Shown in pieces: positions 1 through 64,000 of a DNA stretch of 64,000 nt; the first letter of the stretch is position 1, and each line of letters opens with the position of its first letter. The notes beneath the pieces were generated by a model. It searched no databases. It saw nothing but the letters and a program-made list of their open reading frames with translations, and was not told the origin of the DNA. The stretch is from positions 1,344,001 through 1,408,000 of the forward strand of contig OY969564.1 of assembly GCA_963701095.1 (NCBI GenBank), read 5' to 3'. This DNA comes from an uncultured Methanoregulaceae archaeon (lineage in GTDB: Archaea; Halobacteriota; Methanomicrobia; Methanomicrobiales; Methanospirillaceae). Made by a program: the position numbers and the translations under genes.

Positions 1-82
1 GACCCCAACACGCGAGAAGATGGCGGAAGTCATTTCATCTGTCATGAGAATCGTGAAAAAAAAGGAAACAACATTGGAGTGA
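1..82 (+). CDS. mcrC: 3' end of methyl-coenzyme M reductase operon protein C (partial)
   Basis: Frame from position 2 reads TPTREKMAEVISSVMRIVKKKETTLE to TGA at 80-82; lies directly before mcrG as in mcrBDCGA. Confidence 0.7.
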   Translation, partial: TPTREKMAEVISSVMRIVKKKETTLE

Positions 83-89
83 TTAAACA

Positions 90-853
90 ATGGCATACAA
101 ACCCCAGTATTGTCCCGGCCAGTCGCATATCGCTGAAAACAGGCGCAAGCAGCTGGACCCCAGCCACAAGCTCGAAAAGCTTCGCGACGTAACCGACAAG
201 GACATCGTCCTCGTCATGGGACACAAGGCACCCGGTGCAGCATATCCATCCGCCCACCCGCCACTCTCAGAGCAGCAGGAACCAGCCTGCCCAATCCGCA
301 AGCTCGTGACCCCGACCGACGGCGCAAAGGCCGGCGACCGTGTCCGTTACATCCAGTTTACCGACTCGATGTACAACGCACCCTGCCAGCCGTACCAGAG
401 AAGCTGGCTCGAGGCATACCGCTTCCGCGGCATTGACCCGGTACGCTGTCAGGACGTCAAATCGTTGAGTGCCGTGAGAGAGATCTCGAAAAGTATGCAA
501 AGGAACTCGTTAACACCGAGCTCTTCGATGCAGCACTTACCGGCATCCGCGGCTGTACCGTGCACGGACACTCCCTCCGTCTCGATGAGAACGGAATGAT
601 GTTCGATATGCTCCAGCGCTTTGTCATGGACAAGAAATCCGGACAGATCAAGTACGTCAAGGACCAGGTCGGCGTTCCTCTTGACTCAGAAGTCAAGGTC
701 GGCAAAGCAATGGACGAAAAGTGGCTCAAGGCTCACACCACGATGTTCCACTCGCTTGTCGGTACCGGATTCCGCGATGATGCAGAATACGTTGAATACA
801 TCCAGCGCATCCACGCGCTGAGGGTAAAATACGGCTTCATGCCAAAGGAGTGA
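90..853 (+). CDS. mcrG: Methyl-coenzyme M reductase gamma subunit, split by a 1-nt deletion near 437-441 (probable sequencing error)
   Basis: ORF 90-599 gives the McrG N-terminus (GDRVRYIQFTDSMY...RGIDP); the shifted frame continues GTLSGRQIVECRERDLE...TVHGHSLRLDENGMMFDMLQR to the stop at 853. Confidence 0.95.
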
Positions 854-859
854 TAAGAC

Positions 860-2545
860 ATGGCAAAGGCAAAAATCGAAAGGACGCAGAAGCTCTTCCT
901 GAAGGCAATGAAGGAGAAATTCGCTGAAGACCCCCAGGCAACCTCAACCGTGTTCGCCCGCGAAGGTCTGAAGCAGTCCCCCCGCAAGATGGAGTTTTTG
1001 AAGGAAGGTCAGAAAGTCGCGATGGAACGCGGCATCTCAATGTACGACCCCGTTCGCTGCCACTGCGGTGGTATCCCGCTCGGCCAGCGCCAGTTGATGA
1101 CCTACGAGGTCTCCGGCACCGGTGTCTTTGTAGAAGGAGATGACCTTCACTTTGTTAACAACGCTGCAATGCAGCAGATGTGGGATGACATCCGCCGGAC
1201 GATCATCGTCGGCCTCGACCTCGCCCACGGCACCCTACAGAAGCGACTCGGTAAGGAAGTTACCCCTGAGACCATCAACGAGTACCTCCACGTGCTCAAC
1301 CATGCAATGCCCGGCGCAACTGTCGTTCAGGAACACATGGTCGAGACCCACCCGGCACTCGTCGATGACTGCTACGTCAAAGTCTTTACCGGCGATGACG
1401 AGATGGCAGACGACCTCGAGCCCCAGTTCGTCTTAAACCTCGACAAGCTCTTCCCGGCAAAACAGGCCGCAGCCCTCAAGGCAGCTGTCGGCAAGTCAAT
1501 GTGGCAGGCAGTTCACATTCCGACAACCGTCAGCAGAACCTGCGACGGTGGAACGACCTCCCGGTGGTCCGCAATGCAGATCGGTATGTCCTTCATCGGT
1601 GCGTACAAGATGTGCGCCGGTGAGGCAGCAGTCGCTGACCTCGCATTTGCAGCAAAGCACGCCGGTGTTATCCAGATGGCAGATATCCTGCCCGCCCGAC
1701 GTGCACGTGGCCCGAACGAGCCAGGTGGCATCAAGTTCGGACACTTCGCCGACATGATCCAGGCAGACCGCAAGTACCCCAACGACCCCGTCAAGGCAAC
1801 CCTTGAAGTCGTCGGTGCAGGTGCGATGCTCTTCGACCAGATCTGGCTCGGATCTTATATGTCCGGTGGTGTCGGATTCACCCAGTATGCAACCGCTGCA
1901 TACACCGACAACATCCTCGACGACTACTGCTACTATGGTCTTGACTATGTCAAGAAGAACCACGGCGGTCTCGGAAAGGCAAAACAGACCCAAGAAGCAG
2001 TTAACGACATTGCATCCGAAGTCACCCTCTACGGCATGGAACAGTACCAGCAGTACCCGACTGCACTCGAGGACCACTTCGGCGGTTCCCAGCGTGCATC
2101 CGTCCTTGCCGCAGCGGCAGGTATCTCCTCTTCGCTTGCAACATTCAACTCCAATGCAGGACTGAACGGCTGGTACATGTCGATGCTCATGCACAAGGAA
2201 GGCTGGTCACGTCTCGGCTTCTTCGGCTACGACCTGCAGGACCAGTGCGGTTCCGCGAACTGTATGTCCGTCCGGCCCGACGAGGGCTGCATCGGAGAAC
2301 TCCGCGGTCCAAACTACCCGAACTACGCAATGAACGTCGGACACCAGGGAGAATACGCAGCAATTGCAGCTGCAGCCCACTATGGACGCCAGGATGCCTG
2401 GACCCTGTCCCCGCTCATGAAGATCACGTTCGCAGACCCGTCCCTCAAGTTCGACTTCTCCGAACCACGCCGCGAGTTCGCAAAGGGTGCAATCCGCGAG
2501 TTCATGCCCGCCGGCGAGCGCTCACTGATCATCCCCGCAAGGTAA
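860..2545 (+). CDS. mcrA: Methyl-coenzyme M reductase alpha subunit
   Basis: [61 protein letters not shown] motifs. Confidence 0.99.
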
Positions 2546-2566
2546 GCACGATCGTCCCCAACCAAA

Positions 2567-2581
2567 TTTTTTTTCTTTTTT
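2567..2581 (+). terminator. Oligo-T terminator of the mcr operon
   Basis: TTTTTTTTCTTTTTT about 20 nt after the mcrA stop. Confidence 0.7.
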
Positions 2582-2791
2582 ACAAACGGTTTCCAGCCCG
2601 AAGGATCCACCTTACACGGGAAGACTTTGCTGATAAAATGAAGCCTAACAGGTTATAACGCAGCGGAATGTTCCGAATAGCGTTTGGTAAAATCACATCA
2701 GATTTGGGTTTTTGAAAATTCCGTCATCTTTTTATGGTTTCGCTCATATGGGTGATTACGCCTGATCCGGTGAAGAGTAAAAGGTGAAGAA

Positions 2792-3508
2792 ATGAGCAAT
2801 GAACAGACAAAAATTACGGTAAACTACCCTGAGGCCGCAGAAACACTAAAAAAACTACTGGGTCTGAAAGGATCGCCGGTCGCTATCAGGTTTGCGCCAT
2901 CGAAAACGGATATCCCGGAAGGGATGGTGGAACTTGACAAGACTATCCGGCACTGTTCGATGGTGAACCTAGCCCGGACAGAGGGGAAGATCTTCTATGC
3001 TCCCGCTGAACGGCACGAATGCAATGGTGGCGCATGGTCGCTGGGATTAAAAGAGATTACACCGACGCTTAAAAACGGGGAGTTCTATTTTAAGCTGGGA
3101 AAATTCGATAGCGATGCTGCTTGCAAGCGGACTATCGAAAGCATTCCTCATCTTGATACGTGCGAAACTTACGCAACACTCTATGCCCCGCTCGAAAAAA
3201 CGCCTTTTTCCCCACAGGTTATTGTAATTGTTACTACACCCCGTAATATGCTCAAGCTCGCCCAGGCAAGCCTCTTCCGGCTCGGCGGAAGGATTTGTGC
3301 CGAATTCGCCGGTATCCAGTCAGTGTGCGCTGATGCTACGGCGCAGACCTACCTTTCAGGAAAGCCCAATTTCTCGCTGGGCTGCGACGGTTCACGAAGG
3401 TTCTCCGGCATAGGCGATGACGAAATGGTCATGGGTTTCCCGGCGGAGATGCTTCCTGAAATTATCTCAGCATTGTCCATCATAATCGGTGCTGCCGGTT
3501 CCAAATAA
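2792..3508 (+). CDS. DUF169-family protein
   Basis: LGLKGSPVAI, RHC, QSVCAD, SLGCDGSR, EMVMGFP motifs; GGTGA RBS upstream. Confidence 0.8.
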   Translation: MSNEQTKITVNYPEAAETLKKLLGLKGSPVAIRFAPSKTDIPEGMVELDKTIRHCSMVNLARTEGKIFYAPAERHECNGGAWSLGLKEITPTLKNGEFYFKLGKFDSDAACKRTIESIPHLDTCETYATLYAPLEKTPFSPQVIVIVTTPRNMLKLAQASLFRLGGRICAEFAGIQSVCADATAQTYLSGKPNFSLGCDGSRRFSGIGDDEMVMGFPAEMLPEIISALSIIIGAAGSK

Positions 3509-3657
3509 CCATAAATCCCGAACAAACGGCTCCTCCGTTGAGGTTTTGGTGTCGTGATGAGTGCATCATTAATTTTTTTAAAATTTTTTCCCTCACGATA
3601 TGTACCGGGAGAATGCGTATGAAAACCCTTATACTCTGACGAAAGGAAAAAATCGTA

Positions 3658-4818
3658 ATGAAAAACCCGTTCCACGTTATGATTATTCCAACACTGGGCT
3701 GCCCCTCAAAATGCAAGTACTGCTGGAGTTCTGAGGAGGGTTCACCCGTCATGACCGTGGACACTGTAAAGAAGATCGTGGCGTGGCTTGAGGACATTCC
3801 AAATGACCGGGTAACGTTCACGTTCCATGGCGGAGAACCTCTGCTTGCGGGGGCAGAATTCTACCGGCAGGCGTTGCCCCTGCTCTCGGAAGAGCTCGCC
3901 CGTATGCATCCGGAGTTTGCAATGCAAACGAATCTCTGGCGGATGACACCGGAGATCGCCGACATCCTTGCCGAATATCATGTGCCGATTGGTTCAAGCA
4001 TCGACGGACCGGAGACAATCACGGATTCACAACGGGGGCAAGGGTATTACCAGAAGACCATGAATGGCTACGAGGTTGCAAAAGCCTGCGGTCTTGATGT
4101 GCGATTCATCTGTACGTTCACGAACAGGTCTGTGAAGAAAAGGGAAGAAATATTCCGGTTTTTCCTCGAAAAGGGCTTCACTCTGAAACTGCACCCGGCA
4201 CTGCCATCGCTGCGTTCCGAGAACCCGAAAGAATGGTCGCTTGAGCCGGCGGATTATGGTGAATTGCTGGTGTACCTGCTTGATGAGGCACTTGAACATA
4301 TGGGCGAGATCGATGTGATGAACGTCAACGATCTTTGTCGGTGCGTTTTCACCCGGCGAGGGAGTGTCTGCACGTACGTTGACTGCATGGGCAGCACATT
4401 TGCTGTGGGACCGGACGGGAGTATCTATCCCTGTTACCGGTTTGTAGGGATGGAGGAGTACGTGATGGGAAACGTAACCGACCGACCATCAATAGAAGAA
4501 CTGATGTTATCACCGCCCGGAAAACTGATGCTCTCTTTTAAGGACTACGTGGATTCTGCCTGCGGTAAGTGTAAACATATCAAATACTGCCGGGGTGGGT
4601 GCCCCTATAACGCGATGGCGCCGACTCCGGGGAGGATCGAAGGCGTAGACCCTCATTGCATAGCCTATACACGGATATTTGACGAAATTGGCGACCGGCT
4701 TAATAAGGAGATGTTCGATGCGCCACCGATGGAGATGGGAGGCTTTGGGATGTCCCAATCGCAAAAGCCGGGAAAACCCGGCGTGATGACGCTCATGCGA
4801 AAAAATGCGATGAGATAA
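3658..4818 (+). CDS. Radical SAM/SPASM enzyme, putative peptide/protein-modifying (TIGR04083-like)
   Basis: CPSKCKYC, FHGGEPLL, MQTN, SIDGP; SPASM cysteines C...C...YPC...CGKCKHIKYCRGGC...HC. Confidence 0.9.
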   Translation: MKNPFHVMIIPTLGCPSKCKYCWSSEEGSPVMTVDTVKKIVAWLEDIPNDRVTFTFHGGEPLLAGAEFYRQALPLLSEELARMHPEFAMQTNLWRMTPEIADILAEYHVPIGSSIDGPETITDSQRGQGYYQKTMNGYEVAKACGLDVRFICTFTNRSVKKREEIFRFFLEKGFTLKLHPALPSLRSENPKEWSLEPADYGELLVYLLDEALEHMGEIDVMNVNDLCRCVFTRRGSVCTYVDCMGSTFAVGPDGSIYPCYRFVGMEEYVMGNVTDRPSIEELMLSPPGKLMLSFKDYVDSACGKCKHIKYCRGGCPYNAMAPTPGRIEGVDPHCIAYTRIFDEIGDRLNKEMFDAPPMEMGGFGMSQSQKPGKPGVMTLMRKNAMR

Positions 4819-4869
4819 TTGGCTTAAATATCTGTATAGATCAGTAGTTGGCAAGGGTTCATTCCTGAC

Positions 4870-5256
4870 TCAGGATTTTACTGGAGTCAGAAGGCCAATA
4901 AGGTTCCCTTCGGAGTCAAGGATCATCGCTGTATGTCCTACACCGGGAATAGGAGTTTTGGGCATTGTGATAGTTCCTCCTAATTCTTCCACTTTAGACA
5001 ACGCGGCGTCAATATCATCAGCCTGCACGAAATCGAGTATTGGTTCATTCAGGTGCCGTTTGTACAGGCCGCCGGTGTTAAGCGTACCCGGTTCAACAGG
5101 CCCGGTGGTGATCATGTGGTACTTCATCGCCGCCATACCCCCGGGATCTGGCATAGGGACGACCTCGTTGATTGTCCAGCCGAAAATGGCTGAGTAGAAC
5201 TGTCGTGCCCGGTCAACATTATCTGCCGGGATCATGAAATGCAAAATGTTTGGCAT
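4870..5256 (-). CDS. VOC / glyoxalase-bleomycin resistance family protein
   Basis: HFMIPADNVDRARQFYSAIFGW...KVEELGG...DSEGNLIGL. Confidence 0.88.
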   Translation of the reverse strand: MPNILHFMIPADNVDRARQFYSAIFGWTINEVVPMPDPGGMAAMKYHMITTGPVEPGTLNTGGLYKRHLNEPILDFVQADDIDAALSKVEELGGTITMPKTPIPGVGHTAMILDSEGNLIGLLTPVKS

Positions 5257-5609
5257 GAATGTTTGTAAGACGTGTGAAATATTTAGTAGTAGGGATAACC
5301 TGGATTTCTCCTGATAATTGTGGAACTGATTTCTCGAGTATTAGATGCAAGTATTTTTTAAAATATAGCAGTATTTTCCCAAAATTTTCCGACATAGAAA
5401 TAGTATGAAGAATTGTATGAAAGTTTTTTAAAATACAAAATCTTCTTGTTAAAAAAAATCGTTATTGCTTTCACACCGGCTAAAACAAGATTGCTTGACT
5501 CGAACGCAACCTATCTTTCATTAAGGAAAGTTCACATGCCTAAAATCTCTGTAATCAGCCCCAGTTTCATAATTCGGGCTTTAAATACCCCGTTTTCCCA
5601 GATATGATT

Positions 5610-5727
5610 TCGAAACCTTTTAATTGAGATCTCACTAATTTTACACTGACCACAAAGAGTTTAACTCGATGTGCGTGGCATTGCATTTTGAATACTCTCG
5701 TGCATTCGCACGTAGGGAGGAGGCTAA
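5610..5727 (+). promoter_or_regulatory. Probable mtr operon promoter and 5' leader
   Basis: CGAAAACCTTTTAATT (BRE/TATA-like) near 5611-5626; leader stem ATGTGCG/CGCACGT; GGAGGAGG RBS before mtrE. Confidence 0.5.
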
Positions 5728-6630
5728 ATGGAACAAATAGTATTTGGCATTGGAATTACTGCATTGGCAGGAGCTCTTGCCACCGTAGCCGGTTCCGCGG
5801 AAGATACTGAATCCAACATCGGGTCACAAGGAGACCCGAACTCACAGGTTCAGCTCGCACCGCAGATGGGTTTTGTGCACCGCATCTTCAATAAGGCGGT
5901 TGCTGGTGAACCCCCGGCATATGGTCTGTGGTGTGCTCTGGGTGCAGGACTTGCATGGGCCTTTTTGGCTATGCAGATCAACGCGGTTCTCGCGATTGTC
6001 CTGGGCTCTCTTCTTGCAGTCTTCGTTCAGGGTATCTATGCTACGACAGCATACCTGGGCAGGACGGCAAGCCTTTCCAAGTTCGGTCAGCCGGTGTACG
6101 TGGACATCTTGAAGTCCATGACGACGGTTGCCATGGCTCATGCCTTTGTAGCAATTTTCTGTACTGTCACCATCTGTTACCTGATCAACGTCGCGCTGGG
6201 ACACCCGTTCCCGCTGCCGCTGCTCGGGTTCATCTGGGGAATAACCCTCGGTGCAGCAGGATCAGCAACAGGAAACCCGTACTACGGCAAGGAGCGCCAG
6301 TACCAGAACCAGAAGTTCGGTGCCGGTGTTCCGATCTCAGCATCAGGAAACATCGTTCGGTTTGCTGAAGCCGGAGAGCGCAACTCGCTCGATAACGGAT
6401 TCTTCACCGCAAAATTCGGTGGTCCCGCATCGGGTCTCTGTTTCGGACTGATCGTATTCCTTGAACTCTGGAGGACCATTGTCTTTGACAATATCAGCCC
6501 GGGTGTAGGAGCGATTGTTGTCGGTATACTGATCATCCTGATCTTCACGGTAATTGACCGTTACATCGAAGTCTGGGCACGTAAGAATTACGGACCCTAC
6601 ACAGCACCAGTGAAGGAGGCAGCACCATGA
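5728..6630 (+). CDS. mtrE: Tetrahydromethanopterin S-methyltransferase subunit E
   Basis: AEDTESNIGSQGDPNSQVQLAPQMG, NKAVAGEPP. Confidence 0.97.
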   Translation: MEQIVFGIGITALAGALATVAGSAEDTESNIGSQGDPNSQVQLAPQMGFVHRIFNKAVAGEPPAYGLWCALGAGLAWAFLAMQINAVLAIVLGSLLAVFVQGIYATTAYLGRTASLSKFGQPVYVDILKSMTTVAMAHAFVAIFCTVTICYLINVALGHPFPLPLLGFIWGITLGAAGSATGNPYYGKERQYQNQKFGAGVPISASGNIVRFAEAGERNSLDNGFFTAKFGGPASGLCFGLIVFLELWRTIVFDNISPGVGAIVVGILIILIFTVIDRYIEVWARKNYGPYTAPVKEAAP

Positions 6631-7461
6631 CTGCAGTTGCAGCAAAGCCGGCCGCAGGCTCGGCAATGAATCCCACCGCAATGGTAATCGGTGTAGTACT
6701 GCTCATTATCTTTCTCGTAATAGCTGCTTTTGTTTCACCGGGTCTTGGTCTTATGGCCCTGATTGGCGTGATCATTGGCGGTGTCCTGATCGGTTTCGGC
6801 GTACACTTTGTTCCGGTAGGTGGCGCACCCGCAGCAATGGGCCAAGCACCCGGTATCGCAACTGGTGTCGCTATGCTCGCAGCAGGTGCCGGACTTGCCG
6901 GATTATTCGGTGGTGCCTGGGCAGCAAGCCAGGGATTTGTCATCGCAATCATTACAGGGGGCGTAGGTGGCGGAATGATGATGGCCATCACCTGTATGAT
7001 GGTGAATTTCGTCTACGTCTTTGGAATGGGTATCCCTGCAGCATCAGGTAAGGTAGCAAAGGACCCCATTACGGGGGACACTCAGCCTGAATACAAATCA
7101 CAGGGTACTCGAGGGCCACGGTCTTCCGTTCGTCTCATTTGTGGGTGGCGTTACCGGTGGTATTCTCGGTGGAGCTGGCGGGACGCTCATCTATCTCGAG
7201 CTTCTTAGTCTCTACCAGGCAACACTCCCGAACGTAATGAATGCATCGTCTGCACAGGTGCTCCCGATCGCAGTTTCCGTTGCAGGAACCTTTGCCATCG
7301 GCATGTTCCTTGTGAACGCGGTGCTGACTGCCTACAACATCACAGGAACAATCGAAGGCCCGCATGACCCCAAGTTCAAGCGCTGGCCACGGGCAATTGT
7401 CGCATCCGCAGTCGCATCAGCGCTTTGCGGTCTTGTGGCGATCCTGATCGTCACGATCTGA
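6627..7461 (+). CDS. mtrD: Mtr subunit D, split by a 1-nt insertion near 7109 (probable sequencing error)
   Basis: VHFVPVGGAPAAM...YKSQGT in the first frame; EGHGLPF...GTIEGPHDPKFKR in the second. Confidence 0.95.
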
Positions 7462-7470
7462 GGTGTTGAA

Positions 7471-8328
7471 ATGACCGTAAAAGTTGAAGTAATTGAAGGA
7501 GGCATACCGCACACGAAGATCATGATAGCAGGACTTGTCTGCACGATCGTGTGCCTGTACCTCTCATATCTCAATGTGGTAACCAACACCGAGGTGTTCT
7601 CGTTCTTCGGGGGTCTTGCAGCAATTGCAGCCCTCATCTGGGGAAGCCACACCATTAAGGTACTGTGCAGTTACGGTATCGGTACTGGTGTACCCTCCGC
7701 AGGTATGATCGCGTTCGGTTCCGGTGTTATAGCGATGCTCCTCGCGACCACAATCAAGGTCGACCTTGCAATACCAATTGTTGCGCTTGTTCTTGCCGCT
7801 TTCATCGGGCTCATTCTGGGATATCTCGCAAATGAAGTCCTCAACATGAAGATTCCGGCAATGATCCAGGCTCTGACTGAGCTTGCTGTAGTCGGCGCAC
7901 TCACGCTGATGGGCTTTGCAGTCCTCATCACGGGGAAATTCACGTTCCTCGGCCTAACGAGTGGCTCGGTAACATTATTGAACTCGGTCTCTATGCCCAG
8001 TTACCAGGTCTCATTCATTGGCGGCGGACTGACTGCCGTTGCATTCCTGCTTGGAGCAATTGCAATCCAGCACCCATTCAACGCGTGTCTGGGACCAGGC
8101 TGGAAACAGGACCGGATGCTTATGCTCACCGCCGAATGCGGTTTCTTGAGCATGATTGTAGCAGCCTTTATGTCGTTTGCTCTGATCACCGCTGTACCAG
8201 CGATCATCTCGCTGCTCATTGCAATCATAGGATGGGTATACACCTACGGTGAGTACATCAAGATGTCGAAGCGCGACGCATATGCATGGCTCGACTCAAA
8301 ACCGATTCCAGATGTGGAGGGACACTAA
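7471..8328 (+). CDS. mtrC: Mtr subunit C
   Basis: SYGIGTGVPSAG, IQHPFNACLGP; position in operon. Confidence 0.97.
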   Translation: MTVKVEVIEGGIPHTKIMIAGLVCTIVCLYLSYLNVVTNTEVFSFFGGLAAIAALIWGSHTIKVLCSYGIGTGVPSAGMIAFGSGVIAMLLATTIKVDLAIPIVALVLAAFIGLILGYLANEVLNMKIPAMIQALTELAVVGALTLMGFAVLITGKFTFLGLTSGSVTLLNSVSMPSYQVSFIGGGLTAVAFLLGAIAIQHPFNACLGPGWKQDRMLMLTAECGFLSMIVAAFMSFALITAVPAIISLLIAIIGWVYTYGEYIKMSKRDAYAWLDSKPIPDVEGH

Positions 8329-8329
8329 T

Positions 8330-8626
8330 ATGGCATATGTTATTGTTCTTCCGGAATTCGGACTGGTTGCTGATCCCATTGCCGGTATCGTTACAACCGC
8401 AGGCGAATCACTATCCCCGGTTGTAGACAAGGTAGCAATTCTCGAAGCGTCCGCAGACGATCTGGTCAACATGCTTTCCGGAGAAGGGAACTACGTTGCA
8501 TCCTTCCCTGGCCGTGAGAAGACCCTTGTTATCGGTGGCAGTATCAATGCCTTCTGGTATGGTCTTGCTATTGGACTACTCGTTGCAGGAATCATTGCAT
8601 TCCAACTGATCAAGGTGGGGAGCTGA
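8330..8626 (+). CDS. mtrB: Mtr subunit B
   Basis: [16 protein letters not shown]...SFPGRE...FWYG; ATG at 8330. Confidence 0.93.
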
Positions 8627-8628
8627 AC

Positions 8629-9351
8629 ATGGCAGATAAGAAATCACCGGCAAGTGGATGGCCGCTCGTAAAAGGCGACTTCCACTCAGGAGATGCAAAC
8701 AGCTGCGTCGCTGTTATCACCATGGGTTCCCACCTCGATGAGCAGGGTATCTGTGATGCAGGCGCAGCGATGTGCGGTTCCTGTAAGACCGAAAACCTCG
8801 GTCTTGAAAAGGTCATCGCCAACTACATCGCCAACCCCAACATCAGGTTCATGATCCTCTGTGGTACCGAAGTCAAGGGCCACCTCTCAGGCCAGTCCAT
8901 GGTCGCGCTCCACAAGGGCGGCGTCAAGGACGGCAGGATCGTCGGTGCTGAAGGCGCTATCCCCTTCATTGAAAACCTCAATGATGCGGCTATCAAGCGC
9001 TTCCAGGAACAGATCACCGTCGTCAATATTATGGAGACAGAGGACCTTGCCGCCATCAAGGCCAAGATTAACGAACTCAAGGCCAAAGACCCAGGCGCAT
9101 TCGCAGCCGACCCCATAGTCGTCGAAGTCAAGGAAGCGGCGGGCGGCGCTGAAGAAGCCGGCGGAGAAGTCCAACCGATCTCCGGTGAGATGGCGATCAT
9201 CACCGCACGCATCAAGATCATCGAAAAGATGGTCACGAACATCGGATACCGCGACAAGTTTGCCGCTGGTGTCTATGCAGGGAAGATCGAAGGTTTGATG
9301 ATCGGACTGATTATCTCCTTTGCCCTGATCGGATTCATGTGGATGGGGTGA
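8629..9351 (+). CDS. mtrA: Mtr subunit A (corrinoid protein)
   Basis: [32 protein letters not shown]; canonical membrane anchor GVYAGKIEG. Confidence 0.97.
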
Positions 9352-9356
9352 ATGAG

Positions 9357-9557
9357 ATGGCAGAAGAAACAAAAGCTGCAGGACCAGTCAGGATGGTTGC
9401 AATCGACAATATGGTTGAAAACATCCGTTACAAATCACAGATTCTTGCACGAACCAACAAAGTCGAATCGGCCAGTTCAACAAACGGCCTCATTGCCTTT
9501 GTTGCGGGACTACTCATTGCTGTGATCCTGATAGTGGTGCCGGCATTACTACTCTGA
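9357..9557 (+). CDS. mtrF: Mtr subunit F
   Basis: MVENIRYKSQILAR plus C-terminal TM helix; position in operon. Confidence 0.9.
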   Translation: MAEETKAAGPVRMVAIDNMVENIRYKSQILARTNKVESASSTNGLIAFVAGLLIAVILIVVPALLL

Positions 9558-9568
9558 GGTGAAGACAA

Positions 9569-10306
9569 ATGGCAGATAAGAAATCACCGGCAAGTGGATG
9601 GCCGCTCGTAAAAGGCGACTTCCACTCAGGAGATGCAAACAGCTGCGTCGCTGTTATCACCATGGGTTCCCACCTCGATGAGCAGGGTATCTGTGATGCA
9701 GGCGCAGCGATGTGCGGTTCCTGTAAGACCGAAAATCTCGGTCTTGAAAAGGTCATCGCCAACTACATCGCCAACCCCAACATCAGGTTCATGATCCTCT
9801 GTGGTACCGAAGTCAAGGGCCACCTCTCAGGCCAGTCCATGGTCGCGCTCCACAAGGGCGGCGTCAAGGACGGCAGGATCGTCGGTGCTGAAGGCGCTAT
9901 CCCCTTCATTGAAAACCTCAATGATGCGGCTATCAAGCGTTTCCAGGAACAGATCACCGTCGTCAATATTATGGAGACAGAGGACCTTGCCGCCATCAAG
10001 GCCAAGATTAACGAACTCAAGGCCAAAGACCCAGGCGCATTCGCAGCCGACCCCATAGTCGTCGAAGTCAAGGAAGCGGCTGGCAGCGCTGAAGTTGCAG
10101 CAGCAGGGGCAAACCCCCAATTCCTCGAAATCGAGAAAAGACTCGACAAGATCGAGAAGAAACTCGAGTTTGTGGATGCTGAAGTGGCACAGCGTGTTGG
10201 GAGGAAAATCGGACGCGATATCGGCATACTGTACGGCCTCGTCGCAGGCTTGATCGTATTTGTCATGCTGCTGTTTATGCTCCAGAAATTGATGGCATTG
10301 GTGTAA
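9569..10306 (+). CDS. mtrA: MtrA-MtrG fusion protein
   Basis: MtrA domain identical at protein level to 8629-9140, then MtrG-type [11 protein letters not shown]...[16 protein letters not shown]. Confidence 0.93.
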
Positions 10307-10321
10307 TGGAGGTGTAAAAAC

Positions 10322-11359
10322 ATGTTCAAGTTTGAGAAAGAACAGAGTGTCTGGGACTTCAACGGCACCAAGATTGGTGGACAACCCGGCGAATACCCGA
10401 CCGTATTAGGTGCTTCAATCTTTTACAACAAGCACGAGTGCGTGCTTGATGATAAGACAGGAAAGATCGACAAGGCAAAGGCAGAAGCACTCTGGAACCG
10501 CTGTCAGGTACTCTCTGATATGACCGGTATTCCGCATTTTATCCAAATCATTGCGGAATACGGGGAAGCGTTCGAGAGTGATTTCAGCTGGTTCGACAGT
10601 ATCGACAACAAGACTGCATTCTTAATGGACTCATCGGTCCCAAAGGCGCTAGCACATGCATGCAACTACGTGACCGAAGTCGGGCTTGCCCACCGTGCAA
10701 TCTACAACTCGATCAATGGTTCAATCCTGCCCGAAAGTATCGAGGCATTAAAGAACAGTGATGTAGACGCAGCGATCGTGCTCGCTTTCAACCCGGCAGA
10801 TCCGTCAGTTGCGGGCCGCGAGAAAGTACTCGTCGAAGGTGGCGTCGCAGGACAGACAAAAGGGATGCTGGAAATTGCAGAATACTGCGGTATCAAGCGC
10901 CCGATTCTGGACACTGCGGCAACCCCGCTCGGCCTTGGATCCGGTGGAGCTTACCGTGAGATTCTCGCTTGCAAAGCAATCCACGGGTATCCGACTGGTG
11001 GTGCATACCACAACATGACGGTTTCCTGGACCTGGCTCAAGCGCTGGAAAGGCACAAGCAAGACTCCCTCCGTCCTTGCAGAAGGCTACAAGGGCAAGGA
11101 TGTCCTGCTCGCACAAATGTCCCACCACTACCTTGGTGGTATTGAGGGCATTAAGCAGGCTGCATGGTCAGCACCTGATATCGGCTGCAACATGATTGCA
11201 AGCACCCTCGGTGCCGACCTGATTATGTACGGTCCAATTGAGAACGTCGAAGCAATGATCACAGCACAGGCCTACACGGACATTACCGTCCTCGAGGCAA
11301 CCCGCCAGCTCGGGATCGAGTGCAAATCAGAAAGCCACCCCATCTTTAAACTCATCTAA
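10322..11359 (+). CDS. mtrH: Mtr subunit H
   Basis: MFKFEKEQ...KIGGQPGEYPTVL, YNSIN, YGPIEN; T-tract after the stop. Confidence 0.97.
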   Translation: MFKFEKEQSVWDFNGTKIGGQPGEYPTVLGASIFYNKHECVLDDKTGKIDKAKAEALWNRCQVLSDMTGIPHFIQIIAEYGEAFESDFSWFDSIDNKTAFLMDSSVPKALAHACNYVTEVGLAHRAIYNSINGSILPESIEALKNSDVDAAIVLAFNPADPSVAGREKVLVEGGVAGQTKGMLEIAEYCGIKRPILDTAATPLGLGSGGAYREILACKAIHGYPTGGAYHNMTVSWTWLKRWKGTSKTPSVLAEGYKGKDVLLAQMSHHYLGGIEGIKQAAWSAPDIGCNMIASTLGADLIMYGPIENVEAMITAQAYTDITVLEATRQLGIECKSESHPIFKLI

Positions 11360-11443
11360 TTTTTTTTTACGCCTCAAAAGCCAATGAAAAAAGTATCTTT
11401 TCTTGTTTTGTTGGTAGTATAGTTTCTTACATCATACGCTCCA

Positions 11444-12079
11444 TTACTTGCCAAATACATGTTTGAGGCTCTCCTCGGCATCTTTTTTGCGACCAAGACG
11501 ATGAAGGGCCTCGGCCCGGTGCTGCCAGACAAAGGAGTTGATTGGATTAAGACTGATCGCCAGATCGAATGTGGCAAGCGCTTCCTTGTTTCTCCCGAGT
11601 GCAATCAGTGCAATCCCTTTTGCAGCCATCGCCCGGATATTATTGGGGCCTTTTTCGAGGACACGTTCAAAGCATGCAAGAGCATCTTCGTACTTCCCTA
11701 ACTCATTTAAAGAGTAGCCTTTGTTTGCAAGAGCTATTGTGAACTCCGGATCTAGAGAGAGAGCTCTCTCAAAACAGGCAATAGATTCTGCATACCTGCC
11801 GATTTTGCGCAGGGTATACCCTTTCTCATACCAAGTCGTCAGAAGATGAGGATTTATGCTAAGCGCACGGTCGTAGCAAGCAAGAGCATCTTCATGCCTA
11901 CCAAGGGCATAGAAAACCTCGCCTTTCTGTTCAAGCGCAGTGGTATTCTTTGATTCAGACTCGAGGATCGTATCGTATTCAGCGAGAGCGTCGTCATACC
12001 GCCCAACTCGGGCAAGATGATGCGCAACTTCAAGCATTGCAGCAATGTCCATAGCGATCATACACAAAATTCGCCGCAT
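11444..12079 (-). CDS. Tetratricopeptide repeat protein (start may be the Met at 12049)
   Basis: About six TPR units (KGxxLxxLGRYEDALACFERAL pattern). Confidence 0.9.
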   Translation of the reverse strand: MRRILCMIAMDIAAMLEVAHHLARVGRYDDALAEYDTILESESKNTTALEQKGEVFYALGRHEDALACYDRALSINPHLLTTWYEKGYTLRKIGRYAESIACFERALSLDPEFTIALANKGYSLNELGKYEDALACFERVLEKGPNNIRAMAAKGIALIALGRNKEALATFDLAISLNPINSFVWQHRAEALHRLGRKKDAEESLKHVFGK

Positions 12080-12128
12080 GCATGATAAAATGGCCTACCG
12101 GAAAAAACGAAGATATAGGGCAAAATCA

Positions 12129-12476
12129 TTAACGGCGGGCTAACCGATACAGGATCATACCGGTGCAACCCAGCACTGCAATAACTGTCGACAGGGGCTG
12201 CATCGCAGTATCCGGAGTCACTTTTACAGAGGCAGGGACTGATGAAGTGGGAATTACCGGAAGCGTCGGTTGCTCCGGGGGAGTGGAAGGTAAGTCCAGC
12301 TGCCCAATCTCTACCGAACGCACCGAATGATTGGATAGAGTTGTAATATTTTGTAACGCGTGATTCCCTACAGTGTAGGTGTTGACAGCAGACACCCCAG
12401 CAACAAGAAGACAAAATAACAAACAGATCTCAATAACGATGATTCCAGAAGAGCGGGGAAAAATCAATTGCATCAT
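12129..12476 (-). CDS. Small secreted, membrane-anchored hypothetical protein
   Basis: Signal peptide ending AGVSA, Pro/Ser/Thr-rich middle, C-terminal TM helix plus RLARR. Confidence 0.6.
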   Translation of the reverse strand: MMQLIFPRSSGIIVIEICLLFCLLVAGVSAVNTYTVGNHALQNITTLSNHSVRSVEIGQLDLPSTPPEQPTLPVIPTSSVPASVKVTPDTAMQPLSTVIAVLGCTGMILYRLARR

Positions 12477-12631
12477 GGGTATTAACAGAGTATAAACTAC
12501 CGGTAGGTATATTTATTGCTAATCGATAGAAACCGCAAATATCGTAAACACGATCCATATAGAATAAAAAATATGTCAAGGATCTAGAATCTGACCCCGG
12601 CAATTGAATTTGTCAAAAAAGAAGATTACTA

Positions 12632-13087
12632 TCAATACAGGCGGTAGATGAAAAATCCATCCTGATAGTGCTCGGTTTGGTCGTAATCTGCGAGCAGGTT
12701 CTTGCGGTTTCCAAAAGAAATCATCCGTTTCCTCAGGGGCTCCATACCGCTTGTGTGGTGGATGAGTTTTTTGATCTCTTCGTTTGCCTGGCGAATCTCC
12801 TTAATCCTTATTTTTCCCAGAAGATCGGCAGGTGAAGCGTTGATATCAAAATAGGCAAAAAGGGATTCAAGAGAGATCAACCAGAGTTTTTCCTGCACAG
12901 CATTCTCTGCAGCCTGTGTTGCTTCAGCATCGGAAAGGACAAGATATGCTTCATCATTACCATGGAAAAAAGCCTTAAATCCATATAAATGGCCGTTTGA
13001 GATACGGAGTGCGACTTTCTCAACGCCAAGAAACCGGGCAAGGACTTCACGTTTCTGCTGCATCACCGGATCCTGATCTTTATGCAT
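12632..13087 (-). CDS. Hypothetical protein
   Basis: 151-aa ORF with strong GGAGGAGTGA RBS; no motif recognised. Confidence 0.7.
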   Translation of the reverse strand: MHKDQDPVMQQKREVLARFLGVEKVALRISNGHLYGFKAFFHGNDEAYLVLSDAEATQAAENAVQEKLWLISLESLFAYFDINASPADLLGKIRIKEIRQANEEIKKLIHHTSGMEPLRKRMISFGNRKNLLADYDQTEHYQDGFFIYRLY

Positions 13088-13229
13088 TCACTCCTCCGTA
13101 CCCTCAGCAGATGAGATCATATGCGTTGTGTGTGCACATTCAGGATGGATGTATAAGATATTAAGTTACGCCGTTTAAACCCGCATCCCGCGGGTCACGG
13201 AATATTTGAAAATAAGGTTGTTTTTCTTA

Positions 13230-13841
13230 TCAATCCATATTCAGCGGCTCGAATCCCTGTTTGAACACCTTCCCAAACTGGACACTTATCTTTGGATCCT
13301 GGGCACAGACTGGACATTTATAATCATCTGGAAGATCATCGAATTTTGTCCCGGGTTTTATACCCCGGTGAGGTTCTCCGCGTTTCTCGTCATATACATA
13401 CCCACAGATAGAACAAATATACCGGGTAGGTGCCCACTCATCGAAACCCCATTTGCCGATCTTGCCGCGTCCCTGGTACCCGCAGACCGGGCAGACATAG
13501 TCCTCAGGAAGATCCTCAAAAGGAGTCCCCGCCGGAATACCATTGTGCGGTTCGCCACGGAGCGGCGAGTAGACATAGCCGCAAAGACGGCAACGGTACC
13601 GTTTCAGTTTCCAGGTGGGTACTTTCTTTGCCGGAGATTTTTTTCCAGCTTTTGTCCCGGCTACTTTGGCTTTCGTGGCCGGAATGCTTTTTCCTTTTTT
13701 CGATACCGGCATAGACTTTGCTGGTGCTGCCTTTTTTACAGGCACCGCTTTTTTCGATCGTGCCGAGGACGTGGCTGTGCTCCGTACGTTCGGTGCTGAT
13801 CTGGTTCCGGAAGATCCGGAAACTTTTTTGGTTCCTGGCAT
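13230..13841 (-). CDS. Tandem rubredoxin-domain protein with Lys/Ala/Ser-rich N-terminal extension
   Basis: Two CxxCGYVY...G...F.DLP.DY.CPVC units after an ~80-aa basic low-complexity tail; GGAG before the ATG. Confidence 0.9.
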
Positions 13842-14052
13842 TCGTGTTCTCCGGACCGGGTGATCCGGGCTATTTCAGTCCGACCCGGCAATCACCCGCT
13901 CTAACGGATGATGGAAACTACTGGCTCTTATATATTATGAATTGTGCAAATCACCGGGTTTATGTCCCGGGTTTACGTGTAAAACATGCGGATTTGCCTC
14001 TAGATTACCATACCATTAACGATACTAAAAACCGCGAATTTATCCATTTTAA

Positions 14053-14682
14053 ATGCACATGATCAGAAGTATTGAAATGACCGACTTAATTTCAGGAATT
14101 ATCTATGCATTCGCGGCACTTTTTGTAATCCTCGATCCACTACTGTCGGTCCCGATCTTTGCGGGCATGACAAAGGGACAATCATCACGGGAAATACATA
14201 AGCAGGCATTCATAGCAATCGCAGTTGCCGGGGCACTGATGTATATCTTTCTTATTTTTAATACTGCTATTTTCAGTGTTCTAGGCCTGACCCTTTCAAC
14301 ATTCCAGATCGCCGGCGGTGTCATCTTGTTCCTTCTTGGTATGCAAATGGCACTTGGTTTAGACATCTGCAAGTCTAAAAACGAGACCCCGACAGCAGCC
14401 GGCGTGGTGATTGGCACGCCAATTCTCTGTGGACCCGGCGCAATAACGACCGTTATGCTCCTCTCAAATGACTATGGGTACCTCATTCCGTTTATTGCAA
14501 TTACGCTCTCGCTTGGAGCTTCCTGGATAATCTTGTATTTCTCTGCCGGCATCCAGAACATTCTCGGTCCTGTTGTAACCGACGTCATGGGAAGAGTTCT
14601 TGGTATGTTTGTTGCAGCAATTGCAGTTAAATTCATCTTCTCAGGGATAATGGGAACATTGGGACTTCATCTACCATTATAA
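14053..14682 (+). CDS. MarC-family membrane protein (start uncertain)
   Basis: LFVILDPL, FQIAGGVILF, PILCGPGAIT, RVLGMFVAAIAV. Confidence 0.9.
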   Translation: MHMIRSIEMTDLISGIIYAFAALFVILDPLLSVPIFAGMTKGQSSREIHKQAFIAIAVAGALMYIFLIFNTAIFSVLGLTLSTFQIAGGVILFLLGMQMALGLDICKSKNETPTAAGVVIGTPILCGPGAITTVMLLSNDYGYLIPFIAITLSLGASWIILYFSAGIQNILGPVVTDVMGRVLGMFVAAIAVKFIFSGIMGTLGLHLPL

Positions 14683-14738
14683 CCCGGCATTTTCCCCCGG
14701 GGCCAAAATTTCCGATAAAAATAAAAACGTAGGATCCT

Positions 14739-15671
14739 CTAGAAAACATTTTCTGATAAAGCCAGGGTTTCATTTATTTCAGGATATCTCTTCAATGAGC
14801 AGACCTCTACCATGTGGTGTGGATGGTACCGGATTTTTGCGTCCCGAAGGCCGTGTACCCCAAGATCACTTTCCCTGTTAATATACGTCACTTCTCCGGC
14901 TAAAAGGGCTGCTGTTTCCCTGTTAATAGCTTTGTAAATTCCTTCGCAATTCGGGAGCCCTTTTTCGAAATGGACAAGTGCGGTGTCTGTATTGAGGCGC
15001 TCGAAAAGGGATATTGCAGCCACTTGGGAATTGACCCGGATCATCAGGCCCCGTAGGGGAAGTTCGGTGAAATGCTCAATCGCAAAAAAGACTGCATCTT
15101 TCTCATGAGCAAGCACCAGATCGTTCTCGCATCCCTTCCATTCGCACCACTTCACCAGAAACTCCATTACATCTTCCCGGTTTTCTGCCGTGATGGGTTC
15201 GACCGTATGAGAGCAGTTTTTTCGGAATTTATTGAGCTGGCTCCGGATTTTAAGGTAATTTTTTCCCGGTAGCTCTGCAAGGTCGGAAGCGAGATACACA
15301 TATTCGAAGTGATTTCGATCCGGGATGAGAGTAATAGAGGGATCGATCTCTTTTATCCATCGGGAAGTTTCAGGATCAATTAGAACAATCGGTGTATTGT
15401 CACCTATCTCCATGGCGAATCGGATGAGATCCTTCATGAGCTCAGGATCCCGGGGGCCGATAGGGGGGCGGAATCGTGTTATACCTGCAATTGTACTGGC
15501 GAGAATAATGTTGCCATTTATGTATGCGTACCGGTACTGGGCGATCTGGTTCCAGCAGACCATATTTGTAAATGTATTGTCGCTATGGGTCTGCGGGTAC
15601 CGTGTGTAATGCTGCTCGAAAAAACCCCGGTCAGCAAGCGTGACCGGCCGGAAATCTTCCTGCTTCAACAT
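14739..15671 (-). CDS. Stand-alone DUF2156 (MprF / aminoacyl-phosphatidylglycerol synthase C-terminal-like) protein
   Basis: RNHFEYVY...LAELPGK, VHFEKG, YINRESDLG..GLR.AK..YHP. Confidence 0.85.
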   Translation of the reverse strand: MLKQEDFRPVTLADRGFFEQHYTRYPQTHSDNTFTNMVCWNQIAQYRYAYINGNIILASTIAGITRFRPPIGPRDPELMKDLIRFAMEIGDNTPIVLIDPETSRWIKEIDPSITLIPDRNHFEYVYLASDLAELPGKNYLKIRSQLNKFRKNCSHTVEPITAENREDVMEFLVKWCEWKGCENDLVLAHEKDAVFFAIEHFTELPLRGLMIRVNSQVAAISLFERLNTDTALVHFEKGLPNCEGIYKAINRETAALLAGEVTYINRESDLGVHGLRDAKIRYHPHHMVEVCSLKRYPEINETLALSENVF

Positions 15672-16096
15672 CAGGATTCACCACGGTAAATAAGGGGGAC
15701 ATATCCTTCCATAGGGGTAAAGCCCAAGGGCATATAGACTTTTTCTGTGCCTGGTTCAGCAATAAGTGCGATCCAGGTGATACCGGCATCCCGGCACCGG
15801 GCTATAAGTTTGGAAGCGATCGCAGTTCCAAGACGCTTTCCACGGTATTTGGGAATTACTACGATGTCCTGGATATATGCGTCCGAAATACCGTCAGAAA
15901 GAGCACGCCCCATACCCACAGCCTGGCCACTTTTTGAATCTGCTGCCACAGCAAAAGCAAAGCTTCCCTTGATAAGCGCGGGGATTTCCATAGGATCGAA
16001 TGAGTCCTGCCACCAGCCTCCTGCCCGGTAGAGTGCAACTATTTCTTCTGTATTCCAGGAACGGACTATCTCGATGCGGATATCATCCAGATTCAT
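15671..16096 (-). CDS. GNAT-family N-acetyltransferase
   Basis: VGMGRALSDG..DAYIQDIVV.PKYRGKRLG; own GGAGGT RBS before ATG at 16096. Confidence 0.9.
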   Translation of the reverse strand: MNLDDIRIEIVRSWNTEEIVALYRAGGWWQDSFDPMEIPALIKGSFAFAVAADSKSGQAVGMGRALSDGISDAYIQDIVVIPKYRGKRLGTAIASKLIARCRDAGITWIALIAEPGTEKVYMPLGFTPMEGYVPLIYRGES

Positions 16097-16167
16097 CGCA
16101 CAGAGACCTCCCGGATAAAAAGCTGTCAAAAGAGAAAAGAACACCGATACAGTTGGGTTAGGTTCCA

Positions 16168-16729
16168 TTAAACAACCAGCTGACAAAACATTCCCGTGAG
16201 CAACCTGAACCTGACCGATGGCGGTGTCGACAATGGATCCAAGTTCGGAAATTCCCCAATGTTCCGAGTTCAGGATTAAATGATAGATGGAGAGATCGTT
16301 GATATCAATATCATAATACTGCCGGTACCTCGCAGCTTCGCAATGCTCGCGTTCAAGGGTGATCGCCTTTGCCGTCTCTATATCAGCTATCTGGTCACGG
16401 AGCAGAATTCGTTCAAGCCGGCAATCAATGGGGGCAAAGAGCCAGATCTTGAGATCTGCTTTGTCCACCATCCATCCCGATAACCTTCCCTCGACAATGA
16501 TATTGTCTTTTTTCCCGGCGATCTCTTTTTGCCGGGCATCAATCATCTTGTCGTACGCCGGGTCTTTCTCGGCAAGCCGACCGAATGCAGCAAGTTCCAT
16601 GTTGTGTTCTTTTGCACACTGACGGAAAACTTCTCCCGCCGATATCATGGTAAACCCGTGACATTCTGAAAGATAACGTGAGAGTGAGGTGGTCCCGCTG
16701 CCGGGAAGCCCGCTCACAGTAATTCTCAT
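16168..16729 (-). CDS. cmk: Cytidylate kinase; 3' end uncertain because the assembled frame reads through into the GNAT gene
   Basis: MRITVSGLPGSGTT P-loop, SAGEVFR, IVEGRLSGW; usual position after DUF106; end given assumes one extra base near 16177. Confidence 0.9.
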
Positions 16730-17349
16730 TAAATTCCCCCGATATTGAGGGCTTTTCTGATGACCTGGCTGATGGTGATCGAACAGATCATATACCAGAT
16801 CATCCATGCTGGAATGACCCAGATGATAGGTGTCGTCAGGTTCAGGGTCCCAAAATAGGGGAAGGTTATTGTGTTGTTAATTTCGTTTAACCGGTAGAGA
16901 AGCCAGAAGAAGATCGGAACCGTAAGGATGAGGATATACCCCATAGGCTTGAACTGTTGCTGGGAGAGTTCCAGCTGTTCGCGCATCATCCGGTCTTTTT
17001 TGACATCCAGTTTCTTGATTCGCTTTTCATCTTGGGATAACATGGCTTCCCGATATTCTTTCTGGAAATCCTTCATCCTGTCCTGGACATCCATCATTCG
17101 CTCATAATCGATCGTGTACTTCTGTATGATGGAAGAGTACAACCCAGTCAGTCCTGATAAGATAACGATTAAAATAAAGAACGGGATACCAAACTGGTTG
17201 ACAAGAGGGGAAAACACGCCATCTATTCCTTTTCCGACATCGGTGCGAAGCCAGGGAACGGTGTAAGTCCACATCATTACGAACATGAAAAGCAGCGCGA
17301 CGTATAATCCGTATTTTTCCCAGAATTTCCCAAAGTCCATGGAAGCCAC
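16729..17349 (-). CDS. DUF106 / EMC3-TMCO1 (Oxa1 superfamily) membrane protein
   Basis: TM, coiled coil, QQQFKPM, W..WYMICS; secY-adk-DUF106-cmk synteny. Confidence 0.9.
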   Translation of the reverse strand: MASMDFGKFWEKYGLYVALLFMFVMMWTYTVPWLRTDVGKGIDGVFSPLVNQFGIPFFILIVILSGLTGLYSSIIQKYTIDYERMMDVQDRMKDFQKEYREAMLSQDEKRIKKLDVKKDRMMREQLELSQQQFKPMGYILILTVPIFFWLLYRLNEINNTITFPYFGTLNLTTPIIWVIPAWMIWYMICSITISQVIRKALNIGGI

Positions 17350-17360
17350 CTTGTGCGAGA

Positions 17361-17933
17361 TTACCTGAGGGCATCTGCCATTTCTGTGGCAGCAAGATCA
17401 AGCAGATGATCTGCATTCGTGATGAGTTTGATAGTACAACCGGTCGCCATGGCATATGCTGCGGCGATAGACCTGTTGAATTCCTGGTGTTCGGCAATCG
17501 CCCGGGCTCCTTCCTTGTCCCGGCTTCTGGTCTCATCGGTTATTCGCCGCATAAGGATCTGGTCATTATCCGTTTCAACAAGGATGATCATGTCGGGCAT
17601 GATCTCACGGAGCACCCATTCCGGGAGACCTGCAAGATACCCCTTGGGCGTTTTCACCGATGCATGCGTATCGATCATAACATTACCTGGGATTTGGGCG
17701 ATCGCTTGTGCTGCACGCTGCTGAAGCCGTTTCTGATCAGTACGGTCAAGTGACCGCATCTGGTCGCGATTTTCTACAAGCCCCTCATTTTTGGCCACTT
17801 CAAACATAAAAGAGCCAAAATTGATGGTTTTGTATTCCACACCTTCACTTTTAAGTTTGCTCAATGCCTCGTTGATTACCGTGGTCTTACCGACACCCGG
17901 CACACCCGTGATAATGACCTTTTTTCCTGCCAT
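17361..17933 (-). CDS. adk: Adenylate kinase (archaeal)
   Basis: ITGVPGVGKTT, IDTHA, GYLAGLP. Confidence 0.96.
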   Translation of the reverse strand: MAGKKVIITGVPGVGKTTVINEALSKLKSEGVEYKTINFGSFMFEVAKNEGLVENRDQMRSLDRTDQKRLQQRAAQAIAQIPGNVMIDTHASVKTPKGYLAGLPEWVLREIMPDMIILVETDNDQILMRRITDETRSRDKEGARAIAEHQEFNRSIAAAYAMATGCTIKLITNADHLLDLAATEMADALR

Positions 17934-17944
17934 TCCAGTTCCCT

Positions 17945-19378
17945 TCATTCTTTGCCAAAGAATGTCCGCATGAACGGATACATTTCCATAATCTGCTGGC
18001 TTGCAATCTCTTCGTACAGCCTGTATGTGATACTGACTGTCAGTAACAATCCCGTGCCACTAACAGCTCCAATGACACCAAAGAGGTTTGCAACAATGCT
18101 TAGTATCCCTATGAACACCCCGCCGATTACCGTAACACGAGGGATATACCGGTCCAGGTATTTCTCCAGGACCTGAGGATTCCTCCGATACCCCGGGATC
18201 GACATACCGGACATCTGAATCTGGCGTGCCACATCTTTTGAATCGAGACCGGCAGTTTTGATCCAGAAGAGTGCAAAGATTGCACCACCAACTACCATGA
18301 ACGTGGTATCAATGCCCATCCGGAGGATAACCTGCCAGGTTGGATGGCCGAGATCGGTTACCCACCACATCCAGTCGGTTGGGCCGTTTATAGGCGCAAG
18401 GAAATACATCAGGCCGCCTTGCGGAGTCTGTCCATTGAACTTACCGAGAATGGTAATACCAATATTGGACAGGAACATCCCGACCATCTGGATATTGGCT
18501 TGAAGAACCCGTACCAGGATCATCGGAAGAACGCTTGCGTAAATCAGCTTGACCGGAAAACGTGCCCGCGCACCCCTTACCTGTGCATGGGCAAGGGGGA
18601 TTTCAATGCGGGTAGATTCCACATAAACGATTATCAGGAAGATGAGAATGGTAGTTGCAAAGGCGAGGAGATTTGTGCCAAAATACTGGATAAAATTCGC
18701 ACCATCAAGCACGACCGCGAATAGCCGCGGGAAAAATCCTACCGGATAGGGATCGCTGACTGCGGTCCAGTTGATAAACCCGTTTACAAGTGCCTGAGAA
18801 ATACCGGCAATAATAAAGAGCCCTACACCGGAACCTATACCCCACTTGGTGACCACTTCATCCATCAAAAAGATCAGGACACCTCCAATACAAATCTGGA
18901 GGAAAATCAACAACGAAACTGCAAAGAGGTTCCCACCGAAGAAATGTGCCGCAATGGCGGGATCAGGCACCATGAATCCACCGATGAGGTTAGGGGCAGC
19001 CTCGACAACGATCATTACGAGAATAAGGATCTTCTGGAGACCCATGTACATGACCTGACCACGGGCTTCGCTTGTATCAATTTGCAGGATATCGGCACCT
19101 TTTAAGAGCTGGAGGACTATGGACGCGGTGACGATCGGCCCGATACCGAGATCCACAATCGAACCGGTGGCACCGGCAAGCAGGGCCCGCCAGTATAAGA
19201 ACACATCCTGAGAACTGGCTGCAAGCCCGAATATCGGGATATTTGTAAGCGCAAAATACAGAATCAAAATTCCCAGTGTCCACATCAATTTATTCTTAAA
19301 GTGGACATGCCCCTCCGGGCTCTTAACTGCGGGCATCGCAGCAAGCAGGGGTTCCATTCTATCCAGCAGGTCACCCAT
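17945..19378 (-). CDS. secY: Protein translocase subunit SecY
   Basis: LGIGPIVTASI, KWGIGSG, FPVKLIYAS, GTGLLLTVSI. Confidence 0.98.
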   Translation of the reverse strand: MGDLLDRMEPLLAAMPAVKSPEGHVHFKNKLMWTLGILILYFALTNIPIFGLAASSQDVFLYWRALLAGATGSIVDLGIGPIVTASIVLQLLKGADILQIDTSEARGQVMYMGLQKILILVMIVVEAAPNLIGGFMVPDPAIAAHFFGGNLFAVSLLIFLQICIGGVLIFLMDEVVTKWGIGSGVGLFIIAGISQALVNGFINWTAVSDPYPVGFFPRLFAVVLDGANFIQYFGTNLLAFATTILIFLIIVYVESTRIEIPLAHAQVRGARARFPVKLIYASVLPMILVRVLQANIQMVGMFLSNIGITILGKFNGQTPQGGLMYFLAPINGPTDWMWWVTDLGHPTWQVILRMGIDTTFMVVGGAIFALFWIKTAGLDSKDVARQIQMSGMSIPGYRRNPQVLEKYLDRYIPRVTVIGGVFIGILSIVANLFGVIGAVSGTGLLLTVSITYRLYEEIASQQIMEMYPFMRTFFGKE

Positions 19379-19402
19379 TATTTCACCAAAAAATTTGACG
19401 GA

Positions 19403-19831
19403 TCAGACGATTTGCGCCTTTCCACCGGTCTTTTCGATCTTTACCTTTGCTTGTTCGGAGAAAGCCGCTGCGGAAATGTGGAGTTTCCGGTTGACTCTGC
19501 CGCTGCCTAGTATCTTCTCTATTCCGAGATCGGCAGCGTTTACAACAATTGCGTCCCCTTCCTGTCTTGCAATTCCCTGAGCAAGAAGCGACGGTACAAT
19601 CTGATCGATAATCCCTATATCCATGGCAGGAACGAAAACTGCCGGGTTGTGGAAGAAACCGTTCTTGCCAAAGACTGGTCCTCCCATTTCCATATACCAC
19701 TTGACAAAGTGATGGGCGTTGATACCCGCGCGACCTCTGCCGCCACGGTTACCTGCACCCCGGCGGTTCTTATGGGTACCTCCACCGCATGTCCGCGATC
19801 CCCGGTATTTTGAACGTTTGTTTGTTGGCAT
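19403..19831 (-). CDS. rpl15: 50S ribosomal protein uL15
   Basis: RGSRTCGGGTHKNRRGAGNRGGRG, KILGSG. Confidence 0.97.
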   Translation of the reverse strand: MPTNKRSKYRGSRTCGGGTHKNRRGAGNRGGRGRAGINAHHFVKWYMEMGGPVFGKNGFFHNPAVFVPAMDIGIIDQIVPSLLAQGIARQEGDAIVVNAADLGIEKILGSGRVNRKLHISAAAFSEQAKVKIEKTGGKAQIV

Positions 19832-19835
19832 CTCT

Positions 19836-20297
19836 TCACCTCATCTTGTAGAGAAGAGTATTGATCTCTTCACCATAATAGCCAAGCGCTCCACCCTGTA
19901 CAAATGTGCGTTTTGTGGTTTTGTATCCTTTGCGAGGAGGATGGAGCCGGAGTACCGGCTTGAGGCCCGGGATATCACGAAGCCGCGACTCTCCTTTTGC
20001 CAGCGCCTGTGCAAATTCGATGATGCTGCTATAGGTCGAATTGGACTGGATATACTCATCCGTTAAGGGATCGTCACCTATGACACGTCCTCGTGTCTTG
20101 AGCAGGGTTTCCAGGGTAGCTGCATCCACTTCACCATAAGCAACATAATCCTTTACCTTACGGATCATGCCAAGGTTCTCAGGAGTGTCAGCCACGAGCA
20201 CGCAGTGGTTGATATGGTGCAGACGGAGCATCTTTAAAGTGTCTTTAATGTCCCGGCGTGTATTAACCACACCGCGGACCTGCACAACTGCGAACAT
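19836..20297 (-). CDS. rpl30: 50S ribosomal protein uL30
   Basis: TLKMLRL, KVKDYVAYGE, RLHPPRKG. Confidence 0.97.
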   Translation of the reverse strand: MFAVVQVRGVVNTRRDIKDTLKMLRLHHINHCVLVADTPENLGMIRKVKDYVAYGEVDAATLETLLKTRGRVIGDDPLTDEYIQSNSTYSSIIEFAQALAKGESRLRDIPGLKPVLRLHPPRKGYKTTKRTFVQGGALGYYGEEINTLLYKMR

Positions 20298-20915
20298 TTA
20301 CTCCGACCTCCCGGTGCGGATCATATTTGTCTCTTTTAACGCATTGAAAGTCGCTTTTGCGAAATTGATTGTAGTGCGTGTCTGACCGCGTGCAAAGGTC
20401 CAGACATCCTTAATCCCGGCAAGTTCGAGCACTTTCTTGCTGATATCACCGGTGACCAGGCCAATACCCTGAGGTGCGGGCTTGAGGGTAACCCGGACAC
20501 TACCGGCATTACCTTCAACCTGCATCGGAATAGAGTGCATCACATTGCAGCCGCATTCCCAGCTACCGCAGCCACGACGAACCTTGACAAGGTTCATCTT
20601 TGCCTTTGTTATCGCTTTCTTGATTGCATCTCCGACCTGGACATCTTTTCCCTGTCCAAAACCGATATATCCGTTCCGGTTACCGACAATCACGACGGCA
20701 CGGAACTGGACACGACGGCCCGAGTCGGTCATCCTCTGCATCATGGCGATATCGAGGACCTCATCTTCGAGATCCGGGAGGAACATATCAACGATCTCGG
20801 GTTCTTTGATTGGCCTGCCGCTTTCAAGGACCTGATCAATGCTTTTGATCTCTCCTGATGCGACCTGCTTGCCAAGACCGGTGACCGGGCGCCATTCTGC
20901 CTTTTCGTATGCCAT
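20298..20915 (-). CDS. rps5: 30S ribosomal protein uS5
   Basis: [24 protein letters not shown]. Confidence 0.98.
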
Positions 20916-21439
20916 TTACACCAGCTCCTTTTTTATGGCGGCTGCCACCTGCTCGACATTCTTGACAATATCACCGGCATTTTTGTTGTGAGCCGCGATA
21001 TGTTCTCCTTTGATACGTTCCTCGGAGGGAATGATAGCTTCGCCATACGGGATCTCAAGACCCGCATCAACTGCACCCTTGAGCGCTGCAAAGACCCGCG
21101 CACCCGGGTAGCCCGGTTAAGCCCGATATCGAGTATTGCACGGTCCTGTCCTGCCTTCTTTGCTTTTGCGGCAAAAAGAAGACCTGTCAGGTACGCTGCA
21201 GGAGTGTTTGCTGTTGCTCCCGTATATCCGTACTTTTCGAGTTCAGCGGAATTGGCCGATACCAGCGTCTTGTCCCCTTCCATCTCGGCAATGACCATCT
21301 GCACGATGATGTGTCGGTTTGTCCTGCGCACTACCATACGTGGTGCGTCGGCGACAACAAGCTTCGTCCTCTGGTAATAATCGGTCCTTCCTTCTCTCCT
21401 TCGACGGAAAGCTACGAAATACCGTGATCCGGTCGCCAT
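20916..21439 (-). CDS. rpl18: 50S ribosomal protein uL18, 1-nt deletion near 21105 (probable sequencing error)
   Basis: [10 protein letters not shown]...LDIGLNRAT; shifted frame gives [19 protein letters not shown]...KKELV to TAA at 20916. Confidence 0.95.
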
Positions 21440-21440
21440 G

Positions 21441-21893
21441 TTACTTCATCCTCCCGGCAATGATCTCCATCTGTGCTTTCATATGTGCGACACTCCGGAA
21501 CTGCCCGCCAGCTGCCTTACGATAAATAACCCGGTAAAGATGCCGGTCAATGGTGCCTGCCTCACGGAGTGCGACAAGCGCCTTTCTAATCGCGCGGATT
21601 TTCTGAATCCATGCCCGCTTGCTTGGAGTCCGCGCACCTTGGGCACCTTTCCTTTTTCCGACACCCTTACGGTGTCCATATGCCCGTTGCGCCGTACGCA
21701 CGCGTGCCCGGCCACGGCTTACGCCTTTTTTCTGGTGCGCCTTAATCGCGCCATCGGTGATAAGACCACGTAGGTCTTCACGGGAAATGGCATTCTCAAT
21801 ATCTGTGAGACGCTCGGGATCGAACCAGACGCGGTTGACTCCGCATTTTAAGATTGATGCGGCGATACGTCTCTGGCTGGCAACATCAGTCAT
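21441..21893 (-). CDS. rpl19e: 50S ribosomal protein eL19
   Basis: [28 protein letters not shown]. Confidence 0.97.
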
Positions 21894-22638
21894 TCTTCTT
21901 CACCCCGGACGACGACTTTTTCTTTGCTTTGGCATTTTCTGCCTTTGGTTTTTCCGCTGGTGCTATGGATTTCTTTTCTGCCTTCACCGGTGCAGATTTC
22001 TGGCCAGAAGTCTTTGCTGCGGCCTTCGCTTTTGGTTTTGCAGCTTTCTCTTCCTTTTTTGCCGTTTCCTTATCTGCAGGCTTGGCCTTTAAGCCGGTGG
22101 CTTTCACCGGCTTTTTCTCATCAGCACCTTTCTTTTTGGCAGGTTCTGCCTTTGAGATACTTTTCTTTACCGAGGGCTCTTTCTTCGTTGACTTTGTGTC
22201 CTTCTTGGCCTTCGATGCTTCCTTTTCAGGTTTAGACGGAGTCTCTTCTGTGACTCGTTCTTTGATAACGCGGATATTGAGGATTTTAAATCCTGATGAT
22301 AATGCCTTTTCCTGAAGGATTTTACGCTTGCGATCCCCGAGGCCGGCGGATAACCGGATCGCCTGGGTCTTTGCATCGAGTGTTTCGAGATCTTTTTCCG
22401 TGAATACCAGCACTTCAAAGAACCCGCTGGGATGCATGCCGCGCACCGCTACCGGGCTGCCAAAGCCGGGTTTGGGAAGATTTCCCTTTGCTTTTTTCTG
22501 TTCCCGCTGTTTATTGTGCTGTCCACGGGGCTTTCTCCATGAATCGGAGAGCTGCTTTTTCTTACCAAACCCGTCGCGCTTGAAGACGGCACCCTTCTCT
22601 GTGCGCACACGGATCAGTCGCTTGGTTTCTGTTGTCAT
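21886..22638 (-). CDS. rpl32e: 50S ribosomal protein eL32 with long Lys/Ala/Glu-rich C-terminal extension
   Basis: WRKPRG.HNK, GFGSP..VRGMHPSG; ~120 extra low-complexity residues. Confidence 0.95.
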   Translation of the reverse strand: MTTETKRLIRVRTEKGAVFKRDGFGKKKQLSDSWRKPRGQHNKQREQKKAKGNLPKPGFGSPVAVRGMHPSGFFEVLVFTEKDLETLDAKTQAIRLSAGLGDRKRKILQEKALSSGFKILNIRVIKERVTEETPSKPEKEASKAKKDTKSTKKEPSVKKSISKAEPAKKKGADEKKPVKATGLKAKPADKETAKKEEKAAKPKAKAAAKTSGQKSAPVKAEKKSIAPAEKPKAENAKAKKKSSSGVKKND

Positions 22639-22646
22639 TGCTCAGT

Positions 22647-23171
22647 TCAGCCCCTCTGTACCATATATATGCCGTCTTGGAAAACCCGTGGGTCCCGGTA
22701 ACGGATGTGGGTTGCGTGTTCGATATTTGCCGCAGTGTTTCCGACAAGTTCACGGTCAATACCGGTGAGGACAACCTCATCATTTGCCACCTTAGCGGTG
22801 ACACCATCGGCAATATCGGCATACCGGGCCTTCTTTTCACCAAGGAAATTGGCAATTTCAAGCCGCTGTCCCTGCAACTTGAGCTGAATGGGAAAATGGC
22901 TGTAAACGACCTTCATCCGGTATTCGAATCCTTCGGAGACGCCCCGGCACATATTTTTGGCATGTGCCTCAAACGTCCCGACCATTGCATTAATCTCCTT
23001 TCGACTTGATTCGGTCGAAATCACAAGTTCCTTGCCATCACAGGTAACGCTAACCTGCGGGAACCGGACACTCCGGACCAGCTGGCCTTTCGGACCCGTC
23101 ACTGAGAGCTGCGTTCCCTCAAGCTTTACCTTGACGCCATCGGGAATCTTGACCTTTCTTACGCTTGCCAT
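22647..23171 (-). CDS. rpl6: 50S ribosomal protein uL6
   Basis: VTGPKG, YSHFP, NFLGEK, DPRVFQDGIY. Confidence 0.97.
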   Translation of the reverse strand: MASVRKVKIPDGVKVKLEGTQLSVTGPKGQLVRSVRFPQVSVTCDGKELVISTESSRKEINAMVGTFEAHAKNMCRGVSEGFEYRMKVVYSHFPIQLKLQGQRLEIANFLGEKKARYADIADGVTAKVANDEVVLTGIDRELVGNTAANIEHATHIRYRDPRVFQDGIYMVQRG

Positions 23172-23183
23172 TATGTGCACCCT

Positions 23184-23576
23184 CTAGTAGACGTACCCGA
23201 GCAATTCCCCGCCGACACCTGCGTCGCGTGCCTGTACATGCGACATCACGCCACGTGAAGTTGAAAGGATCACAAGCCCGAAATTCTTGCCGGGAAGGTA
23301 CTGCTTCTCCCAGTATTCCATCTCATCCAGCTGGACCGAGAAACGCGGACAGATTGCCCCGCATTTATTGATCTTACCGGTAAGATGCACCTTGAGCTGG
23401 CCGCCGCGGCCATCCTCTATAAACTCAAACCCGGCGATATAGCCGGCGTCCTGCATGATTCTCAGCATTGCGCCGAGGAGTTTGCTTGCAGGTTCGATAA
23501 TGCACTCGGACTTGCCGGTGTCACCTGCGTTCTTTAACGCACTCATCCCGTCTGCGATAGTGTTTAATCGTGTCAT
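23184..23576 (-). CDS. rps8: 30S ribosomal protein uS8
   Basis: [31 protein letters not shown]. Confidence 0.97.
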
Positions 23577-23590
23577 GGTGCAGTCACTCC

Positions 23591-23746
23591 TCAGTTCATC
23601 TTCTTAAAGCCCATCTTCTGTGCCCACTCACGGAAGCACTGCCGGCAGAACATGATGTGGTATCGGCGGACAAGCCCCTGCTTGCGACCGCACATCTTGC
23701 ACTCGTTTGCACCGCGACCGTAGATCTTCTTCCTTTCGCCACCCAT
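23591..23746 (-). CDS. rps14: 30S ribosomal protein uS14 (zinc-binding; not in the ORF track)
   Basis: Manual translation [51 protein letters not shown]. Confidence 0.96.
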
Positions 23747-24252
23747 CAGCGCACCTCCACTTCATATTCTTTCCTGAGGAACGCAATGGCATCCTCCTTT
23801 TTCACGCGCTGTTTCCCGGGAAGCTTCTTTTGCTGCATTCTCCGGCGGGTGATCCTGATGCCATTCCTCTCGAGCACGACGTTGACATCCATCCCGAATA
23901 TCCCAATCTGCGGATCATAGGACATGCCGGGGAAATCCGTATGCTCTTCAATACCAAATGAGAAGTTCCCGCTCTTGTCAAACTGGCTCTCAAAGACCGT
24001 CTTATTGACGATGGTTAAGGCAGTCTTGATAAAGTTTTCAGCGGGTTTACCCCTGAGCGTGACTTTGCACCCAATCGGCGCGCCTTTCCTTATGGAGAAC
24101 GCCGGCTGAGTTATCTTCGCAACACTGCGAATCGGGGTCTGATGGGTGATTGTCTTCATGATATTTTCTGCCTTGACAAGTTTTTCACCACTTTCGCCTA
24201 CCCCCATATGTACCACAACCTTGTCGATGTGGATATCGCGCATTGCTGTCAC
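23746..24252 (-). CDS. rpl5: 50S ribosomal protein uL5
   Basis: [31 protein letters not shown]. Confidence 0.97.
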
Positions 24253-24974
24253 TGTTCAAGCCCCCATCCTGCTTTTGAGACGGTCTCTTTTCCGATCATG
24301 TAGACGTAGGGTGTAATAGTATCGAACCTTTCCTTGGTCTTTTCATCCTCAAGGATAACTTTGTTCGGGACGCTGCCTGCCGTCTTTATAATCTCGACAA
24401 TCCGTGCGACCTTACCGGAATGGCGGCCACCGATAATCGTTGCCATGTTTCCGGCTGCGAACGGATAGTGTTCAAGAATCTTGAACCGGTCTTCGGGCTT
24501 GAGAGAGATGACGATGGAGTCGTTAGATTTGAAGGTATTGTCCGCGATGATGTTTGCGCCATACCTGAGATTTAGCTGGACCTTTCCGCCGGTAATTGTC
24601 GTTTTGTTCTGGATTTTAGTAAGCCGCATCTGGGCTGCATCTGCATCGATCTCGACCGTTTTATGCCGGCCTTTGAGATCACGGAGCATCCGGTAGTACT
24701 TGCCGACACGGGGGAGAGCAATTACATCGAATATACCGATACCCATCTTGGGATCTCTGCATGGCCTTCCATTGACGACAACATCCTTCTGTTTGAGGAT
24801 CTGCTTGACCTCTTTCATAGTGCGGGCAAGGCCCTGCTGGTCCCGGAGCCAGACAGCTACCGGCATTGCATTCGCATTGTGCGGGCCAGGCGCCGTTTTT
24901 GCGACGAATTTTGTGGTTTTCTTGGCGATATGCCAAGAATCCGGCGCGTTGAGCCTTTTAAGATGATCTGACAT
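24249..24974 (-). CDS. rps4e: 30S ribosomal protein eS4
   Basis: [22 protein letters not shown]. Confidence 0.97.
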
Positions 24975-25339
24975 TATTCCTTCTCCCCGAGTTTTTCGAC
25001 ACGGCGCTTGTCATCGAGCTTGAGTTTCGTAATCTCTACTTTGGATGCATCGACCGGGCGGGGGACTTCGGTGCCATCAACCTTGGTGGATGAAACACCG
25101 TGGACGATGATCTTGACATTACGGGTGTCGATTGCATCAACAAGTCCTTCATCGCCAACGTTGTCGCCGCGGGTGACTCTGACTGTGTCGCCTTTGATTA
25201 CCCGCACTGTCTTTTTCGAATACATATCCCTGAGTGCTGCCGAAAGAGGTGCGTTGAGGAATTTGGACTTCATGTGCGAAGGTGCATTGTATCGCGCTTT
25301 TCTCTGTTTGCGCGGCTGTGAACTTTCAATTCTTACCAT
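24974..25339 (-). CDS. rpl24: 50S ribosomal protein uL24
   Basis: SSQPRKQRK..YNAP, KGDTVRVTRG. Confidence 0.97.
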   Translation of the reverse strand: MVRIESSQPRKQRKARYNAPSHMKSKFLNAPLSAALRDMYSKKTVRVIKGDTVRVTRGDNVGDEGLVDAIDTRNVKIIVHGVSSTKVDGTEVPRPVDASKVEITKLKLDDKRRVEKLGEKE

Positions 25340-25350
25340 ATCAGAACACC

Positions 25351-25748
25351 TCACACAATGATAGTTGCCATAGAGCCAAGCTTCGGGTACCGCTCTGCCA
25401 CTTCACGGGCGACTGGTCCCTTGATCTCAGTTCCTTTTGGTTCGTTCTTTTCGTCAACGACAACAACCGCATTATCGTCAAAAGAGACCCGAAGGCCGTT
25501 AGGCCGGCGCATCTCTTTTTTCTGGCGGATAACTACAGCCCGGACCACTTCTTGCGCATGTCGGGAGTTCCTTTCTTTACCGTAACTGTTGCAATGTCGC
25601 CAAGACCCATCTTGGGCTGACGCCGGCGAACACCATGGTAGCCGAAAACAGAGACGATTTGCACTATGCGTGCCCCGGTATTGTCGGCGCAGGTCAGCTT
25701 GGTTCCCGTCGCAAGAGCCCTTGGGGTCTTGGACTGCTTTGCCTTCAT
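25351..25748 (-). CDS. rpl14: 50S ribosomal protein uL14, 1-nt deletion near 25547 (probable sequencing error)
   Basis: CADNTGA...[11 protein letters not shown] in one frame; [10 protein letters not shown]...FDDNAVV...GPVARE in the other. Confidence 0.95.
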
Positions 25749-26071
25749 GGCTGCTGCACCTCGACAACGACATACGTCGTGCTCTTCGATAACGGTCTGC
25801 ACTCAGCGATCTTCACGAGATCCCCCACCTTTGCCTGGATGCAGGGCGGGTTATGGGCATGAAGTTTCGAGATGCGCTTCTCGTATCGGTTGTATTTCCT
25901 GACGTAGTGCAGGTAATCCCTGGCAACTACGACCGTTCCCATCATTTTGTCGCTCACGACCTTACCGGTGATCACCTGGCCGCGCACCGGTAAAGTGCCA
26001 TGGAAGGGACAATTAACGTCCTTACACTCTTCTTTGGGAGCCTGGACGTTCAATCCAATGTTTTGTGCCAT
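25745..26071 (-). CDS. rps17: 30S ribosomal protein uS17
   Basis: [24 protein letters not shown]. Confidence 0.97.
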
Positions 26072-26089
26072 TATGGTATCCTCTCTTGT

Positions 26090-26356
26090 TTACGCTCGCC
26101 TGAGCCTCTTTTCTGGAGCCAGTATCAGTGCGGAACCATTAATCTCAACAAGTGTCCTGTCGGGAAGATCAATCCGGAATGCAGTCCCTGCTTTTGGGAT
26201 CTTTTTTATTCCGGCCTGCGTCTCTATAACGACTAGATTCCTTGTCTCATCGATAATGCGTCCGCTTACCCCGCGGTGAAACGGGTTTGCAGCTCCAGCT
26301 ACCAGAACGTCAAGACCGATCAGTTCATGCCTTGTAACGTTCTGGCAGGAGATCAT
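26090..26356 (-). CDS. rnp1: Ribonuclease P protein component 1 (Rpp29/Pop4)
   Basis: RHELIGL, G.IIDETRN, IPK, PEKR; position between rpl29 and rps17. Confidence 0.93.
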   Translation of the reverse strand: MISCQNVTRHELIGLDVLVAGAANPFHRGVSGRIIDETRNLVVIETQAGIKKIPKAGTAFRIDLPDRTLVEINGSALILAPEKRLRRA

Positions 26357-26556
26357 ACGCGGCTCCTGCGGGTCTTCTCAGTCATCAGGCGGGCGATGGT
26401 ACGACGAAGTTCCCGGATATGCCCGGGATTTTCAGTCGCACCACCGGCACTGACTTTTCCGTAGTGCTGGACAAGCTCCATCCGGAGTTTTTCCATTTGT
26501 TCCTGCAGTTCGATATCGGTCAGCTGTCCGACATCATGCGCCCGTAAGATTGCCAT
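26353..26556 (-). CDS. rpl29: 50S ribosomal protein uL29
   Basis: MAILR, ENPGHIRELRRTIAR. Confidence 0.96.
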   Translation of the reverse strand: MAILRAHDVGQLTDIELQEQMEKLRMELVQHYGKVSAGGATENPGHIRELRRTIARLMTEKTRRSRV

Positions 26557-26559
26557 ATT

Positions 26560-27252
26560 TTACACCTCATCGGGAATGTTATCATCAGGAAGAGCCGGTT
26601 CATCGGTATCTATGTCACCGATAACAGTGACTGTGGGTTTGGGAACCGGTTTCTTTACCTGTTCGATAATTGCAAAATGGTCGGGCATCTTCGCATCTGC
26701 GGGTACAATCTTTACTTGTACACCGATCACACCAAGTTTCTTGATAGCAATCGCGTAGCCTTTTTCTACGATGGTGTTGCTCGGTTCACCGCAGTGCTTG
26801 ATATAACCTTCAGTAAACTTCTGGGTACGAGCTCGTGCCCCGGTTAACTTGCCGGCGATGACGACTTCACAACCCAATGCACCAGAATCCATGACACGGC
26901 GCATAATACTGGAACCTGCTTTACGGAAGTACCAGCCTCGTTCAAGAGCGTTTGCCAGTCTCTCCGCCATAATCTGGGCGTTGAAACTGGGGTTCTGGAC
27001 CTGCTGAACTTCGATTTGTGGAGATTCAACCCCATAGTTCTGGGCAAGATCCTGTGTCAGCTGGTGGACGAGTTTACCGCCCTTACCTATTACAATTCCC
27101 GGCTTTTCTGCAAAGATCGTAACCTGGGTTCCAAGGGGGGTGCGGGCAATATCCATGCCGCCAAATCCTGCACGCTTGAGCTCTTTTGTCAGGTATTTCT
27201 CTACACGTGCCTTACGGACACCTTCTGATATGAATTTCTTTTCGACGGCCAT
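26560..27252 (-). CDS. rps3: 30S ribosomal protein uS3
   Basis: KPGIVIGKGG KH motif, LERGWYFRKAG, GKLTGARAR. Confidence 0.98.
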   Translation of the reverse strand: MAVEKKFISEGVRKARVEKYLTKELKRAGFGGMDIARTPLGTQVTIFAEKPGIVIGKGGKLVHQLTQDLAQNYGVESPQIEVQQVQNPSFNAQIMAERLANALERGWYFRKAGSSIMRRVMDSGALGCEVVIAGKLTGARARTQKFTEGYIKHCGEPSNTIVEKGYAIAIKKLGVIGVQVKIVPADAKMPDHFAIIEQVKKPVPKPTVTVIGDIDTDEPALPDDNIPDEV

Positions 27253-27253
27253 G

Positions 27254-27718
27254 TTATGCCACTTCCCGAACCACAATCTCGATATTTACGGTTTCACGGA
27301 CTTTGGGAGATGCACGGCCCATCGCACGGGGGAAAAACGCCTTCTGGGCGCGTCCGCGGTTTGCCGAAACATGGATAATCTCCAGGTTCTCTGTGTCAAG
27401 TCCGCTATATTCTGCGTTCTTCTTGATCGATTCAAGAATCCTGATATAGGCTTTAGAGGCCTTGACCGGGTATCGTCCAGCGTCCCAGTTGCCAGGCAGA
27501 CCACGCTTGTGTGCTACGTTCCTGTTAAAGGTCCGGAACGGGATCGCTTTCTTGAGTGCGACGACATCCGCCAGATATGTAAGAGCTTCATCAACCCTCT
27601 GGTGTCGGATGAATGTTGCAATCTCGATCGCGTGCTTGGGAGAGACGGAAAGCTCGTTTGCCTTGCCTCTGGCGATGTTATCGCCTTCAATCTTCTTTGA
27701 ATATGCAATGCGTGCCAT
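27254..27718 (-). CDS. rpl22: 50S ribosomal protein uL22
   Basis: VSPKHA.E, GRYPVKA, PRAMGRA. Confidence 0.97.
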
Positions 27719-27723
27719 TTCCA

Positions 27724-28143
27724 TCACTTCAGCGGTACGTATTTACTGCCCCTTGTTGCACCGATACCGGCGGAACCATGGGTAACCCTCTTTCTGGTGA
27801 GTGCAAATTCGCCGAGATAGTGGAAGACTGCTTCTGGCTGGAATTCGACTTTTAAGAACTCCTTACCATTGTAAATCTCGACACTTTTACCAATCATCTC
27901 GGGCATAACGATCATTTCGCGCAGATGGGTCCTGATCTTCTCGTCGCCACTGCGTATCTTCGCAAGTAACGTTTCTTCGCCCCGGTTGAGTCCCCGGTTG
28001 AATTTGCGGCGTGCACGGGCTGGCATCAGAGGAATGAGTTCGCTTAATCCCATCGCTTTGAGCTCGTCGATCTTGTACCCGCGGTAGGTAAACTCCTCAC
28101 GCCGTCTGGGCATTCTCTTCTGAGTCTTTTTTGGTGCTGCCAT
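27724..28143 (-). CDS. rps19: 30S ribosomal protein uS19
   Basis: [30 protein letters not shown]. Confidence 0.97.
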
Positions 28144-28148
28144 ACCAT

Positions 28149-28864
28149 TCACTTCCTGCTCTTACCTGTCTGGCGTGCTGCCACATGTCCGACTGTCCTG
28201 CCTGGAGAGGTACCCGGGCAATGGTTTTTGGACGACCCGTATGCTGGTGGCCACCGCCGCCGAACGGGTGATCGATAACGTTCATTGCGACACCACGGAC
28301 ACGCGGCCAGTTGGACGCGGTGTTCTTCATCTTGTGAGATTTGTTGCCGGCTTTGACAAACGGCTTCTCAACGCGGCCACCACCGGCGACAATGCCAACA
28401 GTTGCACGGCAGCGAGCGTTGAACCATTTGGTCTTGCCGCTCGGCATCCGTACACCCACACGTTCACCGATCTTGTCGACGACAACTGCCTGGACCCCGG
28501 TTGAGCGGACAAATTTGCCACCGTCGTTAGGGCGCGATTCTATGTTGCAGATGTACGAACCAGTCGGAATGCTCTGGAGCGGAAGCGTGTTCCCGTTCTT
28601 GACCTCGACATCCGTTCCCCAAGCGACGGTCTCGTCGATACCCATTCCTTCGGTAACCAGCATGTAGACCTTGGAGCCATCTTCGAGCTTCACAAGAGCA
28701 ATAGGGGCGTTTCTCGCCGGGTCATGCTCTATATCTACGATAATGCCGGTGATCTTCTTTGTACTATCAACGATATGTTTCAATTCAGCCTTATACCGGT
28801 GGGATGGGGCGCGATAGGTCGGGCCTCCCCTGCCCCGGTTCTGTGTAGTAATTCGATGTCCCAT
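28149..28864 (-). CDS. rpl2: 50S ribosomal protein uL2, 1-nt deletion near 28213 (probable sequencing error)
   Basis: HDPAR.AP, WPRVRGVAMN..DHPFGGG; shifted frame restores TSPGRTVGHVAARQTGKSRK to TGA at 28149. Confidence 0.96.
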
Positions 28865-28873
28865 GTTTCCCAC

Positions 28874-29125
28874 CTACATAATGCCAAGCCGGCTCAGGAT
28901 TTCCTCAGCGGCCTTCTCGTTCTCGAAGCTCACAATGGCCTTTTTTTCGCCATGCATGGTCATAATCGTGTGAACGCGCTTTACCTTCTGATCAAACACT
29001 TTCTCAAGCTCGCGTTTGATATCCTTCTTGGTGGCCTTATTACTGACCATAAACTGGAGTTTGTTCTCGTTTTCCAGAAGCACCATGGCTTTTTCTGTAA
29101 CAAACGGGTGTTTTAAGGTAGACAT
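28874..29125 (-). CDS. rpl23: 50S ribosomal protein uL23
   Basis: PFVTEKAM, NKLQF.V, GEKKA. Confidence 0.97.
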   Translation of the reverse strand: MSTLKHPFVTEKAMVLLENENKLQFMVSNKATKKDIKRELEKVFDQKVKRVHTIMTMHGEKKAIVSFENEKAAEEILSRLGIM

Positions 29126-29872
29126 TTACCTTCCCTCCAGGCGCACGACAGCACTCTCAGTCCAGACGGTCAGGCGCCCTGCCTGCATCCCCGGAGCGAG
29201 GTGTTCGACATTGAGCTGGTCAACGGTCACGACATCAACACCGGCAAGATTCCGGGCTGCACGGAACTCTGGACCCGAAGTAACAATGAGCAGACTTTTT
29301 CTCTGCTTGTATCTGCGACCACGGAGTTTGCCTTTGCCAGCACGGACCTTGCGGCTGTCCTTTGCTCGTTCGATATCGCTGTATACACCAATATTTGTCA
29401 GGGCGGAGATGACATCCTGTGTCCGGCCGAGAGTCTCGAATTTATCCTCGAAAATCAACGGAACGTTTCCATCAAAGGTGTGGCCCCGGCTGCTTATGAG
29501 ATCCGCACGGATACTTGCTGCAACGGCAGAACGGAATGCCTTTTGTTTCTCTTTTGTATTGATCTCTTTTATCAGGATCTTGGCGGTAACAGGCGGATGT
29601 GCTTCACGCCCGCCTTTTGCCTGCGGGACTTTTGCTGCACGAGACCCGTTCTTGAGACGGGGGACATGCGATGCACCGCGGCCGCTTCCCCAACCTACTG
29701 CCGAAGAACAAATACCTGCAAACGGGTACGATCCATGCGGCTGGCGTCTCGTGCTCTGGAGCGCCATTACTGCCTTTTTGATCAGGTCCGGGCGGTATTC
29801 CTCGGAGAATATAGCCGGGAGTTCGATATCTTTTGTCACTCCGCCTTCAATTGTCTTAACCTGCGCTTTCAT
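29126..29872 (-). CDS. rpl4: 50S ribosomal protein uL4
   Basis: RPDLI, WGSGRG, GGREAHPP, LAPG..AGRLT. Confidence 0.97.
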   Translation of the reverse strand: MKAQVKTIEGGVTKDIELPAIFSEEYRPDLIKKAVMALQSTRRQPHGSYPFAGICSSAVGWGSGRGASHVPRLKNGSRAAKVPQAKGGREAHPPVTAKILIKEINTKEKQKAFRSAVAASIRADLISSRGHTFDGNVPLIFEDKFETLGRTQDVISALTNIGVYSDIERAKDSRKVRAGKGKLRGRRYKQRKSLLIVTSGPEFRAARNLAGVDVVTVDQLNVEHLAPGMQAGRLTVWTESAVVRLEGR

Positions 29873-29878
29873 CTCTGA

Positions 29879-30895
29879 TCACCCCTGCTTGCTCTGAACG
29901 CTCACAAACTGGATTGCGGGCGAGCGAACAACATGTTCTCCCTGTCGTATTGCCGGGCGGATACGGATAAGACGCTTTGCCGGGCCTGGTATAGAGCCCT
30001 TGATAACAACGTACGCGTTCCTGAGAACACCATAGTTCAGGAAACCTCCAGCCGGTGTGATCTCTGCGCCGTTCTCACCAATTTTCAAAATACGCTTGTT
30101 GAACTCGGTACGCTGCTGGTACCCCATCTGACCGCTCTGCGGAACTTGCCAGCGGACGTGGTGGGGATTCCAGGGTCCAAGAGTACCAACATGACGCTCT
30201 TTTCCACCAACAGAATGTTTCCTCTTTCGAAGAGTAACACCCCAGCGCTTGACAGGTCCCTGGGTGCCTTTACCGATTGTAATCGCAGTAATATCGGCAT
30301 ATGCACCGGTCTCAATTATATTGTTAAGCCGGAATTCCGTTCCCAGCAGTCCAAGGGCGTACTCGTATTGTTTTGCAATATCGCCACCGGCTATTTTGAT
30401 CTCCATAAGATCGGGCACTTTTTTCGGTACTCCGCTTATGATTGCAGGCTGGGTATATGCAAGCACATAAAGCTCTGCCAGCAGTCCAGCCGCTAGTGCG
30501 TCTGTACATTTCTTCTTTGCCGAAGTACTGTCATAGTTCTTGTGTACCGTTACACGACGGGAGAGCTGCTCGTCCATCGGCTCTGCCCAGATTTCCGTGA
30601 ACGCATGTCTACCGTAGGTATCCTGTGAATAAGCCCGTATAGCGGCCACTTTCATAGTCGGGATTTCGATGATCGTAACCGGGACCATGATCTCCTTACC
30701 TTCTGTCGGGCTGCTCTTGTGGTCATCAACCATGAGAACATGCGTCATCCCCACTTTATAGCCTGCAAAGCCCAACAGCGCGGGTGCGGTACCGTTGCGC
30801 TGTGGCCAGGACTTGTATTTTGGTATGGGGCTCTGTGCACGTTTTCGTGGACTGTATGCCAGTGAGCCTCGGCGTGGTCTGTTTATCTTTGGCAT
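29879..30895 (-). CDS. rpl3: 50S ribosomal protein uL3
   Basis: [34 protein letters not shown]. Confidence 0.98.
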
Positions 30896-30915
30896 GTGTC
30901 AATCATTCCTTTGCA

Positions 30916-31396
30916 TTCGTGTTTTGGATTTTTGCTAGACACGAACTAGAGATATGAATCCGAGACTGAAGTGTTCTCACTTGCCTGTCCGGTAAGCCAA
31001 CGCGCGATCCGGTGTCATCAGGCACACATCATTTCCGCTTTTCGAGGCGGTTGTGCTTTGCCTATGAACTTGTCGGCCAGAAACCCAGAAGCACAGGAAT
31101 AGAAATATTTCCATGCTTCAACGCAGTTCTGGTATTTTTCTCGCGAAAGAAGACCCTGACATTGACGCATCCCCTGAATTCAATCAGGGGAATAGGCACG
31201 TTATCATAACGTCCACCTTTACGTCACAGTCAGATCCAACTCTGTCAGCCCGTTGTGACGGATCACAACTCCTTCTCGGGATCCTCCTCATCCATGGGGA
31301 GGTCACCAATCGGGAAATACCCACGGCAATACCATTTCCGGGGTTGTTTCGGATCTGGTTCCGCCGTTACTGTTCCTGTCTCACAGACTGAAACAG
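30916..31396. ncRNA. Candidate structured RNA (long leader of the rpl3 operon, or an antisense RNA)
   Basis: No credible ORF; at least nine stem-loops tile the region (see findings). Confidence 0.55.
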
Positions 31397-31423
31397 CAGG
31401 GATATCCCCATATCGGCTTCCGT

Positions 31424-31452
31424 AAATATTGATTAAAAGGACATATATATGT
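31424..31452 (-). promoter_or_regulatory. Probable promoter of the ribosomal protein operon
   Basis: Minus strand ATATATATGTCCTTTTAATCAATATTT resembles the S-layer upstream TATATTAAGTCTTTTACAAATATT. Confidence 0.5.
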
Positions 31453-31528
31453 ATGCCAGTGTTCCGGGCACTCCACCCTTACTCGCAAAAGACTACTCAC
31501 GAAGAGCATCACTAACATCGTGGGAAAC

Positions 31529-31933
31529 TTATCCGAAATAAATTTCTCCTTCGTCGGTGATATATATCTGTACATCTTCGCAGATACACCGTGCCTTATA
31601 GGACTGGGGACGTGCTTCCCTGAGCCGGTTGATCAGGGAAATTGTATCATATTTTACTTTAATTCTGGCTTTTTCGGCTTCTGCAAAGATCATACCTGGA
31701 ACCTCAAAGAGATCGGTTCCTGATGGAATCGTGCAGAGATGTGTTGCATCAAGAGTGTACAAAAATTCGAGCGTTTCTTTTGCCCGTCGGATATTTTCCA
31801 TCGCAGACTTTTCAATAGTGCACACATTCGCTTTTGAAGTGCTGATGATATCGGCAATCTGCTGTTGGGTCATTCCCTGTTTCCGGTACCGGAGTACTTC
31901 CATTTGCCTGTCGGTGAGAAGACCATCTTTCAT
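31529..31933 (-). CDS. tfx: Tfx-family DNA-binding protein
   Basis: LTDRQMEVLRYRKQGMTQQQIADIISTSKANVCTIEKSAMENI HTH. Confidence 0.88.
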   Translation of the reverse strand: MKDGLLTDRQMEVLRYRKQGMTQQQIADIISTSKANVCTIEKSAMENIRRAKETLEFLYTLDATHLCTIPSGTDLFEVPGMIFAEAEKARIKVKYDTISLINRLREARPQSYKARCICEDVQIYITDEGEIYFG

Positions 31934-32271
31934 ACTATCAATTCCATTCCAGAAACTTAAACACTTTTCGTTAACATTTCCCCCCATGCCAAAATGATAG
32001 GGTGCCGGATCCCCAGAATATACTTCCTGAAAAAATTGGTTTTACTGCACGTTATGCCAGAATCTCACAAGATCTGTCAACAATGTTGGAAGATTATAGA
32101 AAGCAGAGATTCGAAGCCATTTAAAATCGAACCCGGGTATGGATGAGAAAAACACGATGCAGCCGCAATAAGCAGAGAACCGCGTATCCGGCGTAAAAAT
32201 TGATTTCAAAATCTTTATAAGAATACCGGGTCATAATATCGTGCTATAAAACAAATAGAGGTGAAATTTCA

Positions 32272-33113
32272 ATGGTTGTTAAAGTAGGTGTTGCTAAGTT
32301 AGGCAATATTGCAAGTGGTGTAATGGCCGAACTGCTCCTTGACGAGAGGGCAGACCGTGAAGATATGCAGACATTCATGGCGACCAGTGGTACAAGCTCG
32401 AGCCGGCAGACGTTGACCGTGTCGTTTCAAACCTGAAAGCGTACAAACCGGACTTCTGTATTGTAGTCTCCCCCAACGGTGTTCTCCCCAGCCCGACCGG
32501 TGCCCGTGAACAGCTCGCTGCAGCTGGTATTCCGACTATCATTATCACTGATGATGTGACCACAAAGAAGGAGTGGGAAGGCGTCAAGGCTGACACCAAG
32601 TTCGGCTATATTATCATGAAGGCAGACTCCATGATCGGTGCACGCCGTGAGTTCCTCGATCCCGTCGAAATGGCCGACTACAACGGCAATCTCGTCAAAG
32701 TCCTCGCAATCACCGGTGCATTCCGCAAACTTCAGATCGCTCTCGACAAGGTCATAGACCAGGTCAAGGCCGGTAAGAAGGGTACTGAAATCGAGCTCCC
32801 GAAAATTATCATGACCACCGATAAGGCAGTCGACGGTGAGTTTACCAACCCCTTTGCACTGGCAAAGGCACGCGCTGCCCATGAGATCGCCATGGCTGTT
32901 GCAGGCCAGAACGTCAAGGGCTGCTTCATGACCAAGGAATGGGAGAAGTACATCCCGATCGTTGCAAGCGCTCACGAAATGATGAGGGTTGCAGCAGAGC
33001 TCTGCGACCAGGCCCGCGAGCTCGAGAAAGCAGGAGACAGCGTCCTGCGCCAAGCCCACAAGAAGGATGGCACGCTTGTCCGCAAGACCAAACTCGTTGC
33101 AAAATTCGAGTAA
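32272..33113 (+). CDS. mtd: F420-dependent methylene-H4MPT dehydrogenase, 1-nt deletion near 32393 (probable sequencing error)
   Basis: [16 protein letters not shown]...[10 protein letters not shown]...SGT; then KLEP...SPN...[17 protein letters not shown]...ASAHEMMR. Confidence 0.96.
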
Positions 33114-33137
33114 ATTTTTTTTCTTTTTCTTTTTTTT
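33114..33137 (+). terminator. Oligo-T terminator after mtd
   Basis: Long T-tract directly after the stop. Confidence 0.7.
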
Positions 33138-33163
33138 ACTATATTTTGTGACCTTTGACGACG

Positions 33164-34092
33164 TTATCTTCCCTCATTCCGGTAGCAACGGCCGAGATCT
33201 TCTGGCAGAGTCAGGATTATGGGTTCATTGTGAAGACGTTCCATGAACGCCGAGTCGCTTGTTGACAAAGGGTTCGGGTTGATCCTGGAGATGAGCGAAC
33301 AGAACGCCGAGAAATCCTTTGTTTTATCTCGGCTAAAAAAGATGGCCATATTAAAAGCATAGGTACCGAGTTTCCGGTAAAACTGGAGGACGTTGAGGAT
33401 TCCATCAGCAAGAAGTTCGGAATCAGCTCCCCAATTCATTCAATTGACATACTGGCAGGATACCCCGCACTTCACGTTCTCCCATTGGCACAGCATGGGC
33501 AGACCAGAGAATCTCATCACCGAAAAGATACCGGTCTGACGATAATTCCTGTTCCCGTACGACATCCCAGGTACTGTCTCCCTTCCTTTTGAGCGTATTC
33601 TTTACTTACAGATAGGTACCGCTCTGCTACCAACGATGGCCGGGGATCTGAGATCCCTTGCATGTGAGGATGGATCATACTAGCCCCGGCCGAAGGCAGG
33701 TAATTCCAGTTAATGCTTGGATATCCGTCATAGAGAAGAAGTGATGCGATCTGGGCATTGAGTGCATCCGTAATCTGTTGCTTGCTAAAGGTGGATACCA
33801 TATGGTCCTTCGTGATCACTGTTACAGTATGCCAAGCGGCGAACGGGAACATGTTGGGAAAAGTGACACTTTCCCCCTGTAGTATACGGGATCCGTCCGG
33901 GAATGTCGGGGTTACAGAAAAGATATTTTCCCGGCAGAACGGGCAGCCGGCAGATTTCCCGGGAAGATAAAGTGGCTGATCGATACGCCGTTTGAGTCGT
34001 TCCGGACTGATCCTGCATCTAAAGCCGGTCAGGTTTTCCTCACGATATTGTAATGATCCCCGTCCGGTCGCGACTTCAATTGCGGTAAACAT
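33164..34092 (-). CDS. GalT/HIT-family nucleotidyltransferase, 1-nt insertion near 33570 (probable sequencing error)
   Basis: CPFC, FPNMFPF, NYLPSAGASMIHPHMQ; shifted frame continues WDVVREQE...ERLHNEP...PEDL. Confidence 0.85.
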
Positions 34093-34273
34093 ATCCTCTC
34101 ATGTTAGAATACTGTCACGGACAAGATAGACGTTTCCACGTCGTTTTCCATTTGCACCTGAATGAAATACAACGAGCCATTAAAAATCCCTAAAAAAGAA
34201 AAAGATTTTTTTTATCTGCCAGTGGCCCCATGTGGGACCTGTATCGGCGGGGTAAGTGCGGCAGGATTTCTGC

Positions 34274-35260
34274 TCAGACGATATACTTGCCGAGGAGGCG
34301 GATAGAGGTGGTCATATCGGGACCAAGTGGTGAACCAAAGATGATCTGGGTGACGCCGGCCTTTGTGAGGTCCTCGCACTTTGCCTTGACCATTTCAGGT
34401 GTACCTGCAATGGTGAACGCATCGATCTCTTTGTCTCCTACGAGCTCTCCAACGGTTTTGAAGTCAAACTTGCCAAGTGCTTCTTTAATCTTAGCAACGT
34501 TATGGAGGTCAAGACCATGGCGAGTCAGGAGTTCCGGTGGAGAACCAGCGGCGATAAAGGCGGCGACAATTTTTGCTGCATTGCGGGCCTTTTTCTCGCT
34601 CATGTCAATGGACATGGCGGTATATGCACCGATATCGAAGTTCTTCTTGCCGGCTGCATCACATGCCTTTTTGATGATCGGGATGGCAACCTGGAAGTCC
34701 TTGGGGTTAGAGGCGTTGATAAGGGCACCGTCACCGACTTTTCCGGCGAGCTCAAGAACCTTGGGGCCCTGTGCACCTACGTACACCGGGATACCCTTCT
34801 TGCCGGGAAGCGTGACACCGGTAAGCTTAGCACCGTCGTAATCAAAGAACTTCATGCCAGACTTTTTAATTTCCTCGCCTGCAACGAGCTTGCGGATCTG
34901 CACGATTGCTTCTTCGAGCCGGGCAACGGGTTTCTCGGGCTGAATTGCAATCTTGGGGAGAGTCGAAAGGTCGCCAGGTCCGATACCGAGGACTGCACGT
35001 CCATCGGAGATTTCGTTAAGTGTACACATGAACGAGGCCATTGCGGCCGGGGTGTCCGTAAACGAGTTCATGATGCCTGGACCCATCTTCAGGGTGGTTG
35101 TGGCCTGTGCTACTGCTGCGAGGACTGCGTAGCAGTGGCGGTTGTTGTAGTGGTTAGTGATCCATGCAAAGTCAATATCCTTAGATTCAGCAAGTTTGCA
35201 GAAGTTGACAACCTGCTTTACATTGACATTTCCGGGTACAAATTCAATTCCATATGTCAA
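34274..35260 (-). CDS. mer: F420-dependent methylene-H4MPT reductase
   Basis: YGIEFVP, WITNHYNNR, LGIGPGD, GAQGPK, LINASNP, GSPLGP. Confidence 0.97.
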   Translation of the reverse strand: MTYGIEFVPGNVNVKQVVNFCKLAESKDIDFAWITNHYNNRHCYAVLAAVAQATTTLKMGPGIMNSFTDTPAAMASFMCTLNEISDGRAVLGIGPGDLSTLPKIAIQPEKPVARLEEAIVQIRKLVAGEEIKKSGMKFFDYDGAKLTGVTLPGKKGIPVYVGAQGPKVLELAGKVGDGALINASNPKDFQVAIPIIKKACDAAGKKNFDIGAYTAMSIDMSEKKARNAAKIVAAFIAAGSPPELLTRHGLDLHNVAKIKEALGKFDFKTVGELVGDKEIDAFTIAGTPEMVKAKCEDLTKAGVTQIIFGSPLGPDMTTSIRLLGKYIV

Positions 35261-35602
35261 GGCTTGTTCACCTCATGGAGTATTACCGTCCGCGCATTTA
35301 AATAAATTATCATTTAATGCTGCACCGGCGAATACGTGGCATAAATTAGCGCCCGATTCCCGGCATTTAAGAAACCGAATCCCGAAACTGGCGATAATCC
35401 GGAAAAAAGCAAGGGGCACAGCGACTTAATTCTCGTTTCTTGTCATGGCTTTAGTAAGCCTTTATCTGGCGATTGTGGATATGGTGATAACCATCCGGTA
35501 CATTTTTTTAGATGGGTATATCCTATAAGATATTGAACTTCAGGAATGTATATTTAAACAGTTATTAGAGGATTCTATCCACAATTACCTACAGGAGATC
35601 TA

Positions 35603-37846
35603 ATGAGGATACTTGCAATTGGCATGGGAGGCGCCGGCTGCCGGATTGCTGCGGCCCTGTATGCCAATGACCGGAAAAGTAGTAAAGTGGCGTGTGTTCA
35701 GGTACTTGTTGCCGATACAGACAGTGATACATTAACAAAGTTAGGTGCTCTCCCGGAACATGCAAAGATCGATTTTTCCGGGAGTGAACCTGACATTATG
35801 CGGCAGGTTACCGGCCCCTCCGGTACAGCCACCATAGATACCGGGGAGATTATTTCCCGGTTCCAGAATATAGAACGAGGCGAAACTGATGCAATAATGA
35901 TCTGTTGCGGTCTTGGCGGCAGAATGGCGGATGAAGTGCCTCGCCTTATTACGGCGCTCAGGGCCTCAGTCACCGAACCTATATTCGGTCTGGTTACCCT
36001 GCCAGCCCTTTCGGAGGGGGAGAAAAGATCAGCAAAAGCGGCCGATGATATTGATAATATCAGTCCCCTGCTCGATGGAACTATTCTGTTTGATAATGAA
36101 ACATGGTCAAAAAAAACAGCCGGACGCAGAGACGAGCTGCTTGAGGAGCTTGCAAAGCCGGGTTTCTTTAACCGTGGAAAGAACCAGCCGGAGTTGTCCG
36201 CCAAGGATATCACCAATAAACTCCTCAACCAGAATATTGTCAGGAGAATAAGCCTTATTTTGCGGGCCGGTGAGTTTCGGGCTGACGGCGGCATTGAGCT
36301 TGCTGAAGTCGTGATGGATTCGAGCGAGGTCCTCAATACAATAAAGGGAATGGGGTTTATCTCGATCGGCTATGCCGTAGAACACCTTTCAAAGGGCCCT
36401 CTTGCATTTCTCTCGCGGTTACGTACTACTGATGCCTCCTTGGAACAAAGAAAAAGTGCAGAAAGGATAATTGAGCTTGCCAAGAAGGCTATCTACCAGG
36501 AGGTCTCGATTCCCTGCGACATGACCAGCGCGGCAAAAGCATTGATCCTTGTGGCAGGCCCTTCCCATGAGATATCGATGAAAGGGTTTATGACCGTACG
36601 TAAATGGATTGATCGCAGTATTGCAGGTATGGAGATGAGATCGGGAGATTATCCGGTCACAAACTCAGAAAATGTGGCAATAATCGTGGTTTTAAGTGGA
36701 CTTGAAAACATTCCCCGGTTAACCGAAATCCGGGAGATACGAGAGCAGTACACTCCGGGCGTTTCCCGGAATATCTCCGCATCCCTCAATTTACAACCGT
36801 CAGTTAACCTGCAAAAGAACGGTGATGCTGGTGAGATAACCGCTGTCCGGGGAGGGGGAAACCTGAGGGATGAGATGATCAGTCTTTCCAGAGAAAAGCC
36901 AAAAAGGAGAAGCTCCCCGTATAGTTCTGATACGGAAATTCACAAAGTCACCGACACCTCATCACCAGCCATCCGGACACCTCCCCCAGCGAGTTCTGAT
37001 GATTCACCTAAACAGATGGTGAGACCACGAATTCATGAAGAGGCACGAAGTGAAACCGGAAAATCGGCTTTTTCTCCAGACGCCCATCACGCAATATCCG
37101 GGAAACCTTTCGTTTCACACAAAACATCGACTTCCACACCTCACGCACAGGACGTTCAGCCACCAGTAAGGAAACCCCTTGCATCCGGATACGAGGGAAA
37201 CCTCCCGCTGAAACCTACGCCGGTAAAAACAAAAACTCTTGATAACCAGTCAATCGATTGGGATCAGCAGGGGCGACAGAATATCAACAAGCCCGGAGTT
37301 TCTCAGGAAAGAGTTACTCATACATCCCCGTTCAAGGTCCATATATCCGGGCAACAAGAGAACAAAACCATTATTGGGAGAGTTTCTTCCAGGAAACCTG
37401 TATACGGGAGAGCCACCATTCCTGAACCCGTTGCAGCGACGCCAGAAAAGACCGAAAGAACGATTATCCGGCAACGGAAAAAGGAGCCGGAAAGAGAAAC
37501 GGAATTGGCGGATGAAGAACCGGGTGTGCATAAAGATCAGTACCTGCAGGAAGAATTCGAGTCGACGGGAGAAAGGGAAAAAATACGGGATGTCCCCCCG
37601 CCAGAGGAAATTAAATTCAGTACAAAAGTGCGTCCAGCTCGTGACGACATCTTCTTTGGGAAATCTGTCTCGCTTAAAGAACCATTAAAAGTAAAAGATG
37701 GCGCGCTCCTTCACACAGAGATAAAAACCAAAAAAGTCAGGCCCGGTATGGACGCCGAGGAAGAGTCAGGAAGAAAAGAACGTGTATCACAGTCTCCAAA
37801 AAAGAAGAGCGGGAAAATATCTATGGATGACGACAACCAATCGTGA
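35603..37846 (+). CDS. Divergent tubulin/FtsZ (CetZ-like) protein with long disordered C-terminal tail
   Basis: ILAIGMGGAGCRIA, LFDNETW, VMDSSEVLNT, MRSGDYP; signature loop degenerate (GLGGRMA). Confidence 0.85.
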   Translation: MRILAIGMGGAGCRIAAALYANDRKSSKVACVQVLVADTDSDTLTKLGALPEHAKIDFSGSEPDIMRQVTGPSGTATIDTGEIISRFQNIERGETDAIMICCGLGGRMADEVPRLITALRASVTEPIFGLVTLPALSEGEKRSAKAADDIDNISPLLDGTILFDNETWSKKTAGRRDELLEELAKPGFFNRGKNQPELSAKDITNKLLNQNIVRRISLILRAGEFRADGGIELAEVVMDSSEVLNTIKGMGFISIGYAVEHLSKGPLAFLSRLRTTDASLEQRKSAERIIELAKKAIYQEVSIPCDMTSAAKALILVAGPSHEISMKGFMTVRKWIDRSIAGMEMRSGDYPVTNSENVAIIVVLSGLENIPRLTEIREIREQYTPGVSRNISASLNLQPSVNLQKNGDAGEITAVRGGGNLRDEMISLSREKPKRRSSPYSSDTEIHKVTDTSSPAIRTPPPASSDDSPKQMVRPRIHEEARSETGKSAFSPDAHHAISGKPFVSHKTSTSTPHAQDVQPPVRKPLASGYEGNLPLKPTPVKTKTLDNQSIDWDQQGRQNINKPGVSQERVTHTSPFKVHISGQQENKTIIGRVSSRKPVYGRATIPEPVAATPEKTERTIIRQRKKEPERETELADEEPGVHKDQYLQEEFESTGEREKIRDVPPPEEIKFSTKVRPARDDIFFGKSVSLKEPLKVKDGALLHTEIKTKKVRPGMDAEEESGRKERVSQSPKKKSGKISMDDDNQS

Positions 37847-37847
37847 A

Positions 37848-38801
37848 TCAGCGATTATTATCTGCTATTTTTGAAAAAGGAATGTTCCCGGCGCCGATCT
37901 CTGTCCGTATTGAAATGCCCTGTTCGACACAGTTGCCGATATGGTTGAGACCACTGAATGCAACAATGGAGAGCCGGTAGGGATTCTCCGGCAGGTTGAA
38001 TACCTGGTGACCAAAGGTAACCGGGTAAACAAAACCGCATTCGTTCATGCGCCGGATAGTTTCTTCAACATCGCTCCGTGCAGAACTGGGAACTTCACGG
38101 ACATTTGCAAGAGCTATACCGGTTTTTGTTCGTGAAAAATCATGAATCGAAGTCAGACCTGAGGAGATGAACAGTTCGAGGGGATCGATCGTTGTTCCCC
38201 GGTATCCGATAAGATCGCGAAACCGCCGTGGAACATTATCTTCAATCTCCAGCCTTCCCCCATATGCCATTTTCACCGGGATGCCGTTTCTTTGAAAGAC
38301 ACCATCCATGGTAATGCTGCATAAGGTAATGATCCCAACACAGTCCTGAGGTACCCTGGAATCGTTATCGAGGATCCGGTAAGAATTAAAAAAACCACAA
38401 CCGGCCTTGATGACTTCATCAAATGCAATGATTACCCGGTCGAGATCTTCCTTACGGACAAAGGAAAGATTGTACGCCACATCCCCTGTCCCGGAAGCAG
38501 GATCAAACGTGCTCCGGTACGCAAGCCGCTCGAGTTTGGATATAATAAATCCGATACGGTCATCAACGAGCGCATTATCTGTTTCCTGAAAACCGGCGGG
38601 TGTCAGGATCCGACCCTGATTTCCGACCTTTTCAGTAAATCCCATCGAATCCAGGTAACTCAGGTAATATTGAACGGCGCGGTCACTTAATACAAAACCC
38701 CGCTCCGCCATCAGTTCCGAGAGCCGTTTTGCCCCGACCGGTTCATGGTGTTCCTTGAGGATGCGCAGGATCTCGATATATTTTCGTTCCGTGCGAATCA
38801 T
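37848..38801 (-). CDS. NrpR-family regulator (winged HTH plus one NrpR regulatory/DUF128 domain)
   Basis: EILRIL...GAK...RAVQYYL..LD..GFT; CSITMDG, Y.GTTIDPLELF, ANVRE. Confidence 0.85.
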   Translation of the reverse strand: MIRTERKYIEILRILKEHHEPVGAKRLSELMAERGFVLSDRAVQYYLSYLDSMGFTEKVGNQGRILTPAGFQETDNALVDDRIGFIISKLERLAYRSTFDPASGTGDVAYNLSFVRKEDLDRVIIAFDEVIKAGCGFFNSYRILDNDSRVPQDCVGIITLCSITMDGVFQRNGIPVKMAYGGRLEIEDNVPRRFRDLIGYRGTTIDPLELFISSGLTSIHDFSRTKTGIALANVREVPSSARSDVEETIRRMNECGFVYPVTFGHQVFNLPENPYRLSIVAFSGLNHIGNCVEQGISIRTEIGAGNIPFSKIADNNR

Positions 38802-39241
38802 ACCTCTTTTGCCCCCACTGCCCCGGTACTGTCCTGGTATCGCCCGGCGTACCGTTCGCTTCCGTTTCTTACCTCGTGCAAAATCATTTGCACAATACGC
38901 TCTGACTCTTTGAGCTCAATATCCTGCGGCCCCATGTTTGTCAGGCAGAGCGTCAGTTGCCCGCGAAAACCCGGATCGATAAAACCAGCACCCATAAGGA
39001 CCCCTCGCCGGCCAAAGGATGACCGGCAGCGAAGTGTCCCGGCAACATCCGGAGGAAGCTCTACCCATTCCATACTCGGTACAAGCGAACACAAGCCCCG
39101 GGGAAGAAGGATATTTTCGGCAGACCGGAGGTCATAGGATGCTGGCTGCTGGCATTCCGCTGCATAAGGACTGATTTTTAGTGTTTCCTGTGCCTGTTTA
39201 CTGCACAGCCGACGAGCAATCTCCTGAGCAGACAGAATCAT
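38798..39241 (-). CDS. dcd: dCTP deaminase / dUTPase family protein
   Basis: QPASYDLR, RSSFGRRG, GFIDPGFRGQLTL, Y.GRYQ. Confidence 0.85.
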   Translation of the reverse strand: MILSAQEIARRLCSKQAQETLKISPYAAECQQPASYDLRSAENILLPRGLCSLVPSMEWVELPPDVAGTLRCRSSFGRRGVLMGAGFIDPGFRGQLTLCLTNMGPQDIELKESERIVQMILHEVRNGSERYAGRYQDSTGAVGAKEV

Positions 39242-39297
39242 TCATTAGTTTATCGGTAGAGAATGCTTAATATCTTTTGATAGAGATACGTTGGGAA

Positions 39298-39369
39298 GGA
39301 TCCATGGGGTAGAGGACATCCTCTTGGGCTTCGAACCCAAGGACGCGGGTTCGATTCCCGCTGGGTCCG
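39298..39369 (+). tRNA. tRNA-Arg(TCG)
   Basis: Acceptor GGATCCA/TGGGTCC, anticodon arm TTGGG-CTTCGAA-CCCAA, T-loop TTCGATT. Confidence 0.95.
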
Positions 39370-39471
39370 TTTTCAGTCACCGCACTAAACCGGTAAATTT
39401 TCAGATTATTATATCAACAGATACACAACAATTTTTCCCAAACGGACAATTTTTTATGGGAAAAAAATTGA

Positions 39472-40860
39472 TTAGATTTCGTTACGCTTTATAACATGGT
39501 GACGGTTCCTGCGACCGGCAAGCCTGATGACTGCAAATATGAAAAGTACTATAAGGATCCCGATCCCGACAAGAGTCACAAATCCCCAGTCCATATTTCT
39601 TTGGAGCGTAATGGTTAGGGGAGAGGTAGTATTGCCAAAAGAAACTTCCTGCTGAACGGTCTGGGGCACATATCCGGCGTCAGTTACGGTGATGTTATTG
39701 GCTGTGTTGTAGGTGAGCTGTATCTCTATCTGACCATGTGAATCAGTTGTTCCCATAACAGCCCCATTCAGCATAACAGTGGCCCCTGCAACATTTTTCT
39801 GGTCAGGGTCCTGGACATAGAGAGGCTGGTTTACTGAGGCTGGGGAAAGAACAACCGGGAATTCACTTGATTCATTAACTATGCTAATCTTCTGGCTTAC
39901 CGGCGAATACCCGGCCTTACTTACAACAACAGTGTAGGTGCCCGGAGTAAGATCCTGAAGAGTAGCTCGACCGAACTCTGTCGTATTGGCCAGTAGTGTT
40001 CCGTCCAGAGACACACTTGCGCCGTTTATGGGCTTGTTCTGCTGATCAAACACCAAAATAAAGCCGGTAACCGGAACCGGAGTGAGAGTAATTGGATCAA
40101 CAGCTTCATTGGAACTGATCGTAAGGATCTGGTTTAAGGTCTGGTATCCCGATTTTGTCGCCTGAATTGAAACCGGCGTGTTCCGGCTTATCGGGAAAAT
40201 CAGGACTCCCCGCGAATCGGTCATTCCCACGAGGACGCCATTGACACTGATGACAGCACCCGGAACCGGGGCTAGACTATTCGCATCTTTTACCACAAAA
40301 GAGTACTGGTTTTCCGATAACAGCCAGTACTGAACATTCTGATCCTGATCTTCAACTTCAATGGTCTCAGACCGGGGCTGGTAATTGGGTGCAGTAATAT
40401 TGAGTGAATAAAAGGTAAAAGAAGTGACACCAAACGATGCAGAACCTGTTGCATCAGAAACTGAAGTCTGGGATGTGTTTGATGAAGTCAGAAACAAACT
40501 AACTCCCGATACCGGCGCCAGTGAGTTGGAATCAAAGAGAGAGACATTAACAACCAGGGATTGACGGTTTAACGTAACGGAAAGGTTTGTAACATTTCCA
40601 CCAACAATTCCTGACCAGTCTTCATAGCCATGCATCGAGATGAGGAGATTAAGATCTCCCTGGCCGGACTGGATCAGGAACTGGCCTGCATTATCGGTCA
40701 TTCCGACATTCACGCCGTTAAGCATAACTGTTGCGTGGGGAATCGTTGAGTTGTCTAGACTATCCTGCACCGTGATAAGCAGGTTCGTCGCCTGAACTGC
40801 GCCGCAGAATGCGATAATACAAAGCAACGCAAAAAGGAAACGAATACGAGAGGAATTCAT
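39472..40860 (-). CDS. Membrane-anchored surface protein with PEGA / carboxypeptidase-regulatory-like repeats
   Basis: Signal peptide, repeated GATV.LNG...G.TD..G...GY units, many NxS/T sequons, C-terminal TM plus basic tail. Confidence 0.85.
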   Translation of the reverse strand: MNSSRIRFLFALLCIIAFCGAVQATNLLITVQDSLDNSTIPHATVMLNGVNVGMTDNAGQFLIQSGQGDLNLLISMHGYEDWSGIVGGNVTNLSVTLNRQSLVVNVSLFDSNSLAPVSGVSLFLTSSNTSQTSVSDATGSASFGVTSFTFYSLNITAPNYQPRSETIEVEDQDQNVQYWLLSENQYSFVVKDANSLAPVPGAVISVNGVLVGMTDSRGVLIFPISRNTPVSIQATKSGYQTLNQILTISSNEAVDPITLTPVPVTGFILVFDQQNKPINGASVSLDGTLLANTTEFGRATLQDLTPGTYTVVVSKAGYSPVSQKISIVNESSEFPVVLSPASVNQPLYVQDPDQKNVAGATVMLNGAVMGTTDSHGQIEIQLTYNTANNITVTDAGYVPQTVQQEVSFGNTTSPLTITLQRNMDWGFVTLVGIGILIVLFIFAVIRLAGRRNRHHVIKRNEI

Positions 40861-40918
40861 AATAAATTATCCCCCTCTGCTCGTATTTTATCCCATCGGT
40901 TCCCATGACCGGTTTTCT

Positions 40919-42450
40919 TTATAGTTCCGACAGGGAAGGTACCCGGTCAAGGAGCATACCTTCCACAATTACCGGCACGAGATGGCGCCCTTCTTCTACT
41001 GCTTTCTGGAGCCGCCATTGTCGTTCAGCATAAATCGTAAAGAGCGGTTCGCCAGCCTTGATAAGTTTTCCTTTCTTTGCATGAAGCAGGATCCCGGCCC
41101 CCCGATCATGAGGTGCTCCGGCAATACGCGCAAGCGATATCAGGGAAATGTTGTTCATTTCTATGACATATCCGGACACCGGGGAATTAACTACAAACTG
41201 GTGTTCGCCAGGCATAATATCATCTGACCTGACCTTGGGGTTTCCGCCCTGGATCTCAATAATCTGCCTGAATTTCTCGAGTGCCTTTCCTTTGGTGAGT
41301 ATATCCTGCGCCATCTGGGCGCCGGTCCCCGAGCCGCTTTACCGGACATCTCAAGCGCAATGCCGGCGAGAGAGACGCTTTTCTGGATAAATGAGTTAGG
41401 CTCTGTCGCACCTTCAAGCACCCGAAGAGCTTCTTTGACCTCAAGATTGGGGCCGATACTATAGCCGACCGGGACATCCCCATACGTGAGGGCACATTCG
41501 ACTTTCATACCGAGACGTTCGCCAAGCTCAATAAACTCGCGGGCAAGTTTCCTGCCATCCTGGATCGTCGCTACTTTGGTATGGTTGCCCACCGGGATGT
41601 CAATGACCACAAGGTTTGCCCCAACTGCAAATTTTTTTGCCATCACACTTGCAAGCATCTGGCCGCGGGCATCTATCTTGAACGGGTATTCCTGGAGGAT
41701 GATACGATCGTCCGCCGGGGCAATATTGGTGGCTCCACCCCAGACTATTGTCCCTCCAACACTTTCGGTCATCTCCTGAACTTCGTGCGCGGAGAACTCG
41801 ACATTGGCAAGTACTTCCATAAGATCGGCTGTCCCGGCCGCACCGGTAATGGCCCGGGAACTGGTTTTTGGGATTTTGAGACCGCTTGCGGCTATGATGG
41901 GGACCACAAGAAGTGAGATTTTGTTGCCCGGGACTCCTCCGATAGAATGTTTGTCCACTATGGGACGCGATGCAAATTTTATCTGGTCCCCGGTTTCGAC
42001 CATGGCCCGGGTGAGATGCTCTACTTCATCCATATCGAGAGGATTGATGTATGACGCAGTAATGAATGCAGTAAGTTCGGCGGCGGAGATATCATCGTTA
42101 ACAACGTCTTTTATAATTGTCAGGGTCTCGTCCTTTGAAAGACGCCCGCCATCCATCTTCTTTTTGATAAAATCGAGCGATGCAGGCCGATCAGCTTCCC
42201 GGATATCCGCCTCTTCACCCTGGACAAGGTTCAGCCGCTGGTTGGTACTCCGGTAAACGCCGGCACTTCCCTGCCCTTCCAGAGTGGAAGTAGTAGCCAC
42301 AACGGCAGTGACCGCGACCCCGTTTTTCGGGTTAATTACTTGGACCCGATCACCGTCCAGCACACCAATGCTTCGTGCATCGAGACGGTTGAGCAGTATT
42401 CCGCGTCGAGCCGCGATATCAAGGATTTTTACGGTAAGTTTCATAGACAA
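40919..42450 (-). CDS. AMP phosphorylase (thymidine phosphorylase family), 1-nt deletion near 41326 (probable sequencing error)
   Basis: [36 protein letters not shown]-terminus in ORF 40919-41314 ([15 protein letters not shown]). Confidence 0.93.
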
Positions 42451-42738
42451 ATCGCCACGCTTCTGAACAATCCTTTCCCGGGAAGAATGTCCTTTGTGTT
42501 AATGGAAGATAGGGCGGTTCATCATAAAAAATCTCATTTCGTGCAGGTTGCGCTGGTATTTGATGGCATCCCGGTACCTTTTAGCAATGATACCCGGTGC
42601 ATAAGACAGACTTCTGAAAGGAGTGAGAATAATTTTGGATATAAGGCGTATATCGCCGTAATAGAGTTTATGAATGTACTAATCAGGAAGAGATATCTGT
42701 TAGAAACAGACGAAAAAAAGAAAAATTTAGATTTTAGT

Positions 42739-45586
42739 TCAGTTCCTGCGCACGATAATGAACGCAACTGCACCGAGGCCAATTACTGCAACAAGTGCAC
42801 CAAACCCTGGGGTCTTGGTGGGTGTTGGAGTTGGGACCACTGTTGGTGGCTGGGTTGCGACCGTGGTCGGGACTGGGGTTGCAATTGTTGCAACAGTTGT
42901 CGGGGCTACCGTTGTGGGTGCGACCGACAGAACGTTGAACAGTGCAGTACCAGTTGCGCCTGGACCGGGGAGACCGACGGATTGTGCCGTCACGAGGTAC
43001 TCGTCAGGCTTGAATGTGGATGCATCGACATCGAATGAAACCGCATTCAGTCCGTTGGTACCCTGGGTCACCTGTACGGTGCCAGATGCGCCGCTGAACT
43101 CTCCGCTTGCGGACTTATCAGTCGGCTGGAATGATGATGAATAGATCGTAAAGAGGACATTGTCACCAACGGCGAGGTTGGTCGTTGCGGTGACGGTGAA
43201 CTTGTCACCGACAGCGTGGTCGCCAATCGGGTTGATGGTGATGACCGGGGTCTCTACGAGGAACTGGAGCTTGGTGTAGGTATCATCAACATTCGGGCTG
43301 TTGATGGCCTGAATCAGTGCTTCAGCTGCATTGGATCCCTGAAGTGCTCCGGGACCTGATATAGTGAAGTCCTGAGTTGGGAGGGTGATGCCGCCGTTGG
43401 AGGCATCCGCAGCGATAGTGTCGACGTATACTGAAGCGGAATTATTAGACGGCAGCGCAGCTGCATTGCCATTGGAATCTGCTGCATACACATCGAAGAT
43501 ACCGTTCTCCATCGGGTGCTGGACAACAACGAAGTACTGGCCGGTAGCCAAATTCGCGGTCGTTGCTCCCTCAACTTCATACGAGAAGGACGAATCGCTG
43601 TTTACGGATTGAGATCCTGAGTATGCATAGTTCTTACCCATGATCCAGATGTTGACACCCAGTGAGGGCTGGCCCTGAGCGGTACCGGTAATGTAGATCG
43701 GGTCACCATTTGCGACCGTGGACTGTGAGGCTGTTGCACTCACGAACGGTGCCTTAAGGATGATGGAACATGTTCCGTATGCTACATTTGCCAGACTTGC
43801 TGCATCTTCGGGCTGGCTGACTGCATAGACAGTGTAGGTACCTGCATCAATAGCGACGCCACTGGTTCCCCACTCCCATGACCAGGTGTTGTCACCGAGG
43901 ACATCAACTGCCTGGAAGGAGCTTGGAACGCCGTCTTGAACTTTAGAGCCTGACTGTGCCGGAGCTGTGGTGAAATCTGCACCATTCGCTGGCAGGTTGG
44001 GACCGGTTATGAACAGGTAAACAGTCTGGGATTCGGTGTCGGTACCGGAGAACTGTACCTCTTCGCCAAGGTAGTAGCTCTGCGAGCCGGCGGCTACGAT
44101 AGTGACTGCACCCTTCTGGACCTGAACCTGAACTTCATCGTACTTGTAATTGTGGGCCAGAGGGACCACGTTAGTACCTGGGAAGTCCTGCTCTACACGG
44201 ATGGTGTACTGCTGGGCATCGGTCCAGTTGGTCGTCGACCACTGAACGGTCCTCGTACCAGTCTGGTCGAGGGTTACGTTTGCATATTCATAAGTACCGT
44301 TGCCGAGAGCTGATGAAATGGGGGCCGGATTTTGTAAGAAGTCAGAACCGTGTCCAACACTGTTCCAGACATACACATTATTCTGGGCCAGGTAGCCACC
44401 ATTGTCTAATATCGGGTTATAGTTACCAACACCGCCATTTGTGACGTTCCAGGTAGAGCTGAATATGGGGTTTACTCCGCCGTCACTAGTTGATACGCCA
44501 TAGATACCTGTAGTGTACGGGGAATCCATAACGACACCAGCCTGGTTTGCTGTGATGAATGGCGGCTGGTTGTTGTAGGTACCGGGCATTGTGTTGGTTC
44601 CCTTTACCCACAGGTGGTAGGTCGCATACGGCTTGCCCGTGATCGTGACCGAGAATGGTTTGCTCCGGACGACAGAGTTCACGTTGGCCGAGATAGAAAC
44701 CGTGTTGGACGCGAGCGTTACCGTTGCGGGCTGGCTGACGGTTGCACCGGTATAGGTTGCTCCACCGTTAAGGTAGTTGTCGTACATACCGTTAAGCCGG
44801 GACTGTGCGACGACCGTGTAAACACCAGCGGGATAGGCAAGCTGGCCGGTTGAATCAACTGCGGCGGTGTTCCACTGTTCCACGATGGTAGTAGCGGACG
44901 GAACTGCGCCACCAAGAGTACCCCAGAACCACAGGGGTGCGGTTACATTCTGCTTTGTAATGGGGAATGCAACAAGACCGTTGCCGTAGAACATTGCCGT
45001 GTAGGTGTTGCCGGTAGAACTGTGAACCTTGATATCAATGTTACCTACAGCCGGTGCATTGATTGTGTCCTGCGCACGTGTGGTCGGGTCAAGTGCAGTC
45101 TGAAGGTTCGTGTTGATCCGGAAGGTAAGGTTGTCACCCTGGATAACACTGCCACCAGTTGCTACGGTGTTAGTGGTGCTGTCAAAGACATCAACTGCAA
45201 TAGACGGAACTTGTGCATTGAAAACTGCACCTTTGTTGTCCCATTTTCCACCAGCTACACCATACCAGTTGCCCGGGTAGTTTCCAAAGGCTGCAGGCGA
45301 GACATACACTGAATTCAGGTTAAGCTGAGTCAGATTGTATGTCTGCGATGGTGATGTAGTAGCTGAGGGGTGCTGCTGATCCCCACCAGCCGATTGAGTC
45401 ATCGCCGGCAAGGGCTGCGAGCATCGCAGGTTGTGAAAAATTCAGTTGCTGTTCTCCAATATACACTGTTGCGCCCGGCGCTATGATCGTGTTGTTGATA
45501 TCGTAGTACGTTGCCGATACTGGCAGTACTGCGACAAGAACCAACGCGACGAGAGCAATAAGTGCAATCGTTAATCGCTTAGTCAT
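42739..45586 (-). CDS. Major S-layer glycoprotein with PGF-CTERM anchor, 1-nt insertion near 45360 (probable sequencing error)
   Basis: Signal peptide, GATVYIGEQQLN, IGWW, VVQHPM, VDDTY, Thr/Pro-rich linker, KTPGFGALVA...VRRN; GGAGG RBS. Confidence 0.9.
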
Positions 45587-45730
45587 TCGTTTTCCTCCAA
45601 AGATTACATCATACATTTCAAGCCGTAGAACCGTTTCGACATTTGCCGAATAACGATTCTACGAGCCCCATACTCCGATTAAACGGAATATGGAGGAATA
45701 TTTGTAAAAGACTTAATATATCCTTTGTGG
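45587..45730 (-). promoter_or_regulatory. S-layer promoter and structured 5' UTR
   Basis: Minus strand CAAAGGA-TATATTAAG near 45712-45727; hairpins 45624-45663 and 45668-45693 with G-U pairs on the minus strand. Confidence 0.65.
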
Positions 45731-46108
45731 TTGATTTTTTTCCCTGTTCCGGGGCAGGATTTCCCCTTTTTTTCAATTTCGCTTAATTTTATGAGTTTTT
45801 ATGATACTTATTGAGCGTATGAAATTGCCGGATCATGGCATCATGTTTCTTTATAGACTTAGTCAGATTCGCGCAGATATTGGTACAACTAATACACAGT
45901 CTGTGTGTTATATGTAGATCATTATACCAAATAAACAAACAGTCTCTGCAAAAACAACGAAAGGGACAAACTCGTAATGAACCATGGTCCCTTTGCCGGA
46001 AAAGATAGATATTCCTTGTTCCTGAATGACCGAAGTAACCTTGTATCGATCTGTCACTTGGGCAGCGTATTGCAACACATATATTATTACGACACCAACC
46101 CATCTCCC

Positions 46109-46834
46109 ATGAGAGTCATCCGGGCCCCTTCGATCGGGCTTGCGCACGAACTGGTCGTGAAGATGATCCTAGAGAAAGGACATGTTCTCCAGACAGAAGA
46201 CGAAGAAGCCACAATAGAATTTGAAGAGGTGGCCCTGCAGGTCGATACACCACTTGCCGGGCCCATGGTAAGCCCCCATTCCCGGTTCCAGCAGAAGTTT
46301 GTCGATCAGTACGCGACAGATCTCCTTCACGGTTCAAAAGCTTCTTTCGAATATGATTACCATGGCAGGCTCTTTAACTGGGGCGAACGGCTTTCGGTAG
46401 ACGGGACACCGGTTCATGTTGACCAAATAGAATACATAGTACGCAAACTCCAGCAGTCTCCGGTGAGCCGGCGGGCCATAGCCATCACCTGGAACCCGGT
46501 GATCGATGAGCAACTCGATGACTGCCCCTGCCTCCAGCTCGTGCAATGTGTACTCCGCGACGGGAAATTGGCAATGCGGGTGATCTTCAGGAGTAATGAC
46601 ATGCTTACGGCGGCCGGGGCAAACATGTATGCATTGGTCCAGCTCCAGAAATCCATCGCGGACCGGCTTGGCGTGTCATGTGGTACCTATACTCATATTT
46701 CACTGGTCCCCCATATTTACTATATCAGGGACATGCACGACATCGAACCGTTCTGCGGAAAAGGAAAATACATCCATCCTGTGCTGGAGGTCTGCACGGT
46801 CTGTAGACGCTGTGACCGGTCAGGAAAGGCCTGA
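46109..46834 (+). CDS. thyA: Thymidylate synthase (archaeal ThyA type)
   Basis: YDYHGRL, SRRAIAITW, catalytic PC, FRSND, AN, PHIY. Confidence 0.9.
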   Translation: MRVIRAPSIGLAHELVVKMILEKGHVLQTEDEEATIEFEEVALQVDTPLAGPMVSPHSRFQQKFVDQYATDLLHGSKASFEYDYHGRLFNWGERLSVDGTPVHVDQIEYIVRKLQQSPVSRRAIAITWNPVIDEQLDDCPCLQLVQCVLRDGKLAMRVIFRSNDMLTAAGANMYALVQLQKSIADRLGVSCGTYTHISLVPHIYYIRDMHDIEPFCGKGKYIHPVLEVCTVCRRCDRSGKA

Positions 46835-46905
46835 TACCATTAGTCCGCAGGCAAAAATGCCGTCACTTTAATTAGGCTCCAGCGGCAAAAAGAATGAGGC
46901 AACAT

Positions 46906-46978
<73 letters not shown>

Positions 46979-47124
46979 CTCTTTTCGTGGATCTTTCCTT
47001 GTATTGCAGGAATTTTGATTGAGTTTCAAAGTGTCCCGGTTGCTAATTTTAGGGGAAACCGGGTCTCATAAAGCGTGATTCAAAAAAAGTGCCAGCCTTC
47101 TTTAGAGAAACCAGAAACCCCTTC

Positions 47125-47850
47125 CTATGCAATGAGTGCAGACAAAAGACATCCGATAAAAACGGCGCCAAATGTACCCGCACCGCCGATACTGATCTTC
47201 GCTACTTCGAGATCGCCTGCACGGTAAAAATGCGCAATATTGGCGCCAAGAAGGGTGCCGACAGTCCCACTTACAAACGCGATAACACCGGCAGAAAGCC
47301 CCGGACTACCGGCAAGGAGAATACCGCAGAGGAGCGCGGTTAGACCAGGAACAAAAAGCGATGCCCGTAATCCCACGCCAACCATAGGCCGGGTCGTTAC
47401 ATAGGATATCAAAGCAACAATCAGGATGCCGGCAAGTACTTTGAGGTAAAGCATATTTCCGTTCGCAACCAGCGATGCACGATCCAAAAGATAGAGAGAA
47501 AGGGCGAGAGGAATAATCGCTCCTCCCAGATTGACGGCTATGGTTGTTTCCCAGAGACCCCCGTCCTGAGCCGGTGTAAATGCGTCGGGAAACCGGCCAT
47601 CCTCACTGTGCGGCATCCGTATGGTCGTTCGCTTGATCTTCCAGACCGGGATGTCCACAAAACTGCATAACAGGATCAGGATTACAAGGGCAGTTGCCGA
47701 AAGCCACGAAAGACCGACAAGGCTGGTAATCGCTTTTCCGGCAAGGCCAAGAAACAACAGGGGGATAACGATTATGATAAGACCGATGACGGCAATAAGC
47801 GCGACGAGTGTCAGGGGTCCTGCTGAATAAACACGGAAATTATCTTGCAT
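47125..47850 (-). CDS. DUF1614-family membrane protein
   Basis: IAVNLGGAIIP, GT.GTLLGA, SIGGAGTF. Confidence 0.85.
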   Translation of the reverse strand: MQDNFRVYSAGPLTLVALIAVIGLIIIVIPLLFLGLAGKAITSLVGLSWLSATALVILILLCSFVDIPVWKIKRTTIRMPHSEDGRFPDAFTPAQDGGLWETTIAVNLGGAIIPLALSLYLLDRASLVANGNMLYLKVLAGILIVALISYVTTRPMVGVGLRASLFVPGLTALLCGILLAGSPGLSAGVIAFVSGTVGTLLGANIAHFYRAGDLEVAKISIGGAGTFGAVFIGCLLSALIA

Positions 47851-47859
47851 AGTGATGTC

Positions 47860-48471
47860 CTAAACCGGGTGCTTGATAGTACATAAGATTGCAGCGTGAT
47901 CCTGGTGATATGGTGCAAGCCACGTGCTCTCACATATTGTGATACCTGAAGACATGAGGATATCGAGTGTGTCCTGGAAAACCTGTTCGGGTTTTTTTCG
48001 TATATCTACGCTCCGGGTCTTGAGCATGAGAATAAGATGGCCACCTGTTTTGAGAAATATACTATTCCGGATGACTATGGCGGCTTGATCAGGCTGGGCA
48101 ACATCCTGGTAAAGAAGATCCACCGTTTCCACAAGGGGTGCATAGTGTTCCGGACTGGACGCATCTGCAAGGATCGGCATGATGTTTTTTCGCCGGCGCG
48201 CCACTTCAAGCAGATCCTGCATCGGGCGCGGGGCGAATTCAACGGCATAGACTACCTCTACATAATCGGCTACATGGGACACCGTTGTCCCGTTTGCCGC
48301 CCCCAGGTAGAGCACTTTCATATCCGGCGTAAGTTCAGGGCCGGTTCCCACAAGATACAGTGCGGCAAGTTTGCTCCGGTACGGGTCCCAGACCCGGTAA
48401 CCATCCAGCATTCGCTCGCCATAGACTCCACCTTCACCTTTTGAAACCAGCACTTCACCGATATGGATCAT
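47860..48471 (-). CDS. flpA: Fibrillarin-like 2'-O-methyltransferase
   Basis: YRVWDPYRSKLAA, VLYLGAANGTTVSHV, YQDVAQPDQ. Confidence 0.96.
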   Translation of the reverse strand: MIHIGEVLVSKGEGGVYGERMLDGYRVWDPYRSKLAALYLVGTGPELTPDMKVLYLGAANGTTVSHVADYVEVVYAVEFAPRPMQDLLEVARRRKNIMPILADASSPEHYAPLVETVDLLYQDVAQPDQAAIVIRNSIFLKTGGHLILMLKTRSVDIRKKPEQVFQDTLDILMSSGITICESTWLAPYHQDHAAILCTIKHPV

Positions 48472-49343
48472 CTCATATTATCTCCATGGATTGTTCCTGC
48501 CAGATCAATGCGAGCCTGAGCTTCTTCGATGAATTCCGGGACTGCATAGCCACGGTAAAAATCCAGTCTCGCGGCAATTGCCAGTTTCCCGGCGAGGACC
48601 CGGGCGACTTTTCCTCTCACTTCGCGCGGAGCGTTATGCACTCTCCGGTGCTGGAAAATGATCCCGTATTTAGGTGCTGGCGCCCGGTTCCTGATATGCA
48701 TAAAAAGTGCAATTCTGGCCCCGATAACCTGTATTGTACTTGCAGGCAGCCGTGAAAGTGCCTTTAAACCTCCTGCATGGGAGAGGAGCCGGGCAGCAAC
48801 GAGTCCTCCGATGAGCGCACTTGTATTTGGCATTACTTCACATGCCCGGGCCGATACCTCTTTTGCAAGTGCTGTCCGGGTGTCAGAAAGGCCGGTGATC
48901 CCGGTGGCAACTTTCCCGAGTGCCCCGCCCCCGCCCCGTTCGCTTACCGATTTAACCAGCATATGAGCCGGCGTTCTCCGGTATTTACGGGAGAACGAGG
49001 GATGCCGGATCTGGTACCAGTCTGCCACCCGTTCCGAGAGAACGTTGATAACTGTGTCCATCTCATCAAGCGTCCTGACCATCTGGAGCAGTTCTACATC
49101 TTTTGCCGCATATTGTTCCCGGACGGCCTGCTCCGATCCCGCGATACAGACTTTCTGGAGCAGCGACAAATATTCCGCCCGGTCGCGGCATATCCCACAG
49201 GCAGCAGCGATCTTCCAGTCCGGCGGTACAAATACGTCCATGTTCGTCCGGATCACACGGACACGTCTGGAGTACGCGGCTGCATCACCGGAAAAAGGAA
49301 TACATTTTCCGTCGTCTACATCGCCGAACCAGTAGGACTTCAT
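48468..49343 (-). CDS. nop5: Nop5/Nop56 C/D-box RNP protein
   Basis: ERVADWY, PASTIQVIGA, PKYGIIF, RGKVARVLAGKLAIAARLD; next to fibrillarin. Confidence 0.93.
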   Translation of the reverse strand: MKSYWFGDVDDGKCIPFSGDAAAYSRRVRVIRTNMDVFVPPDWKIAAACGICRDRAEYLSLLQKVCIAGSEQAVREQYAAKDVELLQMVRTLDEMDTVINVLSERVADWYQIRHPSFSRKYRRTPAHMLVKSVSERGGGGALGKVATGITGLSDTRTALAKEVSARACEVMPNTSALIGGLVAARLLSHAGGLKALSRLPASTIQVIGARIALFMHIRNRAPAPKYGIIFQHRRVHNAPREVRGKVARVLAGKLAIAARLDFYRGYAVPEFIEEAQARIDLAGTIHGDNMR

Positions 49344-49517
49344 ACTACAGACTAAGGAACGTCAGGCTAAAAAAAAGAATTGCTCGTGATTTCCTGAAGA
49401 TAACCCGTACAATTATACAGGATGGAACGCGAGCCATATCTCGATGAAGGACAGGAGAATGATCATTAATCAGCCAAAATGCATATCCTATTATCGTTCA
49501 GGGATGAAGAATCCATA

Positions 49518-50210
49518 ATGAAGATCGCAGTGACGCGTCTCGCGGGAAAAGAGAAGCGGGATAAAGCCCGGTGCGCAGCGTTCGGCCACGCATGTTACAG
49601 CGTCCACCCATTGCGCTCGGATATCAATAATGAGGTCATGACTGCGTTTACTGAGGCGGTCATGCGCGGGGAATTCGACTGCCTTTTTTTTACAAGTGCG
49701 CTCCCGGCAAAAATTCTCGGGCCCCTCCTCAAAAAAACGCCCCGTGTTATCGCGATCGGTCCTGAAACGGCACGGGAGCTCGATCAGTGCGGGATAACCT
49801 GCGAGACCCTGCCGGGATTCTATTCCCGCGACTTTGTCCCGTACCTGGGAGATTGGATCAAGGGAAAGACGATTGGTCTTCCCCGCGCCGATGTCTCCAA
49901 TCCCACGCTCATTGATGCAATTTCGCACGCAGGGGGGACCGCCCGGGAATTTCGTTGTTACCAGCTTGTTCCAACGACAGAACCCCTTGACCTTTGTGCG
50001 GCTGAGGCTATTCTTTTTACAAGCGCGATGTCATTTACAAAGGCGATCTGGACTCCGCGTCCGGATCTCCTGGTTATGGCAATAGGGGAGATCACCGCAG
50101 AAGCCATGATGCGGGAGGGAACGTTTCCCGTGATTGTTGGGGATGGTTCTCTTGAAGGAACAATGGCGGCGCTTAACGAATACCGGGGAAGGATGAGGAT
50201 AGTTCGATGA
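49518..50210 (+). CDS. hemD: Uroporphyrinogen-III synthase
   Basis: IAVTR, FFTSA, AIGPETA, PRA, LFTSA, AIGEITA. Confidence 0.88.
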   Translation: MKIAVTRLAGKEKRDKARCAAFGHACYSVHPLRSDINNEVMTAFTEAVMRGEFDCLFFTSALPAKILGPLLKKTPRVIAIGPETARELDQCGITCETLPGFYSRDFVPYLGDWIKGKTIGLPRADVSNPTLIDAISHAGGTAREFRCYQLVPTTEPLDLCAAEAILFTSAMSFTKAIWTPRPDLLVMAIGEITAEAMMREGTFPVIVGDGSLEGTMAALNEYRGRMRIVR

Positions 50211-51169
50211 TATCTGCGCAGGAAGGCCAGGATGGGGGGAAAAAGCCTGCCGAATCGCTCCGGCATGGCGCGGGTATTATCGTAATCGATAAACCCCGGG
50301 GGCCCTCAAGTCACCAGGTTGCCGCATGGGTAGGAAAAATGCTTGGATGCCAGATCGGCCATGCAGGGACGCTTGACCCGCAGGTCTCAGGCATTCTCCT
50401 TATCATGCTCGGAAATGCTGTACGCCTTGCCCCTCTTCTCTTAAAACACGACAAAGAGTACGTATGCCTGATGCGTTTACACCACGAAGTAGACCGGAAG
50501 CAAATTGATGTGGTAGCGGCTGAATTTACCGGCCGGATCTACCAGCGCCCGCCCCGGAGAAGCGCAGTAAAACGCCTGCTGCGCATACGTACCATCCAGA
50601 AGATGGATATTCTTGGTGTCGAGGGAAAACTGGTGCTCTTGAGAGTACGCTGCGATGCTGGCACGTACATTCGTTCCCTTTGCCACCATATGGGACTTGC
50701 ACTCGGAACCGGTGCGCACATGCAGGAACTCCGGCGGACACGATCCGGGTCTTTTGATGAGGGGTCTATGCATTCGCTTCAGGATCTGCAGGATGCCTGC
50801 ACCGCTGCAGCTGCAGGGAACCGCGAAGCACTGGATGCAATGATCGTTTCCGTCGATGCGGCAGTCCCGGATCTCCCTTCCGTAACGGTCAGGGATACTG
50901 CGATCGACGCACTCTGTCACGGCGCGAAACTGGCCGGGGTTGGTGTAATCAGGTGCGATGAATTCAGGAAAGATCAGATCGTCGCAGTTCTCTCCCAAAA
51001 ACGGGAATTTGTCGGTCTTGGAAAAGCACTCGCTCCTTCAGCGTCCTGGAGTCCCGGAAAAGCCGGCCTGTTTATTACCATGACTACGGTATTCCTTACT
51101 CCGGGCACATACCCTAAGGGATGGAAGAAGGGATGCACGCCAAAAAACCGGAAAATACGTGCCCGGTAA
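50207..51169 (+). CDS. cbf5: Cbf5/TruB pseudouridine synthase
   Basis: IDKPRGPSSHQV, GHAGTLDP, QRPP..SAVKR, GTYIR, PUA domain. Confidence 0.95.
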   Translation: MISAQEGQDGGKKPAESLRHGAGIIVIDKPRGPSSHQVAAWVGKMLGCQIGHAGTLDPQVSGILLIMLGNAVRLAPLLLKHDKEYVCLMRLHHEVDRKQIDVVAAEFTGRIYQRPPRRSAVKRLLRIRTIQKMDILGVEGKLVLLRVRCDAGTYIRSLCHHMGLALGTGAHMQELRRTRSGSFDEGSMHSLQDLQDACTAAAAGNREALDAMIVSVDAAVPDLPSVTVRDTAIDALCHGAKLAGVGVIRCDEFRKDQIVAVLSQKREFVGLGKALAPSASWSPGKAGLFITMTTVFLTPGTYPKGWKKGCTPKNRKIRAR

Positions 51170-51218
51170 AAGGATAGCATTAAAAAAATGCCCGGCAAAT
51201 ACATGAGATACGCTTTTT

Positions 51219-51302
51219 GCTGAGGTAGTCTAGCGGTAAGGCGCAGGCCTGGAAAGCCTGTGGTGCGAAAGTGCCTCGGGGGTTCAATTCCCCCCCTCAG
51301 CG
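51219..51302 (+). tRNA. tRNA-Ser(GGA)
   Basis: Acceptor GCTGAGG/CCTCAGC, anticodon arm CAGGC-CTGGAAA-GCCTG, long variable arm. Confidence 0.95.
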
Positions 51303-51354
51303 TTCTCGTCTTTTTAAAGGCTGTTGGAACCGGCAGCAGCCTCGGAGCATTATT

Positions 51355-52068
51355 TTAAAGGTCTCGAAGGCTTTCCCGGGCAAAAGTGACATATTCCGGC
51401 ACGATTTCAAAGCCGAGGAAATGCCGGCCTTCTTCCTGTGCAACAACAGCAACAGTGCCCGATCCAAGGAAGGGATCAAAGACGAGATCGCCCGTATCGC
51501 TTGAATAACGGATAATCTTCTGCACGAGTGCCTGGGGAAGTTTTGTAGGCGTCTTTTTCTTTCCTTTCCAGTACTCCCGGTTTATTACCCAGACGTCCTC
51601 TGGATAATGGTCGAGTTTGTTAAATGTGTAGTTTTTGGGATCTTTTACAACGTAGAGAATATGATAATGGCTGGTAACATACCGTTTTTTGGTAAAAACC
51701 CCGAACTGGTATTTCCAGATCAGGTGGTTTACTGTCGTAAGCCCGGCTGCATCGATACCTTCAAGAATATCACGGAGCCTGTTCCAACCGGAAAAAATAT
51801 ACATGCTCCCGTTAGCGGAAAGTACCCGGGCTGCCTGATCAATCCAGTGTTTCGAAAACTCAGTGTATTCTTCCGCCGGGATTTCACGATATCCTTCGAT
51901 GACATTGCTGCCGGTCCGGTTGTAATTGAGCCGTTGTGCTTTAAAATCAATAGCAAAAGGGGGATCGGTTACGATAAGATCAATGGAATTGTCCGGGATT
52001 TTTTCTATAAGTGCCAGCGCGTCTCCTTCGTAGAGGGTATCCGGCTCGAATGCACCCAGGGATCCCAT
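51355..52068 (-). CDS. Orphan beta-class amino (N4-C/N6-A) DNA methyltransferase
   Basis: DLIVTDPPF (motif IV) precedes DPFLGSGT (motif I); no restriction enzyme nearby; TGATG overlap with iorB. Confidence 0.92.
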   Translation of the reverse strand: MGSLGAFEPDTLYEGDALALIEKIPDNSIDLIVTDPPFAIDFKAQRLNYNRTGSNVIEGYREIPAEEYTEFSKHWIDQAARVLSANGSMYIFSGWNRLRDILEGIDAAGLTTVNHLIWKYQFGVFTKKRYVTSHYHILYVVKDPKNYTFNKLDHYPEDVWVINREYWKGKKKTPTKLPQALVQKIIRYSSDTGDLVFDPFLGSGTVAVVAQEEGRHFLGFEIVPEYVTFARESLRDL

Positions 52069-52652
52069 CAGCATGTCCTGCCAAATGTCTGTCCCATCTC
52101 GAACGCTTTCACATTCGCCTCGACAGTTCTGGGAGGGACAAGTTTCTTTACCGCAGTAAGAAGGGATTCAGATTTTAACGGAATAGACCCCGATGCCGCA
52201 CCAAGGATCACGACATTCTGGGCAAGGCTGCTGCCCGCCTCTGTCGCGATCCGGTCAGCATCAATGAGGCAGGGATCGAACGGGGCCAGCTGCGCGGTAA
52301 CTTCTCCTTCGGTTGGCAACGGGCTTTTCTGGGTAAATGCCGAAGTGGGAAGCACCATATGCCGGTTGACCACCATTTTACCACCGGTTTTTAGATAATG
52401 GGAATACCGGAGGGCCTCAAGGAGATCGAAGGAAATCAGGAGATCCGCAGTACCGGGAACAATGAGCGGACCGTAGAGTCCATCAATTCTTATGTGGGTC
52501 TCGACCGATCCCCCGCGCTGTGCCATACCATGAGTCTCGGCACCTTTCACATGCCGGCCCTCGAAAAGACATGCCTCACCGAGGATATTGGAGGCAAGGA
52601 TGGTTCCCTGACCGCCGATCCCGACGATCAGGATATCGAAACTTTTTGTCAT
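52068..52652 (-). CDS. iorB: Indolepyruvate ferredoxin oxidoreductase beta subunit
   Basis: GIGGQGTILAS, ETHGMAQRGGSV, NVVILGA. Confidence 0.95.
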   Translation of the reverse strand: MTKSFDILIVGIGGQGTILASNILGEACLFEGRHVKGAETHGMAQRGGSVETHIRIDGLYGPLIVPGTADLLISFDLLEALRYSHYLKTGGKMVVNRHMVLPTSAFTQKSPLPTEGEVTAQLAPFDPCLIDADRIATEAGSSLAQNVVILGAASGSIPLKSESLLTAVKKLVPPRTVEANVKAFEMGQTFGRTC

Positions 52653-54421
52653 TTCTTAGCCTCCCGTGATATTGCACCTGTCGGACAGATGCGAACACAG
52701 ACAGCACACCCGCTGCACAGCTCGGTGATCCTGGCTTTTTTATCGATGATCTCGATTGCGGGGCACCCGAACCGCACGCAGGTACCGCAACCGGTGCATG
52801 TCTCCGGGTTTACTGCGTAAAATCCCCGTTTAACCCCGGCACGGCGTGCTACGATCACACACATCTGCTTTGCAATAATTACCTTAACACCGGTTTTTTT
52901 CTTTGCCGCTTCAAGCCCACGGAGCATGCCGGTCAAATCGTAGGGATCGACCGTTTCAACAAAAGTTACCCCGCAGGAGCGACAGACTGCGTCAAGAGAA
53001 ACCGGTGTCGCCTCTATACCGGTTGCGGTAACCCCGGTGTTCGGATTTGGCTGGTGGCCGGTCATTGCCGTAATCCGGTTATCGAGAATAACTACGGTCA
53101 TATTTGCACCGTTGTATACCGCATTCATCAGCCCCTGAATACCGGTATGGAGGAACGTCGAATCGCCGATGGTACAGACTATATCCCGGGTCTCACCGGA
53201 ATGTGCGATGCCGCTGCCGACCGTAATCGAGGCGCCCATACAGATAGTTGTATCCACTGTGCCAAGTTGTAGACCCAGGGTGTAGCAGCCGATATCACTG
53301 GGATAAATTGCTGACTCGCCAAATACTTTTTTCATGGCGTAGAAGGCTGCACGGTGGTGACAGCCTGCGCAAAGGATCGGCGGGCGGGACGGGAGGTTCT
53401 GAACGGGATCCTTTGAGGAAAACGGGTTCTTTTCAAGAAACCCGGCTTTTGCCATAATAAGAGATACTACGGCCGGGGAAAGTTCTCCTTCATAAGGTGC
53501 GTATCCGTTGATCTTTCCAAATACCGGCACACATCCGGCAACCTGACGCACTGCCTCCTCAACAACGGGAGCGAGTTCTTCTATGACAAGGATCTTGTCA
53601 TGTTGCTGTACAAACTTTCCGAGCCATTCTTCGTCTACCGGGTACGCACCGATCTTCATAAACGAAACGCCAGGGGGCAGGAGTTCCTGCACATAGGACG
53701 CACCAATCCCGCTTGCGATAACAGCAGTTTTTCCTCGAACTGTATAGTGATTGAGACCTCGTTCCACGAGACGCTTTTTCAACGCATGTTGCTTTTCGTT
53801 AAGTTTTTTATGCAGGATCCGGGTATGGGCGGGGATTACGACATATTGCCGGGGGTCTTTGTGAAACTCACCTTTTTTTGTGTTCCTGGAAACCGGCCCG
53901 AGTTCAACATCACCTTTCGAGTGGCAGATCCGCGTCGTCGGACGGAAAAGGACGGGTAACCCGAACTCCTCGGAAATTTCAAACGCGGTTGCGATCATAT
54001 CATGCGCTTCCTGTACTCCGGATGGATCGAGACAGGGAAGCCGGGAGAAATGGGCATAGCACCGGGTGTCCTGTTCGTTCTGGGAGCTGTGTGCAAACGG
54101 GTCATCAGCACTCATGATCACAAATCCTCCGGTCACTCCTGTATAAGCGCTCGTCATAAGAGGGTCAGCGGCAACGTTGAGGCCGACATGCTTCATAGTG
54201 CAGATCGCCCGGATCCCGCACCATGCGGCAGCAAGTGCATTTTCGAGAGCGACTTTCTCGTTTACCGACCATTCTAGGTAATAGGCCGGATCTTTTTGTA
54301 CACGTAAGACATCGATAACTTCAGATGACGGGGTGCCAGGGTACCCACTCACAAAACCTACGCCCGTTTCAAGACATGCGTGGGCGATAGCTTCATTCCC
54401 GAGGAGATAGTGTCGTTCCAT
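52649..54421 (-). CDS. iorA: Indolepyruvate ferredoxin oxidoreductase alpha subunit
   Basis: LLGNEAIA, YPGTPSSE, MKHVGLNVAAD, GDSTF.H, C-terminal ferredoxin cysteines. Confidence 0.96.
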   Translation of the reverse strand: MERHYLLGNEAIAHACLETGVGFVSGYPGTPSSEVIDVLRVQKDPAYYLEWSVNEKVALENALAAAWCGIRAICTMKHVGLNVAADPLMTSAYTGVTGGFVIMSADDPFAHSSQNEQDTRCYAHFSRLPCLDPSGVQEAHDMIATAFEISEEFGLPVLFRPTTRICHSKGDVELGPVSRNTKKGEFHKDPRQYVVIPAHTRILHKKLNEKQHALKKRLVERGLNHYTVRGKTAVIASGIGASYVQELLPPGVSFMKIGAYPVDEEWLGKFVQQHDKILVIEELAPVVEEAVRQVAGCVPVFGKINGYAPYEGELSPAVVSLIMAKAGFLEKNPFSSKDPVQNLPSRPPILCAGCHHRAAFYAMKKVFGESAIYPSDIGCYTLGLQLGTVDTTICMGASITVGSGIAHSGETRDIVCTIGDSTFLHTGIQGLMNAVYNGANMTVVILDNRITAMTGHQPNPNTGVTATGIEATPVSLDAVCRSCGVTFVETVDPYDLTGMLRGLEAAKKKTGVKVIIAKQMCVIVARRAGVKRGFYAVNPETCTGCGTCVRFGCPAIEIIDKKARITELCSGCAVCVRICPTGAISREAKK

Positions 54422-54551
54422 GATCCCAGATCCGTTCAGATACGTATTTTTTGACACCGAGCCCTATAGCATTATCCTGTCCGCCTTGCCATTCACAACC
54501 TATAAAAACTCTGATGGGATAACTAATAAGGTAAATTTCAGGCAATCCCTG

Positions 54552-54625
54552 GGGCCCGTAGCATAGCCCGGTGGTGCGCCCGGCTGATAACCGGGAGGTC
54601 ATGCGTTCGAATCGCATCGGGCCCA
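54552..54625 (+). tRNA. tRNA-Ile(GAT)
   Basis: Acceptor GGGCCCG/CGGGCCC, anticodon arm CCCGG-CTGATAA-CCGGG. Confidence 0.96.
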
Positions 54626-54722
54626 TATCCTTGTTTTGAAACGCAAGTCAATTTTAAAAAAAAATCGTTGTAAAAGAATAGATTTTCCTGCTGGTTTTAA
54701 CTGGAACGAGAAAGATTCCTTC

Positions 54723-55259
54723 TCATGATTTGTGCTTGGTGGCAAAAACAAACCCGATCACTTTTTCAAGGGCCGAAATGAGGTCTTCTTCCGATTTCAT
54801 GTAATCATGCATGCCCTGGTACAACATGAACATGACATCGTACCCGTACTCATCTATTGCTGATTTCGGATCTATGGGATTAAGATACGAATCTGTTATA
54901 AATCCGTCGGAACTGTACATGAGTTCAAAGAGTTTACCTTTTTCCGTAAGGACACAGAACTGGTCGGTGATTTTCTTTGCCGGGTCATCAGGACGGAAGA
55001 GGGCCGGTTCGGTTTTACCGAGGATGATCATCTTTTCTGTATAATAATTGGCATCGTACAGTTCGTTTTTGGTATCCTGCTTGCCGATCTTAAGAAGGTT
55101 GAGACCAACGGATTTTACCACCGGCTTTGCCATAGTGCCCATGCGGCCCAGCAGGTCACCATCATGGGATCGTATCTCTTCTGACAACCGGGCATCCGTC
55201 TTTTTCATTTCCTCAATCTTTTCTGTGATCTTCTTAAACCCGGCTTCTATTTCATCCAT
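54723..55259 (-). CDS. Hypothetical protein
   Basis: 178-aa ORF with GGTGA RBS and coiled-coil-like N-terminus. Confidence 0.8.
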   Translation of the reverse strand: MDEIEAGFKKITEKIEEMKKTDARLSEEIRSHDGDLLGRMGTMAKPVVKSVGLNLLKIGKQDTKNELYDANYYTEKMIILGKTEPALFRPDDPAKKITDQFCVLTEKGKLFELMYSSDGFITDSYLNPIDPKSAIDEYGYDVMFMLYQGMHDYMKSEEDLISALEKVIGFVFATKHKS

Positions 55260-55308
55260 ATCATATCACCATTTTTCTCATCCGACGTAAAACAAGTATA
55301 GTTTACGT

Positions 55309-56622
55309 TCAGCCTATAAAATCACTTGTTTCTTTTACGCATTGTATTCTTGGCAAAGCCTTGGAGACACAATCCCCGAGAAAGAAATATTTACGATCTT
55401 TTTTGAGGGAAATATCTACAGCAGTACCTACGGGAAGATCTTCTCTGATTACAACGCCTTGATAGGATGCGGTCCTCGCCACAACTGATCCCGGCTTAAG
55501 TTTCTCGGTGACAACACAGGAAACAATAGTACCGATAAGCAGATGGTTCACCGTTGTATATTGCTTTTCAGCAAACGTGTTGAGAATCCGGGAGCGGTCT
55601 TTTTTTATCGAGTCAGGAACATCTTTTTCCGTAAAAATTTCGGTAAACGGCCTCGCTGAATATCTCGTGATATTCACTTTAGAGGGTTTAATCCTCCCGA
55701 TGAGATCAAGGGTACGGGAAAAGTCGTCAGCGGTTTCACCGGGAAATCCGACAATGACATCGGTTGAGACGTTTATTCCCGGATACCTCCTGCGAAATGC
55801 TGAAATTATATCTTCGAAATCCTGAACTGTGTAACCCCGTCCCATTCGTTTGAGTATACGGTCTGAACCCGATTGTACCGGAAGGTGCAGAAAACGGAAA
55901 AGGTGTTCACTCTTAAACGCGTCAACGAGTTCGTCGAGGATGCCGATCACTGTCGCGGGGTTCATCATCCCGACGCGGATACGGTAATTTCCCTGCAGGG
56001 TACAGATGCCAGTAAGAAGATCGGGCAATATTTGTCCTTTATCCTGGCCCCATGCGCTGACATCCTGTGCAGTCAACTGGATTTCGAATGCGCCTGCATC
56101 AACAAACGCACTGATTTTTTTATGTATTTCCTCTTGGGGAAAACTCGTAAGCGGTCCCCGTGCCAGGCGTGTGATGCAGTACGTGCATCGCCCGAGGCAG
56201 CCCTTGGCAACCTGGACAATCCCCACACCTGCTGGGGCAACGGTCTGAACAGAAAGGTATGCCTCACGTATCTGGTCCGGAGTAATGACTTTTGGGGAAC
56301 AGACTGCAAAAATGGAATCGCGCTGAACAAGGGGCATGCAGCCGGTGACAAAAAGCAGTTTGTCCTGAAATGCAGAAAGCCGACGGAGCATCCGGCGTTC
56401 GGTAGGCGCGATCACCGTACATGTGTTAATAACAATCGCATCCGCCTCTTCGGGAGACCCAACGCAGGAGCTGCCGTATTTTCTGAGCACTTCTACGAGG
56501 TTTGCCGTATCCCCGAAATTATAACGGCACCCATAGGTTTCGATATACACCCTTTTTCTTGTGAGCGCAGCAAAAGGATCAGTTGTTTCGCCGCTGGGAT
56601 CTATGGATCGGACCTCTTCCAT
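55309..56622 (-). CDS. MiaB-like tRNA methylthiotransferase (archaeal MtaB type); start uncertain
   Basis: YIETYGC, INTCTV, CLGRCTYC, RVGMMNP, HLPVQSGS, IVGFPGET. Confidence 0.9.
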   Translation of the reverse strand: MEEVRSIDPSGETTDPFAALTRKRVYIETYGCRYNFGDTANLVEVLRKYGSSCVGSPEEADAIVINTCTVIAPTERRMLRRLSAFQDKLLFVTGCMPLVQRDSIFAVCSPKVITPDQIREAYLSVQTVAPAGVGIVQVAKGCLGRCTYCITRLARGPLTSFPQEEIHKKISAFVDAGAFEIQLTAQDVSAWGQDKGQILPDLLTGICTLQGNYRIRVGMMNPATVIGILDELVDAFKSEHLFRFLHLPVQSGSDRILKRMGRGYTVQDFEDIISAFRRRYPGINVSTDVIVGFPGETADDFSRTLDLIGRIKPSKVNITRYSARPFTEIFTEKDVPDSIKKDRSRILNTFAEKQYTTVNHLLIGTIVSCVVTEKLKPGSVVARTASYQGVVIREDLPVGTAVDISLKKDRKYFFLGDCVSKALPRIQCVKETSDFIG

Positions 56623-56743
56623 GTTCGTCTCCGGATCTTTTGGGTTAGGAGCAGTTAAAAGTCGTTTTTTGGATAAGGCCCTCTTTACTTTAGCGGCTTC
56701 CCTGAGGATAACCATTAATCCATGACACCCATACCTGTTTACC

Positions 56744-57502
56744 ATGTTACGGATAGGGCTGCTGGGCTGCGGTAACATCGGGCATATCATTGCCCGGCAC
56801 GCAGACGAATTTACCATCCCCGCAGTTTATGATACTATTCCCGAACGGGCCGGGGAAATCGCCGATATATGCAAGGGAGAGGCATTCCGGGATTTTGAAG
56901 CGTTCCTCGATGCTGAAACTGATATTGTTGTTGAAGCAGCATCTGTAGGTGCAGCGCGGGCGCATGCACAAGAGGTTCTGCTGCACAAGAAAAACCTCGT
57001 CATTATGAGTGTTGGGGCGCTCACCGATCCGTTATTCAAAGATGAACTCATATCTACCGCACGAAAAACGGGAACGAAGATCTATATCCCCAGTGGAGCA
57101 ATATTCGGGCTTGATAACCTGAAGATCGGCCAGATATCGCCGCTCACAAAATTACTTCTGAAAACAACTAAAAACCCGCAGTCCCTTGGCCTTTCAATAA
57201 CCAAACGGCAGCAGATCTTTTCCGGTAAGGCAAACGAGTGCATCAAGTCATATCCAAAAAACGTAAATGTCTCGGTTGCAATGGGGCTTGCAGCGGGTAG
57301 GGACGCGGACGTTGAACTCTGGGTGGATCCGGAAGCAGATAAAAACACTCACGAACTCTTTATTGAAGGTAGCTTTGGTGAGTCCTATATCCGGGTCACC
57401 AATGTCCCCAGTCCAGAGAACCCGGCTACGAGTTACCTTGCAGCATTATCGATCCTGTCGCTCCTAAAAAATATTGACAGCCCCCTTGTTATCGGTACAT
57501 GA
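56744..57502 (+). CDS. nadX: L-aspartate dehydrogenase
   Basis: IGLLGCGNIG, VVEAAS, SVGAL, PSGAIFGLD, PKNVNV, NPATSYLA. Confidence 0.92.
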   Translation: MLRIGLLGCGNIGHIIARHADEFTIPAVYDTIPERAGEIADICKGEAFRDFEAFLDAETDIVVEAASVGAARAHAQEVLLHKKNLVIMSVGALTDPLFKDELISTARKTGTKIYIPSGAIFGLDNLKIGQISPLTKLLLKTTKNPQSLGLSITKRQQIFSGKANECIKSYPKNVNVSVAMGLAAGRDADVELWVDPEADKNTHELFIEGSFGESYIRVTNVPSPENPATSYLAALSILSLLKNIDSPLVIGT

Positions 57503-58341
57503 GAGATGCTATGATTCCTCTGGAATACCTGTTGAAATTCATCGGTGAGGACGCCCCGTTTGGGGATATTACTTCAGAATCCATCGTCCCGGAGGTTTCC
57601 TGCCGGGCATTAATCAGGGCCGAGCAGGAGGGTATTGTTGCCGGTCTCCAGGAAGCTGGAGCCCTTTTTTCGCACTTTGGCGTAGAGGTAAGTCCTGCAA
57701 CCAGTGACGGAAAACAGGTAAAAGAAGGAGATGCTCTTCTCACGCTTTCAGGCCCGGCAAAAGAGATTCTCCTCGTAGAACGAACCGCACTCAACATTAT
57801 CGGCAGGATGAGCGGGATTGCAACTCTGACGAAAAGAATGATGGATCACGTAAAGAAAGAAAATCCAAAATGCAGGGTTGCAGCAACGCGTAAAACCTGC
57901 CCTGGACTACGGGTACTGGATAAAAAAGCAGTCGCTCTCGGAGGTGGTGATCCACATCGATTGGGGCTGAGTGATGGAATCCTCATCAAGGACAACCACC
58001 TTGTCCTGGTTCCACTTATTGAGGCGATCAGGAGCGCTAAAGCGAAAAATTCCTACCGGAGGATCGAGATCGAAGTGGAAACCGTCGAAGACGCTCTTAC
58101 TGCCGCACAAGAGGGAGCCGATATTATACTATGCGACAATATGACACCGGACCGTATCCGGAACACTATTATGCACCTGGAAAAAGCCGGACTCAGGGAT
58201 CGGGTAACTATCGAACTGTCGGGAGGGATCACAGCAGGTACAATCAGCGAATACGCTCGTACTGGCGCTGACCTTATCAGCCTTGGTGCACTCACTCACA
58301 CGGTTACGAATTTTTCGGTAACCCTCGAGATTTTGATATAA
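57499..58341 (+). CDS. nadC: Quinolinate phosphoribosyltransferase
   Basis: EDAPFGDITS, ERTALN, TRKTCPG, IKDNH, EIEVE, DN, SGGI. Confidence 0.96.
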   Translation: MRDAMIPLEYLLKFIGEDAPFGDITSESIVPEVSCRALIRAEQEGIVAGLQEAGALFSHFGVEVSPATSDGKQVKEGDALLTLSGPAKEILLVERTALNIIGRMSGIATLTKRMMDHVKKENPKCRVAATRKTCPGLRVLDKKAVALGGGDPHRLGLSDGILIKDNHLVLVPLIEAIRSAKAKNSYRRIEIEVETVEDALTAAQEGADIILCDNMTPDRIRNTIMHLEKAGLRDRVTIELSGGITAGTISEYARTGADLISLGALTHTVTNFSVTLEILI

Positions 58342-58548
58342 TTTTTAGTAGTGATCTGGTACGGCATCCACTTCCAAACACAGAATCCGGCTTTTCCAAA
58401 GCATACTAAATCGACATAAGTCCTGTTTTCTCCACGTCCGGTAAACTTCAGAAAGCGGTTCGCTGCAACCCGTGGCATAACGTCCCGCGTCATGTTGAAA
58501 CCTCATTCCCGAAAATTTTGAATATTTAGTACTGTACAAACCAACAAG

Positions 58549-58577
58549 TTGATATGTTAACACTGTTAACATTTCAA
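58549..58577. promoter_or_regulatory. 29-bp near-perfect palindrome, probable operator
   Basis: TTGA-T-ATGTTAACA-C-TGTTAACAT-T-TCAA ends 2 nt before the HTH gene ATG. Confidence 0.65.
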
Positions 58578-58579
58578 TC

Positions 58580-58825
58580 ATGTATCAGCAAACCTTACCC
58601 CCATCCTCAAGGACTGTACTAGAGATTCTCGGCAGTGGTGGTGCCATGACCCACAAAGATCTGGTCAAGAAAAGCCGGCTAGCCCCGCGAACCGTACGGT
58701 ATGCATTGAAAAAACTCAAAGAGCATCACCTCATCATCGAGAAGTTCAACTTCCGTGATGCCCGACAGATCATCTATCAGAACAGGCCAGTCATTGTTTC
58801 CGAATCACAACCCGTATTGGTATGA
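58580..58825 (+). CDS. Small winged-helix DNA-binding protein
   Basis: LPPSS..VL..L...MTHKDL....LAPRTVRYALKKL...DARQ. Confidence 0.85.
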   Translation: MYQQTLPPSSRTVLEILGSGGAMTHKDLVKKSRLAPRTVRYALKKLKEHHLIIEKFNFRDARQIIYQNRPVIVSESQPVLV

Positions 58826-59130
58826 CGAAACACACCTGCACACTCATGCATTGCGACAGTATGGTGCGAAACCTTCTGCCGCCCATGAGAGCTGAAATGG
58901 TCTCCCGGCTTGTGAATAACCAGGGTCTCAGCCAGAGTGATGCAGCAAAAAGACTGGGTGTAACCCGCGCTGCGGTTTCCCAGTACCTGAGCAGGAAAAG
59001 AGGATACGGAGCAATTGAACTGTCCTCTGAACTTGACGCAATGATTGACCGCTGGGCGTTTGCCGTAGTCACCGGAGAAAGTGACATCAATCTCTGCGAT
59101 GTGTGCCAGTGTGCACTTAAAAAATTCTGA
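58822..59130 (+). CDS. HTH transcriptional regulator with Cys-containing termini
   Basis: GLSQSDAAKRLGVTRAAVSQYLSRKRG; HC at N-terminus, CxxCxC at C-terminus. Confidence 0.85.
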   Translation: MTKHTCTLMHCDSMVRNLLPPMRAEMVSRLVNNQGLSQSDAAKRLGVTRAAVSQYLSRKRGYGAIELSSELDAMIDRWAFAVVTGESDINLCDVCQCALKKF

Positions 59131-59361
59131 AAATTCACCAATTCCTGTCGATCGCCGGATTCTTTTTTATGAGACTTCCCACAATTCCGGGTGCTTTCTT
59201 CTGAAAATGCTTTATCTGAAAGATCCTGATCCGGAAAAATTGAGTGTCTGGCAGGGACAGCGTTGATTTAAAAATACTACCCACTGACGGCGACGAAACA
59301 AAAGCGACATAATAGGACGGACAGCATTTTTCTTTTATCAGAGATATAGAATTGTTAGGAA

Positions 59362-59994
59362 ATGAGAAGATCGCCGGGCTTCGGACAGAATAAGGATCAA
59401 GAACCGTTTACAGTCGTGAAACTGGGAGGCAGTCTTGCATCCCACAGTTCTGAGATTATACCGCTACTTCAATCAGCCAATCGCCCTCTCCTGATCGTCC
59501 CCGGGGGAGGAATGTTTGCCGACTTTGTTCGGCGACTGGATTCCACAATATCCGCGGACATGGCGCATTGGATGGCATGTGCTGCTATGGACCAGTACGG
59601 ATGGATGCTTGCCAGTCAGGGCATGAAAACAACATCGAGACTTGAACGCCCGAAAAAACCGCGTATCCTTCTTCCCTACTGCTCCTTGCGCCGGTACGAT
59701 CCCCTCCCTCATTCATGGGATGTCACTTCCGATACCATCGCTGCCTGGGTAGCCGGCAAACTTGGTGGCGATCTGCTCGTGCTCAAATCCGTTGATGGTA
59801 TCACAAAGGAAGGGGAACTTATGACCCGGATAGAAAAAAACGTCACTACTGATGTTCTTGATCCTTGTTTTGTTCCCTATGTCCTCAGACACCGGATACG
59901 GACCTTTATCCTCAACGGTACAGAACCAGCCGGAATCAGTTCCTGGCTTGAAGGACAGAGTGTTCGCGGCACCGTCATTGGTACAACCTTTTAA
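59362..59994 (+). CDS. Amino-acid-kinase-family protein, MfnE-like (methanofuran biosynthesis)
   Basis: VVKLGGSL, IVPGGG.FAD.VR, AHWMA..AMDQYG, HSWDVTSDTIA; sits before the Zn-ribbon and EF-1beta genes. Confidence 0.8.
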   Translation: MRRSPGFGQNKDQEPFTVVKLGGSLASHSSEIIPLLQSANRPLLIVPGGGMFADFVRRLDSTISADMAHWMACAAMDQYGWMLASQGMKTTSRLERPKKPRILLPYCSLRRYDPLPHSWDVTSDTIAAWVAGKLGGDLLVLKSVDGITKEGELMTRIEKNVTTDVLDPCFVPYVLRHRIRTFILNGTEPAGISSWLEGQSVRGTVIGTTF

Positions 59995-60039
59995 AGGTAC
60001 TAAAAGAGATACTATAGGAATCCTTAAAGGAGCAAGACA

Positions 60040-60201
60040 ATGTCAGATAAAAAATGTACTTCCTGCAGCGCTCCGCTTGCAGAAGAGGGCTCAACAGTCT
60101 TTGCGTGTCCCATGTGTGGTGTCGAGATCACCCGGTGCTACCGGTGCAGGGAACAGAGTATTCCTTACGCATGCCCTAAATGTGGATTTGGGGGACCGTA
60201 A
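60040..60201 (+). CDS. Small zinc-ribbon protein (DUF1610/HVO_2753-like; not in the ORF track)
   Basis: Manual translation MSDKKCTSCSAPLAEEGSTVFACPMCGVEITRCYRCREQSIPYACPKCGFGGP; four CxxC. Confidence 0.9.
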   Translation: MSDKKCTSCSAPLAEEGSTVFACPMCGVEITRCYRCREQSIPYACPKCGFGGP

Positions 60202-60204
60202 TAC

Positions 60205-60462
60205 ATGGGAAGTGTTGCTGTAATTGTCAGGGTTATGCCGGATTCGCCGGAAGTCGACCTTGTAAAACTTAAAAGCATGCTCAAAGAAAAACTGCCCGGA
60301 ATTCAGGATATCCAGGAAGAGCCCATCGGTTTTGGCCTTAAGGCTCTGAAGCTCGTAGCCGTTATCAATGATGCTGGCGGCGAGACGGATGCTATTGAAG
60401 GTAAACTGAATGCGGTCCCCGGTGTTGAGCGGGCAGAGATTGTTGAAGTTACGTTAATGTAG
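60205..60462 (+). CDS. ef1b: Elongation factor 1-beta
   Basis: RVMPDSPEVDL, EEPIGFGLKAL, DAGGETD. Confidence 0.95.
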   Translation: MGSVAVIVRVMPDSPEVDLVKLKSMLKEKLPGIQDIQEEPIGFGLKALKLVAVINDAGGETDAIEGKLNAVPGVERAEIVEVTLM

Positions 60463-60523
60463 AACAGGGATTTTCAATCCTTATCCCGGCTTTTTTCATT
60501 CGCCGATATTTTCGGAAAGGGTA

Positions 60524-61519
60524 TTAACTGTTGAATTTCTTTGGCTTTTTGGGAGCTGCCACAAGATCTTTTTCGTTTTCTAGTTGTCCGATAATCTGGT
60601 GGATGGTTGCGCGTATCTTCTCAACAGATTCCCGGTATGCAATAACTTCAGATTCGTCTATTCTGATGGTTACCGGGAATGCCCCGTTCCTGTTTATCCG
60701 GGCCGGTACGCCGATGCATACCCCGCCGATCCCGTGAACTTCACTTTTCACGTACGACGAAACGGTCAGGATCCGGTTATCATCACCAAGGACGGTTTTT
60801 ACGAGTGTCGCGATCGCTTCGCCGGGACCGTAGACTGTGGATCCTTTGTTTTTGATGATCTGCTCTCCGCTTGATTTCACGGATTTGATGAAATCCTCTA
60901 CTGGCAGGTGTGCGAATGCCGGCAGGTTGGAGATCTTGATCCCCCCTATAGTCGTCGCCGACCAGAGCGGTACCATGGATTCCCCATGTTCACCTATAAT
61001 ACGGGTGTGTACTTCGCTGACGTGCACTTTGAAATAGGTCGCAATCAACGATTTTAATCGCATCGAGTCAAGGTGCGTTCCAAGGCCAAAGACCTGGTTT
61101 GGCTTGAGACCTGAATATTTGAGGGCGACACAGGTCATTACATCGACGGGATTGGTCACCATGATGATCTTAGTATCAGGTGCAACGGCTCCTATCGTCC
61201 GTGCAATCGGTGCAATGATCCGCGCATTCCCAAGCGCCAGATCAAGACGATCCTGGCCTGGTCCGCGGGGTGTACCTGCAGTAATGACGACGACATCCGA
61301 GCCGGCAGCATCCTTAAGGCTGGTTGTCCAGGTGACCTTGATATTTGTTCCCCGGGCAGCGAAGGAATCGGCAAAATCCTGTGCAAGTCCTTTTAAAAAA
61401 GCTTCACGCCCTTCACGACCATACAGCTGGATCTCATGGACGTGCGGATCAACGGAAATTGCATAGGCAGCAAACATGCCGACATTGCCGGTTGCACCGA
61501 TAATGGTGACTTTTGACAT
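60524..61519 (-). CDS. mdh: Malate dehydrogenase (LDH/MDH family)
   Basis: IIGATGNVG, TAGTPRGPGQDRLDL, VTNPVD, LDSMR, IGEHG. Confidence 0.9.
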   Translation of the reverse strand: MSKVTIIGATGNVGMFAAYAISVDPHVHEIQLYGREGREAFLKGLAQDFADSFAARGTNIKVTWTTSLKDAAGSDVVVITAGTPRGPGQDRLDLALGNARIIAPIARTIGAVAPDTKIIMVTNPVDVMTCVALKYSGLKPNQVFGLGTHLDSMRLKSLIATYFKVHVSEVHTRIIGEHGESMVPLWSATTIGGIKISNLPAFAHLPVEDFIKSVKSSGEQIIKNKGSTVYGPGEAIATLVKTVLGDDNRILTVSSYVKSEVHGIGGVCIGVPARINRNGAFPVTIRIDESEVIAYRESVEKIRATIHQIIGQLENEKDLVAAPKKPKKFNS

Positions 61520-61534
61520 GGTATCACGAGAAAC

Positions 61535-61841
61535 GGGGACATGTTATCGGTCGACTGTACGTTACTCCTTTCACCAGCGTACTCATCCTCCGCCCCGTTA
61601 CCCCATGGGCGCCGTATGTCTGCGGTAAGTCTGCTCCCTTCCGGGCCTGAACCGGTTCCCGCAGTGACAGGTCGCCATTCCCTCCGGAACTTTGATACCT
61701 GGCCATCGACCTCATGGGACGAGGTTTCAACGTCAGAATACACAGGCTCCAGCAGATCGTTGCAGCCTTCTTCAAACTTCGCCCCCCGCGTACCGACGGT
61801 TTCGGGTTACAAGTGACGCCGAGCCACCCGGGCTAGTCCCC
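61535..61841 (-). ncRNA. ffs: Archaeal signal recognition particle (7S) RNA
   Basis: 5' GGGGAC pairs with 3' GTCCCC; Alu-domain TGTAACCC; helix 8 CAGGCCCGGAAGGGAGCAG; about 307 nt. Confidence 0.95.
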
Positions 61842-61930
61842 ATATATCATGATCTGCCGGTCAATAAATCCTTGTTATATTTGGACTGCTCCCCTACGTC
61901 GCTGCTCGGAAGGTCATATTCAGCGCACAG

Positions 61931-62962
61931 TTAAGGAATAAACGCTTCCCCACCCATACGCACGCGCCACTCATTAACCAGGTTGGAACCCTCTGTTTTG
62001 TTCCCCTTATCGAAGATATCGATTGCGGCAACCGGATGCGCATCCCGGGGTATTACGCGATCCAAGCACCTAAGATCGCCCTGGTAGACTTCAATCACTT
62101 GTCTTCCTGATGTTTCGGCAATTTTTACCGGGTCCCGTATTACCGGGGTAAGGGCCATATCCTGGAGGGTTCTGAGGATATGGACTTTGTCAATATCCAG
62201 GTACACATGGTTGACTTCAAGGTTGAATGCCGACCAGAACGCAGATGCGTACCAGGCATCGTTCAGGATAACATGTCTGACTCCAAAACACGCGGCCGCG
62301 AGACCAAGCGTGCCCGAGCCCGAACAGGCGTCGACAAAGAAGGGGACCGACGGGATTCCCAGGTGAGTGGCTACTGAACGCAATTTGGGATAACCTGCGC
62401 GAGGGAATTCTACATGAATGAGAGACTGCTGCTTGTATATGACAAGAGGACCGGTGGCAAGCGGGTAAATATCGGCCCTGACATCGCAGCCGGCAAGCAA
62501 TGTATAGACATGTGGGGGTTTGCTGGGATCAAATGATACAAGGCCGGGAATATAGGATGCAGTTTTTACGACCCCTCGTACTTCGGGAACTTCAGAAACG
62601 ATCCTCCGGGCCGCTTTCTCACGGACTTTTCCGGATAAAAGGAGCAGGGATTTTGCTGGGAGAAACGGTGGCCGGTCCATCACCATCCCGGGATGGATGA
62701 GCGGTGATCCTACAGCAAGAAGGGGATCGTGGGAGGTGAGATCGCCTTCTTCTTGCATAATAACGTACATATGTGCAAAAACTTCGTCGATAAACCGTTT
62801 TCCGCAGGAACAGGGTTGGCCATACTCTGGCAAAAGAAGTGGAGCGCGTTTATCGCGTACCAGCATTCTGCATTTCTTGCAGGGAAGAAATTTCGCGGGA
62901 AGATCCCGGAGGATCTCCGGTGCTGATTCTACACAATCACTACCGCACGCGGGACACTCCAT
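61931..62962 (-). CDS. Putative SAM-dependent methyltransferase with Cys-rich N-terminal domain
   Basis: CPACGSDC, CKKC, CSCG; FVDACSGSGTLG motif I followed by VILNDAW. Confidence 0.7.
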   Translation of the reverse strand: MECPACGSDCVESAPEILRDLPAKFLPCKKCRMLVRDKRAPLLLPEYGQPCSCGKRFIDEVFAHMYVIMQEEGDLTSHDPLLAVGSPLIHPGMVMDRPPFLPAKSLLLLSGKVREKAARRIVSEVPEVRGVVKTASYIPGLVSFDPSKPPHVYTLLAGCDVRADIYPLATGPLVIYKQQSLIHVEFPRAGYPKLRSVATHLGIPSVPFFVDACSGSGTLGLAAACFGVRHVILNDAWYASAFWSAFNLEVNHVYLDIDKVHILRTLQDMALTPVIRDPVKIAETSGRQVIEVYQGDLRCLDRVIPRDAHPVAAIDIFDKGNKTEGSNLVNEWRVRMGGEAFIP

Positions 62963-63086
62963 AAAGGTTGCTGGTTTCTTCTGCCATAGAAACTTTGCCA
63001 AATGCACTTAAAAAAAGATACAGGCAAGTATCGCAGAAAAATCTGATAGGTACAAAATCTCGAAAAGAGTTAGAGCGAAGATCTAA

Positions 63087-63161
63087 TGGGCCTGATGCGA
63101 TTCGAACGCATGACCGCCCGGTTATGAGCCGGGCGCTCTAACCGGACTGAGCTACAGGCCC
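63087..63161 (-). tRNA. tRNA with CAT anticodon, probably tRNA-Ile2
   Basis: Anticodon arm CCCGG-CTCATAA-CCGGG; acceptor GGGCCTG and T-arm nearly identical to tRNA-Ile(GAT) at 54552; no intron. Confidence 0.9.
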
Positions 63162-63166
63162 ATAAG

Positions 63167-63239
63167 CGCCGCCAACAGGACTCGAACCTGTGACATGCTG
63201 GTTAACAGCCAGCCACTCTACCAACTGAGTTATGGCGGC
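63167..63239 (-). tRNA. tRNA-Asn(GTT)
   Basis: Acceptor GCCGCCA/TGGCGGC, anticodon arm GCTGG-CTGTTAA-CCAGC. Confidence 0.96.
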
Positions 63240-63373
63240 AACAGTTTCCTGCGTCTTAATAGATTCTTTGTGAGGCTTTTTAAAGGTAACGAAGGTGGGA
63301 TCAAACCATCCCGGTTCCACCAGAATCACGGAGCACGAATAATGCAACGGAGAATCTGTGGCGGAATTACCGG

Positions 63374-63658
63374 TCAGGGTCTTTTCATCGCGTTTACGAG
63401 GCTTACGATATCATCAAGATCCTCGTTTAAATGTGCAAAGAGTTCCCGGGTCTGACTGGTTGCAACCGCCCCCTCCGAGGATGCGCGGATATACCCAAAC
63501 TGCTCAAGCACATGAAGGGAATACCGTACCCGGTGAGTGGGGAGGTTGAGAATCTCAGAGAGTTTCATAATACCGATTGGCTGGAACTCCGCAACTGCCC
63601 GGGCCACTTCGATATGCCGGCTGAGAAGCTCAATCTCCTCCTTCATTCTCTTGAGCAT
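63374..63658 (-). CDS. Small winged-helix hypothetical protein
   Basis: RH..V...PIGIMKLSE..NLP.HRVRYSL.VLEQ.G.I..S..GA. Confidence 0.8.
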   Translation of the reverse strand: MLKRMKEEIELLSRHIEVARAVAEFQPIGIMKLSEILNLPTHRVRYSLHVLEQFGYIRASSEGAVATSQTRELFAHLNEDLDDIVSLVNAMKRP

Positions 63659-63701
63659 GCTATCGCCGCGGTACTATCCGCTCCCTCATGTATACTGCAC
63701 C

Positions 63702-63929
63702 TTAATGCTCATCAAGCCATGCCTTAGTCAAACGGTAATTAATGATAAAGTTCCAGGAAAGGACAAGCGCAAGGGCAAGTATGACAATTACGGCAGCAAG
63801 CCGGTACGTGGTCGGGACAAGGAAATACGAGACTATCGCGAGTGCAACGAGCAGGATAATTGCATTGAGCTCGACAGCCAGCCGGTAGAATTTCCACTTA
63901 AACTGTTCTTTTGCAGTTTCATCCATCAC
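63702..63929 (-). CDS. Small two-TM membrane protein
   Basis: 75-aa ORF with two hydrophobic helices. Confidence 0.65.
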   Translation of the reverse strand: MMDETAKEQFKWKFYRLAVELNAIILLVALAIVSYFLVPTTYRLAAVIVILALALVLSWNFIINYRLTKAWLDEH

Positions 63930-64000
63930 TCGTACGTTGACGCGGAAATAAAAGTACTTGACGTTTCAGTGCGTAATTGTATGGCAATGGATCTACTGGA

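Follow-up and report, generated by a model that had tools for sequence, protein, structure and literature searches.

In Escherichia coli, the leader of the S10 operon is regulated by L4. Could a comparable leader stand at the head of the L3 operon in archaea, where little is known about feedback control of this kind? The closest described system is the Rfam family RF03135 (L4-Archaeoglobi), which was introduced as a candidate ribosomal-protein leader (Eckert and Weinberg, 2020; PMC7247131). In that paper, the S10 leader of E. coli is cited as a precedent, and uL4 is the published guess for the ligand. According to the same paper, about 54% of the RF03135 examples lie inside PF02598 genes and about 46% lie in no gene, and the family was graded '?' (borderline) as a leader by its authors because of these mixed locations. 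One intergenic example had no similarity to the PF02598 gene in BLASTX, and the mixed locations are left unexplained there. The PF02598 family itself includes fly Ptch and human SPOUT1, for which it was shown that they place m3U in 28S rRNA, at its peptidyl-transferase centre (PMC11641110). That paper also notes archaeal homologues and m3U at the equivalent place of haloarchaeal 23S rRNA, and suggests that these homologues make it.

Here, we analysed a window of 64,000 nucleotides from an uncultured Methanoregulaceae archaeon (contig OY969564.1), with the focus on the gap of 633 nt (30896-31528) between the genes tfx and rpl3. Both genes are on the minus strand. The rpl3 gene (29879-30895; Pfam PF00297, 289.5 bits) is the first gene of the rpl3-rpl4-rpl23-rpl2 operon, and it is directly followed on the minus strand by matches to PF00573 (L4), PF00276 (L23) and PF03947 plus PF00181 (L2). 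Its upstream neighbour tfx (31529-31987) matches PF14601 (TFX_C) with 115.3 bits. Among the 48 genomes collected from the order, tfx is upstream of rpl3 in 45, and the tfx-rpl3 stretches range from 410 to 1595 nt (partial in three, in which tfx is off the contig). We consider it probable that the interval is the sense-strand 5′ leader of the rpl3-rpl4-rpl23-rpl2 operon, and that it is the relic of a PF02598 methyltransferase gene; its most likely role would be that of a protein-binding platform in cis. The identity and the origin of the leader are proposed with good confidence.

The whole window was scanned against Rfam at gathering thresholds, and eight matches were obtained, one of which falls inside the gap. 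This is RF03135, located at 31156-31233 on the minus strand, with 50.9 bits (gathering score 34.5), an E-value of 2.7e-07 in the window search and a match that spans model positions 1-85 of 85. As in the described family, the motif lies upstream of the rplC-rplD-rplW-rplB operon and on the strand of that operon. The leader belongs to the subset of about 46% that has no overlap with PF02598 (figure from PMC7247131). However, the Rfam model spans 78 nt of a conserved core of ~285 nt, and to the published motif this locus adds a hairpin found across the order (P6), a helix found in the genus (P5) and a genus-specific 5′ domain. The centre of the leader is thus already catalogued, and what is new is the extended architecture, the predicted start and the origin as a gene relic. 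The original prediction had proposed an undescribed large ribosomal leader as one of three options, and had counted both a match to a known Rfam family and a decayed protein gene against itself. A leader on the sense strand behind a TATA box is indeed what we find, but it is not undescribed, since its centre is RF03135, and both of the outcomes counted against the prediction turned up, the leader being a gene relic as argued below. In a limited literature search, no published statement was found that the intergenic RF03135 examples are gene relics.

A permissive Rfam scan of 30700-31700 gave seven further matches, all far under their cut-offs, and no other leader family matched over the region at E up to 10. 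The C/D-box and H/ACA small RNAs among the candidates were rejected by their Rfam gathering scores (sR7, 17.5 vs. 37; sR33, 14.6 vs. 37; sR53, 13.3 vs. 49; SNORA41, 17.7 vs. 80). Elsewhere in the window, the archaeal SRP RNA (RF01857, 180.9 bits) is located at 61533-61843 on the minus strand, and there are six tRNA genes, at 39298-39369, 46906-46978, 51219-51302 and 54552-54625 on the plus strand, and at 63087-63161 and 63167-63239 on the minus strand.

Between the start of rpl3 (30895) and the stop of tfx (31529), there are only short ORFs. The gap was matched in 21 of the 24 other genus genomes searched, and the genus alignment, A1, contains 21 sequences. Across these genus members, no ORF on either strand keeps its place, length or frame, no conserved leader peptide was found on either strand, and there is no 3-base period in the variability of the columns (0.70/0.72/0.77 in the frame of a 92-aa antisense ORF), in agreement with the earlier claim that no credible ORF lies between rpl3 and tfx. 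The 92-aa antisense ORF, at 31113-31391 on the plus strand, is present at roughly the same place in 13 of the 21 genus members, with different starts and frames. It was rejected as a gene, having no codon periodicity and no conservation as a protein, and is a by-product of a conserved sequence that is poor in stop codons.

A TATA-box promoter block, GCATA..T.TATAT, is located at 31443-31456 on the minus strand and is invariant in 21 of 21 genus sequences (columns G73-T86 of A1). The TATA-like element proposed earlier at 31441-31452 falls in this block. About 25 nt downstream of it, the conserved core opens with an invariant GGAAGCCGAU in the 21 genus sequences. Because of this distance and because the invariant block begins there, the transcription start is predicted at ~31421 (within 31418-31424, minus strand), the first G of GGAAGCCGAU. 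A TATA-like box is also found ~25-30 nt before the same start-proximal sequence in two relatives with an intact PF02598 gene (G030 and G050). The leader would then be ~525 nt long, from ~31421 down to 30896 on the minus strand. Its conserved core of ~285 nt (31138-31421) ends sharply near 31138 in A1 and is followed by a segment of variable hairpins (31007-31137, minus strand), which is poorly conserved in A1 and contains no T run of five or more in this genome. The last part is a conserved block adjoining rpl3 (30896-31006, minus strand; columns q522-633 of A1), with part of the hairpin 30989-31012 (loop AUCGCGCGUUGGCUUA) and the hairpin 30916-30945; the ATG is preceded by a Shine-Dalgarno-like AAAGGAAUGAUUG.

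The conserved core is predicted to fold into two domains on the minus strand. Domain 1 (31305-31417) consists of P1 and P1c, which enclose the hairpins P2 (31369-31397) and P3 (31324-31366). In P1, 31406-31417 pairs with 31305-31315 through 11 pairs, with 98.7% of the cells paired, two-sided changes in two pairs and invariant G-U pairs; two-sided changes are found in six of six pairs of P2 and in two of nine pairs of P3. Between the domains is the variable hairpin P4 (31283-31302, minus strand), where three of five pairs change on both sides and 81.6% of the cells are paired. Domain 2 (31138-31282, minus strand) contains the closing helix P5, the hairpin P6, P7 and the Rfam motif (P8-P11). Here, P5 is formed by 31270-31278 with 31142-31150 (CGAGAAGGA with UCUUUCGCG), P6 is located at 31252-31269 (GUUGUGA-loop-UCACAAC), and the small P7 is located at 31239-31249. 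Over the 21 genus sequences, 96.2% of the cells pair in the consensus fold and 20 of its 77 pairs show two-sided changes; these native values were reached by none of 500 shuffles, and slid controls pair at 39-51%. Note that P5, P6 and most of P8 are uninformative within the genus, since they never vary there.

Of nine stem-loops that had been listed by eye, eight are real in the sequence, and five of these are parts of conserved helices: 31170-31191 corresponds to P11, 31198-31212 to the inner part of P10, an inner hairpin at 31284-31303 to P4, 31323-31367 to P3 and 31370-31396 to P2. Of the three other real hairpins, 31035-31050 and 31088-31119 belong to the variable part and 30916-30945 adjoins rpl3. 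For 31222-31260, however, the comparison gives P6, P7 and P8, and the listed stem-loop is not the conserved fold. In addition, the near-invariant loop AUCGCGCGUUGGCUUA holds UUGGCUU, to which AAGCCGA at the leader's 5′ end (31411-31417, minus strand) is complementary, and the bases of AAGCCGA are those that form P1 with AUUGGU. An alternative long-range pairing could be formed in this way; covariation cannot test it, because both partners are invariant or nearly so.

How far does the fold reach beyond the genus? R1, the model of domain 2, has a single match in the genome, at this locus, with 155.1 bits. The model has full-length matches in 47 of the 48 order loci and matches in 41 of 151 genomes of the phylum. 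In the order alignment obtained with R1, which is fitted to the model, 94.5% of the cells pair and two-sided changes occur in 26 of 44 pairs; for helices 4-8 in 47 order sequences, also in a model-fitted alignment, the count is 13 of 26. When 30 order sequences were aligned by MAFFT, blind to structure, P6 and P10 alone were recovered (14 pairs). The P5 arms across the order pair slightly better with their native than with foreign partners (-4.42 vs. -3.39 kcal/mol). On the basis of this recovery and this slight difference, P6 is claimed for the order and P5 for the genus only. The pairing of P5 amounts to -7.8 to -10.2 kcal/mol in the genus, compared with -1.0 to -3.5 kcal/mol in the intact-gene relatives. 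With the model R2, the complete domain 1 was found at all 21 genus loci and, with 46.9 bits, in a single sister genus; elsewhere, the matches were weak and partial (12.8-14.6 bits; G030, G040, G050 and G069). As judged from these matches, domain 1 is specific to the genus and one sister genus.

The origin of the leader is suggested by its relatives. Outside the order, 16 of 17 loci have the fold inside an ORF of ~265-300 aa whose end is ~10-75 nt short of rpl3 (one of these ORFs is shortened by its contig end). Three ORFs were tested, one of them from a different class (214 bits) and the others from the order, and all are PF02598 (190.5-214.3 bits). Within the order, PF02598 is present in three of 61 genomes (two of 22 genera) and contains no stops. 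The three genes occupy the gap between tfx and rpl3 or, if the contig stops short, the place immediately ahead of rpl3, and carry full-length R1 matches inside the reading frame. The homologous counterpart of the leader's fold is a coding stretch for roughly residues 110-155 of the intact proteins. The fold of the other classes retains the sequences of the P5 arms, coding for R-E-G and F-S-R there, and has no P6. In this single-contig genome, no PF02598 was found at E up to 10. Since the intact gene of the relatives carries the fold at this place and the genome has no such gene, the leader is regarded as a relic of the PF02598 gene.

A direct comparison with the gene gives the following picture. 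The first 22 nt after the predicted start are identical at 19 of 22 positions to the 5′ UTR of two intact genes (G030 and G040), and the third intact gene aligns with the start-proximal stretch over 28 of its letters. These local alignments have z-scores of 4.1-5.2, and single shuffles tie the score in two of the three comparisons, so that they are marginal alone. Loss of the gene is indicated by the relatives within the order that have it intact, together with the start-proximal sequence that they share with the leader. A custom HMM built from 16 ORFs gave E above 10 against the gap of this genome; against other genus gaps its matches were weak (E of 0.0014 at best) and did not extend beyond the part that the fold encodes. 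Between the gene and the 3′ half of the leader, no similarity was found (z 0.6-3.5). Read by eye in the old frame, the fold here gives REGVV.xHNG, and then the frame is lost. The relic reading consequently rests on position, collinearity and relatives, because there is no protein or DNA similarity beyond the fold and the 22-nt stretch. Compared with PF02598/SPOUT1, the leader occupies the position of the gene and its fold is homologous to part of the coding stretch, but it has no reading frame and no detectable protein similarity. The frame would have vanished, and the start-proximal sequence and the mid-gene fold would have been retained. In addition, 31019-31058 on the minus strand weakly resembles the P6-P8 part of the fold in the intact-gene relatives (z 3.5 for G040 and 0.6 for G030), which could be a partial internal duplication or chance.

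The loss seems to have been repeated. On the Rpl3 tree, a quick single-protein tree of 54 rows from which two genus rows with a short rpl3 reading were left out, the presence of the gene needs at least three changes, of which the starred branches force at least two; if only losses are allowed, at least five are needed by our own count. The fold is present in every lineage of this tree that lost the gene. In the two genus relatives left off the tree (L011 and L021, genomes G005 and G017), rpl3 is split between frames and its tblastn matches are in pieces, which is probably an assembly error. Repeated gene loss with the RNA kept is strong comparative evidence that the RNA is functional. It would also explain the oddity of RF03135, half in genes and half in no gene: the in-gene location would be ancestral, and the order would have lost the gene repeatedly and kept the RNA. 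A broader proposal, possible but rather unlikely in our estimation, is that selection at the head of the archaeal L3 operon acts on the RNA fold and not on the gene around it, that the fold arose in the PF02598 coding sequence and outlived several independent losses of the gene within the order, and that in the genus, released from coding constraint, it gained P5 and a new 5′ domain, the domain being put together partly from the dead 5′ UTR.

Then, what might the leader do? The fold persists through repeated gene loss, is on the strand of rpl3 and is located upstream of the operon; therefore, a cis role tied to the operon is indicated. The leader would be transcribed from the invariant TATA box at 31443-31456, its two-domain core may act as a cis-acting platform for a protein encoded in the operon, with uL4 as the candidate, and the bound protein would feed back on the expression of the operon. 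This ribosomal-protein feedback is advanced tentatively, with a chance that we put at slightly under one half, and uL4 is named by analogy with the S10 leader of E. coli. Both are structured leaders ahead of an operon encoding L3, L4, L23 and L2. However, no homology between them was detected in the scan at E up to 10, the archaeal fold would have arisen inside a coding gene, and in this genome the first gene is not preceded by a terminator hairpin with its U run. An effect on elongation or on transcript stability is more plausible than blocking of the ribosome-binding site, because the fold is 242 nt before the ATG; a non-systematic look identified no helix in which that site would be hidden. 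Should uL4, uL3 or some other product of the operon prove to be the ligand, this would be the first archaeal L3-L4 autoregulatory leader of wide distribution, and would plainly illustrate how a regulatory RNA can descend from a coding exon. An enlarged and strand-assigned structure with a predicted start is now available for the L3-L4 operon.

Mimicry of an rRNA binding site is unsupported, since neither sequence nor model similarity to the rRNA operon of the genome was found. By blastn-short, the best match of the leader to this operon on the same strand has 22.3 bits (shuffles average 22.0), and on the complementary strand, as a measure of rRNA pairing, again 22.3 bits (shuffles average 22.3). 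The rRNA locus was also searched with R1, filters off, and the best score was 7.1 bits.

The lack of rRNA mimicry speaks for a different role in cis, in which the element would sense no ribosomal protein and would instead govern stability or processing, as a protective 5′ structure or a nuclease entry site. In its processing version, the site would once have separated the methyltransferase message from the ribosomal-protein message. The distance of 242 nt from the start codon and the lack of a conserved terminator suit such a role, and in the relatives the fold is within the upstream coding region, a sensible place for such a signal. However, nothing observed favours processing, the contigs discussed below cannot reveal RNA ends, and the very high conservation of unpaired stretches such as GGGCUGACAG suggests a specific partner instead of a generic structure. 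We consequently regard this role as improbable, though it deserves more weight than the explanations that follow, and prefer a protein-binding platform.

It is less probable still, and in our view distinctly unlikely, that the core is released or terminated as a trans-acting small RNA of ~285 nt, for example in ribosome biogenesis, with the promoter of the operon closer to rpl3. The core does have an invariant promoter to itself, and its conservation stops sharply on the 3′ side, at ~31138. Between domain 2 and the ATG, T runs of at least five are found in six of the 21 genus members, several of them behind a hairpin, and part of the genus has a weak TATA-like ATTAATC in the conserved block, ~60 nt before the ATG. 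In this genome, however, there is no such T run downstream of the core, and its clade has ATTCAT where others have ATTAAT. Moreover, complementarity to the rRNA operon is at the chance level given above, the fold of the relatives sits within an mRNA, and rpl3 and the core are joined by an unbroken RNA-library contig. No terminator between domain 2 and the ATG is conserved among the 21 genus members. As for the T runs, four loci (L006, L015, L009 and L019) have a terminator-like hairpin with 5-7 U in the variable segment, ~137-152 nt before rpl3, and two further genus members have a U run in that segment. These hairpins may reflect attenuation or a separate rpl3 promoter in some species.

The transcript data for a long leader come from four metatranscriptome runs of two studies, in which rpl3 and the leader are covered by contigs of close relatives with ~95% identity. 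One RNA-library contig is unbroken from 29922 to 31420, that is, from the interior of rpl3 to the core; it is unstranded, and DNA carry-over was not controlled for. This contig fits a long sense leader starting near 31421, insofar as unstranded contigs can. Three further observations were set aside as evidence, given runs with neither a DNA nor a silent-stretch control and a single depth figure per contig: no contig covers ~31421-31553, contigs end at 31400-31420 in two studies, and the leader contigs are deeper than the rpl3 contigs.

Which strand carries the structure? The original prediction favoured the antisense strand, and it had raised a cis-antisense structured RNA or a DNA-level structure. 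For the core (31139-31421), the minus strand folds with -118.8 kcal/mol and z -5.27, and the plus strand with -101.2 kcal/mol and z -4.58 (100 dinucleotide shuffles). By the same number of shuffles, domain 1 has z -5.29 on minus vs. -2.37 on plus, and the two strands are about equal in domain 2 (-4.42 on minus vs. -4.56 on plus), where the energy is lower on minus. The variable segment (31007-31137) beats its shuffles on both strands (z -3.79 on minus and -3.29 on plus), and 30896-31006 as a whole has no significant structure (z -0.6 on minus and -1.7 on plus, 100 dinucleotide shuffles). The core thus folds better than its shuffles on either strand, and the part next to rpl3 does not. For the genus alignment, the consensus energy is -149.3 on the sense strand vs. 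-120.3 on the antisense strand, and 42 pairs, holding 233 G-U cells, were found on the sense strand only. The ratio of G-U to A-C cells is 253:9 in the genus and 223:26 in the order, with the counted fold itself predicted on the sense strand; for the helices predicted on both strands, it is 51:26. When the consensus fold is applied to this sequence alone and read on minus, its pairs are 64 Watson-Crick, 13 G-U and no A-C.

A structured RNA on the plus strand, antisense to the leader in cis, or a structure at the DNA level would draw on the z-score of the whole 633-nt gap, which is better on plus (-4.43 vs. -2.84; 20 shuffles), and on the hairpin 31035-31050 of the variable part, which shows a G-U pair and a UUCG loop on plus. 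It should be noted that the whole-gap fold takes in ~107 nt upstream of the predicted start, and that its energy is nonetheless lower on minus (-220.5 vs. -201.5). Since the consensus energy, the z-scores and the G-U polarity of the core all favour the sense strand, the antisense RNA and the DNA-level structure are unsupported; the sense-only helix pairs and the Rfam match on minus also speak against them, as does the plus ORF at 31113-31391, which is not conserved as a protein. We therefore consider them very improbable. The claim of better folding on the antisense strand does not hold for the core, the whole-gap z-score being the only value in its favour, and the caveat attached to it, that folding by eye on the plus strand can bias the polarity, was justified. 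That the leader is just a neutral, decaying pseudogene remnant with no present function has a negligible chance, for although it stands in place of a lost gene, the rest of that gene is undetectable while the fold can be aligned across the order and the phylum with two-sided pair changes, and is kept wherever the gene was lost on the Rpl3 tree.

Finally, no PF02598 gene was found in this genome or in 58 of the 61 order genomes, and most members of the order are thus predicted to be without a SPOUT1-family enzyme. If m3U at the peptidyl-transferase centre is the product of the archaeal homologues, the modification should be missing from most of the order.
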